Shown here in pieces: positions 1 through 53,891 of a stretch of 53,891 nt of DNA. Both the position numbers and the translations under genes were made by a program. How positions within the stretch are numbered: the stretch's first letter is position 1; every line of letters begins with the position of its first letter. Where the stretch lies: contig JAWWCR010000004.1 of assembly GCA_033720355.1 (NCBI GenBank), positions 1-53,891 on the forward strand, given 5' to 3'. The stretch is from Gemmatimonadota bacterium. GTDB taxonomy: Bacteria > Gemmatimonadota > Gemmatimonadetes > Palauibacterales > Palauibacteraceae. The notes under the pieces are model-generated. The model was not told where the DNA came from. It searched no databases and saw nothing but the letters and a program-made list of their open reading frames with translations.

Positions 1-773
1 CTCCCCCCGATGACACGGCCGGCCCGGCGCCGGGCGGTGCCCCGGCGCACCGCCTCGTGGCTTTGGCCGGCCGGGCGGGTCGTGCGGGACAACACAACGG
101 CGGCCCCCCGCCTCCGCGCCAGGTCGAGCCGCGGCGCCGGGTCGCCGATCACGAACAGCGCCCCGCAGCCGCCCAGCCGGGAGAACGCCGCGGCCGACAG
201 CCCGACCGGACCCGACCCCTGGACGACGACGCAATCGCCCGGACGGATGGATGCGCGCTCGACCGACCCGAACCCGGTGAACAGCCCGCACCCGCCGCCG
301 ATGACATCGTCGCTCGTGAGCTCCTCGGGGAGCGTGAAGACCGCGGTGCCCTCCCGCAGGTGGATCGCCTCGGCCCAGCCGCCGTGCAGGCCGTCGTCGA
401 CTCCGAAGGTGATCCCGTAGACCTTGCGCGAAGGGCACAGATTGGACTGCTCGGCGACCGCGCAGTAGTAGCACCGGTGACACGTCCCCCACACGTCGTA
501 GAAGGTGACGATGTCGCCGGGGGCCAGCGGTCGGCCGGTCGCGTCGGTGTCCACGCCGCGCGTCTCGACGATCTCGCCGACGCTCACGTGTCCCGGGATG
601 ATGGGGTAGGGCACCCCCGCGAGCCGACCTCGGTGCAGGTGGACGTCGGTTCCGCATACCTCGCTGGCGACGATCCTCAGGAGAAGGTCGCCGTGGCCGA
701 GCGACGGGTCGGGCAGGGTCCGCGTCTCGATGGGTGCGTCCGGCCCGGTCATGACGGCGGCTGTGTACCCCAC
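1..773 (-). CDS. Zinc-binding alcohol dehydrogenase (MDR family), 3'-truncated by the window edge
   Basis: Not in the ORF track. Manual minus-strand translation from GTG at 773 (RBS GAGGAGA) gives EVCGTDVH, PGHVSVG, structural Zn motif CHRCYYC...C and Rossmann VQGSGPVG. Confidence 0.88.
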   Translation of the reverse strand, partial: MGYTAAVMTGPDAPIETRTLPDPSLGHGDLLLRIVASEVCGTDVHLHRGRLAGVPYPIIPGHVSVGEIVETRGVDTDATGRPLAPGDIVTFYDVWGTCHRCYYCAVAEQSNLCPSRKVYGITFGVDDGLHGGWAEAIHLREGTAVFTLPEELTSDDVIGGGCGLFTGFGSVERASIRPGDCVVVQGSGPVGLSAAAFSRLGGCGALFVIGDPAPRLDLARRRGAAVVLSRTTRPAGQSHEAVRRGTARRRAGRVIGG

Positions 774-859
774 TGGGGTCTCCTCGTCTCGGCGTGGCTA
801 CCGGCCGCGTGTATCTTAGACACCTTCGACGACACACCAAACCCGAGACGGAGTCACCG

Positions 860-2128
860 TTGATCAGATCCGCCACGACCAGGTCCGAAATCGCTCTCGC
901 GATCGCTTGCGGCGCGCTCGCCACGGCGTGTGCGGGTGAGCCCGGCGCCCAGGATGACGTCTCGCCGGCATCGCTGACGTTGACCCAGGTCGAGTTCGCG
1001 CGACCTGCGAAGAGCGGAGAGCCGCATCTCCTGGCGACGTCCGACGGCGGGGCCCTGTTGACCTGGCTCGAGCCCGTTGGAGGGGACGTGTGGGCGTTCC
1101 GGCTGGCACGGCGCGGCGTCGAGGGCTGGTCGGAGCCGACCACGATCCGCGAGAGCGACGCCTTCTTCGTCAACTGGGCCGACTTCCCCTCGTCCGTCGA
1201 GATGGATGACGGAACCATCGTCGTGCTCTGGCTCGAGCGGGTCGCGGACGCCCCGTACGCCTACCACGTCATGCTCTCCCTGTCGGACGATGACGGCGCC
1301 TCGTGGTCGGATCCGATCCGCCTCCACGACGACACGTCTCCGACCGAGCACGGGTTCGTCTCGATGACCCCGTGGGAGGGCGGGGCGGCGATCACCTGGC
1401 TCGACGGGCGTGCCATGTACGATCCCGACGGGGAGGCGGACGGCGGGCACGGAGGCGGTGCCGGGGGCGCGATGTCGGCGAGGTTCAGGACGCTGGCGCC
1501 CGACGGGGCGCTCGGCGCGGAGGTGCTGCTCGATGGCCGTACGTGCGAGTGCTGTCAGACCGCCCTCGCGGCGTCGAGCCGGGGTCTGGTGGCGGCGTAC
1601 CGCGACCGGAGCGAGACCGAGATCCGCGACATCGCGGTCGTGCGCAGCCTGGGCGAGACCTGGAGCCCCCCGGTGCCGATCGCCGAGAACGGCTGGGAGA
1701 TCAACGGTTGCCCGGTCAACGGGCCGCAATTGAGCGCCCGGGGTGCCGATGTGGTCGGAGCCTGGTACACGGGGGTCGGGGACGCGCCGCAGGCCTACGT
1801 CGCGTTCTCCTCCGATGCGGGGGAGTCGTTCGGGCCTCCGGTGCGAATCGACGAAGGGCTGCCGATCGGGCGCGTGGACGTCGAGTGGATCGACGACGGG
1901 CGCGCCGTAGTCACATGGGTCGAGGGGAACGACGGCGGCGCCCGGGTCATGGCGCGTCTCGTCGCAGCCGACGAAGGGCTGGAGGCGCCCGTCACCGTAA
2001 CCGAGACGACCGTCGAACGGGCGAGCGGCTTCCCACGGATCGCGCGTGTCGGGTCGGAGGTCCTCGTCGTCTGGACTGTGCCCGGGGATGAGGGGGGGAT
2101 CCGGGTCCGCGGCATCCGGATCGAGTGA
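860..2128 (+). CDS. BNR/Asp-box (sialidase-like) beta-propeller lipoprotein
   Basis: Asp-boxes SDDDGASW and SSDAGESF; lipobox LATAC; motifs CECC and GCPVNGP. Start moved to TTG 860 after GGAG. Confidence 0.8.
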   Translation: MIRSATTRSEIALAIACGALATACAGEPGAQDDVSPASLTLTQVEFARPAKSGEPHLLATSDGGALLTWLEPVGGDVWAFRLARRGVEGWSEPTTIRESDAFFVNWADFPSSVEMDDGTIVVLWLERVADAPYAYHVMLSLSDDDGASWSDPIRLHDDTSPTEHGFVSMTPWEGGAAITWLDGRAMYDPDGEADGGHGGGAGGAMSARFRTLAPDGALGAEVLLDGRTCECCQTALAASSRGLVAAYRDRSETEIRDIAVVRSLGETWSPPVPIAENGWEINGCPVNGPQLSARGADVVGAWYTGVGDAPQAYVAFSSDAGESFGPPVRIDEGLPIGRVDVEWIDDGRAVVTWVEGNDGGARVMARLVAADEGLEAPVTVTETTVERASGFPRIARVGSEVLVVWTVPGDEGGIRVRGIRIE

Positions 2129-2742
2129 CGGGCGCGCGGCGACGGCGGGACGGGGCGGGTCCGACCCGGGCGCGCGTGGCCGTCGGCGTGAGCGTCGCCA
2201 TCTCCGGCGCGACCGTCGCGGCCTGCGGCGTGGGGCCCGACGAGTACTCCGATGAGCTGATCCGGCGCGGTATCCCGACGCCGATCGAGTACGCCGCATG
2301 GTGGGACGAGATCTCGGAGTGCAGCGGCGAGCAGGGCGATTTCGACGCCCTCCGCGTCTACGTCGTGGTGGCGCCGCTCGAGCTGAACGGCACCGCGTTC
2401 CCGTGCGGGGGAGAGCTGTGCAACGGGATCTGGGAACGGCCGCACGACATCACGTTCGCCCCGGCCCACATCGGCGACGAGACGCTCGTGAAGCACGAGA
2501 TGCTGCATGATCTGATTCGGGTAGCGGGTCACCCCGCGGTATTCGAGGAGTGCGGCGTGACCTGGGGGAACGGGGCGGCCGATATCGTGCCCCGTCGACC
2601 CGGCGGTGCGGGGTCCGGACGACGCACCGCCGCCCGGCCCGCACCTCCGGCGTCGTGGCCCGCGGGAACGGGCCTCGCTCCGCTCACCGGTCCTCCGTCC
2701 CTCCCCTCGCCTCCGTCGCGGCTCGCCGCCAGCCGACCGTGA
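2125..2742 (+). CDS. Putative lipoprotein with an HExxH zincin motif
   Basis: Lipobox-like VAAC, KHEMLHD motif, GTGA overlap with the upstream stop. Start and low-complexity C-terminus uncertain. Confidence 0.6.
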   Translation: MTGARRRRDGAGPTRARVAVGVSVAISGATVAACGVGPDEYSDELIRRGIPTPIEYAAWWDEISECSGEQGDFDALRVYVVVAPLELNGTAFPCGGELCNGIWERPHDITFAPAHIGDETLVKHEMLHDLIRVAGHPAVFEECGVTWGNGAADIVPRRPGGAGSGRRTAARPAPPASWPAGTGLAPLTGPPSLPSPPSRLAASRP

Positions 2743-2911
2743 TGGCCCCGGCGACCGCGATCAGCATCGGCGCGATAAGCCAGAGCGTCCCCATCGGGAC
2801 GTCGACCCCGGCCGCCGCGACCTCGACTCCCCTGTGGACGGCCGCCGCGGCCGACCCGGCATCTATCGAAACGAGGATGGCCACCATCCCCGCCATCGCC
2901 ACGCGTCTCAT
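2684..2911 (-). CDS. Small secreted/membrane protein (75 aa)
   Basis: ATG at 2911 with strong RBS GGAGGAGAG; N-terminal signal-like segment and a C-terminal TM helix followed by WRR. Confidence 0.6.
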   Translation of the reverse strand: MRRVAMAGMVAILVSIDAGSAAAAVHRGVEVAAAGVDVPMGTLWLIAPMLIAVAGAITVGWRRAATEARGGTEDR

Positions 2912-3034
2912 TTCGCGCTCTCCTCCCCAGATCGTGCGAAAAACGTGGGGTTTCCCCCCCTTCACCCTCTAATACGGGAAATGAGCGCGGATCGGCTCGC
3001 GCGATCCTGAAGGGCGGCGCCGGGTGGGTCGGGG

Positions 3035-4024
3035 TCAGAGGTCGCGGGCGCGCTCTTCCGCTTCCCGCAGAAGCTGTTCGAGGGTGGGCCGACGCTGAAA
3101 CGCCGCCCATCCGGCCGGAGTCGCGTCGTGCTCGTCATCCCGCGCCAGCGGATCGGCGCCGGCATCGAGGAGCGCCCGCGCGATCGCGGTGTCGTCACGA
3201 GGCGCGCGGGTCACCCAGTGCAGCGGTCGGATGCCCTCGCCGTCGCGCTGGTCGGGGTCGGCGCCGCGCTTCAGCAGGTGCCGCACCGCGTTCAGACGGC
3301 CCCGGGCGGCCGCGGCATGAAGGGGGGCGGCGCCTCGCGCGGAGAGCTCGTGGAGGGCGTCGGGATACCGGTCGAGCTCGGCGTCGAGGGCCTCGAGATC
3401 TCCGAGCGCCGCGTACGTCGCGGCGTCGACCTCGGCGCCCGCGGCGATCAGCCGACGGGCCACGGCCTCGCTGTCCCCGCAACCTCGAGCTGCACGCGCG
3501 ATCGCGGCATCCAGCGGAGCGCCCCCGTATCCGTCCCGCAGCGTCGGCACGGCGCCCGCCTCGAGAAGCAGGTCGGCGATCTCCCGGGTGGCGGCGAGAT
3601 GCAGCGGCGTGGTCCCGTCGGGGAGCACGTGCTTCGCCCGGTCCGGGTTGCCCGCCAGGATCTCCGCGACGGTCCGCGCCCGACCGAGCGCTGCGGCCTC
3701 GAACAGCCCCACGCGCGCCCCGGCGTCCACGAGCAGCCCGACGATCGATTCGAGACCGCGCGTCGCGGCCAGCATCAGGGGTGACCACCCGCCGTACCCC
3801 GCGTTGTCTCCCGACGCGTCCGCCCCGGCCGCAAGGAGGATTCTCACGGCCTCTTCCTGTGTCCACGTCACCGCCAGGTGGAGAGGCTGGACCCGGCCGC
3901 CCCAGTACGGGTTCGCACCGACCACGTTCGCCAGCTCGCGGTCGCGTTCGAGCAGCCGGCGCAGAGCCTCCAGCTCGCCGTCGCCGGCCGCCCGCAGGAC
4001 GGCGCCTTCATCGATGCTCGTCAA
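3035..4024 (-). CDS. Ankyrin repeat protein
   Basis: Multiple ankyrin motifs (PLHLAV, SPLMLAA, TPLHLAA, PLHAAA, PLHW; LL..GAD). TTG start at 4024 after a GGAG RBS. Confidence 0.9.
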   Translation of the reverse strand: MTSIDEGAVLRAAGDGELEALRRLLERDRELANVVGANPYWGGRVQPLHLAVTWTQEEAVRILLAAGADASGDNAGYGGWSPLMLAATRGLESIVGLLVDAGARVGLFEAAALGRARTVAEILAGNPDRAKHVLPDGTTPLHLAATREIADLLLEAGAVPTLRDGYGGAPLDAAIARAARGCGDSEAVARRLIAAGAEVDAATYAALGDLEALDAELDRYPDALHELSARGAAPLHAAAARGRLNAVRHLLKRGADPDQRDGEGIRPLHWVTRAPRDDTAIARALLDAGADPLARDDEHDATPAGWAAFQRRPTLEQLLREAEERARDL

Positions 4025-4058
4025 CTCCTGCCCTCCTGTAGAACTGCGGCGGGCCGCG

Positions 4059-5039
4059 CTATTCCTCCGGCACGACGAGAACCTTGCCCGCCCCCGGCTG
4101 TGCGGCACGGTGAAACGCGGCGGGCGTGTCCGACAGGGAGAAGCGCGAATCGATCAGATCCTGCACCTCGATCGCGCCTGTCGCCAGCGCGTCGAGGGCG
4201 CGCGGAAACGGACCGCACCGCGATCCCACGATACGCAACTCCTCGACCATGAGCGATCGGACGTCGACCTCGAACGGCCGCGCATACGTGCTCTTTACGA
4301 CGAGGGTCCCCGCCGGTCTCACCGCCGAGCGGGCGAGCGCGAATCCGGTCGGATCTCCGGCGCAGTCGATCGCCACGTCGAAGGTCCCCACCGCGACCTC
4401 GTCGCGATGGACGGTCGCCAGACCGGCCGCGCGCGCCCGCTCGATCCCGCGGCGCGAGCGGCCGGCGGCGAGAACCCGCGCGCCCGTCGCCTCGACGACC
4501 CTCGCGACGAGAATGCCCAGGCGGCCCGGTCCGACGACGAGGATCGAATCGTCGTCGTCGATCTCGACCTGCTCGAGGATGCGGAAGGCTGCCGCCAGCG
4601 GCTCGACCAGTGTCGCGACCTCGTCGGAAAGCGACGTCGGGACGGTGTGGAGATTCCGGGACGGCAGGGCTATGCGTCGCGCGAGGGCCCCCGGTCGATC
4701 GCGGATCCCGATGGCCGTCCGCCGCAGACAGTGCGATGAGCGACCCGCCCGACACTCGCGACAGCGTGCGGGTTCGGTCCGATCGCCGGGACATGTGACG
4801 TTGATCTCGGCCACCACGCGGATCCCCCGCCAGTCCTGCGGCCCGTTCTCGACCACGCCGACGAGTTCGTGCCCGGGAATCCCCCGGAAGTCGAGCTCTC
4901 CACGGAGGATGCCGAGGTCGGTCCCGCAGATCCCGACGGCCAGGACTCGGACGACCACCTCGCCGTCGCCCGCGACGGGATCCGGGAGGTCGTTGCGCAC
5001 CGAGACGGTCCCATCCTCGATCCAGGCTCCGACCAACAC
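4059..5039 (-). CDS. Zinc-dependent alcohol dehydrogenase (MDR/threonine dehydrogenase-like)
   Basis: GICGTD, PGHELVG, C..CRECR...C, VEPLAA, VGPGRLG. Start GTG 5039 with RBS GAGGAGG. Confidence 0.9.
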   Translation of the reverse strand: MLVGAWIEDGTVSVRNDLPDPVAGDGEVVVRVLAVGICGTDLGILRGELDFRGIPGHELVGVVENGPQDWRGIRVVAEINVTCPGDRTEPARCRECRAGRSSHCLRRTAIGIRDRPGALARRIALPSRNLHTVPTSLSDEVATLVEPLAAAFRILEQVEIDDDDSILVVGPGRLGILVARVVEATGARVLAAGRSRRGIERARAAGLATVHRDEVAVGTFDVAIDCAGDPTGFALARSAVRPAGTLVVKSTYARPFEVDVRSLMVEELRIVGSRCGPFPRALDALATGAIEVQDLIDSRFSLSDTPAAFHRAAQPGAGKVLVVPEE

Positions 5040-5317
5040 GCCTCCTCGTCCGGTCCGTTCGGGCCTCTTCGCCTCCGACGACGAACGTCGGGCTTCGGCG
5101 CGAGACGCCGCCGACACTATGTCGTGCGGAAAGACCGCTCGCGAGCCGGGACCTGCCCGCGTGTCCGCCCGCGACCCCTTCGGGGAACGATCCTTGCCCT
5201 CCACGACAACGGTCGTTCGACGCCCGGCCCGCGGCCGGCGTGCATGCCGGGGAGGCTCGGACGTCGCAGGGGGTGGAAGGCGGAGTGACGGCCGACGCCC
5301 CGAGCCGAGGTAAGTAC

Positions 5318-5905
5318 ATGCACAGACTCTATCTGACCGGGTGGATCTTCCTGGCCGCGATGATCGTGATCGGGCTTCGCGGGGGAACGGACGGCGTCGT
5401 ACCGTCTCTCAGGTTCACCCACCCGGAAGTCCCGGAGTACGTCCCCCGGAGCGCGGCCGCGACGTGGTATGCCGGGATGAAGCCGTTCTGCAACCCGGTC
5501 GAGGTCGCGACGCGGCACCGTGCCTCGCCGCCGCCGGAGGGCTTCGAGGGTGCGGCGTTCAGCGCCGCGTGCTTCGCGCTCGCCGGAGACACCGATCGCG
5601 CCCGAGAGATCATCTCCGCGCTCGACGGCGATCATCGGTGGCAGGCGGCGGGCGTCGTGTTCAATGTCGCGCACCCGGTGGCCGACGCCGGCGACGACAG
5701 CGCGGCGGGTCCGGTGATGGAGCTGGTGGTCGAGTTCTGGCCTAACCACTACATGGCCCTCTATCACGCCGGCATGGCACGCCTCGGACTCGGCGACGCC
5801 GACGGGGCGCGCGACTATCTCGAGCGCTTTATCGAACACTACACGATCGATGACGGGTGGACGCGGAACGCGCAGCGCGCCCTCGCGGAGATGAGAGCGC
5901 GATGA
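5318..5905 (+). CDS. Exported/membrane-anchored protein with a C-terminal TPR-like repeat
   Basis: ATG 5318 after GAGGT; N-terminal hydrophobic helix; PNHYMALYHAGMA..LGD...A..YL resembles a TPR. Confidence 0.7.
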   Translation: MHRLYLTGWIFLAAMIVIGLRGGTDGVVPSLRFTHPEVPEYVPRSAAATWYAGMKPFCNPVEVATRHRASPPPEGFEGAAFSAACFALAGDTDRAREIISALDGDHRWQAAGVVFNVAHPVADAGDDSAAGPVMELVVEFWPNHYMALYHAGMARLGLGDADGARDYLERFIEHYTIDDGWTRNAQRALAEMRAR

Positions 5906-6894
5906 CCGTCGCCGCGGTTCGTGGGTCGCCGCTGTCCGGTCTTCGGGCGTGCGGGGTGTGCGGCACGCCCGACGCGCTGGGTCTGGGAACCTGCATCGCG
6001 TGCGGTCGCGGCGAGGGTCACCGGCTGCTCTTCCTCGAGCGGCCGGGGCGGCGGGCCGATCGTCGGGCGTTACAGGGCTGGCTGCTGGATGGCCTCGGGG
6101 CTACGGTCGAGACGGACGCCGCCGCCGAGGCCGCCGAGGGACTGAGGCCGATCGCGTCGCTCTCGGGGGCCGCGGCGGCTCGCGCCGTCGCGTCACTCTC
6201 GGCGATCGGCCTGTCGGCGGCGGATGTCCCGCTTGCCCGGCGGTGGCGCCGGCTGCCGGTCGGGCTCCTCGCCCTCATGGCGGGGATCCTCGCGGCCGGG
6301 CTGTTCGCGGCCTCGACGACGTCCGTCGGCTTCCTCCTCCTCTCGGTAGCCTTCGTGGGGCTCACGATGAGTGCGGCGCTCAAGCGTCTGGGCCAACCGA
6401 TCTGGGTGCCGCCCGAGACCACGGTGTTCGGGCTCTCGAGATCGACCGAGCTCGTCGTGCGCGCCGCTCTCGACGGACTGGGGGGGAGCCGGGCGCGCGA
6501 GGCACTCACCGACCTCGCCACCCTCGCGGCCGGTCTCGTCGACGTGCCGGACGGCGAGATTCCCGCCGACGTGGAGACGGCGGTGCACGAGCTGCTCGTG
6601 CTCGCGTCCGACGCCGCCCTCGACCTCGACAGGCTGGACGGTGGGCTCGCGGTTCTCGAGCGGCAGGGTGGCGAGGGGCCCATCGATGTCTCGATCGCCG
6701 AAGCAGTCGCGAAAGCGGTCGAGGCACGGGTGCTGCTGGTGCGAAAGTTCGACGAGGCGCTGGCCTCGCTGGGACGGCTCCAGGCGGCGACGGCCAACGC
6801 GCCGCGGCGGCTCGTCGAGGTCGCGGAGCAGCTCTCCGCCGACGCCGCCGATCGACAGGCCGCCTGGCGGACCGTGGAGCGTCTCACCACCTGA
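5902..6894 (+). CDS. Hypothetical membrane protein with an N-terminal zinc ribbon and helical C-terminus
   Basis: ATGA overlap with the upstream gene; CGVC...CIAC; two hydrophobic helices; Ala/Leu-rich coiled-coil-like tail. Confidence 0.7.
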   Translation: MTVAAVRGSPLSGLRACGVCGTPDALGLGTCIACGRGEGHRLLFLERPGRRADRRALQGWLLDGLGATVETDAAAEAAEGLRPIASLSGAAAARAVASLSAIGLSAADVPLARRWRRLPVGLLALMAGILAAGLFAASTTSVGFLLLSVAFVGLTMSAALKRLGQPIWVPPETTVFGLSRSTELVVRAALDGLGGSRAREALTDLATLAAGLVDVPDGEIPADVETAVHELLVLASDAALDLDRLDGGLAVLERQGGEGPIDVSIAEAVAKAVEARVLLVRKFDEALASLGRLQAATANAPRRLVEVAEQLSADAADRQAAWRTVERLTT

Positions 6895-7042
6895 AGGGCC
6901 TCGTCGGACCCGCCATCCGGGGAGACGACCGAACCGGGCGGACATCCCCCCGTCGGTTGCTGGCAACCGACGCGGGTCTCCCGTAGCATGTGGGCTGGTT
7001 GCGCCCGAGCCTCGGCAGGCTGAAGCCACCTGGGGGAGCTTC

Positions 7043-8905
7043 GTGGAACCGACAAACGTCTGGGACCCCGACTACTACCACCGCGTCGTCGACTGTCAGT
7101 GGGCATGCCCGGCGCACACCAACGTGCCCGGGTACATCCGCCTCATCGCGCAGGGGCGGTACGACGATGCCTACATGCTCAACTGGGAGTCGAACGTCTT
7201 TCCCGGGATCCTCGGGCGCACGTGCGACCGGCCGTGCGAGCCCGCGTGCCGGCGGACCCGTGTCGAGGAGAAGCCGGTCGCCATCTGCCGTCTGAAGCGG
7301 GTGGCGGCGGATCTGCGCGGCGACGTGACCCCGCGCTTCCCGGAGATCCCGAAAGAGAAGAACGGCAAGCGCATCGCGTGCGTCGGGGCGGGTCCGGCGT
7401 CCCTCACGGTGGCGCGCGATCTGATGCCGCTCGGCTACGAGGTCACCATCTTCGAGGCGCTCGACCGGCCCGGCGGTCTGATGTGGACGAACATCCCGCA
7501 GTTCCGCCTCCCCCCACGGATCCTCGAGGAGGAGATCGGCTACATCATCGACATGGGAGTCGATCTGCGGCTGAACAGCCGCGTCGAATCGATGTCCTGG
7601 CTTCTCGATCAGGGATTCGACGCGATCTTCGTGGGTTCGGGCGCTCCGCGGGGAAAGGAGCTCGACCTCCCCGGGCGTCACGACACCGACAGCATCTACA
7701 TCGGGATCGACTGGCTCGAATCCGTCGCGTTCGGCCACATCGACTCGATCGAGGAGAACGTCCTCGTGATCGGGGTCGGCAACACGGCCATGGACTGCTG
7801 CCGCACGTCGAAGCGGATCGGCGGGACGAACGTGAAGGTCATGGCGCGCAAGTCGAAGCCCTACTTCAAGGCGTCCCCCTGGGAGCTGGAGGATGCCGAG
7901 GAAGAACGGGTGGACATCGTCGAGAACCACTCGCCGACGGAGTTCGTCGTGGAGGACGGAGTTCTCAAGGGGATGAACTTCGACATCGTCGAGTGGCACC
8001 CCGACGAGAACGGCCGGTTGAGGTCGACGAAGCTCGACGAGGCGTTCTTCCCCGCGGAGGCGGTGATCCTGGCGATCGGTCAGGAGACGGCGTTCCCGTG
8101 GATCGAGGACGACGTCGGGATCGAGTTCAACGAGTGGCGCGAGGCCGTCGTGGACCGCACGACGTTCATGAGCACGCGCGAGGGCGTCTTCTTCGGCGGC
8201 GATTCGGCGTGGGGACCAGAGAACATCATCTGGGCGGCCGAGCACGGGCACCAGGCGGCCATCTCGATCCACGCCTACTGCCATGACGAGGATCTGCGGA
8301 AGCGTCCGCCCGACCGGATGAACCTCGTGAGCGCCAAGATGGGACTCCACGAGTGGACGTACTCGAACGACTACGAGTACGCGCACCGCTCGAAGATGCG
8401 CCACGTGCGGCTCGAAGAGCGCCTGCGGAGCCTCGAGACCGAAGTGGAGGAGGGGTTCGACCACGAGCAGACGCTCACCGAGGTCGAGCGCTGTCTGAAC
8501 TGCGACATCCAGACGCACTTCACGGGCAGCCTGTGTATCGAGTGCGACGCCTGCATCGACATTTGCCCGCTCAACTGTCTGACCATCACCGCGAACGGCG
8601 ACGAGGCCGAGCTCCGCACGCGGCTGATCGCCCCCGCCACGAACACGGATCAGGCGCTCTACGTTTCCGAAGGGCTCCCGCAGACCGATCGCGTGATGGT
8701 GAAGGACGAGGATCTGTGCATCCACTGCGGTCTGTGCGCCGAGCGGTGTCCCACGGCGGCGTGGGACATGCGCACCTTCGATCTTCTCAAGCCCTACGCC
8801 GGACAGGACGGCGACCACCCGTACTCGCACCTGGGCATCTCCGAGATGCTGCCGGGCGGACGGGCAGGCTCGCCGGTCGCGGCGGGCGGAACGACCCGCA
8901 CATGA
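7043..8905 (+). CDS. GltD-like FAD/NAD(P)H-dependent Fe-S oxidoreductase with a C-terminal 2x[4Fe-4S] ferredoxin domain
   Basis: CQWACP, GRTCDRPCEPAC, VGAGPAS, GVGNTAMD, ERCLNC, CIECDACIDICP, CIHCGLCAERCP. GTG start 7043 after GGGGAG. Confidence 0.92.
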   Translation: MEPTNVWDPDYYHRVVDCQWACPAHTNVPGYIRLIAQGRYDDAYMLNWESNVFPGILGRTCDRPCEPACRRTRVEEKPVAICRLKRVAADLRGDVTPRFPEIPKEKNGKRIACVGAGPASLTVARDLMPLGYEVTIFEALDRPGGLMWTNIPQFRLPPRILEEEIGYIIDMGVDLRLNSRVESMSWLLDQGFDAIFVGSGAPRGKELDLPGRHDTDSIYIGIDWLESVAFGHIDSIEENVLVIGVGNTAMDCCRTSKRIGGTNVKVMARKSKPYFKASPWELEDAEEERVDIVENHSPTEFVVEDGVLKGMNFDIVEWHPDENGRLRSTKLDEAFFPAEAVILAIGQETAFPWIEDDVGIEFNEWREAVVDRTTFMSTREGVFFGGDSAWGPENIIWAAEHGHQAAISIHAYCHDEDLRKRPPDRMNLVSAKMGLHEWTYSNDYEYAHRSKMRHVRLEERLRSLETEVEEGFDHEQTLTEVERCLNCDIQTHFTGSLCIECDACIDICPLNCLTITANGDEAELRTRLIAPATNTDQALYVSEGLPQTDRVMVKDEDLCIHCGLCAERCPTAAWDMRTFDLLKPYAGQDGDHPYSHLGISEMLPGGRAGSPVAAGGTTRT

Positions 8906-10740
8906 CCGGCAGCCGCGTGAACGACTTCGCGTTCAAGATCGGGACGGTCAACGGGACGGGGTCGGCGAGCGCGAACGGGCTCATCATGCAGTCGATCTTC
9001 CGTATGGGGATCCCGGTGAGCGGAAAGAACGTGTTTCCGTCGAACATCCAGGGGCTTCCGACGTGGTACGAGATCCGCGTGAGCGGATCGGGGCACGTCG
9101 CCCGCACGCCGCGCTTCGACCTGGTCGTCGCCATGAACCCCGCGACGTACAGGCGCGACATCGACGAGCTCGCGTCGGGTGGCTGGGTTCTCTACGACTC
9201 GAGCTGGCCCATGGCGGACACGCTCAAGCGCGAGGACGTCGAGTTCCTCGGGGTTCCGCTCGCCCGGATGTGTGTCGAGCACTTCGAGAAACCGCGCGAG
9301 CGGATCCTCATGAAGAACATCGCGTACACCGGGGCGCTGGCGGCGTTGCTCGAGATGGACCTCGACGTCATCCGGACCCTGCTCGAGGAGACGTTCGGCA
9401 CGCGCAAGAAGCACCTCCTCGACTCGAACTTCCAGGCCATCCGGCTCGGATACGACTACGCCACCGAGCATTTCGACTGCCCGCTCCCGATCCGGCTCTC
9501 GCCGATGAACGAGAACGAGGAGGCGATCCTCATCGACGGCAACACGGCGGCGGCGCTGGGGTGCGTGTACGCCGGGGCGACCGTCGCGGCGTGGTATCCG
9601 ATCACGCCGTCGACATCGCTCGTCGATGCGTTCACGGCGTTCTGCAACCGGTTTCGGGTCGACCCCGAGACCGGAAGGCACCGCAGCGCGATCATCCAGG
9701 CCGAGGACGAGCTCGCCGCGGCCGGTATCACGATCGGCGCGGGGTGGGCGGGCGCGCGCGCGTTCACGTCGACGAGCGGACCGGGGATCTCGCTCATGGG
9801 CGAGTTCATCGGGCTCGCCTACTACGCCGAGGTGCCGTCCGTCTTCTTCGACATCGAGCGCGTCGGGCCATCGACGGGGATGCCGACGCGGACCCAGCAG
9901 GGCGACATCATGTTGTGCGCCTATGCGTCGCACGGCGACACGAAGCACATCGTCCTGTTCCCGAAGGACCCCGCCGAGTGCTTCGATTTCGCCGTGGCCG
10001 CCTTCGATCTGGCCGAACGGTTCCAGACCCCGGTGTTCGTCGTCTCCGATCTGGATATCGGGATGAACGACTGGGTCGTCCCGAAGCTGAAGTGGGACGA
10101 CTCGTACCGACCCGACCGCGGGAAGGTCCTGGATGCCGATGAGCTCGAGAAGATCGAGAAGTTCTACCGGTACCTCGACGTGGACGGCGATGGGATCCCC
10201 TACCGCACGATCCCCGGCGTCCACCCGAAGGGGGCGTACTTCACCCGCGGCTCCGGGCACACGAAGTGGGGTACGTACACCGAAGACTCCGACGCCTATC
10301 TCGAGGTGGTGGATCGGCTGCTCGCGAAGGTCGATGGCGCCGCGTCGTCGGTGCCCGCGCCGGTGATACGGTCGAGGCCCGACGCCACGATCGGACTCGT
10401 CACCCTCGGCGGGTGTGACGGCGCCGTGAGCGAGGCGCTCGAGACGCTCGAGGCGGACGGGGCGCGGTACGACTACATGAGAATCCGCGGGTTCCCCTTC
10501 TCGGAGGAGGTCGAGTCCTTTCTCGAGGCACACGATCTGAACATCGTGATCGAGCAGAACCGCGACGCACAGCTCATGGCGCTGCTCGTGCTCGAGACAC
10601 CGATCGCGAAAGACCGCCTGGTTTCGGTCCGCTATTACGGGGGATTGCCGATGAGCGCCCACCACGTGATCTCGGGAGTGCAGGAGCGCCTCGGTCTGGG
10701 GAGCCGGGCCGAAGGAGTGGGAGGGGGCCAGGGCTACTGA
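8902..10740 (+). CDS. korA: 2-oxoacid:acceptor oxidoreductase subunit alpha (gamma-alpha fusion)
   Basis: NGTGSAS, YPITPS, QAEDELAA, TSGPGISLM, RVGPSTGMPT; ATGA overlap at 8902. Confidence 0.93.
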   Translation: MTGSRVNDFAFKIGTVNGTGSASANGLIMQSIFRMGIPVSGKNVFPSNIQGLPTWYEIRVSGSGHVARTPRFDLVVAMNPATYRRDIDELASGGWVLYDSSWPMADTLKREDVEFLGVPLARMCVEHFEKPRERILMKNIAYTGALAALLEMDLDVIRTLLEETFGTRKKHLLDSNFQAIRLGYDYATEHFDCPLPIRLSPMNENEEAILIDGNTAAALGCVYAGATVAAWYPITPSTSLVDAFTAFCNRFRVDPETGRHRSAIIQAEDELAAAGITIGAGWAGARAFTSTSGPGISLMGEFIGLAYYAEVPSVFFDIERVGPSTGMPTRTQQGDIMLCAYASHGDTKHIVLFPKDPAECFDFAVAAFDLAERFQTPVFVVSDLDIGMNDWVVPKLKWDDSYRPDRGKVLDADELEKIEKFYRYLDVDGDGIPYRTIPGVHPKGAYFTRGSGHTKWGTYTEDSDAYLEVVDRLLAKVDGAASSVPAPVIRSRPDATIGLVTLGGCDGAVSEALETLEADGARYDYMRIRGFPFSEEVESFLEAHDLNIVIEQNRDAQLMALLVLETPIAKDRLVSVRYYGGLPMSAHHVISGVQERLGLGSRAEGVGGGQGY

Positions 10741-11813
10741 TGACGCACATCGCAAAGCCGAGAGTGGTCCACCCGTCGCTCCAGAAGAACGGTCTGGGGC
10801 TCACCCGACGCGACTACGAAGGCACCATGTCGACGCTGTGCGCCGGGTGCGGTCACGACTCGGTAACCGCCGCCCTCATCGAAGCCGTGTGGCGGCTCGA
10901 TGTGCCGCCACACCGTGCGGCGAAGCTCAGCGGGATCGGGTGCTCGTCGAAGACGCCGGCCTACTTCATGTCGCAGTCGCACGGGTTCAACTCGGTCCAC
11001 GGACGGATGCCGTCGATCGCGGCGGGGGCGAACGCGGCGAACCGCGACCTGGTCTACATCGGGATCTCCGGCGACGGCGACTCGCTGTCGATCGGGATCG
11101 GACAGCTGTGTCACGCGATCCGCCGGAACCTCGACCTGCTGTACCTGATCGAGAACAACGGCGTATACGGCCTGACGAAGGGGCAGTTCTCCGCCTCGGC
11201 CGACATCGGGTCGACGACCAAGCGCGGCGTCCCGAACGAGCAACCGCCCATCGACCCGGCGCTGCTCGCCCTCACACTCGGCGCCACCTTCGTGGCGCGG
11301 AGCTTCTCGGGCGACAAGGAGCAGCTCGTCCCGATCATCGAGGCCGGCATCCGTCATCGCGGCTTCGCGCTCGTGGACGTGATCTCGCCGTGCGTGACCT
11401 TCAACGATCACGTGGGATCGACCAAGAGCTACGCGCACACGCGCGAGCACTTCCGCGAGGCGACCGAGGCGGCGTTCCTCGCTCCCGCCGACTACGTGCC
11501 CCCCGCCGGGGAGATCACGACCGAGATCACCCCGGGAGCGGTGCGCGACGTACGCATGCACGACGGCAGCGTCGTGCGTTTCCGCAAGGTCGAGGAGGAC
11601 TACGACCCGACGGACCGGGATGCGGCGTATCGCTACGTGCGCGAGCGGCAGGCCGACGGTGAGGTGGTCACCGGTCTCCTCTACATCGACCCCGACGGAC
11701 GCGACAACCACGCCGTCATGAATACCGTGGAAGAGCCGCTTTGGGATCTCCCCTTCGATCAGCTGTGTCCGGGAGCGGACGCGCTCGAGCGGCTGATGGC
11801 CCGGTACAGGTGA
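10740..11813 (+). CDS. korB: 2-oxoacid:ferredoxin oxidoreductase subunit beta
   Basis: CAGCG, SGIGCS, HGR, TPP motif GDGD...NN, YGLTKGQ, SPCVTFN. Confidence 0.93.
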   Translation: MTHIAKPRVVHPSLQKNGLGLTRRDYEGTMSTLCAGCGHDSVTAALIEAVWRLDVPPHRAAKLSGIGCSSKTPAYFMSQSHGFNSVHGRMPSIAAGANAANRDLVYIGISGDGDSLSIGIGQLCHAIRRNLDLLYLIENNGVYGLTKGQFSASADIGSTTKRGVPNEQPPIDPALLALTLGATFVARSFSGDKEQLVPIIEAGIRHRGFALVDVISPCVTFNDHVGSTKSYAHTREHFREATEAAFLAPADYVPPAGEITTEITPGAVRDVRMHDGSVVRFRKVEEDYDPTDRDAAYRYVRERQADGEVVTGLLYIDPDGRDNHAVMNTVEEPLWDLPFDQLCPGADALERLMARYR

Positions 11814-12193
11814 GCCTCGAGCAGGTCCAGCCGGTCCTTCCGACGAGGGACGTCGAGGCCGCGATCGGCTACTACGTCGGTCGGCTGGGGTTCGAACTCG
11901 CGTTCGCCGACTCCACCGAGCGCCCCTCCTACGCGGGCGTCCGGCGCGGCGGGGTCGAGCTTCACCTCCAGTGGCACGACGAGTCGGAGTGGGAGCGCGT
12001 CGAGCGTCCGCTTCTGCGGTTCGTGGCCCCCGACGTCGAGGCCCTGTTCGAGGAGTACGCGGACCGGGACGTGTTCCACGACGAGACGGCGCTACAGGAC
12101 ACGCCGTGGGGCACGCGCGAGTTCGCCTTCTACGATCTCGACAGCAACGGCCTCGTGTTCTACCGGGACCTCACGCTCGAGGAGCGTTCGTGA
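11810..12193 (+). CDS. VOC/glyoxalase/bleomycin-resistance family protein
   Basis: PVLPTRDVEAAIGYY..LGF, PWGTREF..D.DSNGL.F; GTGA overlap at 11810. Confidence 0.88.
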   Translation: MSLEQVQPVLPTRDVEAAIGYYVGRLGFELAFADSTERPSYAGVRRGGVELHLQWHDESEWERVERPLLRFVAPDVEALFEEYADRDVFHDETALQDTPWGTREFAFYDLDSNGLVFYRDLTLEERS

Positions 12194-12369
12194 CCCCCGA
12201 CCTCGACGTCGTGCTGCGGAGTTTCGAGAAGCCGGACGAGGTCCGCGAGGTGGAGCTGTCGGCCGGGGATCTGTTCCATATCCCTCCGGAACCGCACGAC
12301 TCATGGGTCGTCGGGGACGAGCCCTACGTGTCGCTGCACTTTCTCGGGGCCGATAACTACGGCGGATAG
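12190..12369 (+). pseudogene. Cupin-family protein apparently carrying an internal in-frame deletion (59 aa)
   Basis: Has only the N-terminal FEKPDEVRE segment and cupin motif 2 (AGDLFHIPPEPHDSWVVGDEP); motif 1 is absent. Confidence 0.55.
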
Positions 12370-12378
12370 GCGGCCGGC

Positions 12379-13524
12379 GTGCCTTACAGCCTCGGAATCT
12401 GGGCGCGGGGGTTCGCTCACGGCCTGACCAGACCCGGCCGCCTGCGTCGTACGGGCTTCACACTGACCGTCTTCGGTCTGTGGTCGGTCATCCGGATCGT
12501 CGTCGCGCTGGGGCGCGCGGTCGACCACGTCCTGTTCCCCGCCTTCAGGCGGCGGGCGATCGAGAGACCGGTGTTCGTCGTGGGGTCGCCCCGATCGGGG
12601 ACGACGTTTCTCCACGGCCTGCTCGCGCTGGACGAGGCGAGGTTCTCATCCCTGCGGCTCTACGAGACCCTGCTCCCCTCGATCGCGCTGTGTCGCCTGG
12701 TCGAGATCGGGGGCGCGGTGGACCGGCGGCTCGGGCGTCCCCTGGGCCGGGCGGCGGTAGCGATCCAGCGGCGTGTCTTCGGCGGCTGGCAGGGTATCCA
12801 CGAGACGGCGCTCGCTCGCCACGAAGAGCCCGAGGGTCTGTGGGCGCTGCGGATGATGACCCCCGCCGTGTACCTGCTGTTTCCGTTCTTCGACGAGCTG
12901 CCCGAGCTCTCCTCGCTCGAGGCCGTCCGGGGCGACCGCGCCCGCCGGGCCGCGATTCGCTTCTACGTTGGATCGCTACGACGGCACCTGTACCTCGCCG
13001 ACCGACGGACCCCGGGACGGACCCTGCTCGTAAAGACTGTCCTGTTCCCCAGCCGTCTGCGCGCGGTGTGTTCGGCCCTCCCCGACATCCGCTTCGTGCA
13101 GCTCGTGCGGGACCCGCGGCGCACCATCCCCTCCGCCCTGAGCATGTTGACGGCCCCGTGGAAGGCGCATTCGCCGCGGATGGTCGGGGCCACACCCGAG
13201 ACGAGGATGTTCGCGAACGTGCTGCTCGACGGCATCGCGGCATACGCTGCGGCGCGCGATCGCACGCCGGCGGAGCGCTGGCTGACCCTGTCGTTCGAGG
13301 ATCTCGTGGCCGACCCCGGCGCGACCGTCGAGCGGGTGTACGACTTCCTCGGCCTCGTCTCCGACTCCGCTCTGAACGAGCGCCGCGAGCGTGCCGCGGA
13401 GGAGGCCCGGAGGACCACGCGGGCGCATTCCTACTCGCTCGCCGACTTCGGACTTTCGGCCGCCGACATCGAGGATGCGGCGTCGCGCGCCATGTTCGAG
13501 AGCGTCCACCGGGGTGCGTCGTAG
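12379..13524 (+). CDS. PAPS-dependent sulfotransferase (Sulfotransfer_3-like) with an N-terminal membrane segment
   Basis: 5'-PSB motif VVGSPRSGTTFL, 3'-PB motif VRDPRRTIPS, and FEDLVADP...V.RVYDFLG. Confidence 0.88.
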   Translation: MPYSLGIWARGFAHGLTRPGRLRRTGFTLTVFGLWSVIRIVVALGRAVDHVLFPAFRRRAIERPVFVVGSPRSGTTFLHGLLALDEARFSSLRLYETLLPSIALCRLVEIGGAVDRRLGRPLGRAAVAIQRRVFGGWQGIHETALARHEEPEGLWALRMMTPAVYLLFPFFDELPELSSLEAVRGDRARRAAIRFYVGSLRRHLYLADRRTPGRTLLVKTVLFPSRLRAVCSALPDIRFVQLVRDPRRTIPSALSMLTAPWKAHSPRMVGATPETRMFANVLLDGIAAYAAARDRTPAERWLTLSFEDLVADPGATVERVYDFLGLVSDSALNERRERAAEEARRTTRAHSYSLADFGLSAADIEDAASRAMFESVHRGAS

Positions 13525-13672
13525 CGTGGCCCGCGACGTGCAGCGACGAGAGGCGTCCTTGCGGCCGCGGCGGTCCGGTCTACGTGCCGGATCGCCCGGG
13601 AACGCCCGCCAGACGGGACGATCCGCGACCGGGCCGTGATTCGGGGTGGAAACGGGGCAGGGAGAGGGAGAG

Positions 13673-13876
13673 ATGAACGACCGCAGACCGGTGGGCATGA
13701 TCCTGCATGAAAAGGCGGATCGCATGTACGTCATCTGCAGCGATGGGACGACGTACTCGGCGAAAGTGGGGCACCCGGGCATCGTGATGGGGTGGCACGA
13801 GATCGATCCGATCCCCGGCACGCCGGCCTGGGAGGCGGCCTCGGGAGCCGGCCAGCCCCTCCCGAGCGTCAGCTGA
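13673..13876 (+). CDS. Small hypothetical protein (67 aa)
   Basis: ATG after GGAGAG; natural-looking composition; followed by a hairpin. Confidence 0.6.
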   Translation: MNDRRPVGMILHEKADRMYVICSDGTTYSAKVGHPGIVMGWHEIDPIPGTPAWEAASGAGQPLPSVS

Positions 13877-13882
13877 GGAAGA

Positions 13883-13914
13883 CGCGGGCGCCACGCGTCG
13901 GCGCGGCGCCCGCG
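13883..13914. terminator. GC-rich hairpin between convergent genes
   Basis: CGCGGGCGCC-N12-GGCGCCCGCG perfect 10-bp stem; no clear U-tract. Confidence 0.5.
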
Positions 13915-13930
13915 ACCACTCCTCTCTCTC

Positions 13931-14542
13931 TCAGTCGTCCCCGGAGCCGCGCTCCGACAGCCCGCGAGCCAGCATCGCGCCGATCACGGCGCCCAGGATC
14001 GGGCCCCACACGTACGCCAGCGACATCGAGCCGATCCCCAGCGCCACGGCCGGGTTGAGGACGCCGTTCGTCGCGTGCGCCGCGAACGAGACGCCGAGAG
14101 TGAGCGAGCCGCCGATCACGACGCCCGACATCTCCGCCGGTACGCGACCGATCACGACCGACGCTATGCCGAACAGGAAGATCACCGCGCCGAGCGCCTC
14201 GGACAGACCGACGTGCGCGGTGTTCGCGGCGACCACGTCGGCCGGGGCGGGGAAGAGCAGCGTCCCGATGCCGAGCGCGGCGGCCCCGCCGATCAGCTGG
14301 GCGACGATGTAGGAGCCCGCCCCGGCCAGATCGATCTTCCCGATCGATGCCAGCCCGATCGTGACCGCGGGGTTGATGTGGCACCCCGAGATCGGGCCGA
14401 TCGTGTAGACCATCAGCCCCAGGGTCAGGCCCGCGATCACCGGTGTCGGGACCGGAAACCCGGCGTTGTTGATCGAGATCAGGACGGCGAGGGCGAGGAC
14501 GAAGGTGCCGAACAGCTCGGCGGCCAGCGCTTTGGCTTTCAT
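13931..14542 (-). CDS. Aquaporin / MIP channel
   Basis: AELFGTF, SGCHINPAVT and a second NPA (LNPAVALG); multiple TM helices. Confidence 0.93.
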   Translation of the reverse strand: MKAKALAAELFGTFVLALAVLISINNAGFPVPTPVIAGLTLGLMVYTIGPISGCHINPAVTIGLASIGKIDLAGAGSYIVAQLIGGAAALGIGTLLFPAPADVVAANTAHVGLSEALGAVIFLFGIASVVIGRVPAEMSGVVIGGSLTLGVSFAAHATNGVLNPAVALGIGSMSLAYVWGPILGAVIGAMLARGLSERGSGDD

Positions 14543-14641
14543 GCGGACTCCTCGACTGGCGGTGAGGCGCGACCCGGGTCACGATAGACGCCGCCAAATC
14601 GACGCGTCAATGCGCGCGAAGCGCGTCCGAGGAGCACAGGC

Positions 14642-15655
14642 ATGCAGGAGATCCCCGACGACTGGCTGCGAATCCGGACGATAGACGCCCACGCGGAGGG
14701 CGAGCCGCTGCGGGTGATCATAGAGGGCTTCCCGCATCCCCCGGGTGGGACGGTGCTCGACCGAAGGCGATATGCACGCGAGCACCTCGACGACCTGCGC
14801 CGGGCGCTCATGCTCGAACCGCGCGGACACGCGGACATGTACGGCTGTCTCGTCATGCCTCCCGTTCGGCGGGACTCCGACATCTCGGTCCTGTTCATGC
14901 ACAACGAGGGGTGGTCGACGATGTGCGGGCACGGCGTGATCGCCGCGACCACGACCCTGATCCAGATGGGGATGGCGGACGCGGGAGAGGGATCGATGCT
15001 GACGATCGACACGCCGGCCGGGCGCGTCGAGGCACGGGCGTCGGTGGACGGCGACCGGGTGACGTCGGTCGCCTTTCGCAACGTGCCGTCGTTCGCCGTC
15101 GCGCTCGACGCGACCGTCGATGTGCCCGGGCTGGGGACGGTCCGCTACGACCTGGCGTTCGGGGGTGCGTTCTACGCGTACGCGGACGCCTCGGCGTTGG
15201 GGCTCGACCTCGTCCCCGAGGGCGCCGCCGACCTGATCGCGGCCGGTCGCGCGATCAAGAAGGCCGTGTCCGGCCGCGGGGGCATCGATCACCCGGAGGA
15301 CCCCGAGCTGGGGTTCCTCTACGGGACGATCTTCATCGGCCCGCCCGAGGATGGGGAACGGCACTCGCGGCACGTGTGCATCTTCGCCGACGGCGAAGTC
15401 GATCGGAGCCCCACGGGAACGGGTGTGAGCGGTCGTCTCGCGATCCTGCGCGAGCGCGGCGAGCTGGGCGATGAGCCCATCGAGATCGAGAGCATCGTCG
15501 GCGGCCGCTTCTCGGGTCGGATCGTCGATTCCGCGTCGGTGGGCCCCTATCGAGCGGTGATCCCCGAGATCGGCGGTCGCGCGTTCGTGACGGGCAGGCA
15601 CGAGTTCCTCATCGATCCGGAAGACCCCTGGAGGCGCGGCTTCCTGATACGGTGA
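14642..15655 (+). CDS. Proline racemase superfamily, probable trans-3-hydroxy-L-proline dehydratase
   Basis: IDAHAEGEP, EPRGH, MCGHG, DRSPTGTG (Cys/Thr catalytic pair rather than Cys/Cys). Confidence 0.88.
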   Translation: MQEIPDDWLRIRTIDAHAEGEPLRVIIEGFPHPPGGTVLDRRRYAREHLDDLRRALMLEPRGHADMYGCLVMPPVRRDSDISVLFMHNEGWSTMCGHGVIAATTTLIQMGMADAGEGSMLTIDTPAGRVEARASVDGDRVTSVAFRNVPSFAVALDATVDVPGLGTVRYDLAFGGAFYAYADASALGLDLVPEGAADLIAAGRAIKKAVSGRGGIDHPEDPELGFLYGTIFIGPPEDGERHSRHVCIFADGEVDRSPTGTGVSGRLAILRERGELGDEPIEIESIVGGRFSGRIVDSASVGPYRAVIPEIGGRAFVTGRHEFLIDPEDPWRRGFLIR

Positions 15656-15719
15656 GGACGCCGGCGGCCACAGGTGTGTGCCGCCGACCCCTCGTCAGCC
15701 GCGGATGTCGCGAGCCCGG

Positions 15720-16118
15720 TCAGTCGCCTCCATCCACCGGCGGCATCATGGTCATGATGGCCGCGCCGCCCGTCGAGTCGAGACACTCGCCCTCGTAGGA
15801 CCCGTCGTCCTGGTGCTGAAGGGCGCAGCTGATCGACTGGCCGATGTCGAAGGTGAACACGAGCGTCCCGCCGTCGACCATGGGCTCGGACGTCGGGACC
15901 GTCGACATCCCCGCCTCGGGCGGGGGGATCAGATCGATGACGAGGGCGTCGTCGACGTAGCTGACGTCGTACTGGAGGTCGAACACCTCGCCGTTGGGGT
16001 CGATGACGGTTCCGGTCCACATCCCGGCCTCGAGCTCGTCCTGCGCCGCGACCGGGCCGGCGAGAACGAAGGCGAGGACCGGCAGGGGCAGAACTCTGGC
16101 AAAACGTCGAATCGACAT
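15720..16118 (-). CDS. Secreted hypothetical beta-rich protein
   Basis: RBS AGGAGA; signal peptide ending VAA-Q; GxWxG motif; acidic mature part with one Cys pair. Confidence 0.75.
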   Translation of the reverse strand: MSIRRFARVLPLPVLAFVLAGPVAAQDELEAGMWTGTVIDPNGEVFDLQYDVSYVDDALVIDLIPPPEAGMSTVPTSEPMVDGGTLVFTFDIGQSISCALQHQDDGSYEGECLDSTGGAAIMTMMPPVDGGD

Positions 16119-16232
16119 ATCTTCTCCTGTTCGCGAACCGCGCGATCGTCCGTTCGAGGACGTCGCTCCACATGCGGATTCTACGTTGGCCGAAGCGATC
16201 GTGTTTCGTCCAGAGCGCTGTCAGGAGAATCG

Positions 16233-16811
16233 ATGCCACGGATCCGAACGATCGACCCGGATGACGCCGGGGGCCCGCTCGAACGCGAATACTCGGCGGC
16301 GATCGCGCGGGCGGGTCGCGTGTTCAACATCGTCAGCCTCCAGAGCCTTAACCCGCCGGTCCTGCGGGCCGGGATTCGGCTCTACCGGGCCCTGATGCTC
16401 GGGCCGGGGCCGCTCGGTCGCCGCGAGCGCGAGATGCTGGCCACGGTGACGGCGAGAGAGCTCGACTGCTTCTACTGAACCGAGGCGCACGGGGAGGATC
16501 TCCGTGCCGTCACCGGTGACCCCGAGCTGGCCCGAGCCGTGAAGCGCGATTACCGGAAGGCCGGGCTGGATGATGCGACCCACGCGTTGATGGCCTATGC
16601 CGTTCTGGTGACCAGGTCGCCCGGTGCGGTGACGGACGAGACGATCGACGGGTTGCGCGCGCACGGCTGGGACGACGCGGAGATCCTCACCGCAACCGAG
16701 ATCATCGGCTTCTTCAACTACTACGTGCGACTGGCCGAGGCCCTCGCGATCGAGCCGGAGGACTTCATGGTGCGGGATCCGGAGGTGTGGCCCGACGAGA
16801 CCGGTCAATAG
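16233..16811 (+). CDS. AhpD-like/carboxymuconolactone decarboxylase family peroxidase, probable selenoprotein (TGA 16476-16478 = Sec)
   Basis: ATG 16233 after AGGAGA. REMLATVTARELDCFY-TGA-TEAHG continues in frame without another stop to TAG 16811; the C-terminal half (LRAHGWDDAEI...FNYYVRLA) is typical of the family. Confidence 0.85.
16479..16512 (+). promoter_or_regulatory. Candidate bacterial SECIS element
   Basis: Directly 3' of the TGA: GCAC-GG-GGAG-GAT-CTCC-GTGC hairpin (16487-16507) with a G-initiated apical loop. Confidence 0.7.
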
Positions 16812-16861
16812 GCTGCGGATCTCGCCGGCCCCCTCGTCGTCGTCGCGCCGGTCCGACCGGC

Positions 16862-19330
16862 TTAGCCGCCTCGCCCCCCGCGCCCGCCCGCGCGCCCGGC
16901 GCGCGAGCCCCCGGACCGTCCCGACGACCGTGAGGCTCCCGAGCTGCGCGAGGGCCCCGACGAGCGGGTGGCGCCCGAGCTTCGGGACGGGCCGGACGAC
17001 CGCGACGCGCCCGAGCTGCGCGATGGCCCCGAGGAGCCTCTGACGGCCGGGCCCGATCGCGACGCCCCGCTCGATCGGACCGTGGGCCGGGAGCCGCCGC
17101 TGCTGCGGACGGTCGGCCGCGACGAGGTGCCGCTCGATCTGACGGTCGGCCGCGACGAGGTGCCGCTCGATCTGACGGTCGGCCGCGAGGAGTTGCCGCT
17201 CGACCTCACGGTCGGCCGCGACGAGCTGCCGCTCGATCTGACGGTCGGCCGTGACCGCGTCGTCGCGCCGCTGGATCCGACCGTCGGTCGGGAGCTGCTG
17301 CTCCGCAAGGTCGCGCGGTCGGAGGTCGTACCGGATGACCCGCTGCTTCGGACCGTCGGACGGCTGGCGGTCGCACCCGACGATCCGCCGGACCTCAGGG
17401 TCGACCGCGAGCCGCTGCTGCGAACAGTCGGTCTCGAGCTTTCGGTGACCGGGCCCGTCGGCCGCCGGAGCGTCGCCCCCGTCGTCGAGCGCGACCGCAC
17501 CTCCGGCGTTCGCACGTCCGCCGCGCTGCGACCGGTCGAGCGCGCCGTACCGGCCGCGTCGCGGCCCAGCTCGGGACGTCGGATCGTCGGGTCGGCGGCT
17601 CGCGCCTGACCCGAGGCGGAGCCGGGGCGTCGAAGCGTCGCATCCGGGCTCGCCGGCGACGTACGGACGTCTGCCGTCGTCGGAGGCGCCCGACCCGCGG
17701 AGCGCACGGCGCCGGTCGCGTCGCGTGCGATCGTCGGACGCCCGTTTACCGGCGTCGCCGTCTCGACGCCCGCTCGTCCTGCCTCGTCCGTCCGTCCCGC
17801 ACCGACCGCTCTTCCGGCCACCCCGCCAGACGAGCGGGTGTCGGTCGCGGCGACGCGGGATGTACCGCTCCGGTCGCGGAGCGTCACGCGCTCGAGCGAG
17901 CTCGAGAGCCCGTCGGACCGGTCCGCGAAGGGCGTCGCGTCGCCCAGCTCGCGTCCGTCGGGGCCCGCCTGCCGCGTGAGCCTCGCGAGACCCTCGCCGG
18001 GACGCCGCCAGACGTCGGGTCGGAGCTCTCGAGTGTCGGTCGTGATCACGCCGCGGCCGAGCGAGTGACCGCGCCGCGACAGCTCCTCGCCGCTCAGGGC
18101 GTAGATGTGCTGGTTGCGGTGGCCGAGACGATCGGTGCGGGCGAACGTCCAGTAGCGGTTCTTGTCGTACCACGACGAGCCGCGTGCGTAACCGTATACG
18201 CCGTTGTAGTAGCCCCACGACGACCCGTAGTACGGACCGTAGTGCGACACGTAGTAGCCGGTCGGGCACCAGCCGGCGTACCCGCCCGCGCCCCAGTAGA
18301 AGTAAACGTGCGCGGGTGCGAACGAGTAGCCGGGATACCACACCCAGCCCCAGGAGTAGTGGTAGTCCCAGTACCCGTAGTGGTGGGGGACCCAGCCCCA
18401 GGGGTCGTACGAGACCCAGAACCAGCCGGTGGGCGTGTAGCGCCACCGGCCGTGCCGGTAGGGCGCCCACCCGACGCTGACGTACGGCCGCCAGGCCCAC
18501 GAGGCCCCGACGGCCACCCATGTCCCGTTCTCGGCGAGCGGTGCGGCGGCGTACTGGAGGTCGTCGTCAACGTACTCGGCATAGCGCCCTGCGGAATATT
18601 CGTCGAGGCCATCGCCCCACGCCTCGAGGTCGTCGAGGCTGGGCGCGGCCGCGAACTGGAAGGCGGCGTTGCGCCCGCCGTCCACGAACAGCGCCTCGCC
18701 CTGCCTGACCTCGGCCCCATCCGACTCGGTGCGAACCTCCGCGCGCCCCTCGCGAACGACGACTTCCGAGTACTGGTCGCTGTCCACCACGACGAGGTAG
18801 AGCCCGGGCTCGGTGAACTCGATCGACGCGTTCGGAGTGCGGACGGTCGGGACGCCCTGGCCCAACCGCTCGCGAACGACCACGATCTGGGCCGTTCCGC
18901 GACTCAGGTCGAGGATCGTCGTCGGGTCGTTCGCATCGGCCGAGTTGGCCAGAGCGATGAAGCCGAGGTCGCCTCCACGCCCGAGCCGGACGAGGTTGCG
19001 GTCGGCCAGCAGGATCTCGGCCTTCGAGTCGCCCGAGACGAAGAGCCGGTCGCCGACGAGCACGGGTTCGTTCGTCCGTACCTGGACGCGTTCTCCGCCC
19101 GGCTGGACGAGGGTCGCCGAGCCGTCGAGCGTGCGTACGTAGCCGTACGCACCCTGAACGCTCGCACCCGGTCCGGCCTGGTCATAGTCGAACGGCGGGG
19201 GGTCCTGCTGCGCGGCGAGACCGGACGCCCAGAAAGCGACCAGCCCCACCAGCAGGCCCGTCCGTGCCCCTTCCGCCCGTCCGCCCGGGCGGGACCGCGT
19301 CGCTTCGTGCGCAACCATCGATGACTCCAT
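16862..19330 (-). CDS. Secreted FecR-like + DUF6600-type protein with a long Ser/Arg/Gly-rich tail
   Basis: Signal peptide; FecR-like VRTPNAS..VVVREGRAEV; W/Y/P/G-rich WAPYRHGRW..PWGWVPHHYGYW; repetitive basic C-terminus. Confidence 0.85.
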   Translation of the reverse strand: MESSMVAHEATRSRPGGRAEGARTGLLVGLVAFWASGLAAQQDPPPFDYDQAGPGASVQGAYGYVRTLDGSATLVQPGGERVQVRTNEPVLVGDRLFVSGDSKAEILLADRNLVRLGRGGDLGFIALANSADANDPTTILDLSRGTAQIVVVRERLGQGVPTVRTPNASIEFTEPGLYLVVVDSDQYSEVVVREGRAEVRTESDGAEVRQGEALFVDGGRNAAFQFAAAPSLDDLEAWGDGLDEYSAGRYAEYVDDDLQYAAAPLAENGTWVAVGASWAWRPYVSVGWAPYRHGRWRYTPTGWFWVSYDPWGWVPHHYGYWDYHYSWGWVWYPGYSFAPAHVYFYWGAGGYAGWCPTGYYVSHYGPYYGSSWGYYNGVYGYARGSSWYDKNRYWTFARTDRLGHRNQHIYALSGEELSRRGHSLGRGVITTDTRELRPDVWRRPGEGLARLTRQAGPDGRELGDATPFADRSDGLSSSLERVTLRDRSGTSRVAATDTRSSGGVAGRAVGAGRTDEAGRAGVETATPVNGRPTIARDATGAVRSAGRAPPTTADVRTSPASPDATLRRPGSASGQARAADPTIRRPELGRDAAGTARSTGRSAADVRTPEVRSRSTTGATLRRPTGPVTESSRPTVRSSGSRSTLRSGGSSGATASRPTVRSSGSSGTTSDRATLRSSSSRPTVGSSGATTRSRPTVRSSGSSSRPTVRSSGNSSRPTVRSSGTSSRPTVRSSGTSSRPTVRSSGGSRPTVRSSGASRSGPAVRGSSGPSRSSGASRSSGPSRSSGATRSSGPSRSSGASRSSGRSGGSRAGRAGGRGGRGG
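17078..17250 (-). repeat. Intragenic 33-bp tandem repeat encoding (SSRPTVRSSGx)n
   Basis: Units start at 17108, 17141, 17174, 17207 and 17240 (GACGGTCGGCCGCGACGAGGTGCCGCTCGATCT), with degenerate flanking copies. Confidence 0.9.
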
Positions 19331-19431
19331 TCGCCAAACAACCTCTACCGGAGCACTCCGGGAGCCCCGACCTCTGCAGAACTGACGACTCGAGGGCGCC
19401 GGGCGTCACAGCGACATACCGCCCGACGGGG

Positions 19432-20559
19432 CTACGGCATGTCGTCGATCCACTCGGCGATGAACAGGTTCGTATTCCCCTCGTGCGAGCCGTGGCGATT
19501 CGAGGCGAAGACCAGCCGTGTGCCGTCGGGCGTGAACATCGGGAAGCTCTCGAACTCGTCGGTGAACGTGACCTGCTCGAGACCGGTGCCGTCGAGGTTC
19601 ACGAGAAACAGATCGAAGTTCCGGCTCGACGGGTCGGCGAGGTTCGACGCGAAGATCACCTTCTCCCCGCCCGGGTGAAAATACGGCGCGAAGTTGGCTG
19701 CCCCGTTGTCGGTGAGACGCCGCTTGTCCGACCCGTCCGCGTTCATCACGTAGATGTCCAGTACCCCGGGCCGGACGAGGCCGTCGGCGAGCAGGGCCTG
19801 GTAGTCGGCGAGCTCTTCGTCGGTCTCGGGGTAGCGCGCCCGGTAGACGATCTTCGATCCGTCGGGCGAGAAGAACGGCCCCCCGTCGTACCCCGGCTCG
19901 TCGGTCAGCTTCACCACGTCCGACCCGTCGGCGTTCATCGAGTAGATATCGAGGTCGCCGTCACGGGTCGACGTGAACACGATTCGCGTGCCGTCGGGCG
20001 AGATGGTCGCTTCGCCGTCGTAGCCATCGGTCTGGAACAGGACCTCGAGGTTCGACCCATCCGCGTCTGCCGCGAAGATGTCGAAGTCGTACAGGGCCCA
20101 GACGTAACCCCTGCTGTAGTCGGGCGGAGGAGGGCATTCATCGCCGTGCAGGTGGGTCGAGCTGTACAGGATGCGATCGCCCTGCGGGAAAAAGAACGCG
20201 CACGTCGTCCTCCCGAGACCCGTCGACACGAGCGAGCGGTCGGACCCGTCGACTCCGATCGTGAAGATCTGATCGCACTCGTACTCGCCCGCGTGCCGTC
20301 GCTGAAAGATTAGCTGCTCTCCGTCGCCCGAGAAGTAGGCCTCGGCGTTCTCACCCTCGAACGTGAGCTGGGTGAGGCTGCGGAACCTGACCTCTCCGGG
20401 CGCCGGTTCGCGCTCGACCGCCGGCGACGCGGTCGGCGCCGGGGTCGGTAGCGGACCGGAATCGCCGGGGAGCTCGGCACCGTCGGGGGCCGAGCACGCG
20501 ACGATGGAGATGACGAGCGTGGCTGCGCCGGGGGCGCGGCCGTAGTTGCGGAGTATCAC
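19432..20559 (-). CDS. TolB-like PD40-repeat beta-propeller lipoprotein
   Basis: Repeated SPDGxxIVF/Y and IYxMNADGS motifs; lipobox IVAC; GTG 20559 with RBS GGGAGA. Confidence 0.88.
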   Translation of the reverse strand: MILRNYGRAPGAATLVISIVACSAPDGAELPGDSGPLPTPAPTASPAVEREPAPGEVRFRSLTQLTFEGENAEAYFSGDGEQLIFQRRHAGEYECDQIFTIGVDGSDRSLVSTGLGRTTCAFFFPQGDRILYSSTHLHGDECPPPPDYSRGYVWALYDFDIFAADADGSNLEVLFQTDGYDGEATISPDGTRIVFTSTRDGDLDIYSMNADGSDVVKLTDEPGYDGGPFFSPDGSKIVYRARYPETDEELADYQALLADGLVRPGVLDIYVMNADGSDKRRLTDNGAANFAPYFHPGGEKVIFASNLADPSSRNFDLFLVNLDGTGLEQVTFTDEFESFPMFTPDGTRLVFASNRHGSHEGNTNLFIAEWIDDMP

Positions 20560-20762
20560 GTGCGATGTTCTCCCGTGGTCTGAAAATGAGTCCCCCACGC
20601 TATCCGCGAGAGGGCCGGTCTGCCAGCGATGCGGCCCGTCTTCCTGTGCCGGAGCGGTCGGCTCGCCGCGCGTCGTTTCACGTCGGGCCAGTCCGTACGT
20701 TCAAACGGTGTCCGAACCCGACGACACCGGTGTTCGCGGAACCCGACGCGTGAAAGAGCGGA

Positions 20763-21332
20763 GTGTTGGACGCGATTCGAGCCGAAGCGACGAGATCGAC
20801 CGTCGATCACGAGGTTCCGGTCGACGAGTGGGCGGCCCTGTACGGAGACGAGCTGGAGCGCCATGTGACGCGCATGCTCGGCAATCCCGACGAGGCGCGC
20901 GACATCGTGCAGGAGTTGTGGATCACCGCGCTCCGGGCGACGCCCGATTACGGGGAGGGGTCCAACATCCGTGCATGGCTGTACCGCGTCGCCACGCACC
21001 GGACCCTCGACGTCCTGTCGGGACGAAAGCGTCGCAACGCGCTGCTCGGGGCGCGAACGACGGAGCTCGAGCCCGACAGACTTCCGGCCCCCGACGACGG
21101 GTTCCGGGGACTCTCGGAGGAGGGCGCCGAGCTGGTGCGGCGGCGTGTCGCGGCCCTGCCGTGCCGTCAGCGCGACGCGGTCTGGCTGCGCTGGATCGAG
21201 GGCAAGGACTACCAGACGATCGCGGATCGCCTCGGCGGCACGCAGGAGGCGGCCCGCGCGAACGTATATCAGGGGTTGAAGAAGCTCCGGCGCGAGCTGG
21301 CCGGAGTCTGGAACGGAGGAGAGCTCCGATGA
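20763..21332 (+). CDS. ECF RNA polymerase sigma factor
   Basis: Region 2 (DEARDIVQELW, RAWLYRVA) and region 4 (LPCRQRDAVWLRWIEGKDYQTIADRLG). Confidence 0.92.
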   Translation: MLDAIRAEATRSTVDHEVPVDEWAALYGDELERHVTRMLGNPDEARDIVQELWITALRATPDYGEGSNIRAWLYRVATHRTLDVLSGRKRRNALLGARTTELEPDRLPAPDDGFRGLSEEGAELVRRRVAALPCRQRDAVWLRWIEGKDYQTIADRLGGTQEAARANVYQGLKKLRRELAGVWNGGELR

Positions 21333-22039
21333 ACGAGGTCCGGTGTGCGTCCTACGCGGACGACGACCTGGTGGCCTGGGTGCTCGGCGACATGGCGGGC
21401 GGTGACGAGTGTGCGCTCGCCGAGCACCTGTCCGAATGTCCGACGTGTCGCGATCGCACGGCGGAGTACCGCCGACTCGAACAGTCGGCGACGGCGTGCC
21501 GGAAGGGCGATGTGATCCGCTGGCGGAGGTTCGAGAGTCCCTTCGGCGAGATGCGGATCGCGGCCAGCCGGCGCGGGCTCGTGGAGCTGTCGTGGCAGAC
21601 GCCGAGCGACGGCGCCTTCGTCGAGCGGCTGGAGGCACGCTACGGGGCCTCACCGGTCGTGTGCGACTGTGACGACCTCGTCCCGGCACAGCGGCAGCTG
21701 CTCGAATACTTCGAGCGACGGCGGCGCGCCTTCGACGTCCCGGTCGATCTCGGCGGTCTCACCGAGTTCCAGCGATCCGTGCTCCAGGCCGCGCGCGGTC
21801 TCGGGTTCGGGGAAGTCGCGACGTACGCGGACATCGCCCGTCGGATCGGCCGCCCGAACGCGTCCCGCGCGGTCGGGAACGCCCTGGGGAGCAATCCGGT
21901 GGCGATCGTCGTGCCCTGTCACCGAGTGGTGCGTTCCGACGGGACGCTCGGCGGATATACCGGCGGTCTCGAGTACAAGGAGGCGCTGCTCGGGATCGAG
22001 GGCCGCTCCGACCTGCTGGGGCCGCCCGGGCTCTTCTGA
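21329..22039 (+). CDS. ogt: Fusion of a zf-HC2/ZAS anti-sigma domain and a methylated-DNA-[protein]-cysteine S-methyltransferase
   Basis: ATGA overlap, RBS GGAGGAG; N-terminal HLSECPTC (HxxxCxxC); C-terminal SPFG, TYADIA, RAVGNA, NPVAIVVPCHRV, GGY.GG..K..LL.IE. Confidence 0.9.
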   Translation: MNEVRCASYADDDLVAWVLGDMAGGDECALAEHLSECPTCRDRTAEYRRLEQSATACRKGDVIRWRRFESPFGEMRIAASRRGLVELSWQTPSDGAFVERLEARYGASPVVCDCDDLVPAQRQLLEYFERRRRAFDVPVDLGGLTEFQRSVLQAARGLGFGEVATYADIARRIGRPNASRAVGNALGSNPVAIVVPCHRVVRSDGTLGGYTGGLEYKEALLGIEGRSDLLGPPGLF

Positions 22040-22055
22040 TCTACGGAGGGCCACG

Positions 22056-23990
22056 TCAGATAAGCGCGTTCGCGGCGAACGCCCCCACCCAGGCCAGCGC
22101 GAGCATGTACACGAACTGGAGGATCGGCCACCTCCAGCCCCCCGTCTCCCGCCGCATGACGGCCACCGTCGACATGCACTGGAGCGCGAACGCGAAGAAG
22201 ACGAGGAGCGCCACCGCGGCGCCCAGATCGAGATCGCGTGTCAGGGCCGATTGGAGCTCGATCGACGTCTCGTCGGAGTCCTCGACCCCGTAGATCGTGC
22301 CCAGGGTCCCGACGATCACCTCGCGCGCCGCGAGGGACGAGACGAGGCCGACACCGATCCGCCAGTCGAACCCGAGGGGCTCGATCGCCGGCTCCATCAC
22401 CTGGCCCATCCGGCCGAGCACGCTGGCCTCGACTTCGGGGGGAGCGCCGCCGACCCGCGGGAATTGCATGAGCGCCCACAGGATCACCGTGACCGTGAAG
22501 ATGATCCGCCCCGCGCGCCGCAGGAATATGCGCGAGCGATCGAGAAGCCGGATCCCGATCGACTTGAGCGTCGGCACCCTGTAGGGCGGGAGCTCCATGA
22601 TGAACGCGGAAGCCTTCCCCTTGAGCAGCGTCCGCTTCAGAAGGAACGCCGTCACGACCGCAGCGAGGGCGCCCAGCAGATACAGACCGAGCAGCGTCGC
22701 CGCGCGAGTGCCGAGAAACGGACCCAGCAGCGGACGGGCCGGGATGAACGCGGCGATCAGCAACGCGTATACCGGCAGACGGGCCGAGCAGGTCATGAAC
22801 GGGGCGACGAACATCGTCGCGAACCGGTCGCGCTCGTCCTCGACCGTCCTCGCCGAGAGGATGGCCGGCACTGCGCAGGCGTAGGCCGAGAGAAGCGGGA
22901 GGAACGCCCGGCCCTGGAGACCGACCCGATACATGGCCCGATCCGCGATGACCGCCGCTCGCGCCATGTACCCCGAGTCCTCGAGAATCCCCAGGAAGAG
23001 GAAGAGGGTGAGGATCTGCGGGAGAAATACGATGACGGAGCCGACGCCCGCCCACACCCCATCGATCAGGAGATCGCGGGCCCACGAGTCGGGGAGGCGC
23101 ACCGCGAGCCACTCGCCCGACGACGCGATGACCGCCTCGACACCGTCCATCGCCGGTGTCGCCCACGTGAAGATCGCCTGGAAGACCAGGACGGCGAGGA
23201 CGAGGAACACGACGGGGCCCCAGACTCGGTGCAGAAACACCGCATCCAGCTTCCTTGTGAGCTCCGAGGGCCCGGCCTGTCTGTACCCGGCCGCCTCGAT
23301 CGTCTCGCGTACGAATCGACGTCGCGTCGCGAACGCATCCACGATGGGCAGCGTATCGCGCCCGGGCAGGTTGGAGACACGCCGTTGCACCTCCTCCGGC
23401 CCCCCGGCATGCGCTTTCGCGTCTGCAAGGAACCGTCGCACGCCGTCCAGCCCCGCGCCCGATCGGGCGTTCGTGCGAGCGATCTCCACACCCAGTCGCT
23501 CGGCGAGCACGGGGTCGTCCAACGAGCCGCCGCGCTCGTCGAGCTCGTCCGCCATGTTGAGGACGAGAAGGGTGGGGAGGCCGATCTCGAGCACTGGCTC
23601 GACGAGCATGAGCTGCGTCTCGAGCCGCGTGACATCGACGACCAGGACGACCGCATCCGGTGTTCTGAGCCCCTCGAGCCTCCCCTCGAGCGCGTCGCGG
23701 GTGATCCGCTCGTCGGCCGATCGGGCCGAGAACCCGTTCACGCCGGGGAGGTCGAGCAGCCGCACCTCCCCGTGCGCGAGGCGCACGCGTCCGACGTGCT
23801 TCTCCACGGTCACGCCCGGGTAGTTCGCGACCTTCTGGCGCAGACCGGTAAGCTGGTTGAACAGGGTGGTCTTGCCCGAGTTGGGCGGACCGATGATCGC
23901 GACGAGCGGCGGCTCGGAGGCATCCCGTGATGGGGGAGGAGGATCGGCCAGCGCGGTCGGACCGGCGCCGTCGGGGGTGAAACCGGACAT
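22056..23990 (-). CDS. feoB: Ferrous iron transporter B
   Basis: GPPNSGKTTLFN, NYPGVTVE, DLPG, LEDSGYMARAA, CSARLPVY, MELPPY, AREVIV. Confidence 0.96.
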   Translation of the reverse strand: MSGFTPDGAGPTALADPPPPSRDASEPPLVAIIGPPNSGKTTLFNQLTGLRQKVANYPGVTVEKHVGRVRLAHGEVRLLDLPGVNGFSARSADERITRDALEGRLEGLRTPDAVVLVVDVTRLETQLMLVEPVLEIGLPTLLVLNMADELDERGGSLDDPVLAERLGVEIARTNARSGAGLDGVRRFLADAKAHAGGPEEVQRRVSNLPGRDTLPIVDAFATRRRFVRETIEAAGYRQAGPSELTRKLDAVFLHRVWGPVVFLVLAVLVFQAIFTWATPAMDGVEAVIASSGEWLAVRLPDSWARDLLIDGVWAGVGSVIVFLPQILTLFLFLGILEDSGYMARAAVIADRAMYRVGLQGRAFLPLLSAYACAVPAILSARTVEDERDRFATMFVAPFMTCSARLPVYALLIAAFIPARPLLGPFLGTRAATLLGLYLLGALAAVVTAFLLKRTLLKGKASAFIMELPPYRVPTLKSIGIRLLDRSRIFLRRAGRIIFTVTVILWALMQFPRVGGAPPEVEASVLGRMGQVMEPAIEPLGFDWRIGVGLVSSLAAREVIVGTLGTIYGVEDSDETSIELQSALTRDLDLGAAVALLVFFAFALQCMSTVAVMRRETGGWRWPILQFVYMLALAWVGAFAANALI

Positions 23991-24001
23991 GCCGCGCCGG
24001 G

Positions 24002-24304
24002 TCAGTGCGGGTTGGCGGCGGCCCGTCGCACGCAGATGCAGCCCGCCATCTCACGACGGAAGGCGAGCAGCGACCCGTCGACCATCACGATCGGGTCACC
24101 CGAGGGGGAACGCCGGACCGGGCAAAGCCGGCACCCGGGCAGCATCCCGCGCTCGAACAGCGGCTCGAGCTCCTCGACCGGCAGATCGATCGAAACGAGC
24201 TCCACCTCTTCGTCGAGCGCGATGTCGCTAAGCCGCAATTCCTCCGGCTCGCCCGGTGTCGCGTCCAGCATCGGAAGGACCCGCTGTTCCATCGGCCTCA
24301 CCAT
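24002..24304 (-). CDS. feoA: Ferrous iron transport protein A
   Basis: GMLPG...SPSGDPIVMVDGS..A.R motif; directly upstream of feoB. Alternative start ATG 24292. Confidence 0.85.
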   Translation of the reverse strand: MVRPMEQRVLPMLDATPGEPEELRLSDIALDEEVELVSIDLPVEELEPLFERGMLPGCRLCPVRRSPSGDPIVMVDGSLLAFRREMAGCICVRRAAANPH

Positions 24305-24305
24305 G

Positions 24306-24324
24306 GTTGAGAACGGTTCTCAAC
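24306..24324. promoter_or_regulatory. Perfect 9-1-9 palindromic operator (Fur-box-like) for feoAB
   Basis: GTTGAGAAC-G-GTTCTCAAC immediately upstream of feoA. Confidence 0.8.
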
Positions 24325-24325
24325 G

Positions 24326-24354
24326 ATGATACGCGATCCGCTCCGATCGGTAAA
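24326..24354 (-). promoter_or_regulatory. Sigma70-type promoter of feoAB
   Basis: Minus strand TTTACC-17 nt-TATCAT; the predicted start site falls inside the palindrome. Confidence 0.65.
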
Positions 24355-24362
24355 GGGGTGGG

Positions 24363-24884
24363 TCACCGAGGAGGCGGGTCGGGAACGCCCAGGTCGAGCA
24401 CGACCTTCCAGTCTCCGGCCGGGTTCCGCCGCCACACGGTCGTGTAGGCGCCCTCCGATGTCGTGGGTCCGTCGGGGCCGGGAGCGGTGCTGACGTACCT
24501 CCCGATCGTGTATCCGAGATCGCCCGAGCTCGAGATCTCGGCGTGCGTGGGGTCCCATGTGAGGGAAGACCCGGGGCTCGAGAAGGCACCGGCCATGGCC
24601 TCTCGGATCGCGCCGTGGCCCCGCACCTCGGCCCCGGGCCGAAGCATCGCGCCGTCCTCGGCGAACGCCTCGACCCAGGCGTCGATGCCGCGTGCCGCCA
24701 CCTCGCTGGCAAACGTCCGATCGGCCTCCATCAGCTGCCCGGCGTCGGCGGGGGGCATGTCGGTCGCGGGTGTCGCGTCGGGCTCGGGCGCGGAGCAGGC
24801 GGTCAGCCCGGCGACGGTGAGCAGCGCCGTCAGCAGCATCGGGGCGCGCGTCGGGCGGGAAGGGGGTCGGCTCGTCTCGTTCAT
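24363..24884 (-). CDS. NTF2-like/DUF4440 (YybH) lipoprotein
   Basis: Lipobox LTAC; SGDLGYTIGRY, GAYTTVWRRNPAGDWKV; ATGA overlap with the zwf stop. Confidence 0.85.
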   Translation of the reverse strand: MNETSRPPSRPTRAPMLLTALLTVAGLTACSAPEPDATPATDMPPADAGQLMEADRTFASEVAARGIDAWVEAFAEDGAMLRPGAEVRGHGAIREAMAGAFSSPGSSLTWDPTHAEISSSGDLGYTIGRYVSTAPGPDGPTTSEGAYTTVWRRNPAGDWKVVLDLGVPDPPPR

Positions 24885-26440
24885 GAACGGTCGTCTCCGG
24901 GGGCGTGGTCTCTCGCATGCCGCGCGGGGCGCGGTACGGGTTCGATCCAGCGATGTCCGTACGAGGCGAGCAGCGCATCCGCTTCGCGCGGGCCCGCGGA
25001 TCCCGCCGCGTAGGGGGCCGGTGGCTCGCCAGGGTCGAGCAGCGGTTCGAACAGCTCCCACGACGCCTCGGCCTCGTCCGCATGCACGAACAGCGTCTGG
25101 TCCCCCGTCAGCACGTCGAGGAGCAGCGTCTGGTACGCGTCGGGGATGCCCTCGAACGCCTCCGCGTAGAAGAAGTCGAGCGGCAGGCTCCGCAACTCGA
25201 AGGGCTCGCCGGGCACCTTCACATCGACGACGAGCGCGAAACCCTCGTCGGGCTGGAGTGTCAGGTACAGGACGTTCGAGCGAGGCTCGCGCGTCCGGAG
25301 CCGGTCGAAGAGTCTGACCGGGGGGTCCCGGAACCGGACCGCGATGATCGTTCGGCGCGCTTCGAGCCGCTTGCCGGTCCTCAGATAGAACGGTACGCCC
25401 TGCCATCGCCAGTTATCGACGTGAAGCCTCAGGGCGACGTAGGTCTCGGTGGTCGAGTCTGCCTGCACCCCTTCTTCGTCGAGATATCCGGCGACCGGCC
25501 CGCCGTCGATCATCCCCGCCTCGTACCGGCCGTAGACGACGTCGGCGCGGGTCGGCGGCGTGATCGAGTGAAGGAGCTTGATCTTCTCCTGGCGCACCGA
25601 GGCGGCATCGAACCGCGTGGGGACCTCCATGGCGACCAGGCTCAGGAGCTGGGCGACGTGGTTCTGGATCATGTCGCGCAGCGCGCCCGATCGGTCGTAA
25701 TAGCCCGCCCGATCGCCGATCCCGAGATGCTCGGCGACGGTGATCTGGACCTCCTCGATCCGGTCGCGGTGCCACAGCGACTCGAAGATCGCGTTGGCGA
25801 ACCGGAAGACGAGGAGGTTCTGGACGCTCGCCTTCCCGAGGTAGTGGTCGATCCGGTAGACCTCGGACTCGTCGAAGTGCGCGTGGATGGCCCGGTTGAG
25901 CGCGCGGGCGCTCTCGAGGTCGCGCCCGAACGGCTTTTCCACGACGAGCCGCGTCCACCCGGGTCCCGCGGCGAGCCCCGCCCCGGCCAGCCCCTCGACC
26001 GCGCCGGGGAACACCCGGGGGGGCAGCGCCAGATAGAAGACCCGATTCCCGGGGAGCCCGCACCGCTCCTCCACCTCGGCCACACGCTGCGCGAGAGCGG
26101 TGTAGTCGGCCGGGCCGCCGTCCGGCAGCGGCTGGTAGAAGAGGCGGGCGCGATCCAGCTCGGCGATCTCGTCGGCCGGCGCGCCGAAGTCGCGCAGGGC
26201 CCCGGCCGCCCACTGGCGGAACCCGTCATCATCCATCCCCCGATCGCGACCGACCGCGATGACCGCCCGGCGGTCGCCCAGACAGCCCAGCGCGCGTAGC
26301 CGACGCAGAGCGGGGATGAGCTTGCGGCGCGCGAGATCCCCCGTCCCGCCGAGCACGACGAAGAGGTGCGGTTCGACCTCGTACGCATCGAGATCGGCGC
26401 CCGCCGTGTTCCCCGGGGCGCCGGCGTCGTCACTCCCCAT
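24881..26440 (-). CDS. zwf: Glucose-6-phosphate 1-dehydrogenase
   Basis: GGTGDLARRKL, EKPFG, RIDHYLGK, DMIQNH, RWQGVPFYLRTGK. Confidence 0.96.
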   Translation of the reverse strand: MGSDDAGAPGNTAGADLDAYEVEPHLFVVLGGTGDLARRKLIPALRRLRALGCLGDRRAVIAVGRDRGMDDDGFRQWAAGALRDFGAPADEIAELDRARLFYQPLPDGGPADYTALAQRVAEVEERCGLPGNRVFYLALPPRVFPGAVEGLAGAGLAAGPGWTRLVVEKPFGRDLESARALNRAIHAHFDESEVYRIDHYLGKASVQNLLVFRFANAIFESLWHRDRIEEVQITVAEHLGIGDRAGYYDRSGALRDMIQNHVAQLLSLVAMEVPTRFDAASVRQEKIKLLHSITPPTRADVVYGRYEAGMIDGGPVAGYLDEEGVQADSTTETYVALRLHVDNWRWQGVPFYLRTGKRLEARRTIIAVRFRDPPVRLFDRLRTREPRSNVLYLTLQPDEGFALVVDVKVPGEPFELRSLPLDFFYAEAFEGIPDAYQTLLLDVLTGDQTLFVHADEAEASWELFEPLLDPGEPPAPYAAGSAGPREADALLASYGHRWIEPVPRPARHARDHAPGDDRS

Positions 26441-27341
26441 CGCGGACGACGGCGTGGCCCCCGAACTGGTTCCGCAGCGCCGCGAGAAGGCGATCCGCAT
26501 ACGATTCCTCGTCGCGCGATCGCAGACGTGCGAGAAGCGAGAGCGCGATGACCGGCGCCGGGACGTCCTGATCGATGGCCTCGAACACCGTCCACCGTCC
26601 CTCGCCCGAGTCCGAGACGTAGGGCGCGATGTCGGCGAGGGTCTGGTCGTCCGCGAGCGCCCGGGCGGCGAGGTCGAGCAGCCACGAGCGCACGACCGAC
26701 CCGTGTCTCCAGATCTCCGCCACCTGGTGCAGATCGAGACCGAACTCCTCCTTGTGGCGGAGGATCGCGAAACCCTCCGCGTACGCCTGCATGAGCCCGT
26801 ACTCGATCCCGTTGTGCACCATCTTCACGAAGTGACCCGAGCCGGTCGGTCCGACGTGTCCCCACCCGCGGTCGGGGGCGGGCGCGAGCGTCTCCAGTGC
26901 GCCGCGAACGTGGGCCACCGCGTCGTCGGCGCCTCCGACCATGAGCGAGTACCCCTCGGCGAGGCCCCAGACTCCGCCGCTCGTTCCGCAGTCGACGTAC
27001 TCGAGCCCGCGTTCCGAGAGCCGGGTCCCGCGGCGAAGCGTCTCTCGGTAGTTCGAATTGCCTCCGTCGACGACGACGTCGCCGGGCGAGAGCAGGGGAG
27101 CGATCGTCGCGATCGTCGCGTCGACGGGTTCGCCGGCCGGGACCATGAGCCAGATCACTCGCCGTGGTGCGAGACGGGCGACGACGTCCTCGAGCGAGGA
27201 GGCGGCCTCCGCCCCGACCTCGACCGCCGCCTCGACGGCGTCGTCGCGGAGGTCGAACGCCACGACATCGTGTCCGCCCCGGATCAATCGCTCGGTCATG
27301 TTCGCGCCCATCTTGCCGAGTCCGATCATCGCCAGCTTCAT
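26430..27341 (-). CDS. gnd: 6-phosphogluconate dehydrogenase (decarboxylating, short YqeC type)
   Basis: GLGKMG, DGGNS, GTSGG, GHFVKMVHNGIEYG, DSGEGRW, LRNQFGGH. Confidence 0.96.
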   Translation of the reverse strand: MKLAMIGLGKMGANMTERLIRGGHDVVAFDLRDDAVEAAVEVGAEAASSLEDVVARLAPRRVIWLMVPAGEPVDATIATIAPLLSPGDVVVDGGNSNYRETLRRGTRLSERGLEYVDCGTSGGVWGLAEGYSLMVGGADDAVAHVRGALETLAPAPDRGWGHVGPTGSGHFVKMVHNGIEYGLMQAYAEGFAILRHKEEFGLDLHQVAEIWRHGSVVRSWLLDLAARALADDQTLADIAPYVSDSGEGRWTVFEAIDQDVPAPVIALSLLARLRSRDEESYADRLLAALRNQFGGHAVVRDGE

Positions 27342-27393
27342 GTGCGCTCCATCGTGGGGAGGCGGTGCCGGACAACCGGCGCCCGCGAACAGA

Positions 27394-29163
27394 TCAGCTC
27401 ACGTGCTCGACCAGCCGGATCAGCCGTCGGATCCCCTCCACGGCCGGGCTCACGCGTACTCGAAGGACGCGGCGTTCGAGCGACTCGAGGGCCTCGACGT
27501 CGCCGCGCGCCTGCGCCCGGATGAGTTGATGGAAGGTGTAATCCGTACCGGGCACGGGAGCATGCACGCCCGCGTCGTCGACGAGCTGGAGAAAGACCCC
27601 GCCGGGGGGACCACCCTTGTGTAGCTGGCCCGTCGAGTGGAGGAACCGGGGACCGTAACCCAGGGTCGTCGCGACGCCGGTCGCCTCGGACAGGGCGCCG
27701 CGAAGATCCGCCAGCGCCTCGAGCTCCTCGGAGTCGCCACCCGGGAGGTACGCATGGATCGCGATGTAGTCGCCCGGAGAGACGAGAGCGAGGAAGTCGC
27801 CCACGACCGTGGTCAGGGTGTCCGGGTCGGGGGCGCCGGTACCCGAGCCCGCGTGCCCGTAGTACGGCACGTCCCACGCGAGATCGAGCTCGCCCCCGTC
27901 CGTTTCGTCCCGGTCCGCGCCGGTCGGGTCCGGATTCGGCGCCTCCGTCGGGTCGACGTCCACCTCGGGTGCGGGCCGGGTCATGGCCTGCTTCGCCAGC
28001 CGCTTGGCCAGCTCCACGTCGGGCTGGTCGAACGGGTTCACGTCCATGGCCGCCCCGACCATCGCGATGGCGATCTCCCACACGAAGAAGAGCCCGAGCA
28101 GGTCGTCGAGCGCGTCGACCTCGACGCGGACCACCGGGTGACCGGCGCCCTCCAGGGCATCGAGCCGCCGAAGCGAATCGTCCACCTCGCCCCACTGCTC
28201 GGCCTCCGCGACCGACTCGGGCGGGGCGACGACGCCTACGAACAGGCGGTCGTCACCGTATTCGGACGGCTCGCGCTCGGGCTCGTGAGCGATCGGGACG
28301 ATCCCGCGGCCCTCCTTGCCGGTGCTCTCCGCGATCAGCTGCTCCAGCCAGTCCGGCAGCGCTTCGAAGGGGTTGCTGGTGACGAACGTCGCCTTGTCAC
28401 GACCGCCGAGCGTCGCCTCGGCGAGCGCGGCCGCGAGGCGGAACGCGGGGTTGTCGCGCGGCGTATCCCGACAGGCGTCGGCGATCTCGAGTGCCGACTC
28501 GACGAGCGGCGACAGCTCGACGCCCATCAGGACGGCCGGAACCAGCCCGAAGGGGCTGAGCGCCGAGAACCGACCCCCGACGTCGGGCGGCGCCTCCACG
28601 ACGGCGAGGAAGTCGCGCTGCTCGCCGAGTGTCGCGAGCGGCGTGTCGGGGTCGGTGATCGCGATGAAGTGGTCGCCCGGCGACTCCGAGATCTCCCGGA
28701 CCCTCGACCAGAAGTGCTGGAACAGCGACAGGGTCTCGACCGTCGTCCCCGACTTGCTGGCGACGACGAAGAGCGTGTTGGCGGGACGGATCCACTCCAT
28801 GTCCCGGATCGTCTGCGGGTGGGTCGTGTCGACGACGGTGAGGGGAAGACCCGCGCCCCCGATGGCTTTCGCCACCACCTCGGGGGCGAGGCTCGACCCG
28901 CCCATCCCGAGCAGGACCAGGTCGGTCATCCATGGAGCGACCGCGCCAGCGAGGCTCGCCAGCGCCGGCAGGGCGGCTTCGGCCGCCTCCGGCAGTCCGA
29001 TCCAGCCGAGCCGGTCGGCCAGTTCGGGGGTCTCGGGATCCGGCGACCACAGCGAGGTGTCGCGGGCCCACAGACGGCTCACGGCATCGTCGCGCGTCCA
29101 CTCGTCGAGACGGTCCTCGACCCCCTTCTCGAGATCGCCGAACGCCAGACGGACGTCGATCAT
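27394..29163 (-). CDS. pgi: Glucose-6-phosphate isomerase (type resembling the PGI half of Tal-Pgi fusions)
   Basis: GMGGSSL, SKSGTTVET, VGGRFSALS, EQLIAESTGK, NPFDQPDVE, GPRFLHSTGQLHKGG; ATG 29163 after GAGG. Confidence 0.9.
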   Translation of the reverse strand: MIDVRLAFGDLEKGVEDRLDEWTRDDAVSRLWARDTSLWSPDPETPELADRLGWIGLPEAAEAALPALASLAGAVAPWMTDLVLLGMGGSSLAPEVVAKAIGGAGLPLTVVDTTHPQTIRDMEWIRPANTLFVVASKSGTTVETLSLFQHFWSRVREISESPGDHFIAITDPDTPLATLGEQRDFLAVVEAPPDVGGRFSALSPFGLVPAVLMGVELSPLVESALEIADACRDTPRDNPAFRLAAALAEATLGGRDKATFVTSNPFEALPDWLEQLIAESTGKEGRGIVPIAHEPEREPSEYGDDRLFVGVVAPPESVAEAEQWGEVDDSLRRLDALEGAGHPVVRVEVDALDDLLGLFFVWEIAIAMVGAAMDVNPFDQPDVELAKRLAKQAMTRPAPEVDVDPTEAPNPDPTGADRDETDGGELDLAWDVPYYGHAGSGTGAPDPDTLTTVVGDFLALVSPGDYIAIHAYLPGGDSEELEALADLRGALSEATGVATTLGYGPRFLHSTGQLHKGGPPGGVFLQLVDDAGVHAPVPGTDYTFHQLIRAQARGDVEALESLERRVLRVRVSPAVEGIRRLIRLVEHVS

Positions 29164-29170
29164 CGAAGCC

Positions 29171-29222
29171 TCATATAATGGCGCAGATAGTATCTCATAA
29201 TCATTTGTAAAATAGTTAGTTA
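29171..29222. promoter_or_regulatory. AT-rich intergenic element, probable pgi-gnd-zwf promoter or protein-binding site
   Basis: 14 G+C in the 50 nt 29171-29220 (28%) against a GC-rich background; minus-strand TTATGA-17-TATATG and TTTACA hexamers. Confidence 0.5.
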
Positions 29223-30887
29223 GAACAGACCGACCACGCTGCCGTCTTTCTCGATCTTCATGGCCTCGGCCGCGGGTGTGCGCGGCAGCCCCGGCATGGT
29301 CATCACCGTGCCCGCCCGCGCCACGACGAACCCGGCGCCGGCGGACGGCCGCACGTCCTGGACGGTGATCCGGAAGCCGGTCGGGCGCCCCACCCTCTTC
29401 GGATCGTCGCTCAGGCTGTTGGGCGTCTTGGCGATGCACACTGGCGTCCCGCCCAGCCCCACCGCTTCGAGCTGACCGATGTCCTTCTCGGCCTGTGTCG
29501 CGTAGTCCACCCCATCGGCGCCGTACACGTCGCGGGCGATCCGCTCGATCTTCTCCTTGATCGGCAGGTCGACGGGGTACTTCGGCTCATACCCGCCCGA
29601 ATCCGTGTCCAGGGCCTCGAGGACGGCGCGCGCGAGATCCTCGCACCCCTCGCCGCCCCGGGCGTGGCCCTCCGACCGGGCCCATGCGACGCCGAGGCTC
29701 TCGGCGTGCGCGGCGACGGCCGCGATCTCTTCCTCCGAATCGGTGCCGAAGACGTTGATCGCGACCACGGGCTCGACGCCGAACCCCCGGATGTTGTCGA
29801 CATGGGCCGTCATGTTGACCAGTCCGCCGCGCACGGCCCCCTCGTCGGGGGTCGCGAGGTCGGCGCGGTCCGCCCCGCCGTGCAGCTTGAGCGCCCTGAT
29901 CGTCGTCACGAGCACGGTCGCCTCGGGGTTCAGATCTCCGATACGGCACTTGATGTCGAAGAACTTCTCGGCGCCCAGATCCGAGCCGAAGCCCGCCTCG
30001 GTGATCACGACGTCGCCGAAAGCCAGCCCCGCCCGGGTCGCCATCAGGGAATTGCAGCCGTGCGCGATGTTCGCGAACGGGCCGCCGTGCACGAAAGCTG
30101 GCGTCCCCTCGAGGGTCTGCACGAGGTTCGGCGCGATCGCCTCTCGCAGCAGCAGGGTCTGGGCGCCCGCGACGCGCAGGTCGCGCGCGTAGACCGGGTC
30201 GCCGTCGTACGTGTAGCCGACGATGATGTTGCCGAGACGGGTCTCGAGGTCTTCGAGGCTCGCGGCCAGACAGAAGATGGCCATGATCTCCGAAGCGGCC
30301 GTGATCATGAACCCGTCCTCGCGCGGGACTCCGTTGATGCGGCCTCCCAGACCGATCACGACGTTGCGCAGTGCCCGGTCGTTCATGTCCACCGCGCGGC
30401 GCCAGGTGATCTGACGCGGGTCGATCCCGAGAGCGTTCCCCTGCTGGAGATGGTTGTCCAGGGCAGCCGACAACAGCGCGTGCGCCGATGTGATCGCGTG
30501 CAGGTCGCCGGTGAAGTGCAGGTTGATGTCGGCCATCGGGATCACCTGCGAGTACCCGCCCCCCGCCGCGCCGCCCTTGACCCCGAAGACGGGCCCCAGG
30601 CTCGGCTCGCGGATGCACAGGACGCTGTTCGCCCCGACCCTGCGGAGTCCGTCGGCGAGACCCACCGACACGGTCGTCTTCCCTTCGCCCGCCGCGGTCG
30701 GCGTCATGCCCGTCACGAGCACGAGCCTCCCCGATCCCGGCTCGCGCTCGAAGATCGACTCGGGCCGAACCTTCGCCTTGTAGTTGCCGTAGTGCTCGAG
30801 CTCGTCCTCGGCGAGCCCGATCTTCGCGGCGATCTCGGCGATGGGTCTCGGGGTTGCCGCTTCGGCGATCTGGACGTCGGTGAGCAT
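29220..30887 (-). CDS. fhs: Formate--tetrahydrofolate ligase
   Basis: PTAAGEGKTT, REPSLGP, KGGAAGGGYSQV, HGGPFANIAHG, TEAGFGSDLGAEKF, MPGLP. Confidence 0.97.
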   Translation of the reverse strand: MLTDVQIAEAATPRPIAEIAAKIGLAEDELEHYGNYKAKVRPESIFEREPGSGRLVLVTGMTPTAAGEGKTTVSVGLADGLRRVGANSVLCIREPSLGPVFGVKGGAAGGGYSQVIPMADINLHFTGDLHAITSAHALLSAALDNHLQQGNALGIDPRQITWRRAVDMNDRALRNVVIGLGGRINGVPREDGFMITAASEIMAIFCLAASLEDLETRLGNIIVGYTYDGDPVYARDLRVAGAQTLLLREAIAPNLVQTLEGTPAFVHGGPFANIAHGCNSLMATRAGLAFGDVVITEAGFGSDLGAEKFFDIKCRIGDLNPEATVLVTTIRALKLHGGADRADLATPDEGAVRGGLVNMTAHVDNIRGFGVEPVVAINVFGTDSEEEIAAVAAHAESLGVAWARSEGHARGGEGCEDLARAVLEALDTDSGGYEPKYPVDLPIKEKIERIARDVYGADGVDYATQAEKDIGQLEAVGLGGTPVCIAKTPNSLSDDPKRVGRPTGFRITVQDVRPSAGAGFVVARAGTVMTMPGLPRTPAAEAMKIEKDGSVVGLF

Positions 30888-31004
30888 GCGATCCGGTCCC
30901 TGTTCCTGGCTTCATGACCCCCGGCGCCGGGGGAGCGACTCTTTTTCGGAACGAGGACTCTATGGCGGGAGCGCTCGCGGCAAAACCCGTGAGGCCCGGG
31001 ACGA

Positions 31005-32702
31005 TCAGCCCGTGGCCGGTTCGGCGGTGCCGGAGGCGGGGCCGTCGCGCAGCGCGAGCCCGACGGCGAGCACCACGGCCGATCCGATCACGTTGTACCA
31101 GAGCCACGAGACGTCCGTGAGCGCGGAGACGGCCGCGACGGTAAGCATCCCGCCGATCAGGCCGTAGAAGGCGCCGCGTCCGTTGGCCCGCCGCACGAGA
31201 AAGGCGAGCAGGAAGACGCCGAGCAGCGATCCGTAGAACAGCGACCCGATCTGGTTGACGGCCTCGATCAGCGATCCGAGTCTGCCCGCGTACAGCGCAC
31301 CCCCGACGGCGAACACCCCCCAGGCCAGCGTCGTCACGCGGGAGACGCGGAGATAGTGCTCATCGTCCTCGTCCGGTCTGAAATACCGTCCGTAGAAGTC
31401 GATGACGGTCGCGCTCGAGAGAGCGGTGAGCGCCGAGTCGAGAGACGACATGGCCGCGGCGAAGATCACGGCGATGAGCAGACCGAGGATGCCGGCGGGG
31501 ACGTAGTTGATGAGGTAGGACGGAAAGACGTAGTTGACGTCGTTCGACGACGCGCCCCGTACGTCCGTGATGAGGTCCCGGGCCTCCGTCCGCAGCCCCG
31601 ACAACTCGGCGTCGTACGCGGCGATGCGGGCGCGGATCGGCTCGGCGTCGCGGGCGGTGTGTCTGGCGTCGAGCAGCTCGAGCGTGGCGGTCCGGCGCGC
31701 GTCGTGCGCCTCGGCGTGGCGCGCCTCGAGGGCGCCGAACTCCTCGCCCCGCTCGCTCGTCTGCACCTGCGCGACCTCCGCCGGGTTGAAAACGAGGGGC
31801 GGTCGCTCGAAGTGGTAGAAGACGTACAGCAGGACCCCGATCGAAAGGATGAACACCTGCATGGGGACCTTGAGAAACGCGTTGAAGATCAGGGACAGCC
31901 GGCTCTGCCGCATCGAGCGCGCCGTCAGGTAGCGCTGGACCTGCGTCTGGTCGGTCCCGAAGTAGGCGAGCGCGAGGAACAGCCCGCCGATGATCCCCGA
32001 CCAGATCGTGTAGGTGTTCGTCGGGTCGAGCGAGAAATCGATGCTGTTCCACATCTCGCTGATCCCGCCGATGAACGCCACGTCCGTGACCCCGACCTCG
32101 GCGGGAAGCGCGCCGAACAACGCGACGAGGGCGACCCCGATCCCGACGAACATCATCAGCATCTGGATTACGTCGGTCCAGATCACCGCCGTGATCCCGC
32201 CCATCATCGTGTAGGCGACGGTGATGATCCCCATGATCAGGATCGTGATCGTCTCGTCCCACCCCATGATCACCGACAGCACGATCGCGGGTGCGTAGAG
32301 GGCGAGTCCGGACGCGAGCCCCCGGGATACGAGAAAGAGGGCGCTCGTCAGGGCGCGCGTGCGACCGTCGAACCGCTGCTCGAGAAACTCGTACGCCGTG
32401 AAGACCTTCGAGCGGAAGAAGTACGGGACGAAGAGGATGCAGAGGATGACCATCGCGATCGGCAGGCCGAGATACACCTGCACGAACTCCATCCCGTCGT
32501 CGAACGCCTGACCCGTCGTGCCGATGTAGGTGATCGCGCTCGCCTGCGTGGCCATGACCGACAGGCCGATCGCGCCCCACCCCAGACGGCGGTTGGCGAG
32601 GAAGAACCCCTCGACACCGACGTTCTTCCTGCTCTGGTAGTAGGCGAACCCGATGACGCCGCTGAAGTAAACGGCGAAGACCGTCCAGTCGAGTCCCGTC
32701 AT
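31005..32702 (-). CDS. Sodium:solute symporter (SSS family)
   Basis: FFLANR, SVMATQASA, YEFLEQRF, GGITAVIWTD, DQTQVQRYL, AAMSSLDS; ATG 32702 overlaps the upstream stop. Confidence 0.93.
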   Translation of the reverse strand: MTGLDWTVFAVYFSGVIGFAYYQSRKNVGVEGFFLANRRLGWGAIGLSVMATQASAITYIGTTGQAFDDGMEFVQVYLGLPIAMVILCILFVPYFFRSKVFTAYEFLEQRFDGRTRALTSALFLVSRGLASGLALYAPAIVLSVIMGWDETITILIMGIITVAYTMMGGITAVIWTDVIQMLMMFVGIGVALVALFGALPAEVGVTDVAFIGGISEMWNSIDFSLDPTNTYTIWSGIIGGLFLALAYFGTDQTQVQRYLTARSMRQSRLSLIFNAFLKVPMQVFILSIGVLLYVFYHFERPPLVFNPAEVAQVQTSERGEEFGALEARHAEAHDARRTATLELLDARHTARDAEPIRARIAAYDAELSGLRTEARDLITDVRGASSNDVNYVFPSYLINYVPAGILGLLIAVIFAAAMSSLDSALTALSSATVIDFYGRYFRPDEDDEHYLRVSRVTTLAWGVFAVGGALYAGRLGSLIEAVNQIGSLFYGSLLGVFLLAFLVRRANGRGAFYGLIGGMLTVAAVSALTDVSWLWYNVIGSAVVLAVGLALRDGPASGTAEPATG

Positions 32703-32866
32703 CCGGAGCTGTGATCGAGGAGTCGGGACATCGCGTACAGCGCGACCGTGAGCGCCGCCGTGTAGATCAGGACGGTGATGTAGACGGCGCGCCACGTCGG
32801 GAAGATCCCGATCCGACCCCCGCCCTCGTCCTCATCCGCCGCGGCGACCCGCGGATCGTCGGTCAC
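32699..32866 (-). CDS. Small single-TM protein (55 aa), probable symporter accessory subunit
   Basis: GTG 32866 overlaps the PIG-L stop and its own stop overlaps the SSS start; FPTWRAVY followed by a TM helix. Confidence 0.75.
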   Translation of the reverse strand: MTDDPRVAAADEDEGGGRIGIFPTWRAVYITVLIYTAALTVALYAMSRLLDHSSG

Positions 32867-35544
32867 GACGCCGTCTCCCCGCGCCACCGGCGGGCATCGA
32901 TCGACAGGAGGTTCGCCCACAACCTGAAGGCGCCGGGCACCCCGGCCGGCAGCTGGCGGAAGAACGACAGCGAGGTATGGACGTACAGCCCGTCCCCGTA
33001 CGGGGCGACGAGGAGGCTGCTCGTCTGGACGTCCTCGTCGGGGTCTCGCATGCCGAGCAGCTCGGTGTACTCGTCGTCCCAGCTCTCGGGGTAGTAGAGC
33101 CCGCGCTCCTGAACCCAGCCGTCGAAGTCGGCGGCGCGAATCGTGTTCGGTGTCGCGAACGGCGCCGCGTCGGGCAGGCGCAGCGTCACGTCCGCGTTCT
33201 CGTCCGTCACACGTCCGCGGCCGATGACGATGGGGTAGGGGGCGTAGTCGCCGTCGTTGAACTCGAGCCTGTTGTACTGGACGAGCAGCGTCCCGCCACG
33301 CGAGACCCAGTCGAGCAGCGCCCGGTTGGCGGCGATGAGATCGGCGCGGACCTCGTAGGCCCGGACCCCGAGGACGATCGTGTCGTAGCGATCGAGGTGC
33401 TCGGCGGTCCAGTCGTCCGGGCCGATCTCCTCGACGCCCAGACCGAGCTGGCGGATCGCCTGGGGCCCCTCGTCCCCCGAGCCCATCACGTATCCGACCC
33501 GTCTCTCGGCCACACGGATCGGGAACCGGACCACGCGCACCGCGCCGCTCGCGACCATCAGGCGAGGCTCGATGTGCGGGTAGTCGATGAGCGTCACGTC
33601 CATGGCGTCGAGAGGGCCGTCCGGCGTCGTGACGATGGGGGAGAGTTCGAACTCGCCTTCGACGGCGGAGGCCGGCGGGGTGACCTCGAAGACGAGCCGT
33701 GTCTCGTCGCCGGCTCGCTCGAGGGCGAAGGACGCCTGCTCCGGGTCGACCGACCAGCCCGGGGGCACGTCGAGTCGGATCGACCCTGTCACCCCGCCGC
33801 GGTCGATGCTTCGGAGCTGCAACGATACCTCGCGCGGTTCCGAGTCGGATACCGGCCAGATGACGTGTGACGCGACCGGCCGCACCGAGAGCCGCGGCGC
33901 GACCTGGACGGGACGCCAGAACTCGCCGCTCGCCTGGTCCACGCCGCGATACCGGAAGGGCGACGAGATGGACACCGGCATCTCGACCCCGCCGCCCATG
34001 ATGACGATCGCGGCCCGGCCCGACAGCACCGGCGCCTGGAACGGCCGGGTGCGCGTGGCGGCGTCGTCCGTCCAGTCGTAGAAGGCGCCTGGCCGGGGGT
34101 TGCGGAGGTAGTAGGGCGCGGTGGTCTCGGCGTCGGCCGGAACCGTCACCCGGTAACGCCAGAGGGCGAGCCCGCCCGGCTCGATCGGCACCGCCTCGTC
34201 GTGATGCGACGCCTCCTCGCGCCGGTCGAAGAATCGGGAGAACCCGCCACTGTCTTCGGGCGGCGCGTCCTCGTCCGGCGACATCGGGGTCACGGCCCAG
34301 CCGGGCGGCACGTCCACACGCGGCGCGCCCGCCTCCACGCTCGCATCTCCGCCGCTCCACACCCTCGCCTCGAGGACGGCGGTCTGGCCGGGGACGAGGA
34401 TCTCCGAGCGCGATCGCAGCTCCACCCGGACCGCCGCGACCGCGAGCGCGGCCTCATCGAGGAGCGCCCGGCGCCGTCGCAGCTCTCTGCGGATCTCCGG
34501 GGTGCCCCGTGCCTCGGCCAGCTCGATCAACGGGTCGAGATGCCCGATGGCCTCTGCGATGTGGGGCAGCGAACGGGCCGGCGCGACGACGTCCAGCGCC
34601 CCGCGCGCTCCCGAGACGGCTTGCCTGTACGCTTCGACGTGGGTCCGCGCATCGATGCCGAGCGGAGCGGCGAGGGTCGCGAGCGTCGTGTCCACGCCCG
34701 CGAAGATGGGATCGTCCTCCCTCGACGGGACTCGCGAGTCGATGAACGCGAGGTGCGTCTGCCGCGGACCCGGTTGCTGCGCGGTACCGAAGTTCTGCGA
34801 CCCGTGACGGCTGCGGCTGTCCATGGCGATCTGGTGGTACGAGCGTCCGAACACCGGGTCGAGCGTCCCGGTCTCGAGCGCCAGCGTCGCGCTCTCCGGG
34901 TCGAAGAACGTGCGGCGGTACATCTTGAGCGGGGTCCACGGCTCGACGCCCAGGTCGAGCTGCTCGGGGAACCGGCTCGGGTCGCCGGCCGCCTCCCACG
35001 CGTCGCGGGCGAGCAGCCCTGCGGCCTGGTGCTGTCCGTGGCCGTCGCTCGGGGTGCCGCTGAACACCGATACGAGTACGTGCGGCCGAAAGGTCCGGAT
35101 CGCCCAGACGAGGTCCGAAAGCAGGAGCTCGCGCGGCCACTGACCGAACGTCTCGCTCGCCGTCTTCGAGTATCCGAAGTCGAAGGCCCGGCTGAAGAAC
35201 TGCCCGGCCCCGTCGACCGAGCGGGCGGCGAGCAGCTCGCCGCTGCGGATGACCCCGAGGCCCTCGCCGAGCTCGAGCCCGATGAGGTTCTGCCCCCCTT
35301 CGCCGCGGGTCAGCGAGAAGTACGCCGCCTCGGCGCCCATGCCCCGCGCGAGAAGGGCGAGCAACGAGGTGTCTTCGTCGTCGGGGTGAGCGGCGACGAG
35401 CATCACCCGCTTCACCCCGTCGACCTGACGGAGGGCCAGCGCGGCCTCGACGGCTCCGGGGAGTCGGGATGACTGGGCGAGCGCGGGGCTGGCCAGCACG
35501 AGCGCGAAGAGCCAGGGCCACGGGGCGCGGAAGCGATTCAACAT
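32863..35544 (-). CDS. Secreted PIG-L/LmbE family deacetylase with NEW3-like and class I GATase-like domains
   Basis: Signal peptide; AHPDDED, TRGEGGQN, HGQH; PxGW Ig-like repeats; C-terminal WVQERGLYY, FFRQLPAGVPGA. Confidence 0.92.
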   Translation of the reverse strand: MLNRFRAPWPWLFALVLASPALAQSSRLPGAVEAALALRQVDGVKRVMLVAAHPDDEDTSLLALLARGMGAEAAYFSLTRGEGGQNLIGLELGEGLGVIRSGELLAARSVDGAGQFFSRAFDFGYSKTASETFGQWPRELLLSDLVWAIRTFRPHVLVSVFSGTPSDGHGQHQAAGLLARDAWEAAGDPSRFPEQLDLGVEPWTPLKMYRRTFFDPESATLALETGTLDPVFGRSYHQIAMDSRSRHGSQNFGTAQQPGPRQTHLAFIDSRVPSREDDPIFAGVDTTLATLAAPLGIDARTHVEAYRQAVSGARGALDVVAPARSLPHIAEAIGHLDPLIELAEARGTPEIRRELRRRRALLDEAALAVAAVRVELRSRSEILVPGQTAVLEARVWSGGDASVEAGAPRVDVPPGWAVTPMSPDEDAPPEDSGGFSRFFDRREEASHHDEAVPIEPGGLALWRYRVTVPADAETTAPYYLRNPRPGAFYDWTDDAATRTRPFQAPVLSGRAAIVIMGGGVEMPVSISSPFRYRGVDQASGEFWRPVQVAPRLSVRPVASHVIWPVSDSEPREVSLQLRSIDRGGVTGSIRLDVPPGWSVDPEQASFALERAGDETRLVFEVTPPASAVEGEFELSPIVTTPDGPLDAMDVTLIDYPHIEPRLMVASGAVRVVRFPIRVAERRVGYVMGSGDEGPQAIRQLGLGVEEIGPDDWTAEHLDRYDTIVLGVRAYEVRADLIAANRALLDWVSRGGTLLVQYNRLEFNDGDYAPYPIVIGRGRVTDENADVTLRLPDAAPFATPNTIRAADFDGWVQERGLYYPESWDDEYTELLGMRDPDEDVQTSSLLVAPYGDGLYVHTSLSFFRQLPAGVPGAFRLWANLLSIDARRWRGETAS

Positions 35545-35556
35545 TCGAACAAGCTA

Positions 35557-36156
35557 CTACGTCCGGTCACGATCCTCATCACCCCTGCCTTCGGCGGGGT
35601 ATGGATCGGCCAGCCGCGCCCGCCACCACAACCAGACGGCGAGGACGATCGCGACCGCGAGCCCGACCAGCGGAAGCTGTTCGAGGAGCCCCGCGACGCC
35701 CCAGCCCGATACGGTGAACACGATGGCGCCCGGGATGATCCCGATGGCGGTCGTCCACAGAAACCTCCACCGCTTCACTGGCGTGAGCCCGGCACCCCAG
35801 TTGAGCACCGTGAACGCGATGAGAGGCATGAAGCGGGCGAGCAGCAGCCCCCACCACCCGGCACGCATCACGAGATCGTCCGCGCGGCGCAGGGCCTCGG
35901 GGCGCACGAACCGCTCGGCGACCGGACGTCCGAGCGATCGGGCGATCTCGAAGCTCGCGACCGCCCCGAGCATGGCGCCGCACCAGGTAACGGCGGTTCC
36001 GGCGATCGGGCCGAAGAGCATCCCGTTGACCATCGCGGGGGCTTCGGCGGGGATCGGCAGGATCGCGACGCCGGCCATCAGGAGCGGGGCGATCACGTAG
36101 GCCCAGGGGCCGGCCGCGGCCATCCAGTCGCCCACGCTGTAGAAGAACTCCTCCAT
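35557..36156 (-). CDS. TVP38/TMEM64 (VTT/DedA, SNARE-associated) membrane protein
   Basis: PIPAE..G.LFGP, ARFMPLIAFTVLNWGAGLT, GIIPG; RBS GGAGG. Confidence 0.88.
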   Translation of the reverse strand: MEEFFYSVGDWMAAAGPWAYVIAPLLMAGVAILPIPAEAPAMVNGMLFGPIAGTAVTWCGAMLGAVASFEIARSLGRPVAERFVRPEALRRADDLVMRAGWWGLLLARFMPLIAFTVLNWGAGLTPVKRWRFLWTTAIGIIPGAIVFTVSGWGVAGLLEQLPLVGLAVAIVLAVWLWWRARLADPYPAEGRGDEDRDRT

Positions 36157-36412
36157 GCGGCCTCCCGGACGCCTCGTGCAGATTCCGCTACGTCGGGCGC
36201 CGCCACAAGGTTGCGCTCTTCGGCGCCCGGTAGGGGGCGACTATCAATGTGACTGGCGCCCGTCCACAATCTTGGCGACTATCCTGCCCGCGGCCCGACT
36301 GGATCATCTCGATCGCATGAATGTGAGACGGCCATCGGGCATTCGACTCGTCACACGGGCGTCCAGCGCAGCGTCACGTGCCAGATGGGCCAACAACGGG
36401 GAGAAGAATGTT

Positions 36413-36856
36413 TTGGACAAGGTGATGAAATACGTGGAGGAGCAGCTCGCGAAGAATCCGGGCATCTCCAACCAGGAGCTCCAGGAGGGGGCGAAGAAGC
36501 TCGACCGCTCGGTCGGCCAGCTCTCGATCCGACAGTTCCACGCGAAGTACCCGCTCCAGGTCAAGCGTCGCTCCGGTGGGGGCCGGAAGGCGACGCGCAA
36601 GGGCAAGGCGACGCCGAAGGGCAAGGCGACCCGCAAGGGCAAGGCGACACCGAAACGGCGGACGTCGTCGGGTCGCGGCCGCACGCGGCGGAGCGCTGCC
36701 GTGTCGACTTCCGGCGGCGCGAACGAGAACGTGCGCCGGATCATGCTCCAGTTCGCCCGCGAGCTGTCGGGCGCCGACTCGCAGGTAGCCACCATCGAGG
36801 TTCTCTCGAAGCTCGACCGCTACGTCGCCGACATCGTGAAGGCTGCGCAACGCTGA
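36413..36856 (+). CDS. Basic protein with histone-H1-like KATxKG repeats; candidate nucleoid-associated protein
   Basis: TTG 36413 after GGGGAG (or ATG 36425); helical N- and C-terminal domains flank a K/R-rich linker. Confidence 0.75.
   Translation: MDKVMKYVEEQLAKNPGISNQELQEGAKKLDRSVGQLSIRQFHAKYPLQVKRRSGGGRKATRKGKATPKGKATRKGKATPKRRTSSGRGRTRRSAAVSTSGGANENVRRIMLQFARELSGADSQVATIEVLSKLDRYVADIVKAAQR
36587..36655 (+). repeat. 18-bp tandem repeat x4 (KATRKG/KATPKG)
   Basis: AAGGCGAC units at 36587, 36605, 36623 and 36641. Confidence 0.9.
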
Positions 36857-37725
36857 CCGCGCCGAGAGCCCGGGGGCGCGCCCCCGGGCTCGCATTCGCC
36901 GCGCTGGCGCTCCACCTCGGGGCGCTCGTCCCGGCCCGGGTGGAGGCCCAGTTCAGACGGGATGCGCCGATCCAGCACCTCTCGGGTGTGGAAGGCGGCG
37001 ACCTGCTCGTCGGCGCCGGATTCGGCGTCGTCACGGGCGCGGTCTTTCCGGCCTCCGGTCTCTCGGGCAACCTGACGTCCGTCCCCGAGGTCTCCCTGCT
37101 CTACGGGCTGGGCACTCGCGCGGCGATCGGTCTCACCGGGGCGGCATTCCAGCGCCTCAAGATCGGAGAGCGCTCGACCTCGCGGGTCGTGCTGGATCCG
37201 GGGGTCGACGACGGGGTGACCACCGACGCCGGCGACTTCGTCGTCACGGCGTCGTTCGCGCCGCTGGGGTCGTCGAGTGGCTTCTCGGCGGGCGGGCTCG
37301 TCGAGGTGAGGCTGCCCAATTCCGATGAGACCAGGGGGATCGGAACGAACACCACCGACGTCACGCTCGGGGTCATCGGAGCGTGGAGCGCGACGCGATG
37401 GAGGGGAGCCGCCATGGTCGGTATCGCGATCGAGGAGACTCCGTTGAATCCGGTCGACCAGAACGATCTCGTCGCATACGCCGTGGACCTGCTCGTGAAC
37501 GCCTCAGAGCGACTGCGGATGTCGTTCGGCGTCAGCGGAGCGGCGAACACGCGCGGTACCGCGCCGGCCGGGACCGAGAGCCACGGGATGGCGAGGGCGG
37601 GCGTGGAGTGGCTCGTCGGGTCGTGGCGCTTCGATGCCTCGCTCGGACGGGGGATCGTCGATACCTCCACGGGCTGGCGTCTTGCGGCGGGCTTCGCGTG
37701 GACGGCCACTGGCGATGGCCGCTAG
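36853..37725 (+). CDS. Putative outer-membrane beta-barrel protein
   Basis: Signal peptide ending VEA-Q; alternating amphipathic strands; terminal aromatic strand WRLAAGFAW. Start codon uncertain (CTG 36853). Confidence 0.7.
   Translation: MTAPRARGRAPGLAFAALALHLGALVPARVEAQFRRDAPIQHLSGVEGGDLLVGAGFGVVTGAVFPASGLSGNLTSVPEVSLLYGLGTRAAIGLTGAAFQRLKIGERSTSRVVLDPGVDDGVTTDAGDFVVTASFAPLGSSSGFSAGGLVEVRLPNSDETRGIGTNTTDVTLGVIGAWSATRWRGAAMVGIAIEETPLNPVDQNDLVAYAVDLLVNASERLRMSFGVSGAANTRGTAPAGTESHGMARAGVEWLVGSWRFDASLGRGIVDTSTGWRLAAGFAWTATGDGR
36866..36891. terminator. Perfect 26-bp palindrome after the basic-protein gene
   Basis: GAGCCCGGGGG-CGCG-CCCCCGGGCTC; weak U-tract. Confidence 0.55.
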
Positions 37726-37785
37726 CCCGACCCATCGTGCGCGTCCGACGCAATTCCGTCCGACCGGAGAGGGAGCCCGCGGCGC

Positions 37786-38172
37786 ATGAGCGAATCCGAG
37801 ATCCGTCATCTCTCGCGCGAGCGAAGCGACCGGATCGGGCGCCGTGAGTTCGACCGGATGGTCGACGGCTTCTATGCCCGGGATGCCCGCCTCCTCCCAT
37901 CCGGGGCCGCCGCGGTCGAGGGGGCGGACGAGATCCGCGAGTTCTGGCGCCGCACGCCCGATGACGGCCTCGTGTCGCTCACGCTGGAGACCGGCGACAT
38001 CGAGGTGTCGGGCGACCTCGCCTGCGAGATCGGGGTGTTTTACCGGACCGTGCGTCCCCGCCACGGAGCGGCGTTTCAGGAGGTCGGAAAGTACATGGTC
38101 GTATACAGACGTCAGGCGGACGGTGCGTGGCGGGCCGTCGCCGAGATGTTCAACGCCGATTCACGCCGCTGA
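37786..38172 (+). CDS. NTF2-like/DUF4440 (YybH) protein
   Basis: FYARDARLLP, SGDLACEIG, GKYMVVYRRQADGAWR. Confidence 0.87.
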   Translation: MSESEIRHLSRERSDRIGRREFDRMVDGFYARDARLLPSGAAAVEGADEIREFWRRTPDDGLVSLTLETGDIEVSGDLACEIGVFYRTVRPRHGAAFQEVGKYMVVYRRQADGAWRAVAEMFNADSRR

Positions 38173-38184
38173 TCGGGAGGACAC

Positions 38185-38562
38185 GTGGACCACGGAACCA
38201 CCCTGTTCAAATGGGCCGACATGGAGCCCGAGCCGGTCACGGACATGATCCGACGGCGGCTCGTCACCGGTGAGCGGGGCATGCTCGCCGAGGTGAGGCT
38301 CGATCGCGGGGCGATCGTGCCCCGCCATTCGCACGACAACGAACAGTTCACCTTCATCCTCGAGGGGGCGCTTCGCTTCTGGCTGGGGCACGAGGGCGAG
38401 ACCGAGCTCGTCGTCCGCGCGGGCGAGGTCCTCCATATCCCGTCTAACGTGCCGCATCGCGCCGAGGCGCTCGAAGATACGGTGGATCTCGACGTGTTCT
38501 GTCCGCCACGGCAGGACTGGCTCGACGGCACCGATTCCTACTTCCACGACGAGGACGGCTGA
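38185..38562 (+). CDS. Cupin domain protein
   Basis: PRHSHDNEQ..ILEG and GEVLHIPSNVPH; DVFCPPRQDW. Confidence 0.9.
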   Translation: MDHGTTLFKWADMEPEPVTDMIRRRLVTGERGMLAEVRLDRGAIVPRHSHDNEQFTFILEGALRFWLGHEGETELVVRAGEVLHIPSNVPHRAEALEDTVDLDVFCPPRQDWLDGTDSYFHDEDG

Positions 38563-39353
38563 TGGACCTCGGGCTGGAGGGCCGGGTCGCGCTGGTCGCG
38601 GCCTCGAGCAAGGGTCTCGGCCGGGCCGTGGCGGAGGAGCTCGCCGCCGAGGGCGCCCACGTATTCATGTGCGCGCGCGGCGAGGACGCCCTGCGCGAGG
38701 CGGCCCGGGCGGTCGATGCGACGGGCGCGGGCGATGTCGCGTGGATCGCCGCCGATCTGTCGGACCCCGACGAGGTCCGCGGCGTCGCGGAGGCGGCGCT
38801 CGAACGCTTCGGACGGGTCGATGTGCTCGTGAACAATGCGGGTGGGCCGCCGGCCGGCCCCTTCGAGTCGCACTCGCCCGAGGCGTGGCGCGACGCGATC
38901 CGACTGAACCTCGAGAGCGCGCTCACCCTGACCCGCGCGGTGCTGCCGGGGATGAAGGAGCGCCGGTGGGGCAGGATCGTGAACATCACCTCCGTCGCGG
39001 TGAAGGAGCCCGTCGACGGTCTCATCCTGTCGAACAGCGTTCGGGCGGCCGTGACGGGGTGGGCGCGGACCCTGGCCAACGAGACGGCGCCCTACGGCGT
39101 GACGGTGAACAACGCGCTGCCGGGGTACACGGTCACCGATCGCCTCCTCGAGCTCGCCGCGTCGGCGTCCGCGCAACGCGGCGTGTCGGAGGAGGACGTG
39201 CGACGCGGCTGGGAGGCATCGATCCCCATGGGCCGGCTCGGCGAGCCGCGCGAGTTCGCCGCGCTCGTCGCGTTTCTGGCGTCGGACCGCGCGAGCTACA
39301 TCACCGGCAGGTCGATCACCGTCGACGGCGGCCGAACACGCGGTCTTCTCTAG
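38562..39353 (+). CDS. SDR family oxidoreductase
   Basis: AASSKGLG, NNAGGP, SNSVR (atypical active-site motif), PMGRLGEP, YITG..VDGG. Confidence 0.92.
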   Translation: MDLGLEGRVALVAASSKGLGRAVAEELAAEGAHVFMCARGEDALREAARAVDATGAGDVAWIAADLSDPDEVRGVAEAALERFGRVDVLVNNAGGPPAGPFESHSPEAWRDAIRLNLESALTLTRAVLPGMKERRWGRIVNITSVAVKEPVDGLILSNSVRAAVTGWARTLANETAPYGVTVNNALPGYTVTDRLLELAASASAQRGVSEEDVRRGWEASIPMGRLGEPREFAALVAFLASDRASYITGRSITVDGGRTRGLL

Positions 39354-39778
39354 CGGGTCAGGGTGAAGTCGGCCGAGGTCGGGCCGCCCTGGCAGTCGTC
39401 GTCGGCCTGGATCGAAGCGGCCCCGCTCGCCGTGCCGCCGCCCTGCGCGATCGTCCCCGTGGCGATGACCACCCCGCCGCACTGGTTGTCGGGGATGAAG
39501 TACTGAACGTCCAGCGACAGCTGGGCCCCGATGACCGACCCCTCGACCGTGCCGTCGACCGAGACAGGCGATGTCAGGGACATGCTGCCGGTGACCACAC
39601 CGCCTTCTCCCGTCGTGAGCGCCATTGTCCCCGTGTAGGTCTGCCCGTCGTTGGCCGCGAAGTCCACGACGTAGCTCCCCTCGACGTTGTACTCGTACCC
39701 GGGGTCCCCCGGTTGCGGCGTCCCGCCGCAGGCCGCCGCGGCGACGATCGTCGCCAGCAATGCCGCTCTCGCGCCCAT
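39350..39778 (-). CDS. Hypothetical lipoprotein
   Basis: ATG 39778 after GGAGGAG; lipobox AAACGG; beta-rich mature part with one Cys pair. Confidence 0.75.
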   Translation of the reverse strand: MGARAALLATIVAAAACGGTPQPGDPGYEYNVEGSYVVDFAANDGQTYTGTMALTTGEGGVVTGSMSLTSPVSVDGTVEGSVIGAQLSLDVQYFIPDNQCGGVVIATGTIAQGGGTASGAASIQADDDCQGGPTSADFTLTR

Positions 39779-39991
39779 GCCGTCTCCTCCGCTCGGATTC
39801 GGAACTGGTGATGTCACGGCCCCTGACGCGTCGGGCGTCAGGAGCTCGAGTCGCTCGCACTACGCTACGCCCGCCCGACCGGAAGGGTTTCGTCTGCTCC
39901 CGGCCGCCGGCGTCGCCGCGTTGCCGTGGCGATCAGGTGGGGGCAGAATGCGCGTTTCCCCACGGCTCCGCGAGCGGCGGACGGATCGGGC

Positions 39992-40873
39992 ATGGTGGAT
40001 AACGAGACAGCGAGTGGACCGGGTCCCCTCCACGTACACGAGTGGCGGACCTCGGAAACGCCCCGCGCCACCGTCCTCATCCTCCACGGCGTGTGCGAGC
40101 ACGGCGGGCGTTATTCGCGGCTCGCCGGCTCGCTCACCCGGGTGGGGCTGCGCGTGATCGCTCCCGATCTGAGGGGGCACGGCCGGTCCGTGGGGCGACG
40201 CTGCCACGTCGATCGCTGGAGCGAGTATCCGGCCGATGTCGATGGGGTCGCCGCGGCCCGGTGCGCCGATGCCCGGGAGCCCCTTTTCGTGTTCGGCCAC
40301 AGCATGGGGGCGCTCATCGCCATCGAGCTCGCGATGCGTGCGACCTCATCGGCGGCGCCCGGGGTTCGCGGCGTGGGTGGTCGACCGGTGACCGGGTGGA
40401 TCCTCTCCGGCGCCGGGATCGAGCCGACGGGCATCGCGAAGCCGTGGCTGGTCGCGATCGCGAAGCTGCTGTCCGGCATCGCCCCGCGCGTGACGCTGGA
40501 TCTCGGGATCGGCGCCGAGGCGCTGTCGCACGACCCCGGGGTAATCGAGGCGTACCGGAGCGACCCTCTCGTCGAGAACCGCGCGACCGTGCGCTGGGGC
40601 ACGGAGGCGCTGGCCGCCCTCGATCGGATCAGGGCGGGAGCGGCCGGGATCGACGCGCCGGTCCTCATCCTTCACGGGGGCGCCGACCCGCTCTCTAAGC
40701 CGGAAGGGAGCCGGTGGCTCGCGGAGGCGATCGGGGAGGGGGCGACGCTTCGCATCTACGACGGGGCGCTCCACGAGCCGCACAACGACCCTGCCTTCGC
40801 CGACGCCGCGACGGACATCGTCGCGTGGGTCGACGAGCGACTGGACGACGCGTTCGAGGGGTCGGGCCGATGA
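39992..40873 (+). CDS. Alpha/beta hydrolase (lysophospholipase/monoacylglycerol lipase-like)
   Basis: HGVCEHGGRY, DLRGHGRS, GHSMG, HGGAD, HE. Confidence 0.92.
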   Translation: MVDNETASGPGPLHVHEWRTSETPRATVLILHGVCEHGGRYSRLAGSLTRVGLRVIAPDLRGHGRSVGRRCHVDRWSEYPADVDGVAAARCADAREPLFVFGHSMGALIAIELAMRATSSAAPGVRGVGGRPVTGWILSGAGIEPTGIAKPWLVAIAKLLSGIAPRVTLDLGIGAEALSHDPGVIEAYRSDPLVENRATVRWGTEALAALDRIRAGAAGIDAPVLILHGGADPLSKPEGSRWLAEAIGEGATLRIYDGALHEPHNDPAFADAATDIVAWVDERLDDAFEGSGR

Positions 40874-43056
40874 ACGGACGGCCCGGGTGGAAGTCGACCG
40901 CCATCGGTCTCGTCGCTGTCGCCGTCTTCGTCGGGGCGGTGCCGGAGGGGTGGGCCCAGGGATTTCTGCAATGCGATCCCGACCGGGGCCACCCCGATCT
41001 CTACTGCATCCCGCTGATCCCGGCGCCGGCCGTGCTCGAGGGCGGCGCGACGCCCGAGGGGCTCGTCGAGCTGGGTCGGCCTCCGGGTCCGTTCAGCCTC
41101 TCGCTCACCCCGGACGGACGCGTCCGCCATCGGCTGCGCATGCGGACGACGGGGCTTCCGTCGCCGGCGGCCCTGGGCGATTACGAATCGTACATCGCGT
41201 GGGCGGCCACCCCGGCCCTGGGGGAGGTCGTACGGCTGGGCGAGGTCCCGAGAGACGGGGTCGCGGAGCTGGGTGACGTGACCTTCAACACCTTCCTCGT
41301 TCTCGTAAGCGCGGAGCCCGCCGGCCAGGTCGAGCAGCCGACCGGGCCGTTCGTCCTCCGCGCGCAGTCGCCCTCGATGCGGATGACGCCGGCGGACTTC
41401 CTCGAGTTCGCCCTCGGGTCGGCGCCCGAGGGCGACGACCACGCCGCACACATGGGCGCCGCCGAAGGCGACCCGTGGGCGGGGGTCCCGATGCCGCCCG
41501 GCGTGATGATGTTGCCGGCGATGATGGCGCTCAGGCCGTCGGTCGAGGCGTGGGAGCCGGGGCGTCGACTCGATGGCTCGCCCTGGGAGGGCGAGGTCGT
41601 CGACGCGCGCCCGCGCGAGCTGGTCCGTCTGGCGGACGGGGACTCGCTGTCGCTCGACGCCGTCTACGTCCGGCGATCGATCGGCGACCGCAGCCTGCTC
41701 GGGTACGGGTTCAACGGCCAGATCCCGGGCCCGCTGATCTGGGTGTCGGAGGACGCCACGATCACCGTGGAGTTCACGAACCGGATCGACTGGCCGACCG
41801 CCGTCCACTGGCACGGGATCCGGCTCGACAACCGGTTCGACGGCGTTCCAGGTCTGACGCAGCCCGCGGTGCAGCCCGGCGAGTCGTTCACCTACGAGAT
41901 CCGTTTTCCGGACCCGGGGCTCTACTGGTATCACCCGCACCACCGCGAGGACGTGCAGCAGGACCTCGGTCTCGCGGGGAACATGATCGTCGAGTCGCCG
42001 GATGAGGACTACTACGGGCCGGCCCACCGCGAGGAGGTCGTGATGCTCGACGACCTCCTCCTCGGAGAGCACGGCCTCGTCCCCTTCGGGCTCGAGCGCG
42101 CCACGCACGCCCTGATGGGACGCTTCGGCAACACCATGCTCGTGAACGGGGCGCCGGGCTATGAACTCGCGGTCACGCGCGGCGAGGTCGTCCGCTTCTT
42201 CTTCACGAACGTCTCCAACACGAGGACGTTCAACCTGTCGTTCGAGAGCGCGGAGATGAAGCTCGTGGGGGGTGACGTGGGCAACTTCGAGCGGGAGGAG
42301 GCGATCGAGAGCCTGCTGATCGCGCCGGCCGAGCGCTACGTCGTCCACGTGCGGTTCGCGGAGACGGGGACGGTGCGGCTGCTGAACCGCGTGCAGGGGA
42401 TCGATCACATCGCGGGTCGTTTCTTCCCGGAGGTCGATACGCTGGGCGCCGTCCGGGTGGGCAAGGCCCCGGCCGATCCCGATCTCGGCGATTCCTTCGA
42501 GAATCTCCGGACGCACGACGCCGTGCTCGCGGACATCGATGCGTTTCGGGACCGGTTCGATGGTCCGCCCGATCTCGAGCTCGAGCTCGACATGTCGGTG
42601 CAGGACGTGCCGCTCGCCGTCGATCGGCTGATGCGGGTCGACTCGCTCTACTTCCACCCCCTCGAGGCGAGCGGGACGATGCCCATGATGAACCTCATGG
42701 CGACGCCCGAGGAGGTCGAGTGGACCGTGCGCGACCCTTCGACCGGGCTCGTGAACGAGGCGATCGACTGGCGCTTTTCGGTCGGGGACGTGGTGCGTCT
42801 GCGGCTCACGAGCGTGCGGGAGACGCTGCACCAGATGCAGCACCCGGTGCACATTCACGGCCAGCGCTTTCTCGTCGTCGCGGTGAACGGCACGCCGACC
42901 CAGAACCTGGCGTGGAAAGACACCGTACTGGTCCCTGCGGGCGCGACCGTCGATCTGCTGCTCGAGATCTCGAACCCGGGCCGCTGGATGCTGCACTGCC
43001 ACATCGCCGAGCACCTCGAGGCGGGCATGAGCATGGTCTTCACCGTTTCGCCGTAG
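40870..43056 (+). CDS. Secreted three-domain multicopper oxidase with an N-terminal extension
   Basis: HWHG, WYHPH, HPVHIHG, HCHIAEHLEAGM; signal peptide; ATGA overlap. Confidence 0.93.
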   Translation: MNGRPGWKSTAIGLVAVAVFVGAVPEGWAQGFLQCDPDRGHPDLYCIPLIPAPAVLEGGATPEGLVELGRPPGPFSLSLTPDGRVRHRLRMRTTGLPSPAALGDYESYIAWAATPALGEVVRLGEVPRDGVAELGDVTFNTFLVLVSAEPAGQVEQPTGPFVLRAQSPSMRMTPADFLEFALGSAPEGDDHAAHMGAAEGDPWAGVPMPPGVMMLPAMMALRPSVEAWEPGRRLDGSPWEGEVVDARPRELVRLADGDSLSLDAVYVRRSIGDRSLLGYGFNGQIPGPLIWVSEDATITVEFTNRIDWPTAVHWHGIRLDNRFDGVPGLTQPAVQPGESFTYEIRFPDPGLYWYHPHHREDVQQDLGLAGNMIVESPDEDYYGPAHREEVVMLDDLLLGEHGLVPFGLERATHALMGRFGNTMLVNGAPGYELAVTRGEVVRFFFTNVSNTRTFNLSFESAEMKLVGGDVGNFEREEAIESLLIAPAERYVVHVRFAETGTVRLLNRVQGIDHIAGRFFPEVDTLGAVRVGKAPADPDLGDSFENLRTHDAVLADIDAFRDRFDGPPDLELELDMSVQDVPLAVDRLMRVDSLYFHPLEASGTMPMMNLMATPEEVEWTVRDPSTGLVNEAIDWRFSVGDVVRLRLTSVRETLHQMQHPVHIHGQRFLVVAVNGTPTQNLAWKDTVLVPAGATVDLLLEISNPGRWMLHCHIAEHLEAGMSMVFTVSP

Positions 43057-43124
43057 ATTGTCCGCGCCCCGGGGCGGATCCCCGGGCGTCAGCAACCCGT
43101 CGCTTCACCGGAAGGAGCAACTCG

Positions 43125-44555
43125 ATGCGTCGTCTCTTCATCTCGCTGGTGGTGCTGGCCGCTTCCGCCGCGACCGCGTCGGCCCAGTCGGCCGCGACGC
43201 TCACGCCCGGCGTCCGGAACTTCGTGAGCGTCGAGGGACCCGTCGTCGCTCTGACGGGGGTCGACGTGATCGACGGCACCGGGAGCGGGGTACTTCGGAA
43301 CCAGACGGTGGTCATCGACGCCGGTCGGATCTCGGCGGTCGGGCCGGCAGCGCAGGTCACCGTACCCGACGGCGCGGAAATCCGCGACCTCGCCGGGCAC
43401 ACGGTCATCCCGGGGATGATCGGTCTCCACAACCACATGTTCTTCATGGGGGCCGGCAGCCGCTCGGTGCAGGGTTCGTACACATCGCCCCGCCTCTACC
43501 TGGCGGCGGGCGTGACCTCGATCCGCACCACCGGGAGCGTTCAGCCGTACGCCGACATCAACACGCGCGCCGGGATCGAGGCGGGCCGCGAGGTGGGGCC
43601 GCGGATGCACATCACGGCCCCGTACGTGACGGGGCCCGGGCCCGCGCTCGCCGACATGGCGATGGTCGACGACCCCGAGGCGGCCCGACGGTTCGTGCGG
43701 TATTGGGCGAACGAGGGCGCCGACTGGATCAAGGTGTACACGACGATCCGGCGCGCCGAGCTCGAGGCGATCGTCGACGAGGCGCACGCGCAGGGAATCC
43801 GGGTCACGGGGCACATCTGCTCGATCACCTTCCAGGAGGGGGTGGACCTCGGGATGGACAACATCGAGCACGGGTTCAGCACCGCGACCGACTTCGATCC
43901 ACGGAAGCAGCCGGACGAGTGTCCGCCGAACTCGATGGTGGTGGTCGGGAACCAGGGCGACCCGAGCGGCGAAACCGCACGGGCCGTGATCCTCAAGATG
44001 GTCGAGGCCGACGTGGGGATGACGTCGACCCTCTCCGTGATCGAGCCGATGGTGAAGGGCCGACGCGTGATGGACGAGCGGGCGCTCGAGGCGATGGCGC
44101 CCGAGGTCCGGGAGGACTACGTGGAGATGGTCGAGACCATCGAGGCGAACCCGACCTGGCCGTTCACCGAGGAGCAGTTCGTCAAGAACTTCGAGTTCGA
44201 GCGCGGGTTCGTCGAGGCGGGCGGGGTCCTCGCAGCCGGTGTCGATCCCACGGGCATCGGTGGGGCGATCGCCGGGTTCGGGGACCAGCGCAACTACGAA
44301 CTGCTCGTGGAGGGCGGGTTCAATGCGCCGACGGCCGTGCAGATCGTGAGCGCCAACGGTGCGAAGATCCTCGGCGTGTATGACGAGGTCGGGTCGATCG
44401 AGCCCGGCAAGCTGGCCGATCTCGTCGTGCTCGAGGGCGACCTCGCGGCCGATCCGTCCGTCATCAAGAACGTGACGATCGTGTTCAAGGACGGTGTGGG
44501 ATACGACTCCCCGAAGATCATCGAGTCGGTGCGCGGGCTCGTGGGGATCAGATGA
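43125..44555 (+). CDS. Secreted amidohydrolase family protein
   Basis: RBS AAGGAG; signal peptide; PGMIGLHNH, IEHG, GSIEPGKLADLVV. Confidence 0.9.
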   Translation: MRRLFISLVVLAASAATASAQSAATLTPGVRNFVSVEGPVVALTGVDVIDGTGSGVLRNQTVVIDAGRISAVGPAAQVTVPDGAEIRDLAGHTVIPGMIGLHNHMFFMGAGSRSVQGSYTSPRLYLAAGVTSIRTTGSVQPYADINTRAGIEAGREVGPRMHITAPYVTGPGPALADMAMVDDPEAARRFVRYWANEGADWIKVYTTIRRAELEAIVDEAHAQGIRVTGHICSITFQEGVDLGMDNIEHGFSTATDFDPRKQPDECPPNSMVVVGNQGDPSGETARAVILKMVEADVGMTSTLSVIEPMVKGRRVMDERALEAMAPEVREDYVEMVETIEANPTWPFTEEQFVKNFEFERGFVEAGGVLAAGVDPTGIGGAIAGFGDQRNYELLVEGGFNAPTAVQIVSANGAKILGVYDEVGSIEPGKLADLVVLEGDLAADPSVIKNVTIVFKDGVGYDSPKIIESVRGLVGIR

Positions 44556-45091
44556 CCGACGACGCGCTGACCCGTGGCGCCGACCCGGCGTACCGGGAGG
44601 CGCTCCTCGAGCGGCTGGGCGACGCCGATCCGGTCGACGAGCTCGCATTGCTCTTCGAACGGCTCCCGGCTGCCCTCGAGGGGCTCGATAACGAGCGCGT
44701 GACGCGGCCCGAGGCGGAGGGGAAGTGGTCGATCCTCCAGGTCGTCTGCCACCTCGCTGATGCCGAGCTGATGCAGGCCTTCCGGATCCGCCGGGCGCTG
44801 ACGGAAGAGCGTCCCGTCCTCGCCCCGATGGATCAGGACGTGTGGGCCCACAGGCTCGATTACGCGGGCGAGAGTCTGGCCGAGGCGCTCGACCAGCTGC
44901 GGGCGCTGCGGGTCGCCAACCTCCGCCTCGTCCGGCGTCTGCCGGACGAGACGCTCGACCGGACGACCTTCCACCCCGAGCGGGGAGAGGAGACCGTGCG
45001 CACGATCCTCGCCGTCCTCGCCGGGCACGACCGGGTCCACCTCGACCAGATCGCGCGAATTCGCCGGACCCTGGAGAGGGAGGAGGGGTGA
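44552..45091 (+). CDS. DinB/YfiT family protein
   Basis: [16 protein letters not shown]; [10 protein letters not shown] metal-binding histidines. Confidence 0.9.
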
Positions 45092-45762
45092 GCGGGGACG
45101 CCTACCGGCCGGTCCCCCTCACCACGTACCGGCGCTACTCCGGCGAGGAGATGCGGGCGCGCGCCGAGGCGTTCAGGGACGAGGTGCGGCGGCGCCGGAC
45201 GGTGCGGCATTTCTCCGACGAACCGGTGCCGCCCGGCGTGGTCGAGGCGTGTCTCGAGGCCGCCGGGACGGCGCCGAACGGAGCGAACCGTCAGCCGTGG
45301 CACTTCGTGGTCGTGACCGACCCCGCGGTCAAGTCGCGAATCAGGGAAGCCGCGGAGGACGAGGAGCGGGATTTCTACGAGAACCGGGCGCCGCCGGAGT
45401 GGCTCGAGGCGCTTCGTCACCTCGGAACCGACGAGCACAAGCCGTTTCTCGAGCGGGCGCCCGTGCTGATCGCCGTCTTCGCGGAGAGCTACGAGGTGGC
45501 GCCCGACGGCGAGCGGCACAAGAACTACTACGTGACCGAATCCGTCGGGATCGCCACCGGGATCCTCATCACGGGTCTCCACACCGCCGGGCTCGCGACG
45601 CTCACGCACACGCCGAGCCCCATGGGGTTTCTGAACGACATCCTCGGCCGCCCCGCGAACGAGCGACCCTTCCTGCTGCTCGTCGTCGGGTATCCCGCCG
45701 AGGACGCGCATGTACCCGACATCACGAAGAAGCCGCTCGAGGAGATCGCGAGCTTCATCTGA
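45088..45762 (+). CDS. Nitroreductase superfamily, iodotyrosine deiodinase-like
   Basis: [43 protein letters not shown]; GTG 45088 with RBS GGAGGAGG. Confidence 0.88.
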
Positions 45763-45774
45763 GGGTGTCGCGGC

Positions 45775-47292
45775 TCAGTTGGCCCGGACCGTTCGCCCCT
45801 CGGCCCACGCGCGGAGCGCGTCGACCTTCTCCGACATCATCCGCGACAACGGCGATGTCCCGTCGATCTCGGCCGCGAGCGCGTCGCCCGTGAGGGCCGC
45901 GGATTCGGAGAAGGCCGTGTAGAGGGCCGCCACGACCGCCTGCTCGATCTCGGAGCCCGAGAACCCGTTGGCCCGACCGGCGAGTTCCGCGAGGTCGAAG
46001 GCGGCCGGGTCCTGCGATCGCTTCTCGAGGTGGATGCGGAAGATCTCGCGCCGGGTCTCCTCGTCGGGCAGGTCGACGAAGAAGACCTCGTCGAAGCGGC
46101 CCTTCCGGAGGAACTCGGCGGGGAGCCGCGACACGTCGTTCGCGGTGGCGACCACGAACACGTCGCCGCGCCGGTCCTGGAGCCACGAGAGAAAGGTCCC
46201 GAGGATGCGCTGCGTGACGCCGCCGTCGTTGTCCCCGGCGCCGGCGAACGCCTTTTCGAGCTCGTCGATCCACAGGATCACGGGCGACATGCGCTCGGCG
46301 GTCGCGACCGCGCGCTTGAAGTTCTTCTCGCTCTCGCCGATGAACTTGTTGTAGAGATTCGATGGGTCGAGCTTGAGGAGCGGCAGCCGCCACTCCATCG
46401 CCACCGCCTTTGCGCACAGGCTCTTGCCGCACCCCGGCACGCCGAGCAGGAGGACTCCCTTGGGGAACTCGAGCCCGAACTCGGCCGCGCGCTCGGGGGT
46501 CGAGACGATCGCCTGACGCTTGCGCAGCCACTCCTTGAGGGTCGCGAGATCGGCCACCTCGTCCATCGATTCCTCGAGCGGGTAGTACTCGAGCAACCCC
46601 TCTCGCTCGATGAGGTGGCGCTTCGCCTCGACGACGGTCCGGATGTCTTCCGGCGACAGCCGGTCGTCCTCGACCATCGCCTTCGTGAGGATCTTCTCGG
46701 CCTCGAGAAGCGTGAGCCCCCGCAAGGCGCCGAGGAGCTGGTTCGTCTCCTCGGGCGTCTGGTCGATCTCGACGCGTCCGCGGCTGTTCAGATCGCGGAC
46801 GATGTGCATCAGAAGCGCCCGGTACTCCTCGACATCGGGGGGAGGAAGCCGAACCCTGGCGGCGTGGGGACGGTGCGGCTCCGCGAGCGCGATGCCGGTG
46901 CCCACGAGGACGATCGCGCCTGTCACGGCGTGATACGGCTGGCTCGCGTCGACGAGGCGTTGCTGAAGGGTCGTGTCCTCCAGCCGGTCCTCGAGCCCGC
47001 GGAAGACGTACAGGGCGGGGAAGCGGGCGCTCTCCACGTGCGCAAGCGCCTTCGCGGGGTCGGCCGTGTCGTAGATCGACGTCGGCTTGTCGGACCGCTT
47101 GAGGCCCTTGCTGGCGGTCCACGCGAACAGCGGGATGCCGAGGCGATCGGCGAGGTGAAGCAACAGCGACTCGGCCCGATCCACCTCGGCGGTCTCGAGG
47201 AGGACGAGGGCGTACCTCGACCGGAGAAGCAGGTCGAGGTCGTGGAGCGGGTCGGACGATCGGGTCTCCGGAGCGCCGCCTTCCGGGCTCAT
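45775..47292 (-). CDS. AAA+ ATPase (Ycf46/SpoVK-like)
   Basis: GVPGCGKS, LWIDELEK, ATAN, RKGRFDE, FSGSEIE. Confidence 0.92.
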   Translation of the reverse strand: MSPEGGAPETRSSDPLHDLDLLLRSRYALVLLETAEVDRAESLLLHLADRLGIPLFAWTASKGLKRSDKPTSIYDTADPAKALAHVESARFPALYVFRGLEDRLEDTTLQQRLVDASQPYHAVTGAIVLVGTGIALAEPHRPHAARVRLPPPDVEEYRALLMHIVRDLNSRGRVEIDQTPEETNQLLGALRGLTLLEAEKILTKAMVEDDRLSPEDIRTVVEAKRHLIEREGLLEYYPLEESMDEVADLATLKEWLRKRQAIVSTPERAAEFGLEFPKGVLLLGVPGCGKSLCAKAVAMEWRLPLLKLDPSNLYNKFIGESEKNFKRAVATAERMSPVILWIDELEKAFAGAGDNDGGVTQRILGTFLSWLQDRRGDVFVVATANDVSRLPAEFLRKGRFDEVFFVDLPDEETRREIFRIHLEKRSQDPAAFDLAELAGRANGFSGSEIEQAVVAALYTAFSESAALTGDALAAEIDGTSPLSRMMSEKVDALRAWAEGRTVRAN

Positions 47293-48356
47293 GCTCCGGC
47301 GTCACCCCCGGCCGTCGCCAGAAACTGCTCCGCGACCCTGCGCGCGGCGGCCAGGGGCGACTCGTCTGCCGCCTCGGCCTCGTCGAAGATCCGGGCCAGC
47401 GAGCCCTCGATCATCTCGACGCGTCCGTTCAGCTCATCGACATCGTCGATCCCCTCGTAGATCCCGGCGAAGGCGACGGCACCACCGGCATTGATGATGT
47501 AGTCGGGTGCGTAGAGGATCCCACGCTCGTGCAGGGCCGCGGCGTCGTCGGGCGTCAGGAGCTGGTTGTTCGCCGAGCCGGCGACGATCGCGCAGCGGAG
47601 CAGGGGTATGGTGTCGGGATTCACCGTGGCGCCCACCGCGCAGGGCGCGTACACGTCCACCTCGGTGGCGTAGACCTCGTCGGCATCGACGACGCGCGCG
47701 CCCAGTCGCGCCGCCGCACGCGACGCCACGTCCTCATCGATGTCGCTCAGCAGGACCGTGGCGCCCGCCTCGACGAGCATCTCGGCGAGCGGCAGCCCGA
47801 CGTCGCCGACACCCTGGATGAGGACCGAGTGTCCGGCGACCCGGTCGTCGGCGAACCGGTGCGCGATCGCGGCGCGGATCCCCACGAAGACGCCGAGTGC
47901 GGTGAAGGGGCCGGGGTCTTCCGAGCGGCCGTCGACGACCCCCACGACGTAGTCGCACGTCTCGGCGACCGTCAGCAGATCCTCCGGTGTGGTGCCGAGA
48001 TCGACCCCTGTCCGGAACCTGCCCTCGAGCGACTGCACGAGCCGGCCGTACCGGCGGAGCAGTCCGTCACGGGTCTCGTCATCGAGCCGTCCCGGGATGG
48101 CCATCACGCCCTTGGCGCCTCCGAACGGGATACCGACCCCGGCCCACTTGAAGGTCATCCCCTGGCCGAGCCGCAGGGCATCCTCCAGCCCGTCCGCCGG
48201 CGTGGGATACGTCTTCATCCGGCTCCCGCCGATCGACGAGGCCATGCTGGTGTCATGGAGTGCGATGAAGATCCAGGTGCCGGTCGGCCTGTCGTACGAG
48301 ACGACGACGGCGTCCCCGTCCCACGCCTCGATCTTCGCGCGCAGCGTATCTGTCAT
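47289..48356 (-). CDS. Glu/Leu/Phe/Val dehydrogenase (leucine dehydrogenase-like)
   Basis: GGSR, GMTFK, GGAKGV, QGVGDVG, APCAVG, GSANNQ, YAPDYIINAGG. Confidence 0.92.
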   Translation of the reverse strand: MTDTLRAKIEAWDGDAVVVSYDRPTGTWIFIALHDTSMASSIGGSRMKTYPTPADGLEDALRLGQGMTFKWAGVGIPFGGAKGVMAIPGRLDDETRDGLLRRYGRLVQSLEGRFRTGVDLGTTPEDLLTVAETCDYVVGVVDGRSEDPGPFTALGVFVGIRAAIAHRFADDRVAGHSVLIQGVGDVGLPLAEMLVEAGATVLLSDIDEDVASRAAARLGARVVDADEVYATEVDVYAPCAVGATVNPDTIPLLRCAIVAGSANNQLLTPDDAAALHERGILYAPDYIINAGGAVAFAGIYEGIDDVDELNGRVEMIEGSLARIFDEAEAADESPLAAARRVAEQFLATAGGDAGA

Positions 48357-48511
48357 GGGCTCCCGAAAAAGGGCTGCAGGCCGCGTTTGCGATACCCGAT
48401 GCAACAGCCCCGCCGCCCGACCGTCGACGTCATCGACGGGCAGCGAGGCCGAGCCAGCTTCGGACTGGAATGGCGAACGAAGCGCGATGCGCCCCGGGCC
48501 GGCGCGTCAGA

Positions 48512-48583
48512 TCAGGTGTAGTAGATGATCAGGTAGATCGCGAGCGCAACGATGAGAATGGCGTAGATCATCTTCCGGTTCAT
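48512..48583 (-). CDS. 23-aa single-TM micropeptide MNRKMIYAILIVALAIYLIIYYT
   Basis: Below the ORF-track cutoff; ATG 48583 after AAAAGGGGGGGAAA; GC3-rich codons; basic N-terminus plus hydrophobic helix. Confidence 0.65.
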   Translation of the reverse strand: MNRKMIYAILIVALAIYLIIYYT

Positions 48584-48640
48584 TTTCCCCCCCTTTTGGT
48601 GACCTTCCTCCGCACGCCCTTGACTGAGGTACGGGTCTAC

Positions 48641-49429
48641 TCACCCGCACGGATTCAGCGGCAAACGGACCGGACGAAGCATGTAGTTCGAGTCCACGAG
48701 CGTCGCGCCCGTCGTCTGGAAGTACTCGTCCCAGAACGCCTTGACGCGTTGCGAGGCCGGCGTGTCCACGCGCGCCCCCACCACCACCACACACAGACCG
48801 CTCAGATCGGGCAATCGCCCGCCATCGTGCGCCTCCCGCACCCACCCGTCGGGCGGCATGAGGCGAAGCCCCTCCATGTCGATCTGGTAGTTCGACTGGA
48901 GCATGTCGGAAAAAAGATAAAGCGTGGCGTCGTGATCGGGGTAGGCCCGCATCTCCGCGGCCACGTCGTGCAGCGTCGACAGGATGTCGGTGCCGCCGAT
49001 GTCGTCCCGTCCCTTCGTATCGGCGAGATCCGCGAGGAGCACGGTGGCGTCCAGCAGGAAACGGAACTTCGCGACGGAATCGCGGGAGACCTCGAAGTCC
49101 TGGATCGTGCGCGCCGGCACGCTCTCCGACCAGGCATCCCGCTCCTCGGCGAGCGACTGCTGGAGGACCCGCACGCCGGCTACGCGGTCCTCGTGGTCGA
49201 GCGCCATCACCCGCTCGTTCGTGAGCTGGGTCGCGAGCTCGAGCGTATGATCGGGGATGCTCGTCGACCGGTCGTAGACGAAGATCACGAGCTCGCGCGG
49301 CTCGGGCGGGGTCTCGGGCTCCGGGGGCACGTCCTCGCCCCCGCAGGCGGCCCCGATCAGGGCGAGCGCCAGCGCCAGGCCCCGCGAGGGGCGCGCTCCG
49401 ACCGGAGTCCGGGTGGACCCAGCTACCAC
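48641..49429 (-). CDS. Lipoprotein with a vWA-like MIDAS motif
   Basis: Lipobox GAAC; VIFVYDRSTS (DxSxS), GTDI, LYLFSDM. Confidence 0.75.
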   Translation of the reverse strand: MVAGSTRTPVGARPSRGLALALALIGAACGGEDVPPEPETPPEPRELVIFVYDRSTSIPDHTLELATQLTNERVMALDHEDRVAGVRVLQQSLAEERDAWSESVPARTIQDFEVSRDSVAKFRFLLDATVLLADLADTKGRDDIGGTDILSTLHDVAAEMRAYPDHDATLYLFSDMLQSNYQIDMEGLRLMPPDGWVREAHDGGRLPDLSGLCVVVVGARVDTPASQRVKAFWDEYFQTTGATLVDSNYMLRPVRLPLNPCG

Positions 49430-51048
49430 GCGATCGCCTCGTTGTTGAAGCGCCCGCGCACGGTCTGGAACCGGTCCTGGAGCTCGCGTCGCTCGTCCTC
49501 GTACTGGACGGGCGAACGCAACGGCTTGAGCGTCTCGTCGTCGTGGGGCTGGATCTCGATCCCGAGGTCGACCGGGTCGCGAAACGCGCGGATCGAGCGC
49601 GGGTCGAGCCCCCGCGCCCTCCCGTTCTCGGCCCGGTACAGCGCGATCACCGATTCGAGCTCGCGAACGACGCCTCGCTGCTCTTCGGCTCCGCCGACGG
49701 CCGACACGCTCTTTAGCCCGCGGATGTGCTTCGCCAGCTCGGACATGTAGCCGGCGACCTCCGTCGCGGCCGCCTCGGCCCCGGCGATGATCTTGGTTCG
49801 GTCACGCTCGAACGGGTTCTCGTTGAAGTGCTCGCGGCGCCGGTCTCCCTTGTGGAAGTAGGCGGCGCACAGCGCGCAGATCACGAGGGTCAGGTTGAGC
49901 AGCAGGATCGGCCAGCTGAGCCTGCTCATCGAGTTGGCGTATTCGGCGAGGGCGGTCGCGGCGGCCTGGAGATCTTCGGCCTGGGCACGCATGGCGTTAG
50001 CCTCGAGCAGCTGTCCGTCGGCCACCAGCCCCTGCGCCTGCCGGTTCCACTCCTCGACCTGCGCGATATCGGACTGGTATTGCGCCTCGCCGACCTCGCC
50101 GAGCCGGATTCGCGCCTCGTACAGGACGCCGAGCACGAGAAGCAGCCCGAGCCCGGTGAGGATCATCGGGATGATGTTCTCGGTCGAAGACTTCGCCGAC
50201 ACCGTATGGTGCCGCTCGGCGGTGTCGCGCAGCATCACCAGCTCACGCAGCGAGTGGCCGAAGAAGTGCGCGAGGACGCAAAGGAAGGTCACGACGCCCG
50301 CCGCCAGCAGGGCGGCGTCGGGGCGCAGGATGATCTGCGCGAAGACCCGCTCCGCCCCCGCGAACCACCCGTCGGACGTCTCGGTGACGAGCCGGATCTG
50401 TCGCTCGGTGAGTACGTCACGCGGGAGCAGGGCGCTGAACACCGGGGCGTTCGCGAAGAACTCGACCAGCCCGAGAAACGAGATGGCGAGCAGGTAGACG
50501 CGCGTGCTCAGCGTCCCGTCGCCGCTCTCGCTACGGATGTCATCGGTGACCTCGCGGTGCCGAACCGCGCGTCGCGCCTTGACCCGCATCAGCTCGTTCG
50601 TGAGCCGCTCGTACTTGTCCACCGCCAGCGACGCCCGGCCGAGCCGGTCGGCGATGACTTCTTCGTGCCCGGCTACCTCGTCGTGTACCTGGCGGCGGTA
50701 CTGGAAGCTCCACCGGTCGTAGAACGCGCGGCAGCGCTCGCGCAGATCCCGCTCGCTCTCCGACTGCCCCTCGCTCTCGGGGTCGGGGACGCCGGCATCC
50801 GCATCCTGGCGGGCGGCGCGCTCGGCCTCCTCGCGCAATCGGGCGATCCCGGTCTGTTCGAGCTGCGCCGCGGCCGAATACGCGGCCGCACCCGGCGTCG
50901 TCCGCGACCCCCGGTTGTCCGGGGTGCGAGGAAGCTCGGTCACCGGCGTCTCGCCGGGCGATGTGGAGTCGTCGTCAGTGCTCGTCGGGCCGCCCGATTC
51001 CATCCGCTCCAGCCAGGCGGGTCGTCGTTCCGGATCGTTGCTCGCCAT
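49423..51048 (-). CDS. Membrane protein with about 4 TM helices and long coiled-coil regions
   Basis: Four hydrophobic segments between charged helical domains; overlaps the downstream gene start. Confidence 0.8.
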   Translation of the reverse strand: MASNDPERRPAWLERMESGGPTSTDDDSTSPGETPVTELPRTPDNRGSRTTPGAAAYSAAAQLEQTGIARLREEAERAARQDADAGVPDPESEGQSESERDLRERCRAFYDRWSFQYRRQVHDEVAGHEEVIADRLGRASLAVDKYERLTNELMRVKARRAVRHREVTDDIRSESGDGTLSTRVYLLAISFLGLVEFFANAPVFSALLPRDVLTERQIRLVTETSDGWFAGAERVFAQIILRPDAALLAAGVVTFLCVLAHFFGHSLRELVMLRDTAERHHTVSAKSSTENIIPMILTGLGLLLVLGVLYEARIRLGEVGEAQYQSDIAQVEEWNRQAQGLVADGQLLEANAMRAQAEDLQAAATALAEYANSMSRLSWPILLLNLTLVICALCAAYFHKGDRRREHFNENPFERDRTKIIAGAEAAATEVAGYMSELAKHIRGLKSVSAVGGAEEQRGVVRELESVIALYRAENGRARGLDPRSIRAFRDPVDLGIEIQPHDDETLKPLRSPVQYEDERRELQDRFQTVRGRFNNEAIAW

Positions 51049-51085
51049 CCCGTCCTCGATCAGTTTCGCGTCGCGGCAGCCGACA

Positions 51086-52435
51086 TCATACGACGCTGTC
51101 GCTCGTCGGCATGTCCAGGAAATACGACCGGCACGCGAGACCGAGCATCCGTCCGGACACCTCCGGCTGCACGCCCAGGTACCGCGCGAGATCGAGCAGG
51201 TGATTCACGATATCGCGCGGGTGGCACGCACGCGCGGCCAGCCCGCGCTTCTCGTAGAACTCGCGGTAGATCAGATCCACGCCCGTCTCCGAGTAGGCCA
51301 GCCCCGCGCTCTCGCAGCACCCCTCGAAGATGTTCTCGTACTCCTCGCGCGACGGGTTGTCGACCAGGATCTTGTACTGGATCCGCCGAAGGAACGCCTC
51401 TTCCACCAGCTCGGTCGGATTCAGGTTCGTCGCGAAAATCAGGAGACACTCGAAGGGTACGGGCAGCTTGTGTCCCATGGGCAGGCTGAGGAAGTCCATG
51501 TGCCGGTCGAGCGGGATCATCCAGCGGTTGAGGAGGTCGCGTGGGCGAACCCGCTGACGTCCGAAGTCGTCGATGATGAAGACGCCGCAGTTGGCCTTCA
51601 TCTGTGGCGGGGCCCGGTACACGCCGGTCTGCTCGTCATGCTGGAGCTCGAGCTGCTCGAGAGTCAGCTCGCCACCGACCATGACGACCGGCCGGCGCAC
51701 CAGGGCGAACCGCGGGTCGAAGTCGGGGACGTCGCGCAGAAACGCGGGCCGCGGCGGGCCTTCCGACAGATCGTGCTCGGGGTCCCTGTGTGCCACGGGG
51801 TCGTACACGGAGACGATCTGACCGTCCACCTCGACGGCGAAGGGCACGTAGATCCTCGACCCCATCATCTCGGCGACGGCCTCGGCGATGGAGGTCTTCC
51901 CGTTCCCGGCGTGTCCGTAGAGAAAGAGGGACTTACCGGAGTTGATCGCCGGTCCGAGCGTATCGATGAACTCGTCGTCGAAGACGAGGTGCGAGAACCC
52001 CTCGCGGATCGCGTCTCGCCCGATCTGGAGTCCCCGGGTGCTCTGCGCCCGGACGGACTCCCAGTATTCGCCGAGCGGGATCGGCGCCGGACCGACATAG
52101 CGGTTGGTCTGCATGACCTCGCGCGCGCGCGCCCGACCCTCCGAAGTGATGTCGAACGTGTACCCGATCCGCCCGTGCCCCTCGCTGCCCCGAACCTCCA
52201 TGAGCCGGCGCTGCTGTAGCTCCATCAGCATCGGGTCGAGGATCGCGAAGGGAAGACGGAGGAACGCTTCGAGCTGCATCCCGGTCCGCGCGCCCTGGAG
52301 GTAGAGGGTCTTCACGATCAGGTCGCTGACCATCGCCTGCGAGAGACCCGTGTCCTCGAGAGTCTCGGGGACCGGCGGACGCACTCCTTCGGTGATCTCG
52401 GGAGCGACCGCTGCTTCTGGGGCTGCGTAAACCAT
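51086..52435 (-). CDS. AAA-family ATPase with an N-terminal winged-helix-like region
   Basis: GHAGNGKTS, FIIDDFGRQ, FATNL, AFLRRI; ATG 52435 after GAGGA. Confidence 0.88.
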   Translation of the reverse strand: MVYAAPEAAVAPEITEGVRPPVPETLEDTGLSQAMVSDLIVKTLYLQGARTGMQLEAFLRLPFAILDPMLMELQQRRLMEVRGSEGHGRIGYTFDITSEGRARAREVMQTNRYVGPAPIPLGEYWESVRAQSTRGLQIGRDAIREGFSHLVFDDEFIDTLGPAINSGKSLFLYGHAGNGKTSIAEAVAEMMGSRIYVPFAVEVDGQIVSVYDPVAHRDPEHDLSEGPPRPAFLRDVPDFDPRFALVRRPVVMVGGELTLEQLELQHDEQTGVYRAPPQMKANCGVFIIDDFGRQRVRPRDLLNRWMIPLDRHMDFLSLPMGHKLPVPFECLLIFATNLNPTELVEEAFLRRIQYKILVDNPSREEYENIFEGCCESAGLAYSETGVDLIYREFYEKRGLAARACHPRDIVNHLLDLARYLGVQPEVSGRMLGLACRSYFLDMPTSDSVV

Positions 52436-52458
52436 CGTTCTTCGTCCTCGCTTCGCGC

Positions 52459-52830
52459 TCAGGCGGCTTCGCGACGGGTCTCGGACCACGTCAACCGGTC
52501 ACCCGCCCGGGTGCCGGTGTGCTCGAGCGTCCCCGCGGGGAGCTCGATCGCACAGCTCGCCTCCTTGTGCGTCTTCGAAAACCGCCACGGTTTCAAGCCG
52601 TGGTACAGCGCGACGACCCGGCCGTCATCGTCGAGGAAGACGATGTCGAGCGGGTACGTCATCCAGTGCATGTGCACGCCCTGACAGGGGCGGATCAGCA
52701 GACCCTCCCCCTCGTTCGGCTCGGGGTATCCGATCATGCCCCGCAGCCTGGGCCACCAGCGATCGGCGACCCTCACGTGATCCCCGAGGGCCCGGTCGCG
52801 ATCCTCGTTCCGGACCGACACGTAACTCAA
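52459..52830 (-). CDS. DUF192 domain protein
   Basis: RLRGM, GLLIRPC..VH..WM.YPLDIVFLD, IELPAG. Confidence 0.88.
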   Translation of the reverse strand: MSYVSVRNEDRDRALGDHVRVADRWWPRLRGMIGYPEPNEGEGLLIRPCQGVHMHWMTYPLDIVFLDDDGRVVALYHGLKPWRFSKTHKEASCAIELPAGTLEHTGTRAGDRLTWSETRREAA

Positions 52831-53777
52831 CCCAACCCCTGGAAGAAGTCGCGGAACAGGAAGACCGCCGGTCCCACCAGGACGACGAAGATCGCCGGGA
52901 AGATGAAGAAGATCAGCGGGAACAACATCTTGACCGTCGTCTTCGCGGCGGCCTCTTCGGCCTTCTGCATCCGCTTCGTCCGCAGGGTATCCGAGTGCAC
53001 GCGCAGGGCGTCGGCGATCGACGTACCGAACCGATCGGTCTGGAGCAGCATGGACGTGAGCGACCGGATATCATCGACTCCGGTGCGCTCGCCCAGCCGC
53101 CGCAGCGCCTCGTCGCGAGGAGTCCCCGCACGGATCTCGAGGTTCACGACCGTCAGCTCATCCGACATCTCGGGGCTGATCCGGTCCACTTCGTCCGACA
53201 CGCGGACGAGCGCCTGGTTGAGTCCCAGCCCGGCCTCCACGCAAACGACGAGGAGGTCGAGGGTGTCGGGAAGGGCCCGGGACAGCGCCGACTGACGGTT
53301 CTTTACGCGACCATCGACGTAGAAGAAGGGCGCCAGCCAGCCGAGCAGCCCGAGCATCCCCGTGATGAGCCACAGCGTCATTGCGGGGATCGCGAGCCCG
53401 AAGGCTTGCGACATGACCGCGATACCGACGAACCCGCCGAAGCCGAGCATCAACGCGAGCACCAGGCGGCTGGCAATGTAGACCGACACGGCGTTCGCGT
53501 GGCGGATACCCGCGTACATCAGCCACAGCCGGGTCTTCGACAGGTCCGTCCGGTTCTGCGACACCCGCTCGCCGAGGGCCTCGAGGACCGATGCGAGCCG
53601 ATCCCGCTTCTGCTGACGGCGGCGTCGCTCCTGAAGGTCCCGGTAGCTCGTGGCTCCGGTCTGTATCGTGGCCAGACGCCTGTGGACCGCTCGCTCCTCG
53701 GCCGGCGTCACGTTCGCGAGACCGAAGACCAGGAGCCCCACGGCGATGGCGGTAAGCGCTACGACCAGAAAGATCAT
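52827..53777 (-). CDS. tadC: Type II secretion F family protein, Tad pilus assembly TadC
   Basis: LPDTLDLLVVCVEAGLGL, Q.DRFGTSI, AEEAAAKTTVKMLFPL. Confidence 0.93.
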   Translation of the reverse strand: MIFLVVALTAIAVGLLVFGLANVTPAEERAVHRRLATIQTGATSYRDLQERRRRQQKRDRLASVLEALGERVSQNRTDLSKTRLWLMYAGIRHANAVSVYIASRLVLALMLGFGGFVGIAVMSQAFGLAIPAMTLWLITGMLGLLGWLAPFFYVDGRVKNRQSALSRALPDTLDLLVVCVEAGLGLNQALVRVSDEVDRISPEMSDELTVVNLEIRAGTPRDEALRRLGERTGVDDIRSLTSMLLQTDRFGTSIADALRVHSDTLRTKRMQKAEEAAAKTTVKMLFPLIFFIFPAIFVVLVGPAVFLFRDFFQGLG

Positions 53778-53786
53778 CGTCGTCTC

Positions 53787-53891
53787 CTAGAGATCCACGT
53801 CCATGATCCGGCGGATCGCGACGAATCCGACCAGCTGGAGCCCGGCAGCCGTGACGAGCATCAGGCGTCCGAGCGGCTCCTCGAACAGCAC
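53787..53891 (-). CDS. tadB: Tad pilus assembly TadB, C-terminal fragment
   Basis: Manual translation VLFEEPLGRLMLVTAAGLQLVGFVAIRRIMDVDL*, a typical TadB C-terminus directly upstream of tadC. Confidence 0.8.
   Translation of the reverse strand: MLFEEPLGRLMLVTAAGLQLVGFVAIRRIMDVDL

What the first reader, a model, noticed from the sequence alone, without database searches (positions are those of the whole stretch)
16233..16811. Hidden selenoprotein: AhpD-like peroxidase with CxxU and a SECIS-like hairpin
Seen: two ORF-track fragments are one frame joined by a single TGA at 16476 (C-F-Y-TGA-T-E-A-H), followed by a hairpin GCAC-GG-GGAG-GAT-CTCC-GTGC. Established: AhpD/CMD proteins use CxxCxxxH; the TGA sits exactly at the second Cys; AhpD-like selenoproteins are known; bacterial SECIS elements lie immediately 3' of UGA. 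Inference: a 192-aa Sec-containing protein that pipelines would split or call a pseudogene, implying a Sec-decoding trait in this organism.
Basis: partly seen in the sequence, partly recalled or inferred. Interest (0 to 1): 0.78.

Follow-up and report, generated by a model that had tools for sequence, protein, structure and literature searches.

The report
AhpD-like selenoprotein gene, known family
This is a real gene for a small antioxidant-type enzyme that uses selenocysteine, encoded by an in-frame TGA, in place of its reactive cysteine; it belongs to a selenoprotein family described since 2005, so it is correct but ordinary.

Summary
One frame runs from ATG 16233 to TAG 16811 (192 aa), with a single TGA at 16476-16478 inside C-F-Y-U-T-E-A-H. 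A 9-bp hairpin with loop GGA follows 8 nt later.

The protein scores above the cut-off for NCBIfam TIGR01926 "peroxidase-related enzyme". It aligns with solved Cys homologues that carry CxxC at this site.

The TGA sits at the same codon in all 21 orthologues (57-75% identity to the window's protein) and in 30 of 31 matches in a 121-genome phylum sample. Cys forms exist and lack the hairpin.

Five of the six hairpin codons are frozen to one codon in all 21 orthologues, including the rare GAT and CGT. All 42 distinct TGA sites examined in the family have such a hairpin, against 7.1% of control codons.

The genome has selA, selB, selD and tRNA-Sec. TGA is its main stop codon.

However, "AhpD-like protein, CxxU, TIGR01926" is a listed selenoprotein family (PMC1088965, PMC2398784, PMC13188914). 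This is a new member of a known kind, and interest is low.

The parts
16223..16227 (+). Shine-Dalgarno-like AGGAG, 5 nt before the start codon
   Evidence: Read directly. The start is supported by all 21 orthologues beginning M-P-[HRY]-I exactly 81 codons before the TGA (output).
16233..16811 (+). Coding sequence of a 192-aa AhpD-like (TIGR01926) selenoprotein, stop TAG 16809-16811
   Evidence: translation. TIGR01926 125.6 bits, cut-off 81.8. Pfam CMD 34.3 bits, cut-off 23. PDB homologues, E 5.7e-26 to 4.6e-18; predicted fold matches 2pfx, 3c1l, 6k40, 2oyo and 2prr.
16431..16433 (+). Glu67 codon (GAG), the proton-relay Glu, 15 residues before Sec82
   Evidence: Invariant in 21 orthologues and aligned to the Glu of E-R-E-M in 2pfx. 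The spacing E-12-C-xx-C-xxx-H equals that of MtAhpD E118/C130/C133/H137 and PA0269 E36/C48/C51/H55 (passages of PMC3141380).
16467..16469 (+). Cys79 codon (TGC), first residue of CxxU, the presumed resolving Cys
   Evidence: TGC 18, TGT 3 of 21 orthologues.
16476..16478 (+). TGA read as selenocysteine (U82), at the place of the second, attacking Cys of CxxC
   Evidence: TGA in 21 of 21 orthologues. Aligned to Cys in P0002/P0003 and in PDB homologues.
16487..16507 (+). SECIS-like hairpin inside the coding sequence: stem 16487-16495 with 16499-16507, loop GGA 16496-16498. It overlies codons A85-H86-G87-E88-D89-L90-R91-A92.
   Evidence: 9 bp, loop starts 17 nt after the TGA; codons H86 CAC, E88 GAG, D89 GAT, L90 CTC and R91 CGT are invariant in 21 orthologues; 84.8% of cells paired, against 29.9-47.8% when slid.
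16488..16490 (+). His86 codon (CAC), the His of CxxUxxxH
   Evidence: Aligned to the His in 2pfx, 2oyo and 3c1l.

Best explanation
Window 16233-16811 (+) is an intact gene for a 192-aa selenoprotein of the AhpD-like / "peroxidase-related enzyme" family (TIGR01926, CMD fold). UGA 16476-16478 is decoded as selenocysteine by SelB with Sec-tRNA(Sec). It is directed there by a stem-loop that begins 8 nt downstream inside the coding sequence (16487-16507, small loop starting with G). Sec82 replaces the second, exposed Cys of the CxxC redox motif. Together with Cys79, Tyr81, His86 and Glu67 it rebuilds the AhpD proton-relay site. Inferred mechanism: the selenolate of U82 attacks an oxidised partner, forming a selenenylsulfide. 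That partner is a peroxiredoxin sulfenate or disulfide as for AhpD with AhpC, or a hydroperoxide directly. Cys79 then resolves the intermediate into an intramolecular Se-S bond, and a cellular thiol reductant reduces it again. Shown here: the gene is intact and under selection on both sides of the UGA, the UGA and the hairpin are conserved, the Sec machinery is present, and the family and fold are as stated. Inferred: Se incorporation itself, the chemistry, the partner, and the physiological role in peroxide or oxidative-stress defence. The confidence given is for the shown core (a genuine Sec-encoding AhpD-like gene); the peroxide-defence role alone I would put near 0.6.
For: Family: TIGR01926 125.6 bits against a cut-off of 81.8. 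PDB Cys homologues 2pfx, 2oyo, 3c1l, 6k40 and 2prr match at E 5.7e-26 to 4.6e-18, with CxxC..H aligned to CFYU..H. The AF2 model has mean pLDDT 81.1, and its best Foldseek hits are the same entries. TGA conservation: 21 of 21 orthologues (the window plus 20 of 24 sampled same-genus genomes; the 20 are 57-75% identical to the window's protein) have CFY-TGA-TE[AS]H. In the related-genome search, 60 of 67 family matches carry a TGA. In a phylum sample, 30 of 31 matches at E<=1e-25 in 121 genomes do. Translation continues past the TGA: 43 amino-acid columns downstream and 41 upstream are invariant in the 21 orthologues while their codons vary. Sec/Cys pair: P0002 and P0003 (62% identical) have CFYC. 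Cys forms L058, L066 and L076 have TGT/TGC and no hairpin, 0 of 3. Hairpin: of 78 degenerate invariant-residue columns, only 8 use one codon in all 21 orthologues, and 5 of those 8 are hairpin codons. These include GAT (24% of Asp codons genome-wide) and CGT (9.9% of Arg codons). All 42 distinct TGA sites examined have a perfect stem of at least 6 bp, with a G in the first two loop bases and the loop starting 16-24 nt after the UGA. The rate at other in-frame codons of the same genes is 391 of 5538 (7.1%). The stems fall into about eight different sequences. Machinery in the same genome: selD 254.4 bits, selA 505.6 bits, selB 336.1 bits and tRNA-Sec 81.2 bits, all above cut-off, and ARAGORN calls tRNA-SeC with anticodon TCA. 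TGA is the ordinary stop in 950 of 1379 long ORFs. Active-site logic: the relay residues and their spacing match MtAhpD and PA0269 (passages of PMC3141380). In MtAhpD it is the second Cys, Cys133, that bonds to AhpC Cys61 (passage of PMC6626918). The family is listed as a selenoprotein family: AhpD-like, CxxU, COG2128/TIGR01926 (passages of PMC1088965, PMC2398784 and PMC13188914).
Against: There is no direct evidence of selenium in the protein. No expression data were examined. On the window sequence alone the hairpin is not significant (z -0.95; z -1.2 to -2.7). RNAalifold on the 38-row alignment did not recover the hairpin, because homologues carry it in different registers. True compensatory changes at fixed columns are few: 5 cells in 2 pairs, and the count of pairs with a change on both sides is no better than shuffles (320 of 500). 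In the wider phylum sample, 3 of 13 located TGA sites failed the strict hairpin rule. One of these has a 6-bp stem with a CUC loop and one only a 5-bp stem; the third was not looked at further. The related genomes are kin, so counts overstate independence. No Rfam family matched. No peroxiredoxin or reductase gene is adjacent. The conserved neighbours are a proline-racemase-family gene and a DUF6600 gene, so the partner and the role are guesses from homology. PA0269 showed only weak peroxidase activity (passage of PMC3141380).
Confidence: 0.9

Rival explanations
1. The protein is a real selenoprotein of the AhpD-like fold, but its physiological job is not peroxide or peroxiredoxin reduction. 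It could be another CxxC-type redox reaction, for example reduction of some other disulfide or small molecule, or a reductive dehalogenation as in the CMD-fold debrominase Bmp8.
For: No TIGR01926-type protein has a defined substrate in the passages I saw; the PDB titles read "uncharacterized peroxidase-related protein". PA0269 has only weak peroxidase activity, and substrate sites are unknown across the family (passages of PMC3141380). Foldseek also matches Bmp8 debrominase 6ohi/6ohj at E 3e-4. There is no peroxiredoxin next to the gene; the conserved neighbours are Pro_racemase and DUF6600 genes.
Against: All five proton-relay positions of AhpD are kept with identical spacing. The closest named solved relative is deposited as an alkyl hydroperoxide reductase AhpD (6k40). 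The genome also holds candidate Sec-containing AhpC/TSA and OsmC proteins, a peroxide-defence set.
Confidence: 0.25
2. The TGA is a nonsense mutation or an assembly error, and the gene is a pseudogene or two fragments.
For: Under table 11 the frame is split into two ORFs. The genome is a fragmented assembly of 284 contigs, 89.7% complete.
Against: The same TGA is at the same codon in 21 of 21 orthologues from different species-level genomes, several of them single-contig assemblies. Amino-acid conservation with synonymous variation continues for 43 invariant columns after the TGA. The single predicted domain spans the TGA.
Confidence: 0.01
3. TGA is read as an ordinary amino acid (Trp or Gly, as in codes 4 and 25) or by near-cognate readthrough, without selenocysteine.
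For: Three database homologues carry W at this site (P0004, P0005, P0009). This shows that some gene callers applied a TGA=W code.
Against: TGA ends 950 of 1379 long high-GC3 ORFs in this genome. The site is the catalytic Cys position, where Cys is the only alternative seen. A complete selA/selB/selD/tRNA-Sec set is present. A hairpin under synonymous constraint follows the codon, which ordinary sense decoding would not need.
Confidence: 0.02

Closest known systems
"AhpD-like protein" selenoprotein family (CxxU; COG2128 / TIGR01926). First reported from the Sargasso Sea metagenome in 2005 with 27 sequences; called "AhpD-like 1" in the GOS analysis with 299 sequences; listed in a 2026 review.
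   Same: Same HMM family, same CxxU motif with Sec at the second position, a SECIS hairpin directly after the UGA with a G in a small loop, and widespread Cys homologues. Sources: passages of PMC1088965, PMC2398784 and PMC13188914.
   Different: Nothing in kind. This copy lies in a 69.7% G+C genome whose nearest named relative is a Gemmatimonadota MAG. The selenoprotein papers I opened do not mention that phylum: 0 occurrences of 'gemmatimonad' in PMC13188914 and PMC13326102. Their supplements could not be seen.
Solved Cys homologues: 2pfx (Silicibacter sp. TM1040), 2oyo (Deinococcus geothermalis), 3c1l (Mesorhizobium loti Mlr4105), 6k40 (Deinococcus radiodurans AhpD), 2prr
   Same: About 190 aa and an all-helical fold. 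The E-R-E-M ... C-x-Y-C-x-x-x-H-G active-site stretch aligns residue for residue. Foldseek TM is 0.68-0.69 with 26-33% identity.
   Different: They have Cys where this protein has Sec. Most are structural-genomics entries without a defined substrate.
Mycobacterium tuberculosis AhpD (1knc) and Pseudomonas aeruginosa PA0269 (2o4d/2ijc)
   Same: The same proton-relay set with the same spacing: MtAhpD E118, C130, H132, C133, H137; PA0269 E36, C48, Y50, C51, H55; here E67, C79, Y81, U82, H86. Source: passages of PMC3141380. In MtAhpD the second Cys is the one that bonds to AhpC (passage of PMC6626918).
   Different: Distant in sequence and topology: 1knc is Foldseek rank 50 at E 0.099, and 2o4d matches at E 0.0017 by sequence. 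They use Cys, not Sec. MtAhpD is encoded next to ahpC, and this gene is not.
NCBIfam NF041238 AhpD_rel_CFYUT, "alkylhydroperoxidase-related (seleno)protein" (hypothetical protein 1 of the Sargasso Sea)
   Same: It shares the literal C-F-Y-U-T motif and the CMD-type C-terminal half (passage of PMC13188914).
   Different: That profile is 357 positions long. This protein matches only positions 218-342, at 38.1 bits against a cut-off of 175, so it is not a member.

Membership tests
Bacterial selenoprotein gene (SelB/SECIS-dependent UGA decoding) | In-frame TGA inside a conserved ORF, with protein-level conservation on both sides | tested here: met
   TGA in 21 of 21 orthologues, with 41 invariant residue columns before it and 43 after it, and synonymous variation.
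Bacterial selenoprotein gene (SelB/SECIS-dependent UGA decoding) | Homologues with Cys aligned to the TGA (Sec/Cys pair) | tested here: met
   (P0002, P0003: CFYC). (2pfx, 2oyo, 3c1l: CxxC). (L058 TGT, L066 TGC, L076 TGC).
Bacterial selenoprotein gene (SelB/SECIS-dependent UGA decoding) | Stem-loop just downstream of the UGA with a small apical loop containing G (as described in PMC1088965; the numeric spacing rule of bSECISearch is recalled, not seen) | tested here: met
   42 of 42 distinct TGA sites, against 7.1% background; frozen synonymous sites; 84.8% paired against 30-48% when slid. Weaker points: RNAalifold failed; 10 of 13 further sites pass the strict rule. bSECISearch itself was not run.
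Bacterial selenoprotein gene (SelB/SECIS-dependent UGA decoding) | selA, selB, selC (tRNA-Sec) and selD in the same genome | tested here: met
   all four above the curated cut-offs; tRNA-SeC anticodon TCA.
Bacterial selenoprotein gene (SelB/SECIS-dependent UGA decoding) | Selenium actually incorporated at the UGA | not testable with these tools
   Needs 75Se labelling or mass spectrometry.
AhpD-like / TIGR01926 peroxidase-related enzyme | Score above the curated HMM cut-off over the whole profile | tested here: met
   125.6 bits against 81.8, profile positions 2-177 of 178. One search gives the same from DNA (117.8 bits).
AhpD-like / TIGR01926 peroxidase-related enzyme | Proton-relay residues Glu, Cys-x-x-Cys and His with AhpD spacing (PMC3141380) | tested here: met
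   E67, C79, Y81, U82 and H86, with Sec in place of the second Cys.
AhpD-like / TIGR01926 peroxidase-related enzyme | All-helical AhpD/CMD fold | tested here: met
   eight helices, block-mean pLDDT 91-98 over residues 51-160; 2pfx E 1.2e-9, TM 0.69.
AhpD-like / TIGR01926 peroxidase-related enzyme | Peroxidase or AhpC-reducing activity | not testable with these tools
   Needs an enzyme assay. No adjacent ahpC.
NF041238 AhpD_rel_CFYUT | Score above the curated cut-off (175 bits) over the 357-position profile | tested here: not met
   38.1 bits, profile positions 218-342 only.
Gamma-carboxymuconolactone decarboxylase proper | A CMD-fold enzyme without the CxxC proton-relay motif (distinction drawn in PMC3141380) | tested here: not met
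   This protein has the CxxU..H relay. The Pfam CMD hit reflects the shared fold only.

The most novel reading that the evidence does not exclude
In this Gemmatimonadota-like lineage the AhpD-like family is almost entirely Sec-dependent (30 of 31 matches in a 121-genome phylum sample) and has diversified into several Sec paralogues per genome. One of them (G000:C7:36913-37485, motif G-G-A-P-U-L-G-L-H) has lost the first Cys of CxxU, yet keeps the TGA, the His and a downstream hairpin in two species. If that paralogue is functional, it would be a single-selenol AhpD-like enzyme that cannot form the intramolecular Se-S bond. It would have to work by a one-Sec mechanism with an external thiol. 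I did not see such a variant among the motifs listed for AhpD-like selenoproteins in the passages I read.
Probability: 0.2. Interest if true: 0.35.

Novelty: new member of a known kind. Interest (0 to 1): 0.2.

Why it matters
The main value is annotation. A table-11 gene caller splits or truncates this gene, and homologues in the protein database are in fact stored as fragments or with W at the site. Calling it correctly restores an intact redox enzyme. It also flags the organism and its genus as selenium users with a multi-member, peroxide-defence-type selenoproteome: three AhpD-like, one AhpC/TSA and two OsmC candidates in this genome. It adds no new kind of system. The family, the motif and the decoding mechanism are all in print.

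Tried and rejected
- Rfam, gathering threshold on the whole window and E<=10 on 16400-16600: only chance-level hits to a miRNA and a snoRNA model, and no SECIS family.
- Single-sequence fold against dinucleotide shuffles: not significant, z -0.95.
- Synonymous recoding of the window sequence with the genome's codon usage: modest (z -1.6, -2.67, -1.19), so not decisive alone.
- RNAalifold on the 38 TGA-anchored segments: it returned a meaningless 3-pair consensus, because subfamilies carry the hairpin 1, 3 or 7 nt apart in register. I switched to a named-structure count and a per-sequence hairpin rule with a background.
- Promoter and terminator scan of 15600-17000: nothing found.
- Pseudogene, sequencing error, TGA=Trp/Gly code and two-gene readings: rejected (see the rival explanations).
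- NF041238 (CFYUT) membership: rejected on score. The sestrin PA26 hit of 20 bits is below its cut-off of 29.4 and reflects the shared fold.
- Paper search for the 6K40 structure: 0 papers.
- Search for Gemmatimonadota plus selenoprotein: 6 papers, none with either term in title or abstract. I saw the listing only.
- Crude genome-wide TGA screen: it is lossy (it missed the target gene itself). Several hits were simply adjacent genes in one frame: ndk/yceD-like at C56, rhodanese/SOD at C34 and ATP synthase a/c at C209, judged by eye.
- Supplements of the selenoprotein papers were not available. They may list this lineage or the GAPU variant.

Full report
**1. What is in the sequence**

One search shows ATG at 16233, preceded by AGGAG at 16223-16227, and a TAG at 16809-16811.

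Directly after the TGA lies a perfect hairpin. Its stem is 16487-16495 with 16499-16507 (9 bp, one G-U) and its loop is GGA at 16496-16498. It starts 8 nt after the TGA.

**2. What the protein is**

- Pfam gives CMD (34.3 bits, cut-off 23).
- NCBIfam gives TIGR01926 "peroxidase-related enzyme" at 125.6 bits against a cut-off of 81.8, over profile positions 2-177 of 178.
- NF041238 (AhpD_rel_CFYUT) shares the literal motif. It is matched at only 38.1 bits against 175, over the C-terminal third of a 357-position profile, so the protein is not a member.
- By sequence it matches the solved proteins 2pfx, 2oyo, 3c1l, 6k40 and 2prr (E 5.7e-26 to 4.6e-18). CFYU-TEAH aligns to CFYC-LVAH, CLYC-AVSH and CYYC-LTAH, and the upstream E-R-E-M is kept.
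- An AlphaFold2 model from a 13-row alignment is all-helical (mean pLDDT 81.1; block means 91-98 over residues 51-160; both termini are poor). Its best Foldseek hits are the same entries, with TM 0.68-0.69.

**3. Is the TGA a real sense codon?**

- In 41 related genomes, 38 had a family match.
- The 20 best matches from other species of the same genus (57-75% identical to the window's protein) each carry a TGA at the same codon, in CFY-TGA-TE[AS]H. The other 4 of the 24 sampled genomes of the genus had no match at orthologue level. Their completeness is 85-93%.
- All 21 orthologues start M-P-[HRY]-I exactly 81 codons before the TGA (output).
- Of 196 aligned columns, 85 have an invariant residue: 41 before the TGA, the TGA itself, and 43 after it. 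Most show synonymous codon variation. The part after the TGA is therefore under protein-level selection.
- Of all 67 matches, 60 contain a TGA. Several of the 7 without one are partial matches that do not span the site.
- In an even sample of 121 genomes of the phylum, 28 genomes had a match at E<=1e-25. Of those 31 matches, 30 contain a TGA. The one exception (L076) is a Cys form, CHYC, with TGC.
- Outside the phylum, an Acidiferrales MAG has the same CFY-TGA-TEAH gene at 63% identity. A Falsiroseomonas genome has a Cys form, CQYC, with TGC.
- In the protein database, full-length relatives P0002 and P0003 (62% identical) have CFYC. P0004, P0005 and P0009 have W at the site. P0006-P0008 start just after the site, and P0014 ends at CFY. 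This is the pattern expected when gene callers meet a Sec codon.

**4. Is the hairpin functional?**

The window sequence alone does not show it. The z-score is -0.95 against shuffles and -1.2 to -2.7 against synonymous recodings. The comparative evidence is strong.

- *Synonymous sites.* Among 78 degenerate columns with an invariant residue, only 8 use a single codon in all 21 orthologues. Five of those 8 are H86 CAC, E88 GAG, D89 GAT, L90 CTC and R91 CGT, which form the hairpin. G87 uses only GGG or GGA, and both pair with U. GAT and CGT are minority codons in this genome, at 24% and 9.9%. Other Asp and Arg columns of the same gene use mostly GAC and CGC/CGG.
- *Named-structure count.* On 38 TGA-anchored segments (32 distinct), the 7-bp core is paired in 84.8% of cells, against 29.9-47.8% when the 3' arm is slid. 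No shuffle out of 500 reaches that value. Compensatory changes at fixed columns are few, 5 cells in 2 pairs.
- *Per-site rule.* The rule asks for a perfect stem of at least 6 bp, a loop of 3-6 nt with G in its first two bases, and a loop start 12-30 nt after the codon. It is met at 42 of 42 distinct TGA sites of the family, against 391 of 5538 (7.1%) other in-frame codons of the same genes. The stems have about eight different sequences, for example ACGGRGA/UCUCCGU, ACGCAGA/UCUGCGU, ACGGAGC/GCUCCGU, CGACCUC/GAGGUCG, CCGCGCU/AGCGCGG and GGCGGCG/CGCCGCC.
- *Cys-form controls.* Three Cys forms have no such hairpin.

Results against:
- RNAalifold failed on the mixed-register alignment.
- In 16 further loci from the phylum sample, 13 TGA sites were located and 10 passed the strict rule. 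Of the three that failed, one has a 6-bp stem with a CUC loop and one only a 5-bp stem. The third was not examined.
- One more locus, found by eye, has a 7-bp hairpin, and one locus was not located.
- The genomes are kin, so these counts are not independent.

**5. Can the organism decode it?**

The assembly (284 contigs, 89.7% complete, 69.7% G+C) carries the full set, all above the curated cut-offs:

| Gene | Place | Bits |
|---|---|---|
| selD | C48 | 254.4 |
| selA | C25 | 505.6 |
| selB | C5 | 336.1 |
| tRNA-Sec | C5, 5.5 kb from selB | 81.2 |

ARAGORN calls the tRNA as tRNA-SeC with anticodon TCA. TGA ends 950 of 1379 long ORFs, so it is not a general sense codon.

The genome holds further candidate Sec genes:
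- Two AhpD-like paralogues, on C199 (CRYUIVHH) and C7 (GGAPULGLH).
- An AhpC/TSA protein with HWUPYC.
- Two OsmC-like proteins with GGU.

**6. How it most likely works**

The AhpD proton relay is E118, C130, H132, C133, H137 in M. tuberculosis and E36, C48, Y50, C51, H55 in PA0269 (passages of PMC3141380). Here the same spacing gives E67, C79, Y81, U82, H86. In MtAhpD the second Cys, Cys133, is exposed and forms the cross-link with AhpC Cys61, while Cys130 is partly buried (passage of PMC6626918). Sec therefore sits at the attacking position, and Cys79 would resolve the intermediate.

I infer a selenolate attack on an oxidised peroxiredoxin or on a hydroperoxide, followed by an intramolecular Se-S bond and re-reduction by a cellular thiol system.

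The partner is unknown. The gene is flanked by a proline-racemase-family gene upstream on the same strand (kept in 17 of 21 related loci) and a convergent DUF6600 gene (kept in 19 of 21). Neither suggests a redox link. In this window a 132-aa ORF on the other strand lies between the racemase-family gene and the target. It is matched in only one of the 21 related loci, L022, which holds the target's closest orthologue.

**7. Comparison with what is known**

- "AhpD-like protein", CxxU, COG2128, was reported as a new selenoprotein family with 27 sequences from the Sargasso Sea in 2005. Its SECIS was drawn there (passages of PMC1088965).
- "AhpD-like 1" was the fourth most numerous family in GOS, with 299 Sec and 902 Cys sequences (passage of PMC2398784).
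- A 2026 review lists "AhpD-like protein, TIGR01926, CxxU" (passage of PMC13188914).
- BSepDB uses the family as its browsing example (passage of PMC13326102).

The present gene meets every testable feature of that family. The only local colour is the lineage. The nearest named relative is a Gemmatimonadota MAG. The two 2026 papers do not mention that phylum in their main text; I could not see their supplements. A search for Gemmatimonadota plus selenoprotein returned 6 papers, none with the terms in title or abstract (listing only).

**8. Verdict**

The gene is a new member of a known kind, and interest is low. The spacing rule of bSECISearch (loop 16-37 nt after the UGA) is recalled from memory and was not seen in any call.

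Noticed in passing
G000:C7:36913-37485 (-) (locus L072; not in the window): An AhpD-like paralogue (TIGR01926 88.7 bits) with motif G-G-A-P-U-L-G-L-H. The TGA and the His are kept but the first Cys of CxxU is missing. A 7-bp hairpin GGCGGCG/CGCCGCC follows 14 nt after the TGA. One orthologue (76% identical) with the same motif, TGA and hairpin was found among 40 related genomes.
   Followed up: partly
G000:C199:3676-4167 (+) (loci L042/L043/L071): A third AhpD-like Sec candidate, C-R-Y-U-I-V-H-H-G-E-G-L-R, with hairpin ACGGGGA-GGG-TCTCCGT. This C[HR]Y-U-I[VL]HH type occurs as a second copy in most genomes of the genus. In one search the open frame contains a second TGA further upstream, which is probably just the stop of the preceding gene.
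   Followed up: partly
G000:C6:15854-16627 (+) (L067): An AhpC/TSA-family protein (Pfam 101.2 bits) with an in-frame TGA in F-Y-R-G-H-W-U-P-Y-C (UxxC) and a 7-bp hairpin after it. It is a candidate Prx-like selenoprotein.
   Followed up: partly
G000:C28:29185-29655 (-) and G000:C138:8783-9247 (-) (L068, L069): Two OsmC-family proteins (Pfam 51.2 and 53 bits) with an in-frame TGA in T-G-G-U-x-x-G-T and 7-bp hairpins downstream. They are candidate OsmC-like selenoproteins.
   Followed up: partly
window 15720-16118 (-): A 132-aa ORF with a hydrophobic N-terminus and no Pfam match. It sits between the proline-racemase-family gene (14642-15655) and the selenoprotein gene. In most related loci those two genes are only about 60-90 nt apart. 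The ORF was matched in only one of the 21 related loci, L022, which holds the target's closest orthologue.
   Followed up: partly
window 16862-19330 (-): An 822-aa DUF6600 protein, convergent with the selenoprotein gene and syntenic in 19 of 21 related loci. Its C-terminal third is a long run of Ser/Arg/Pro/Thr-rich repeats (RPTVRSSG-like).
   Followed up: no
L065 (Acidiferrales MAG contig, 6.5-kb locus): Two AhpD-like Sec genes lie on opposite strands within 6.5 kb: CFY-TGA-TEAH and CHY-TGA-TESH. The first has the same hairpin core as the Gemmatimonadota-like genes, although the host belongs to another phylum and identity is 63%. This would fit horizontal transfer of the gene together with its SECIS.
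   Followed up: no
database proteins P0004, P0005, P0009: These full-length homologues are stored with Trp at the Sec position (CFYW / CYYW). The gene callers evidently applied a TGA=Trp code to contigs that in fact carry a Sec codon.
   Followed up: no
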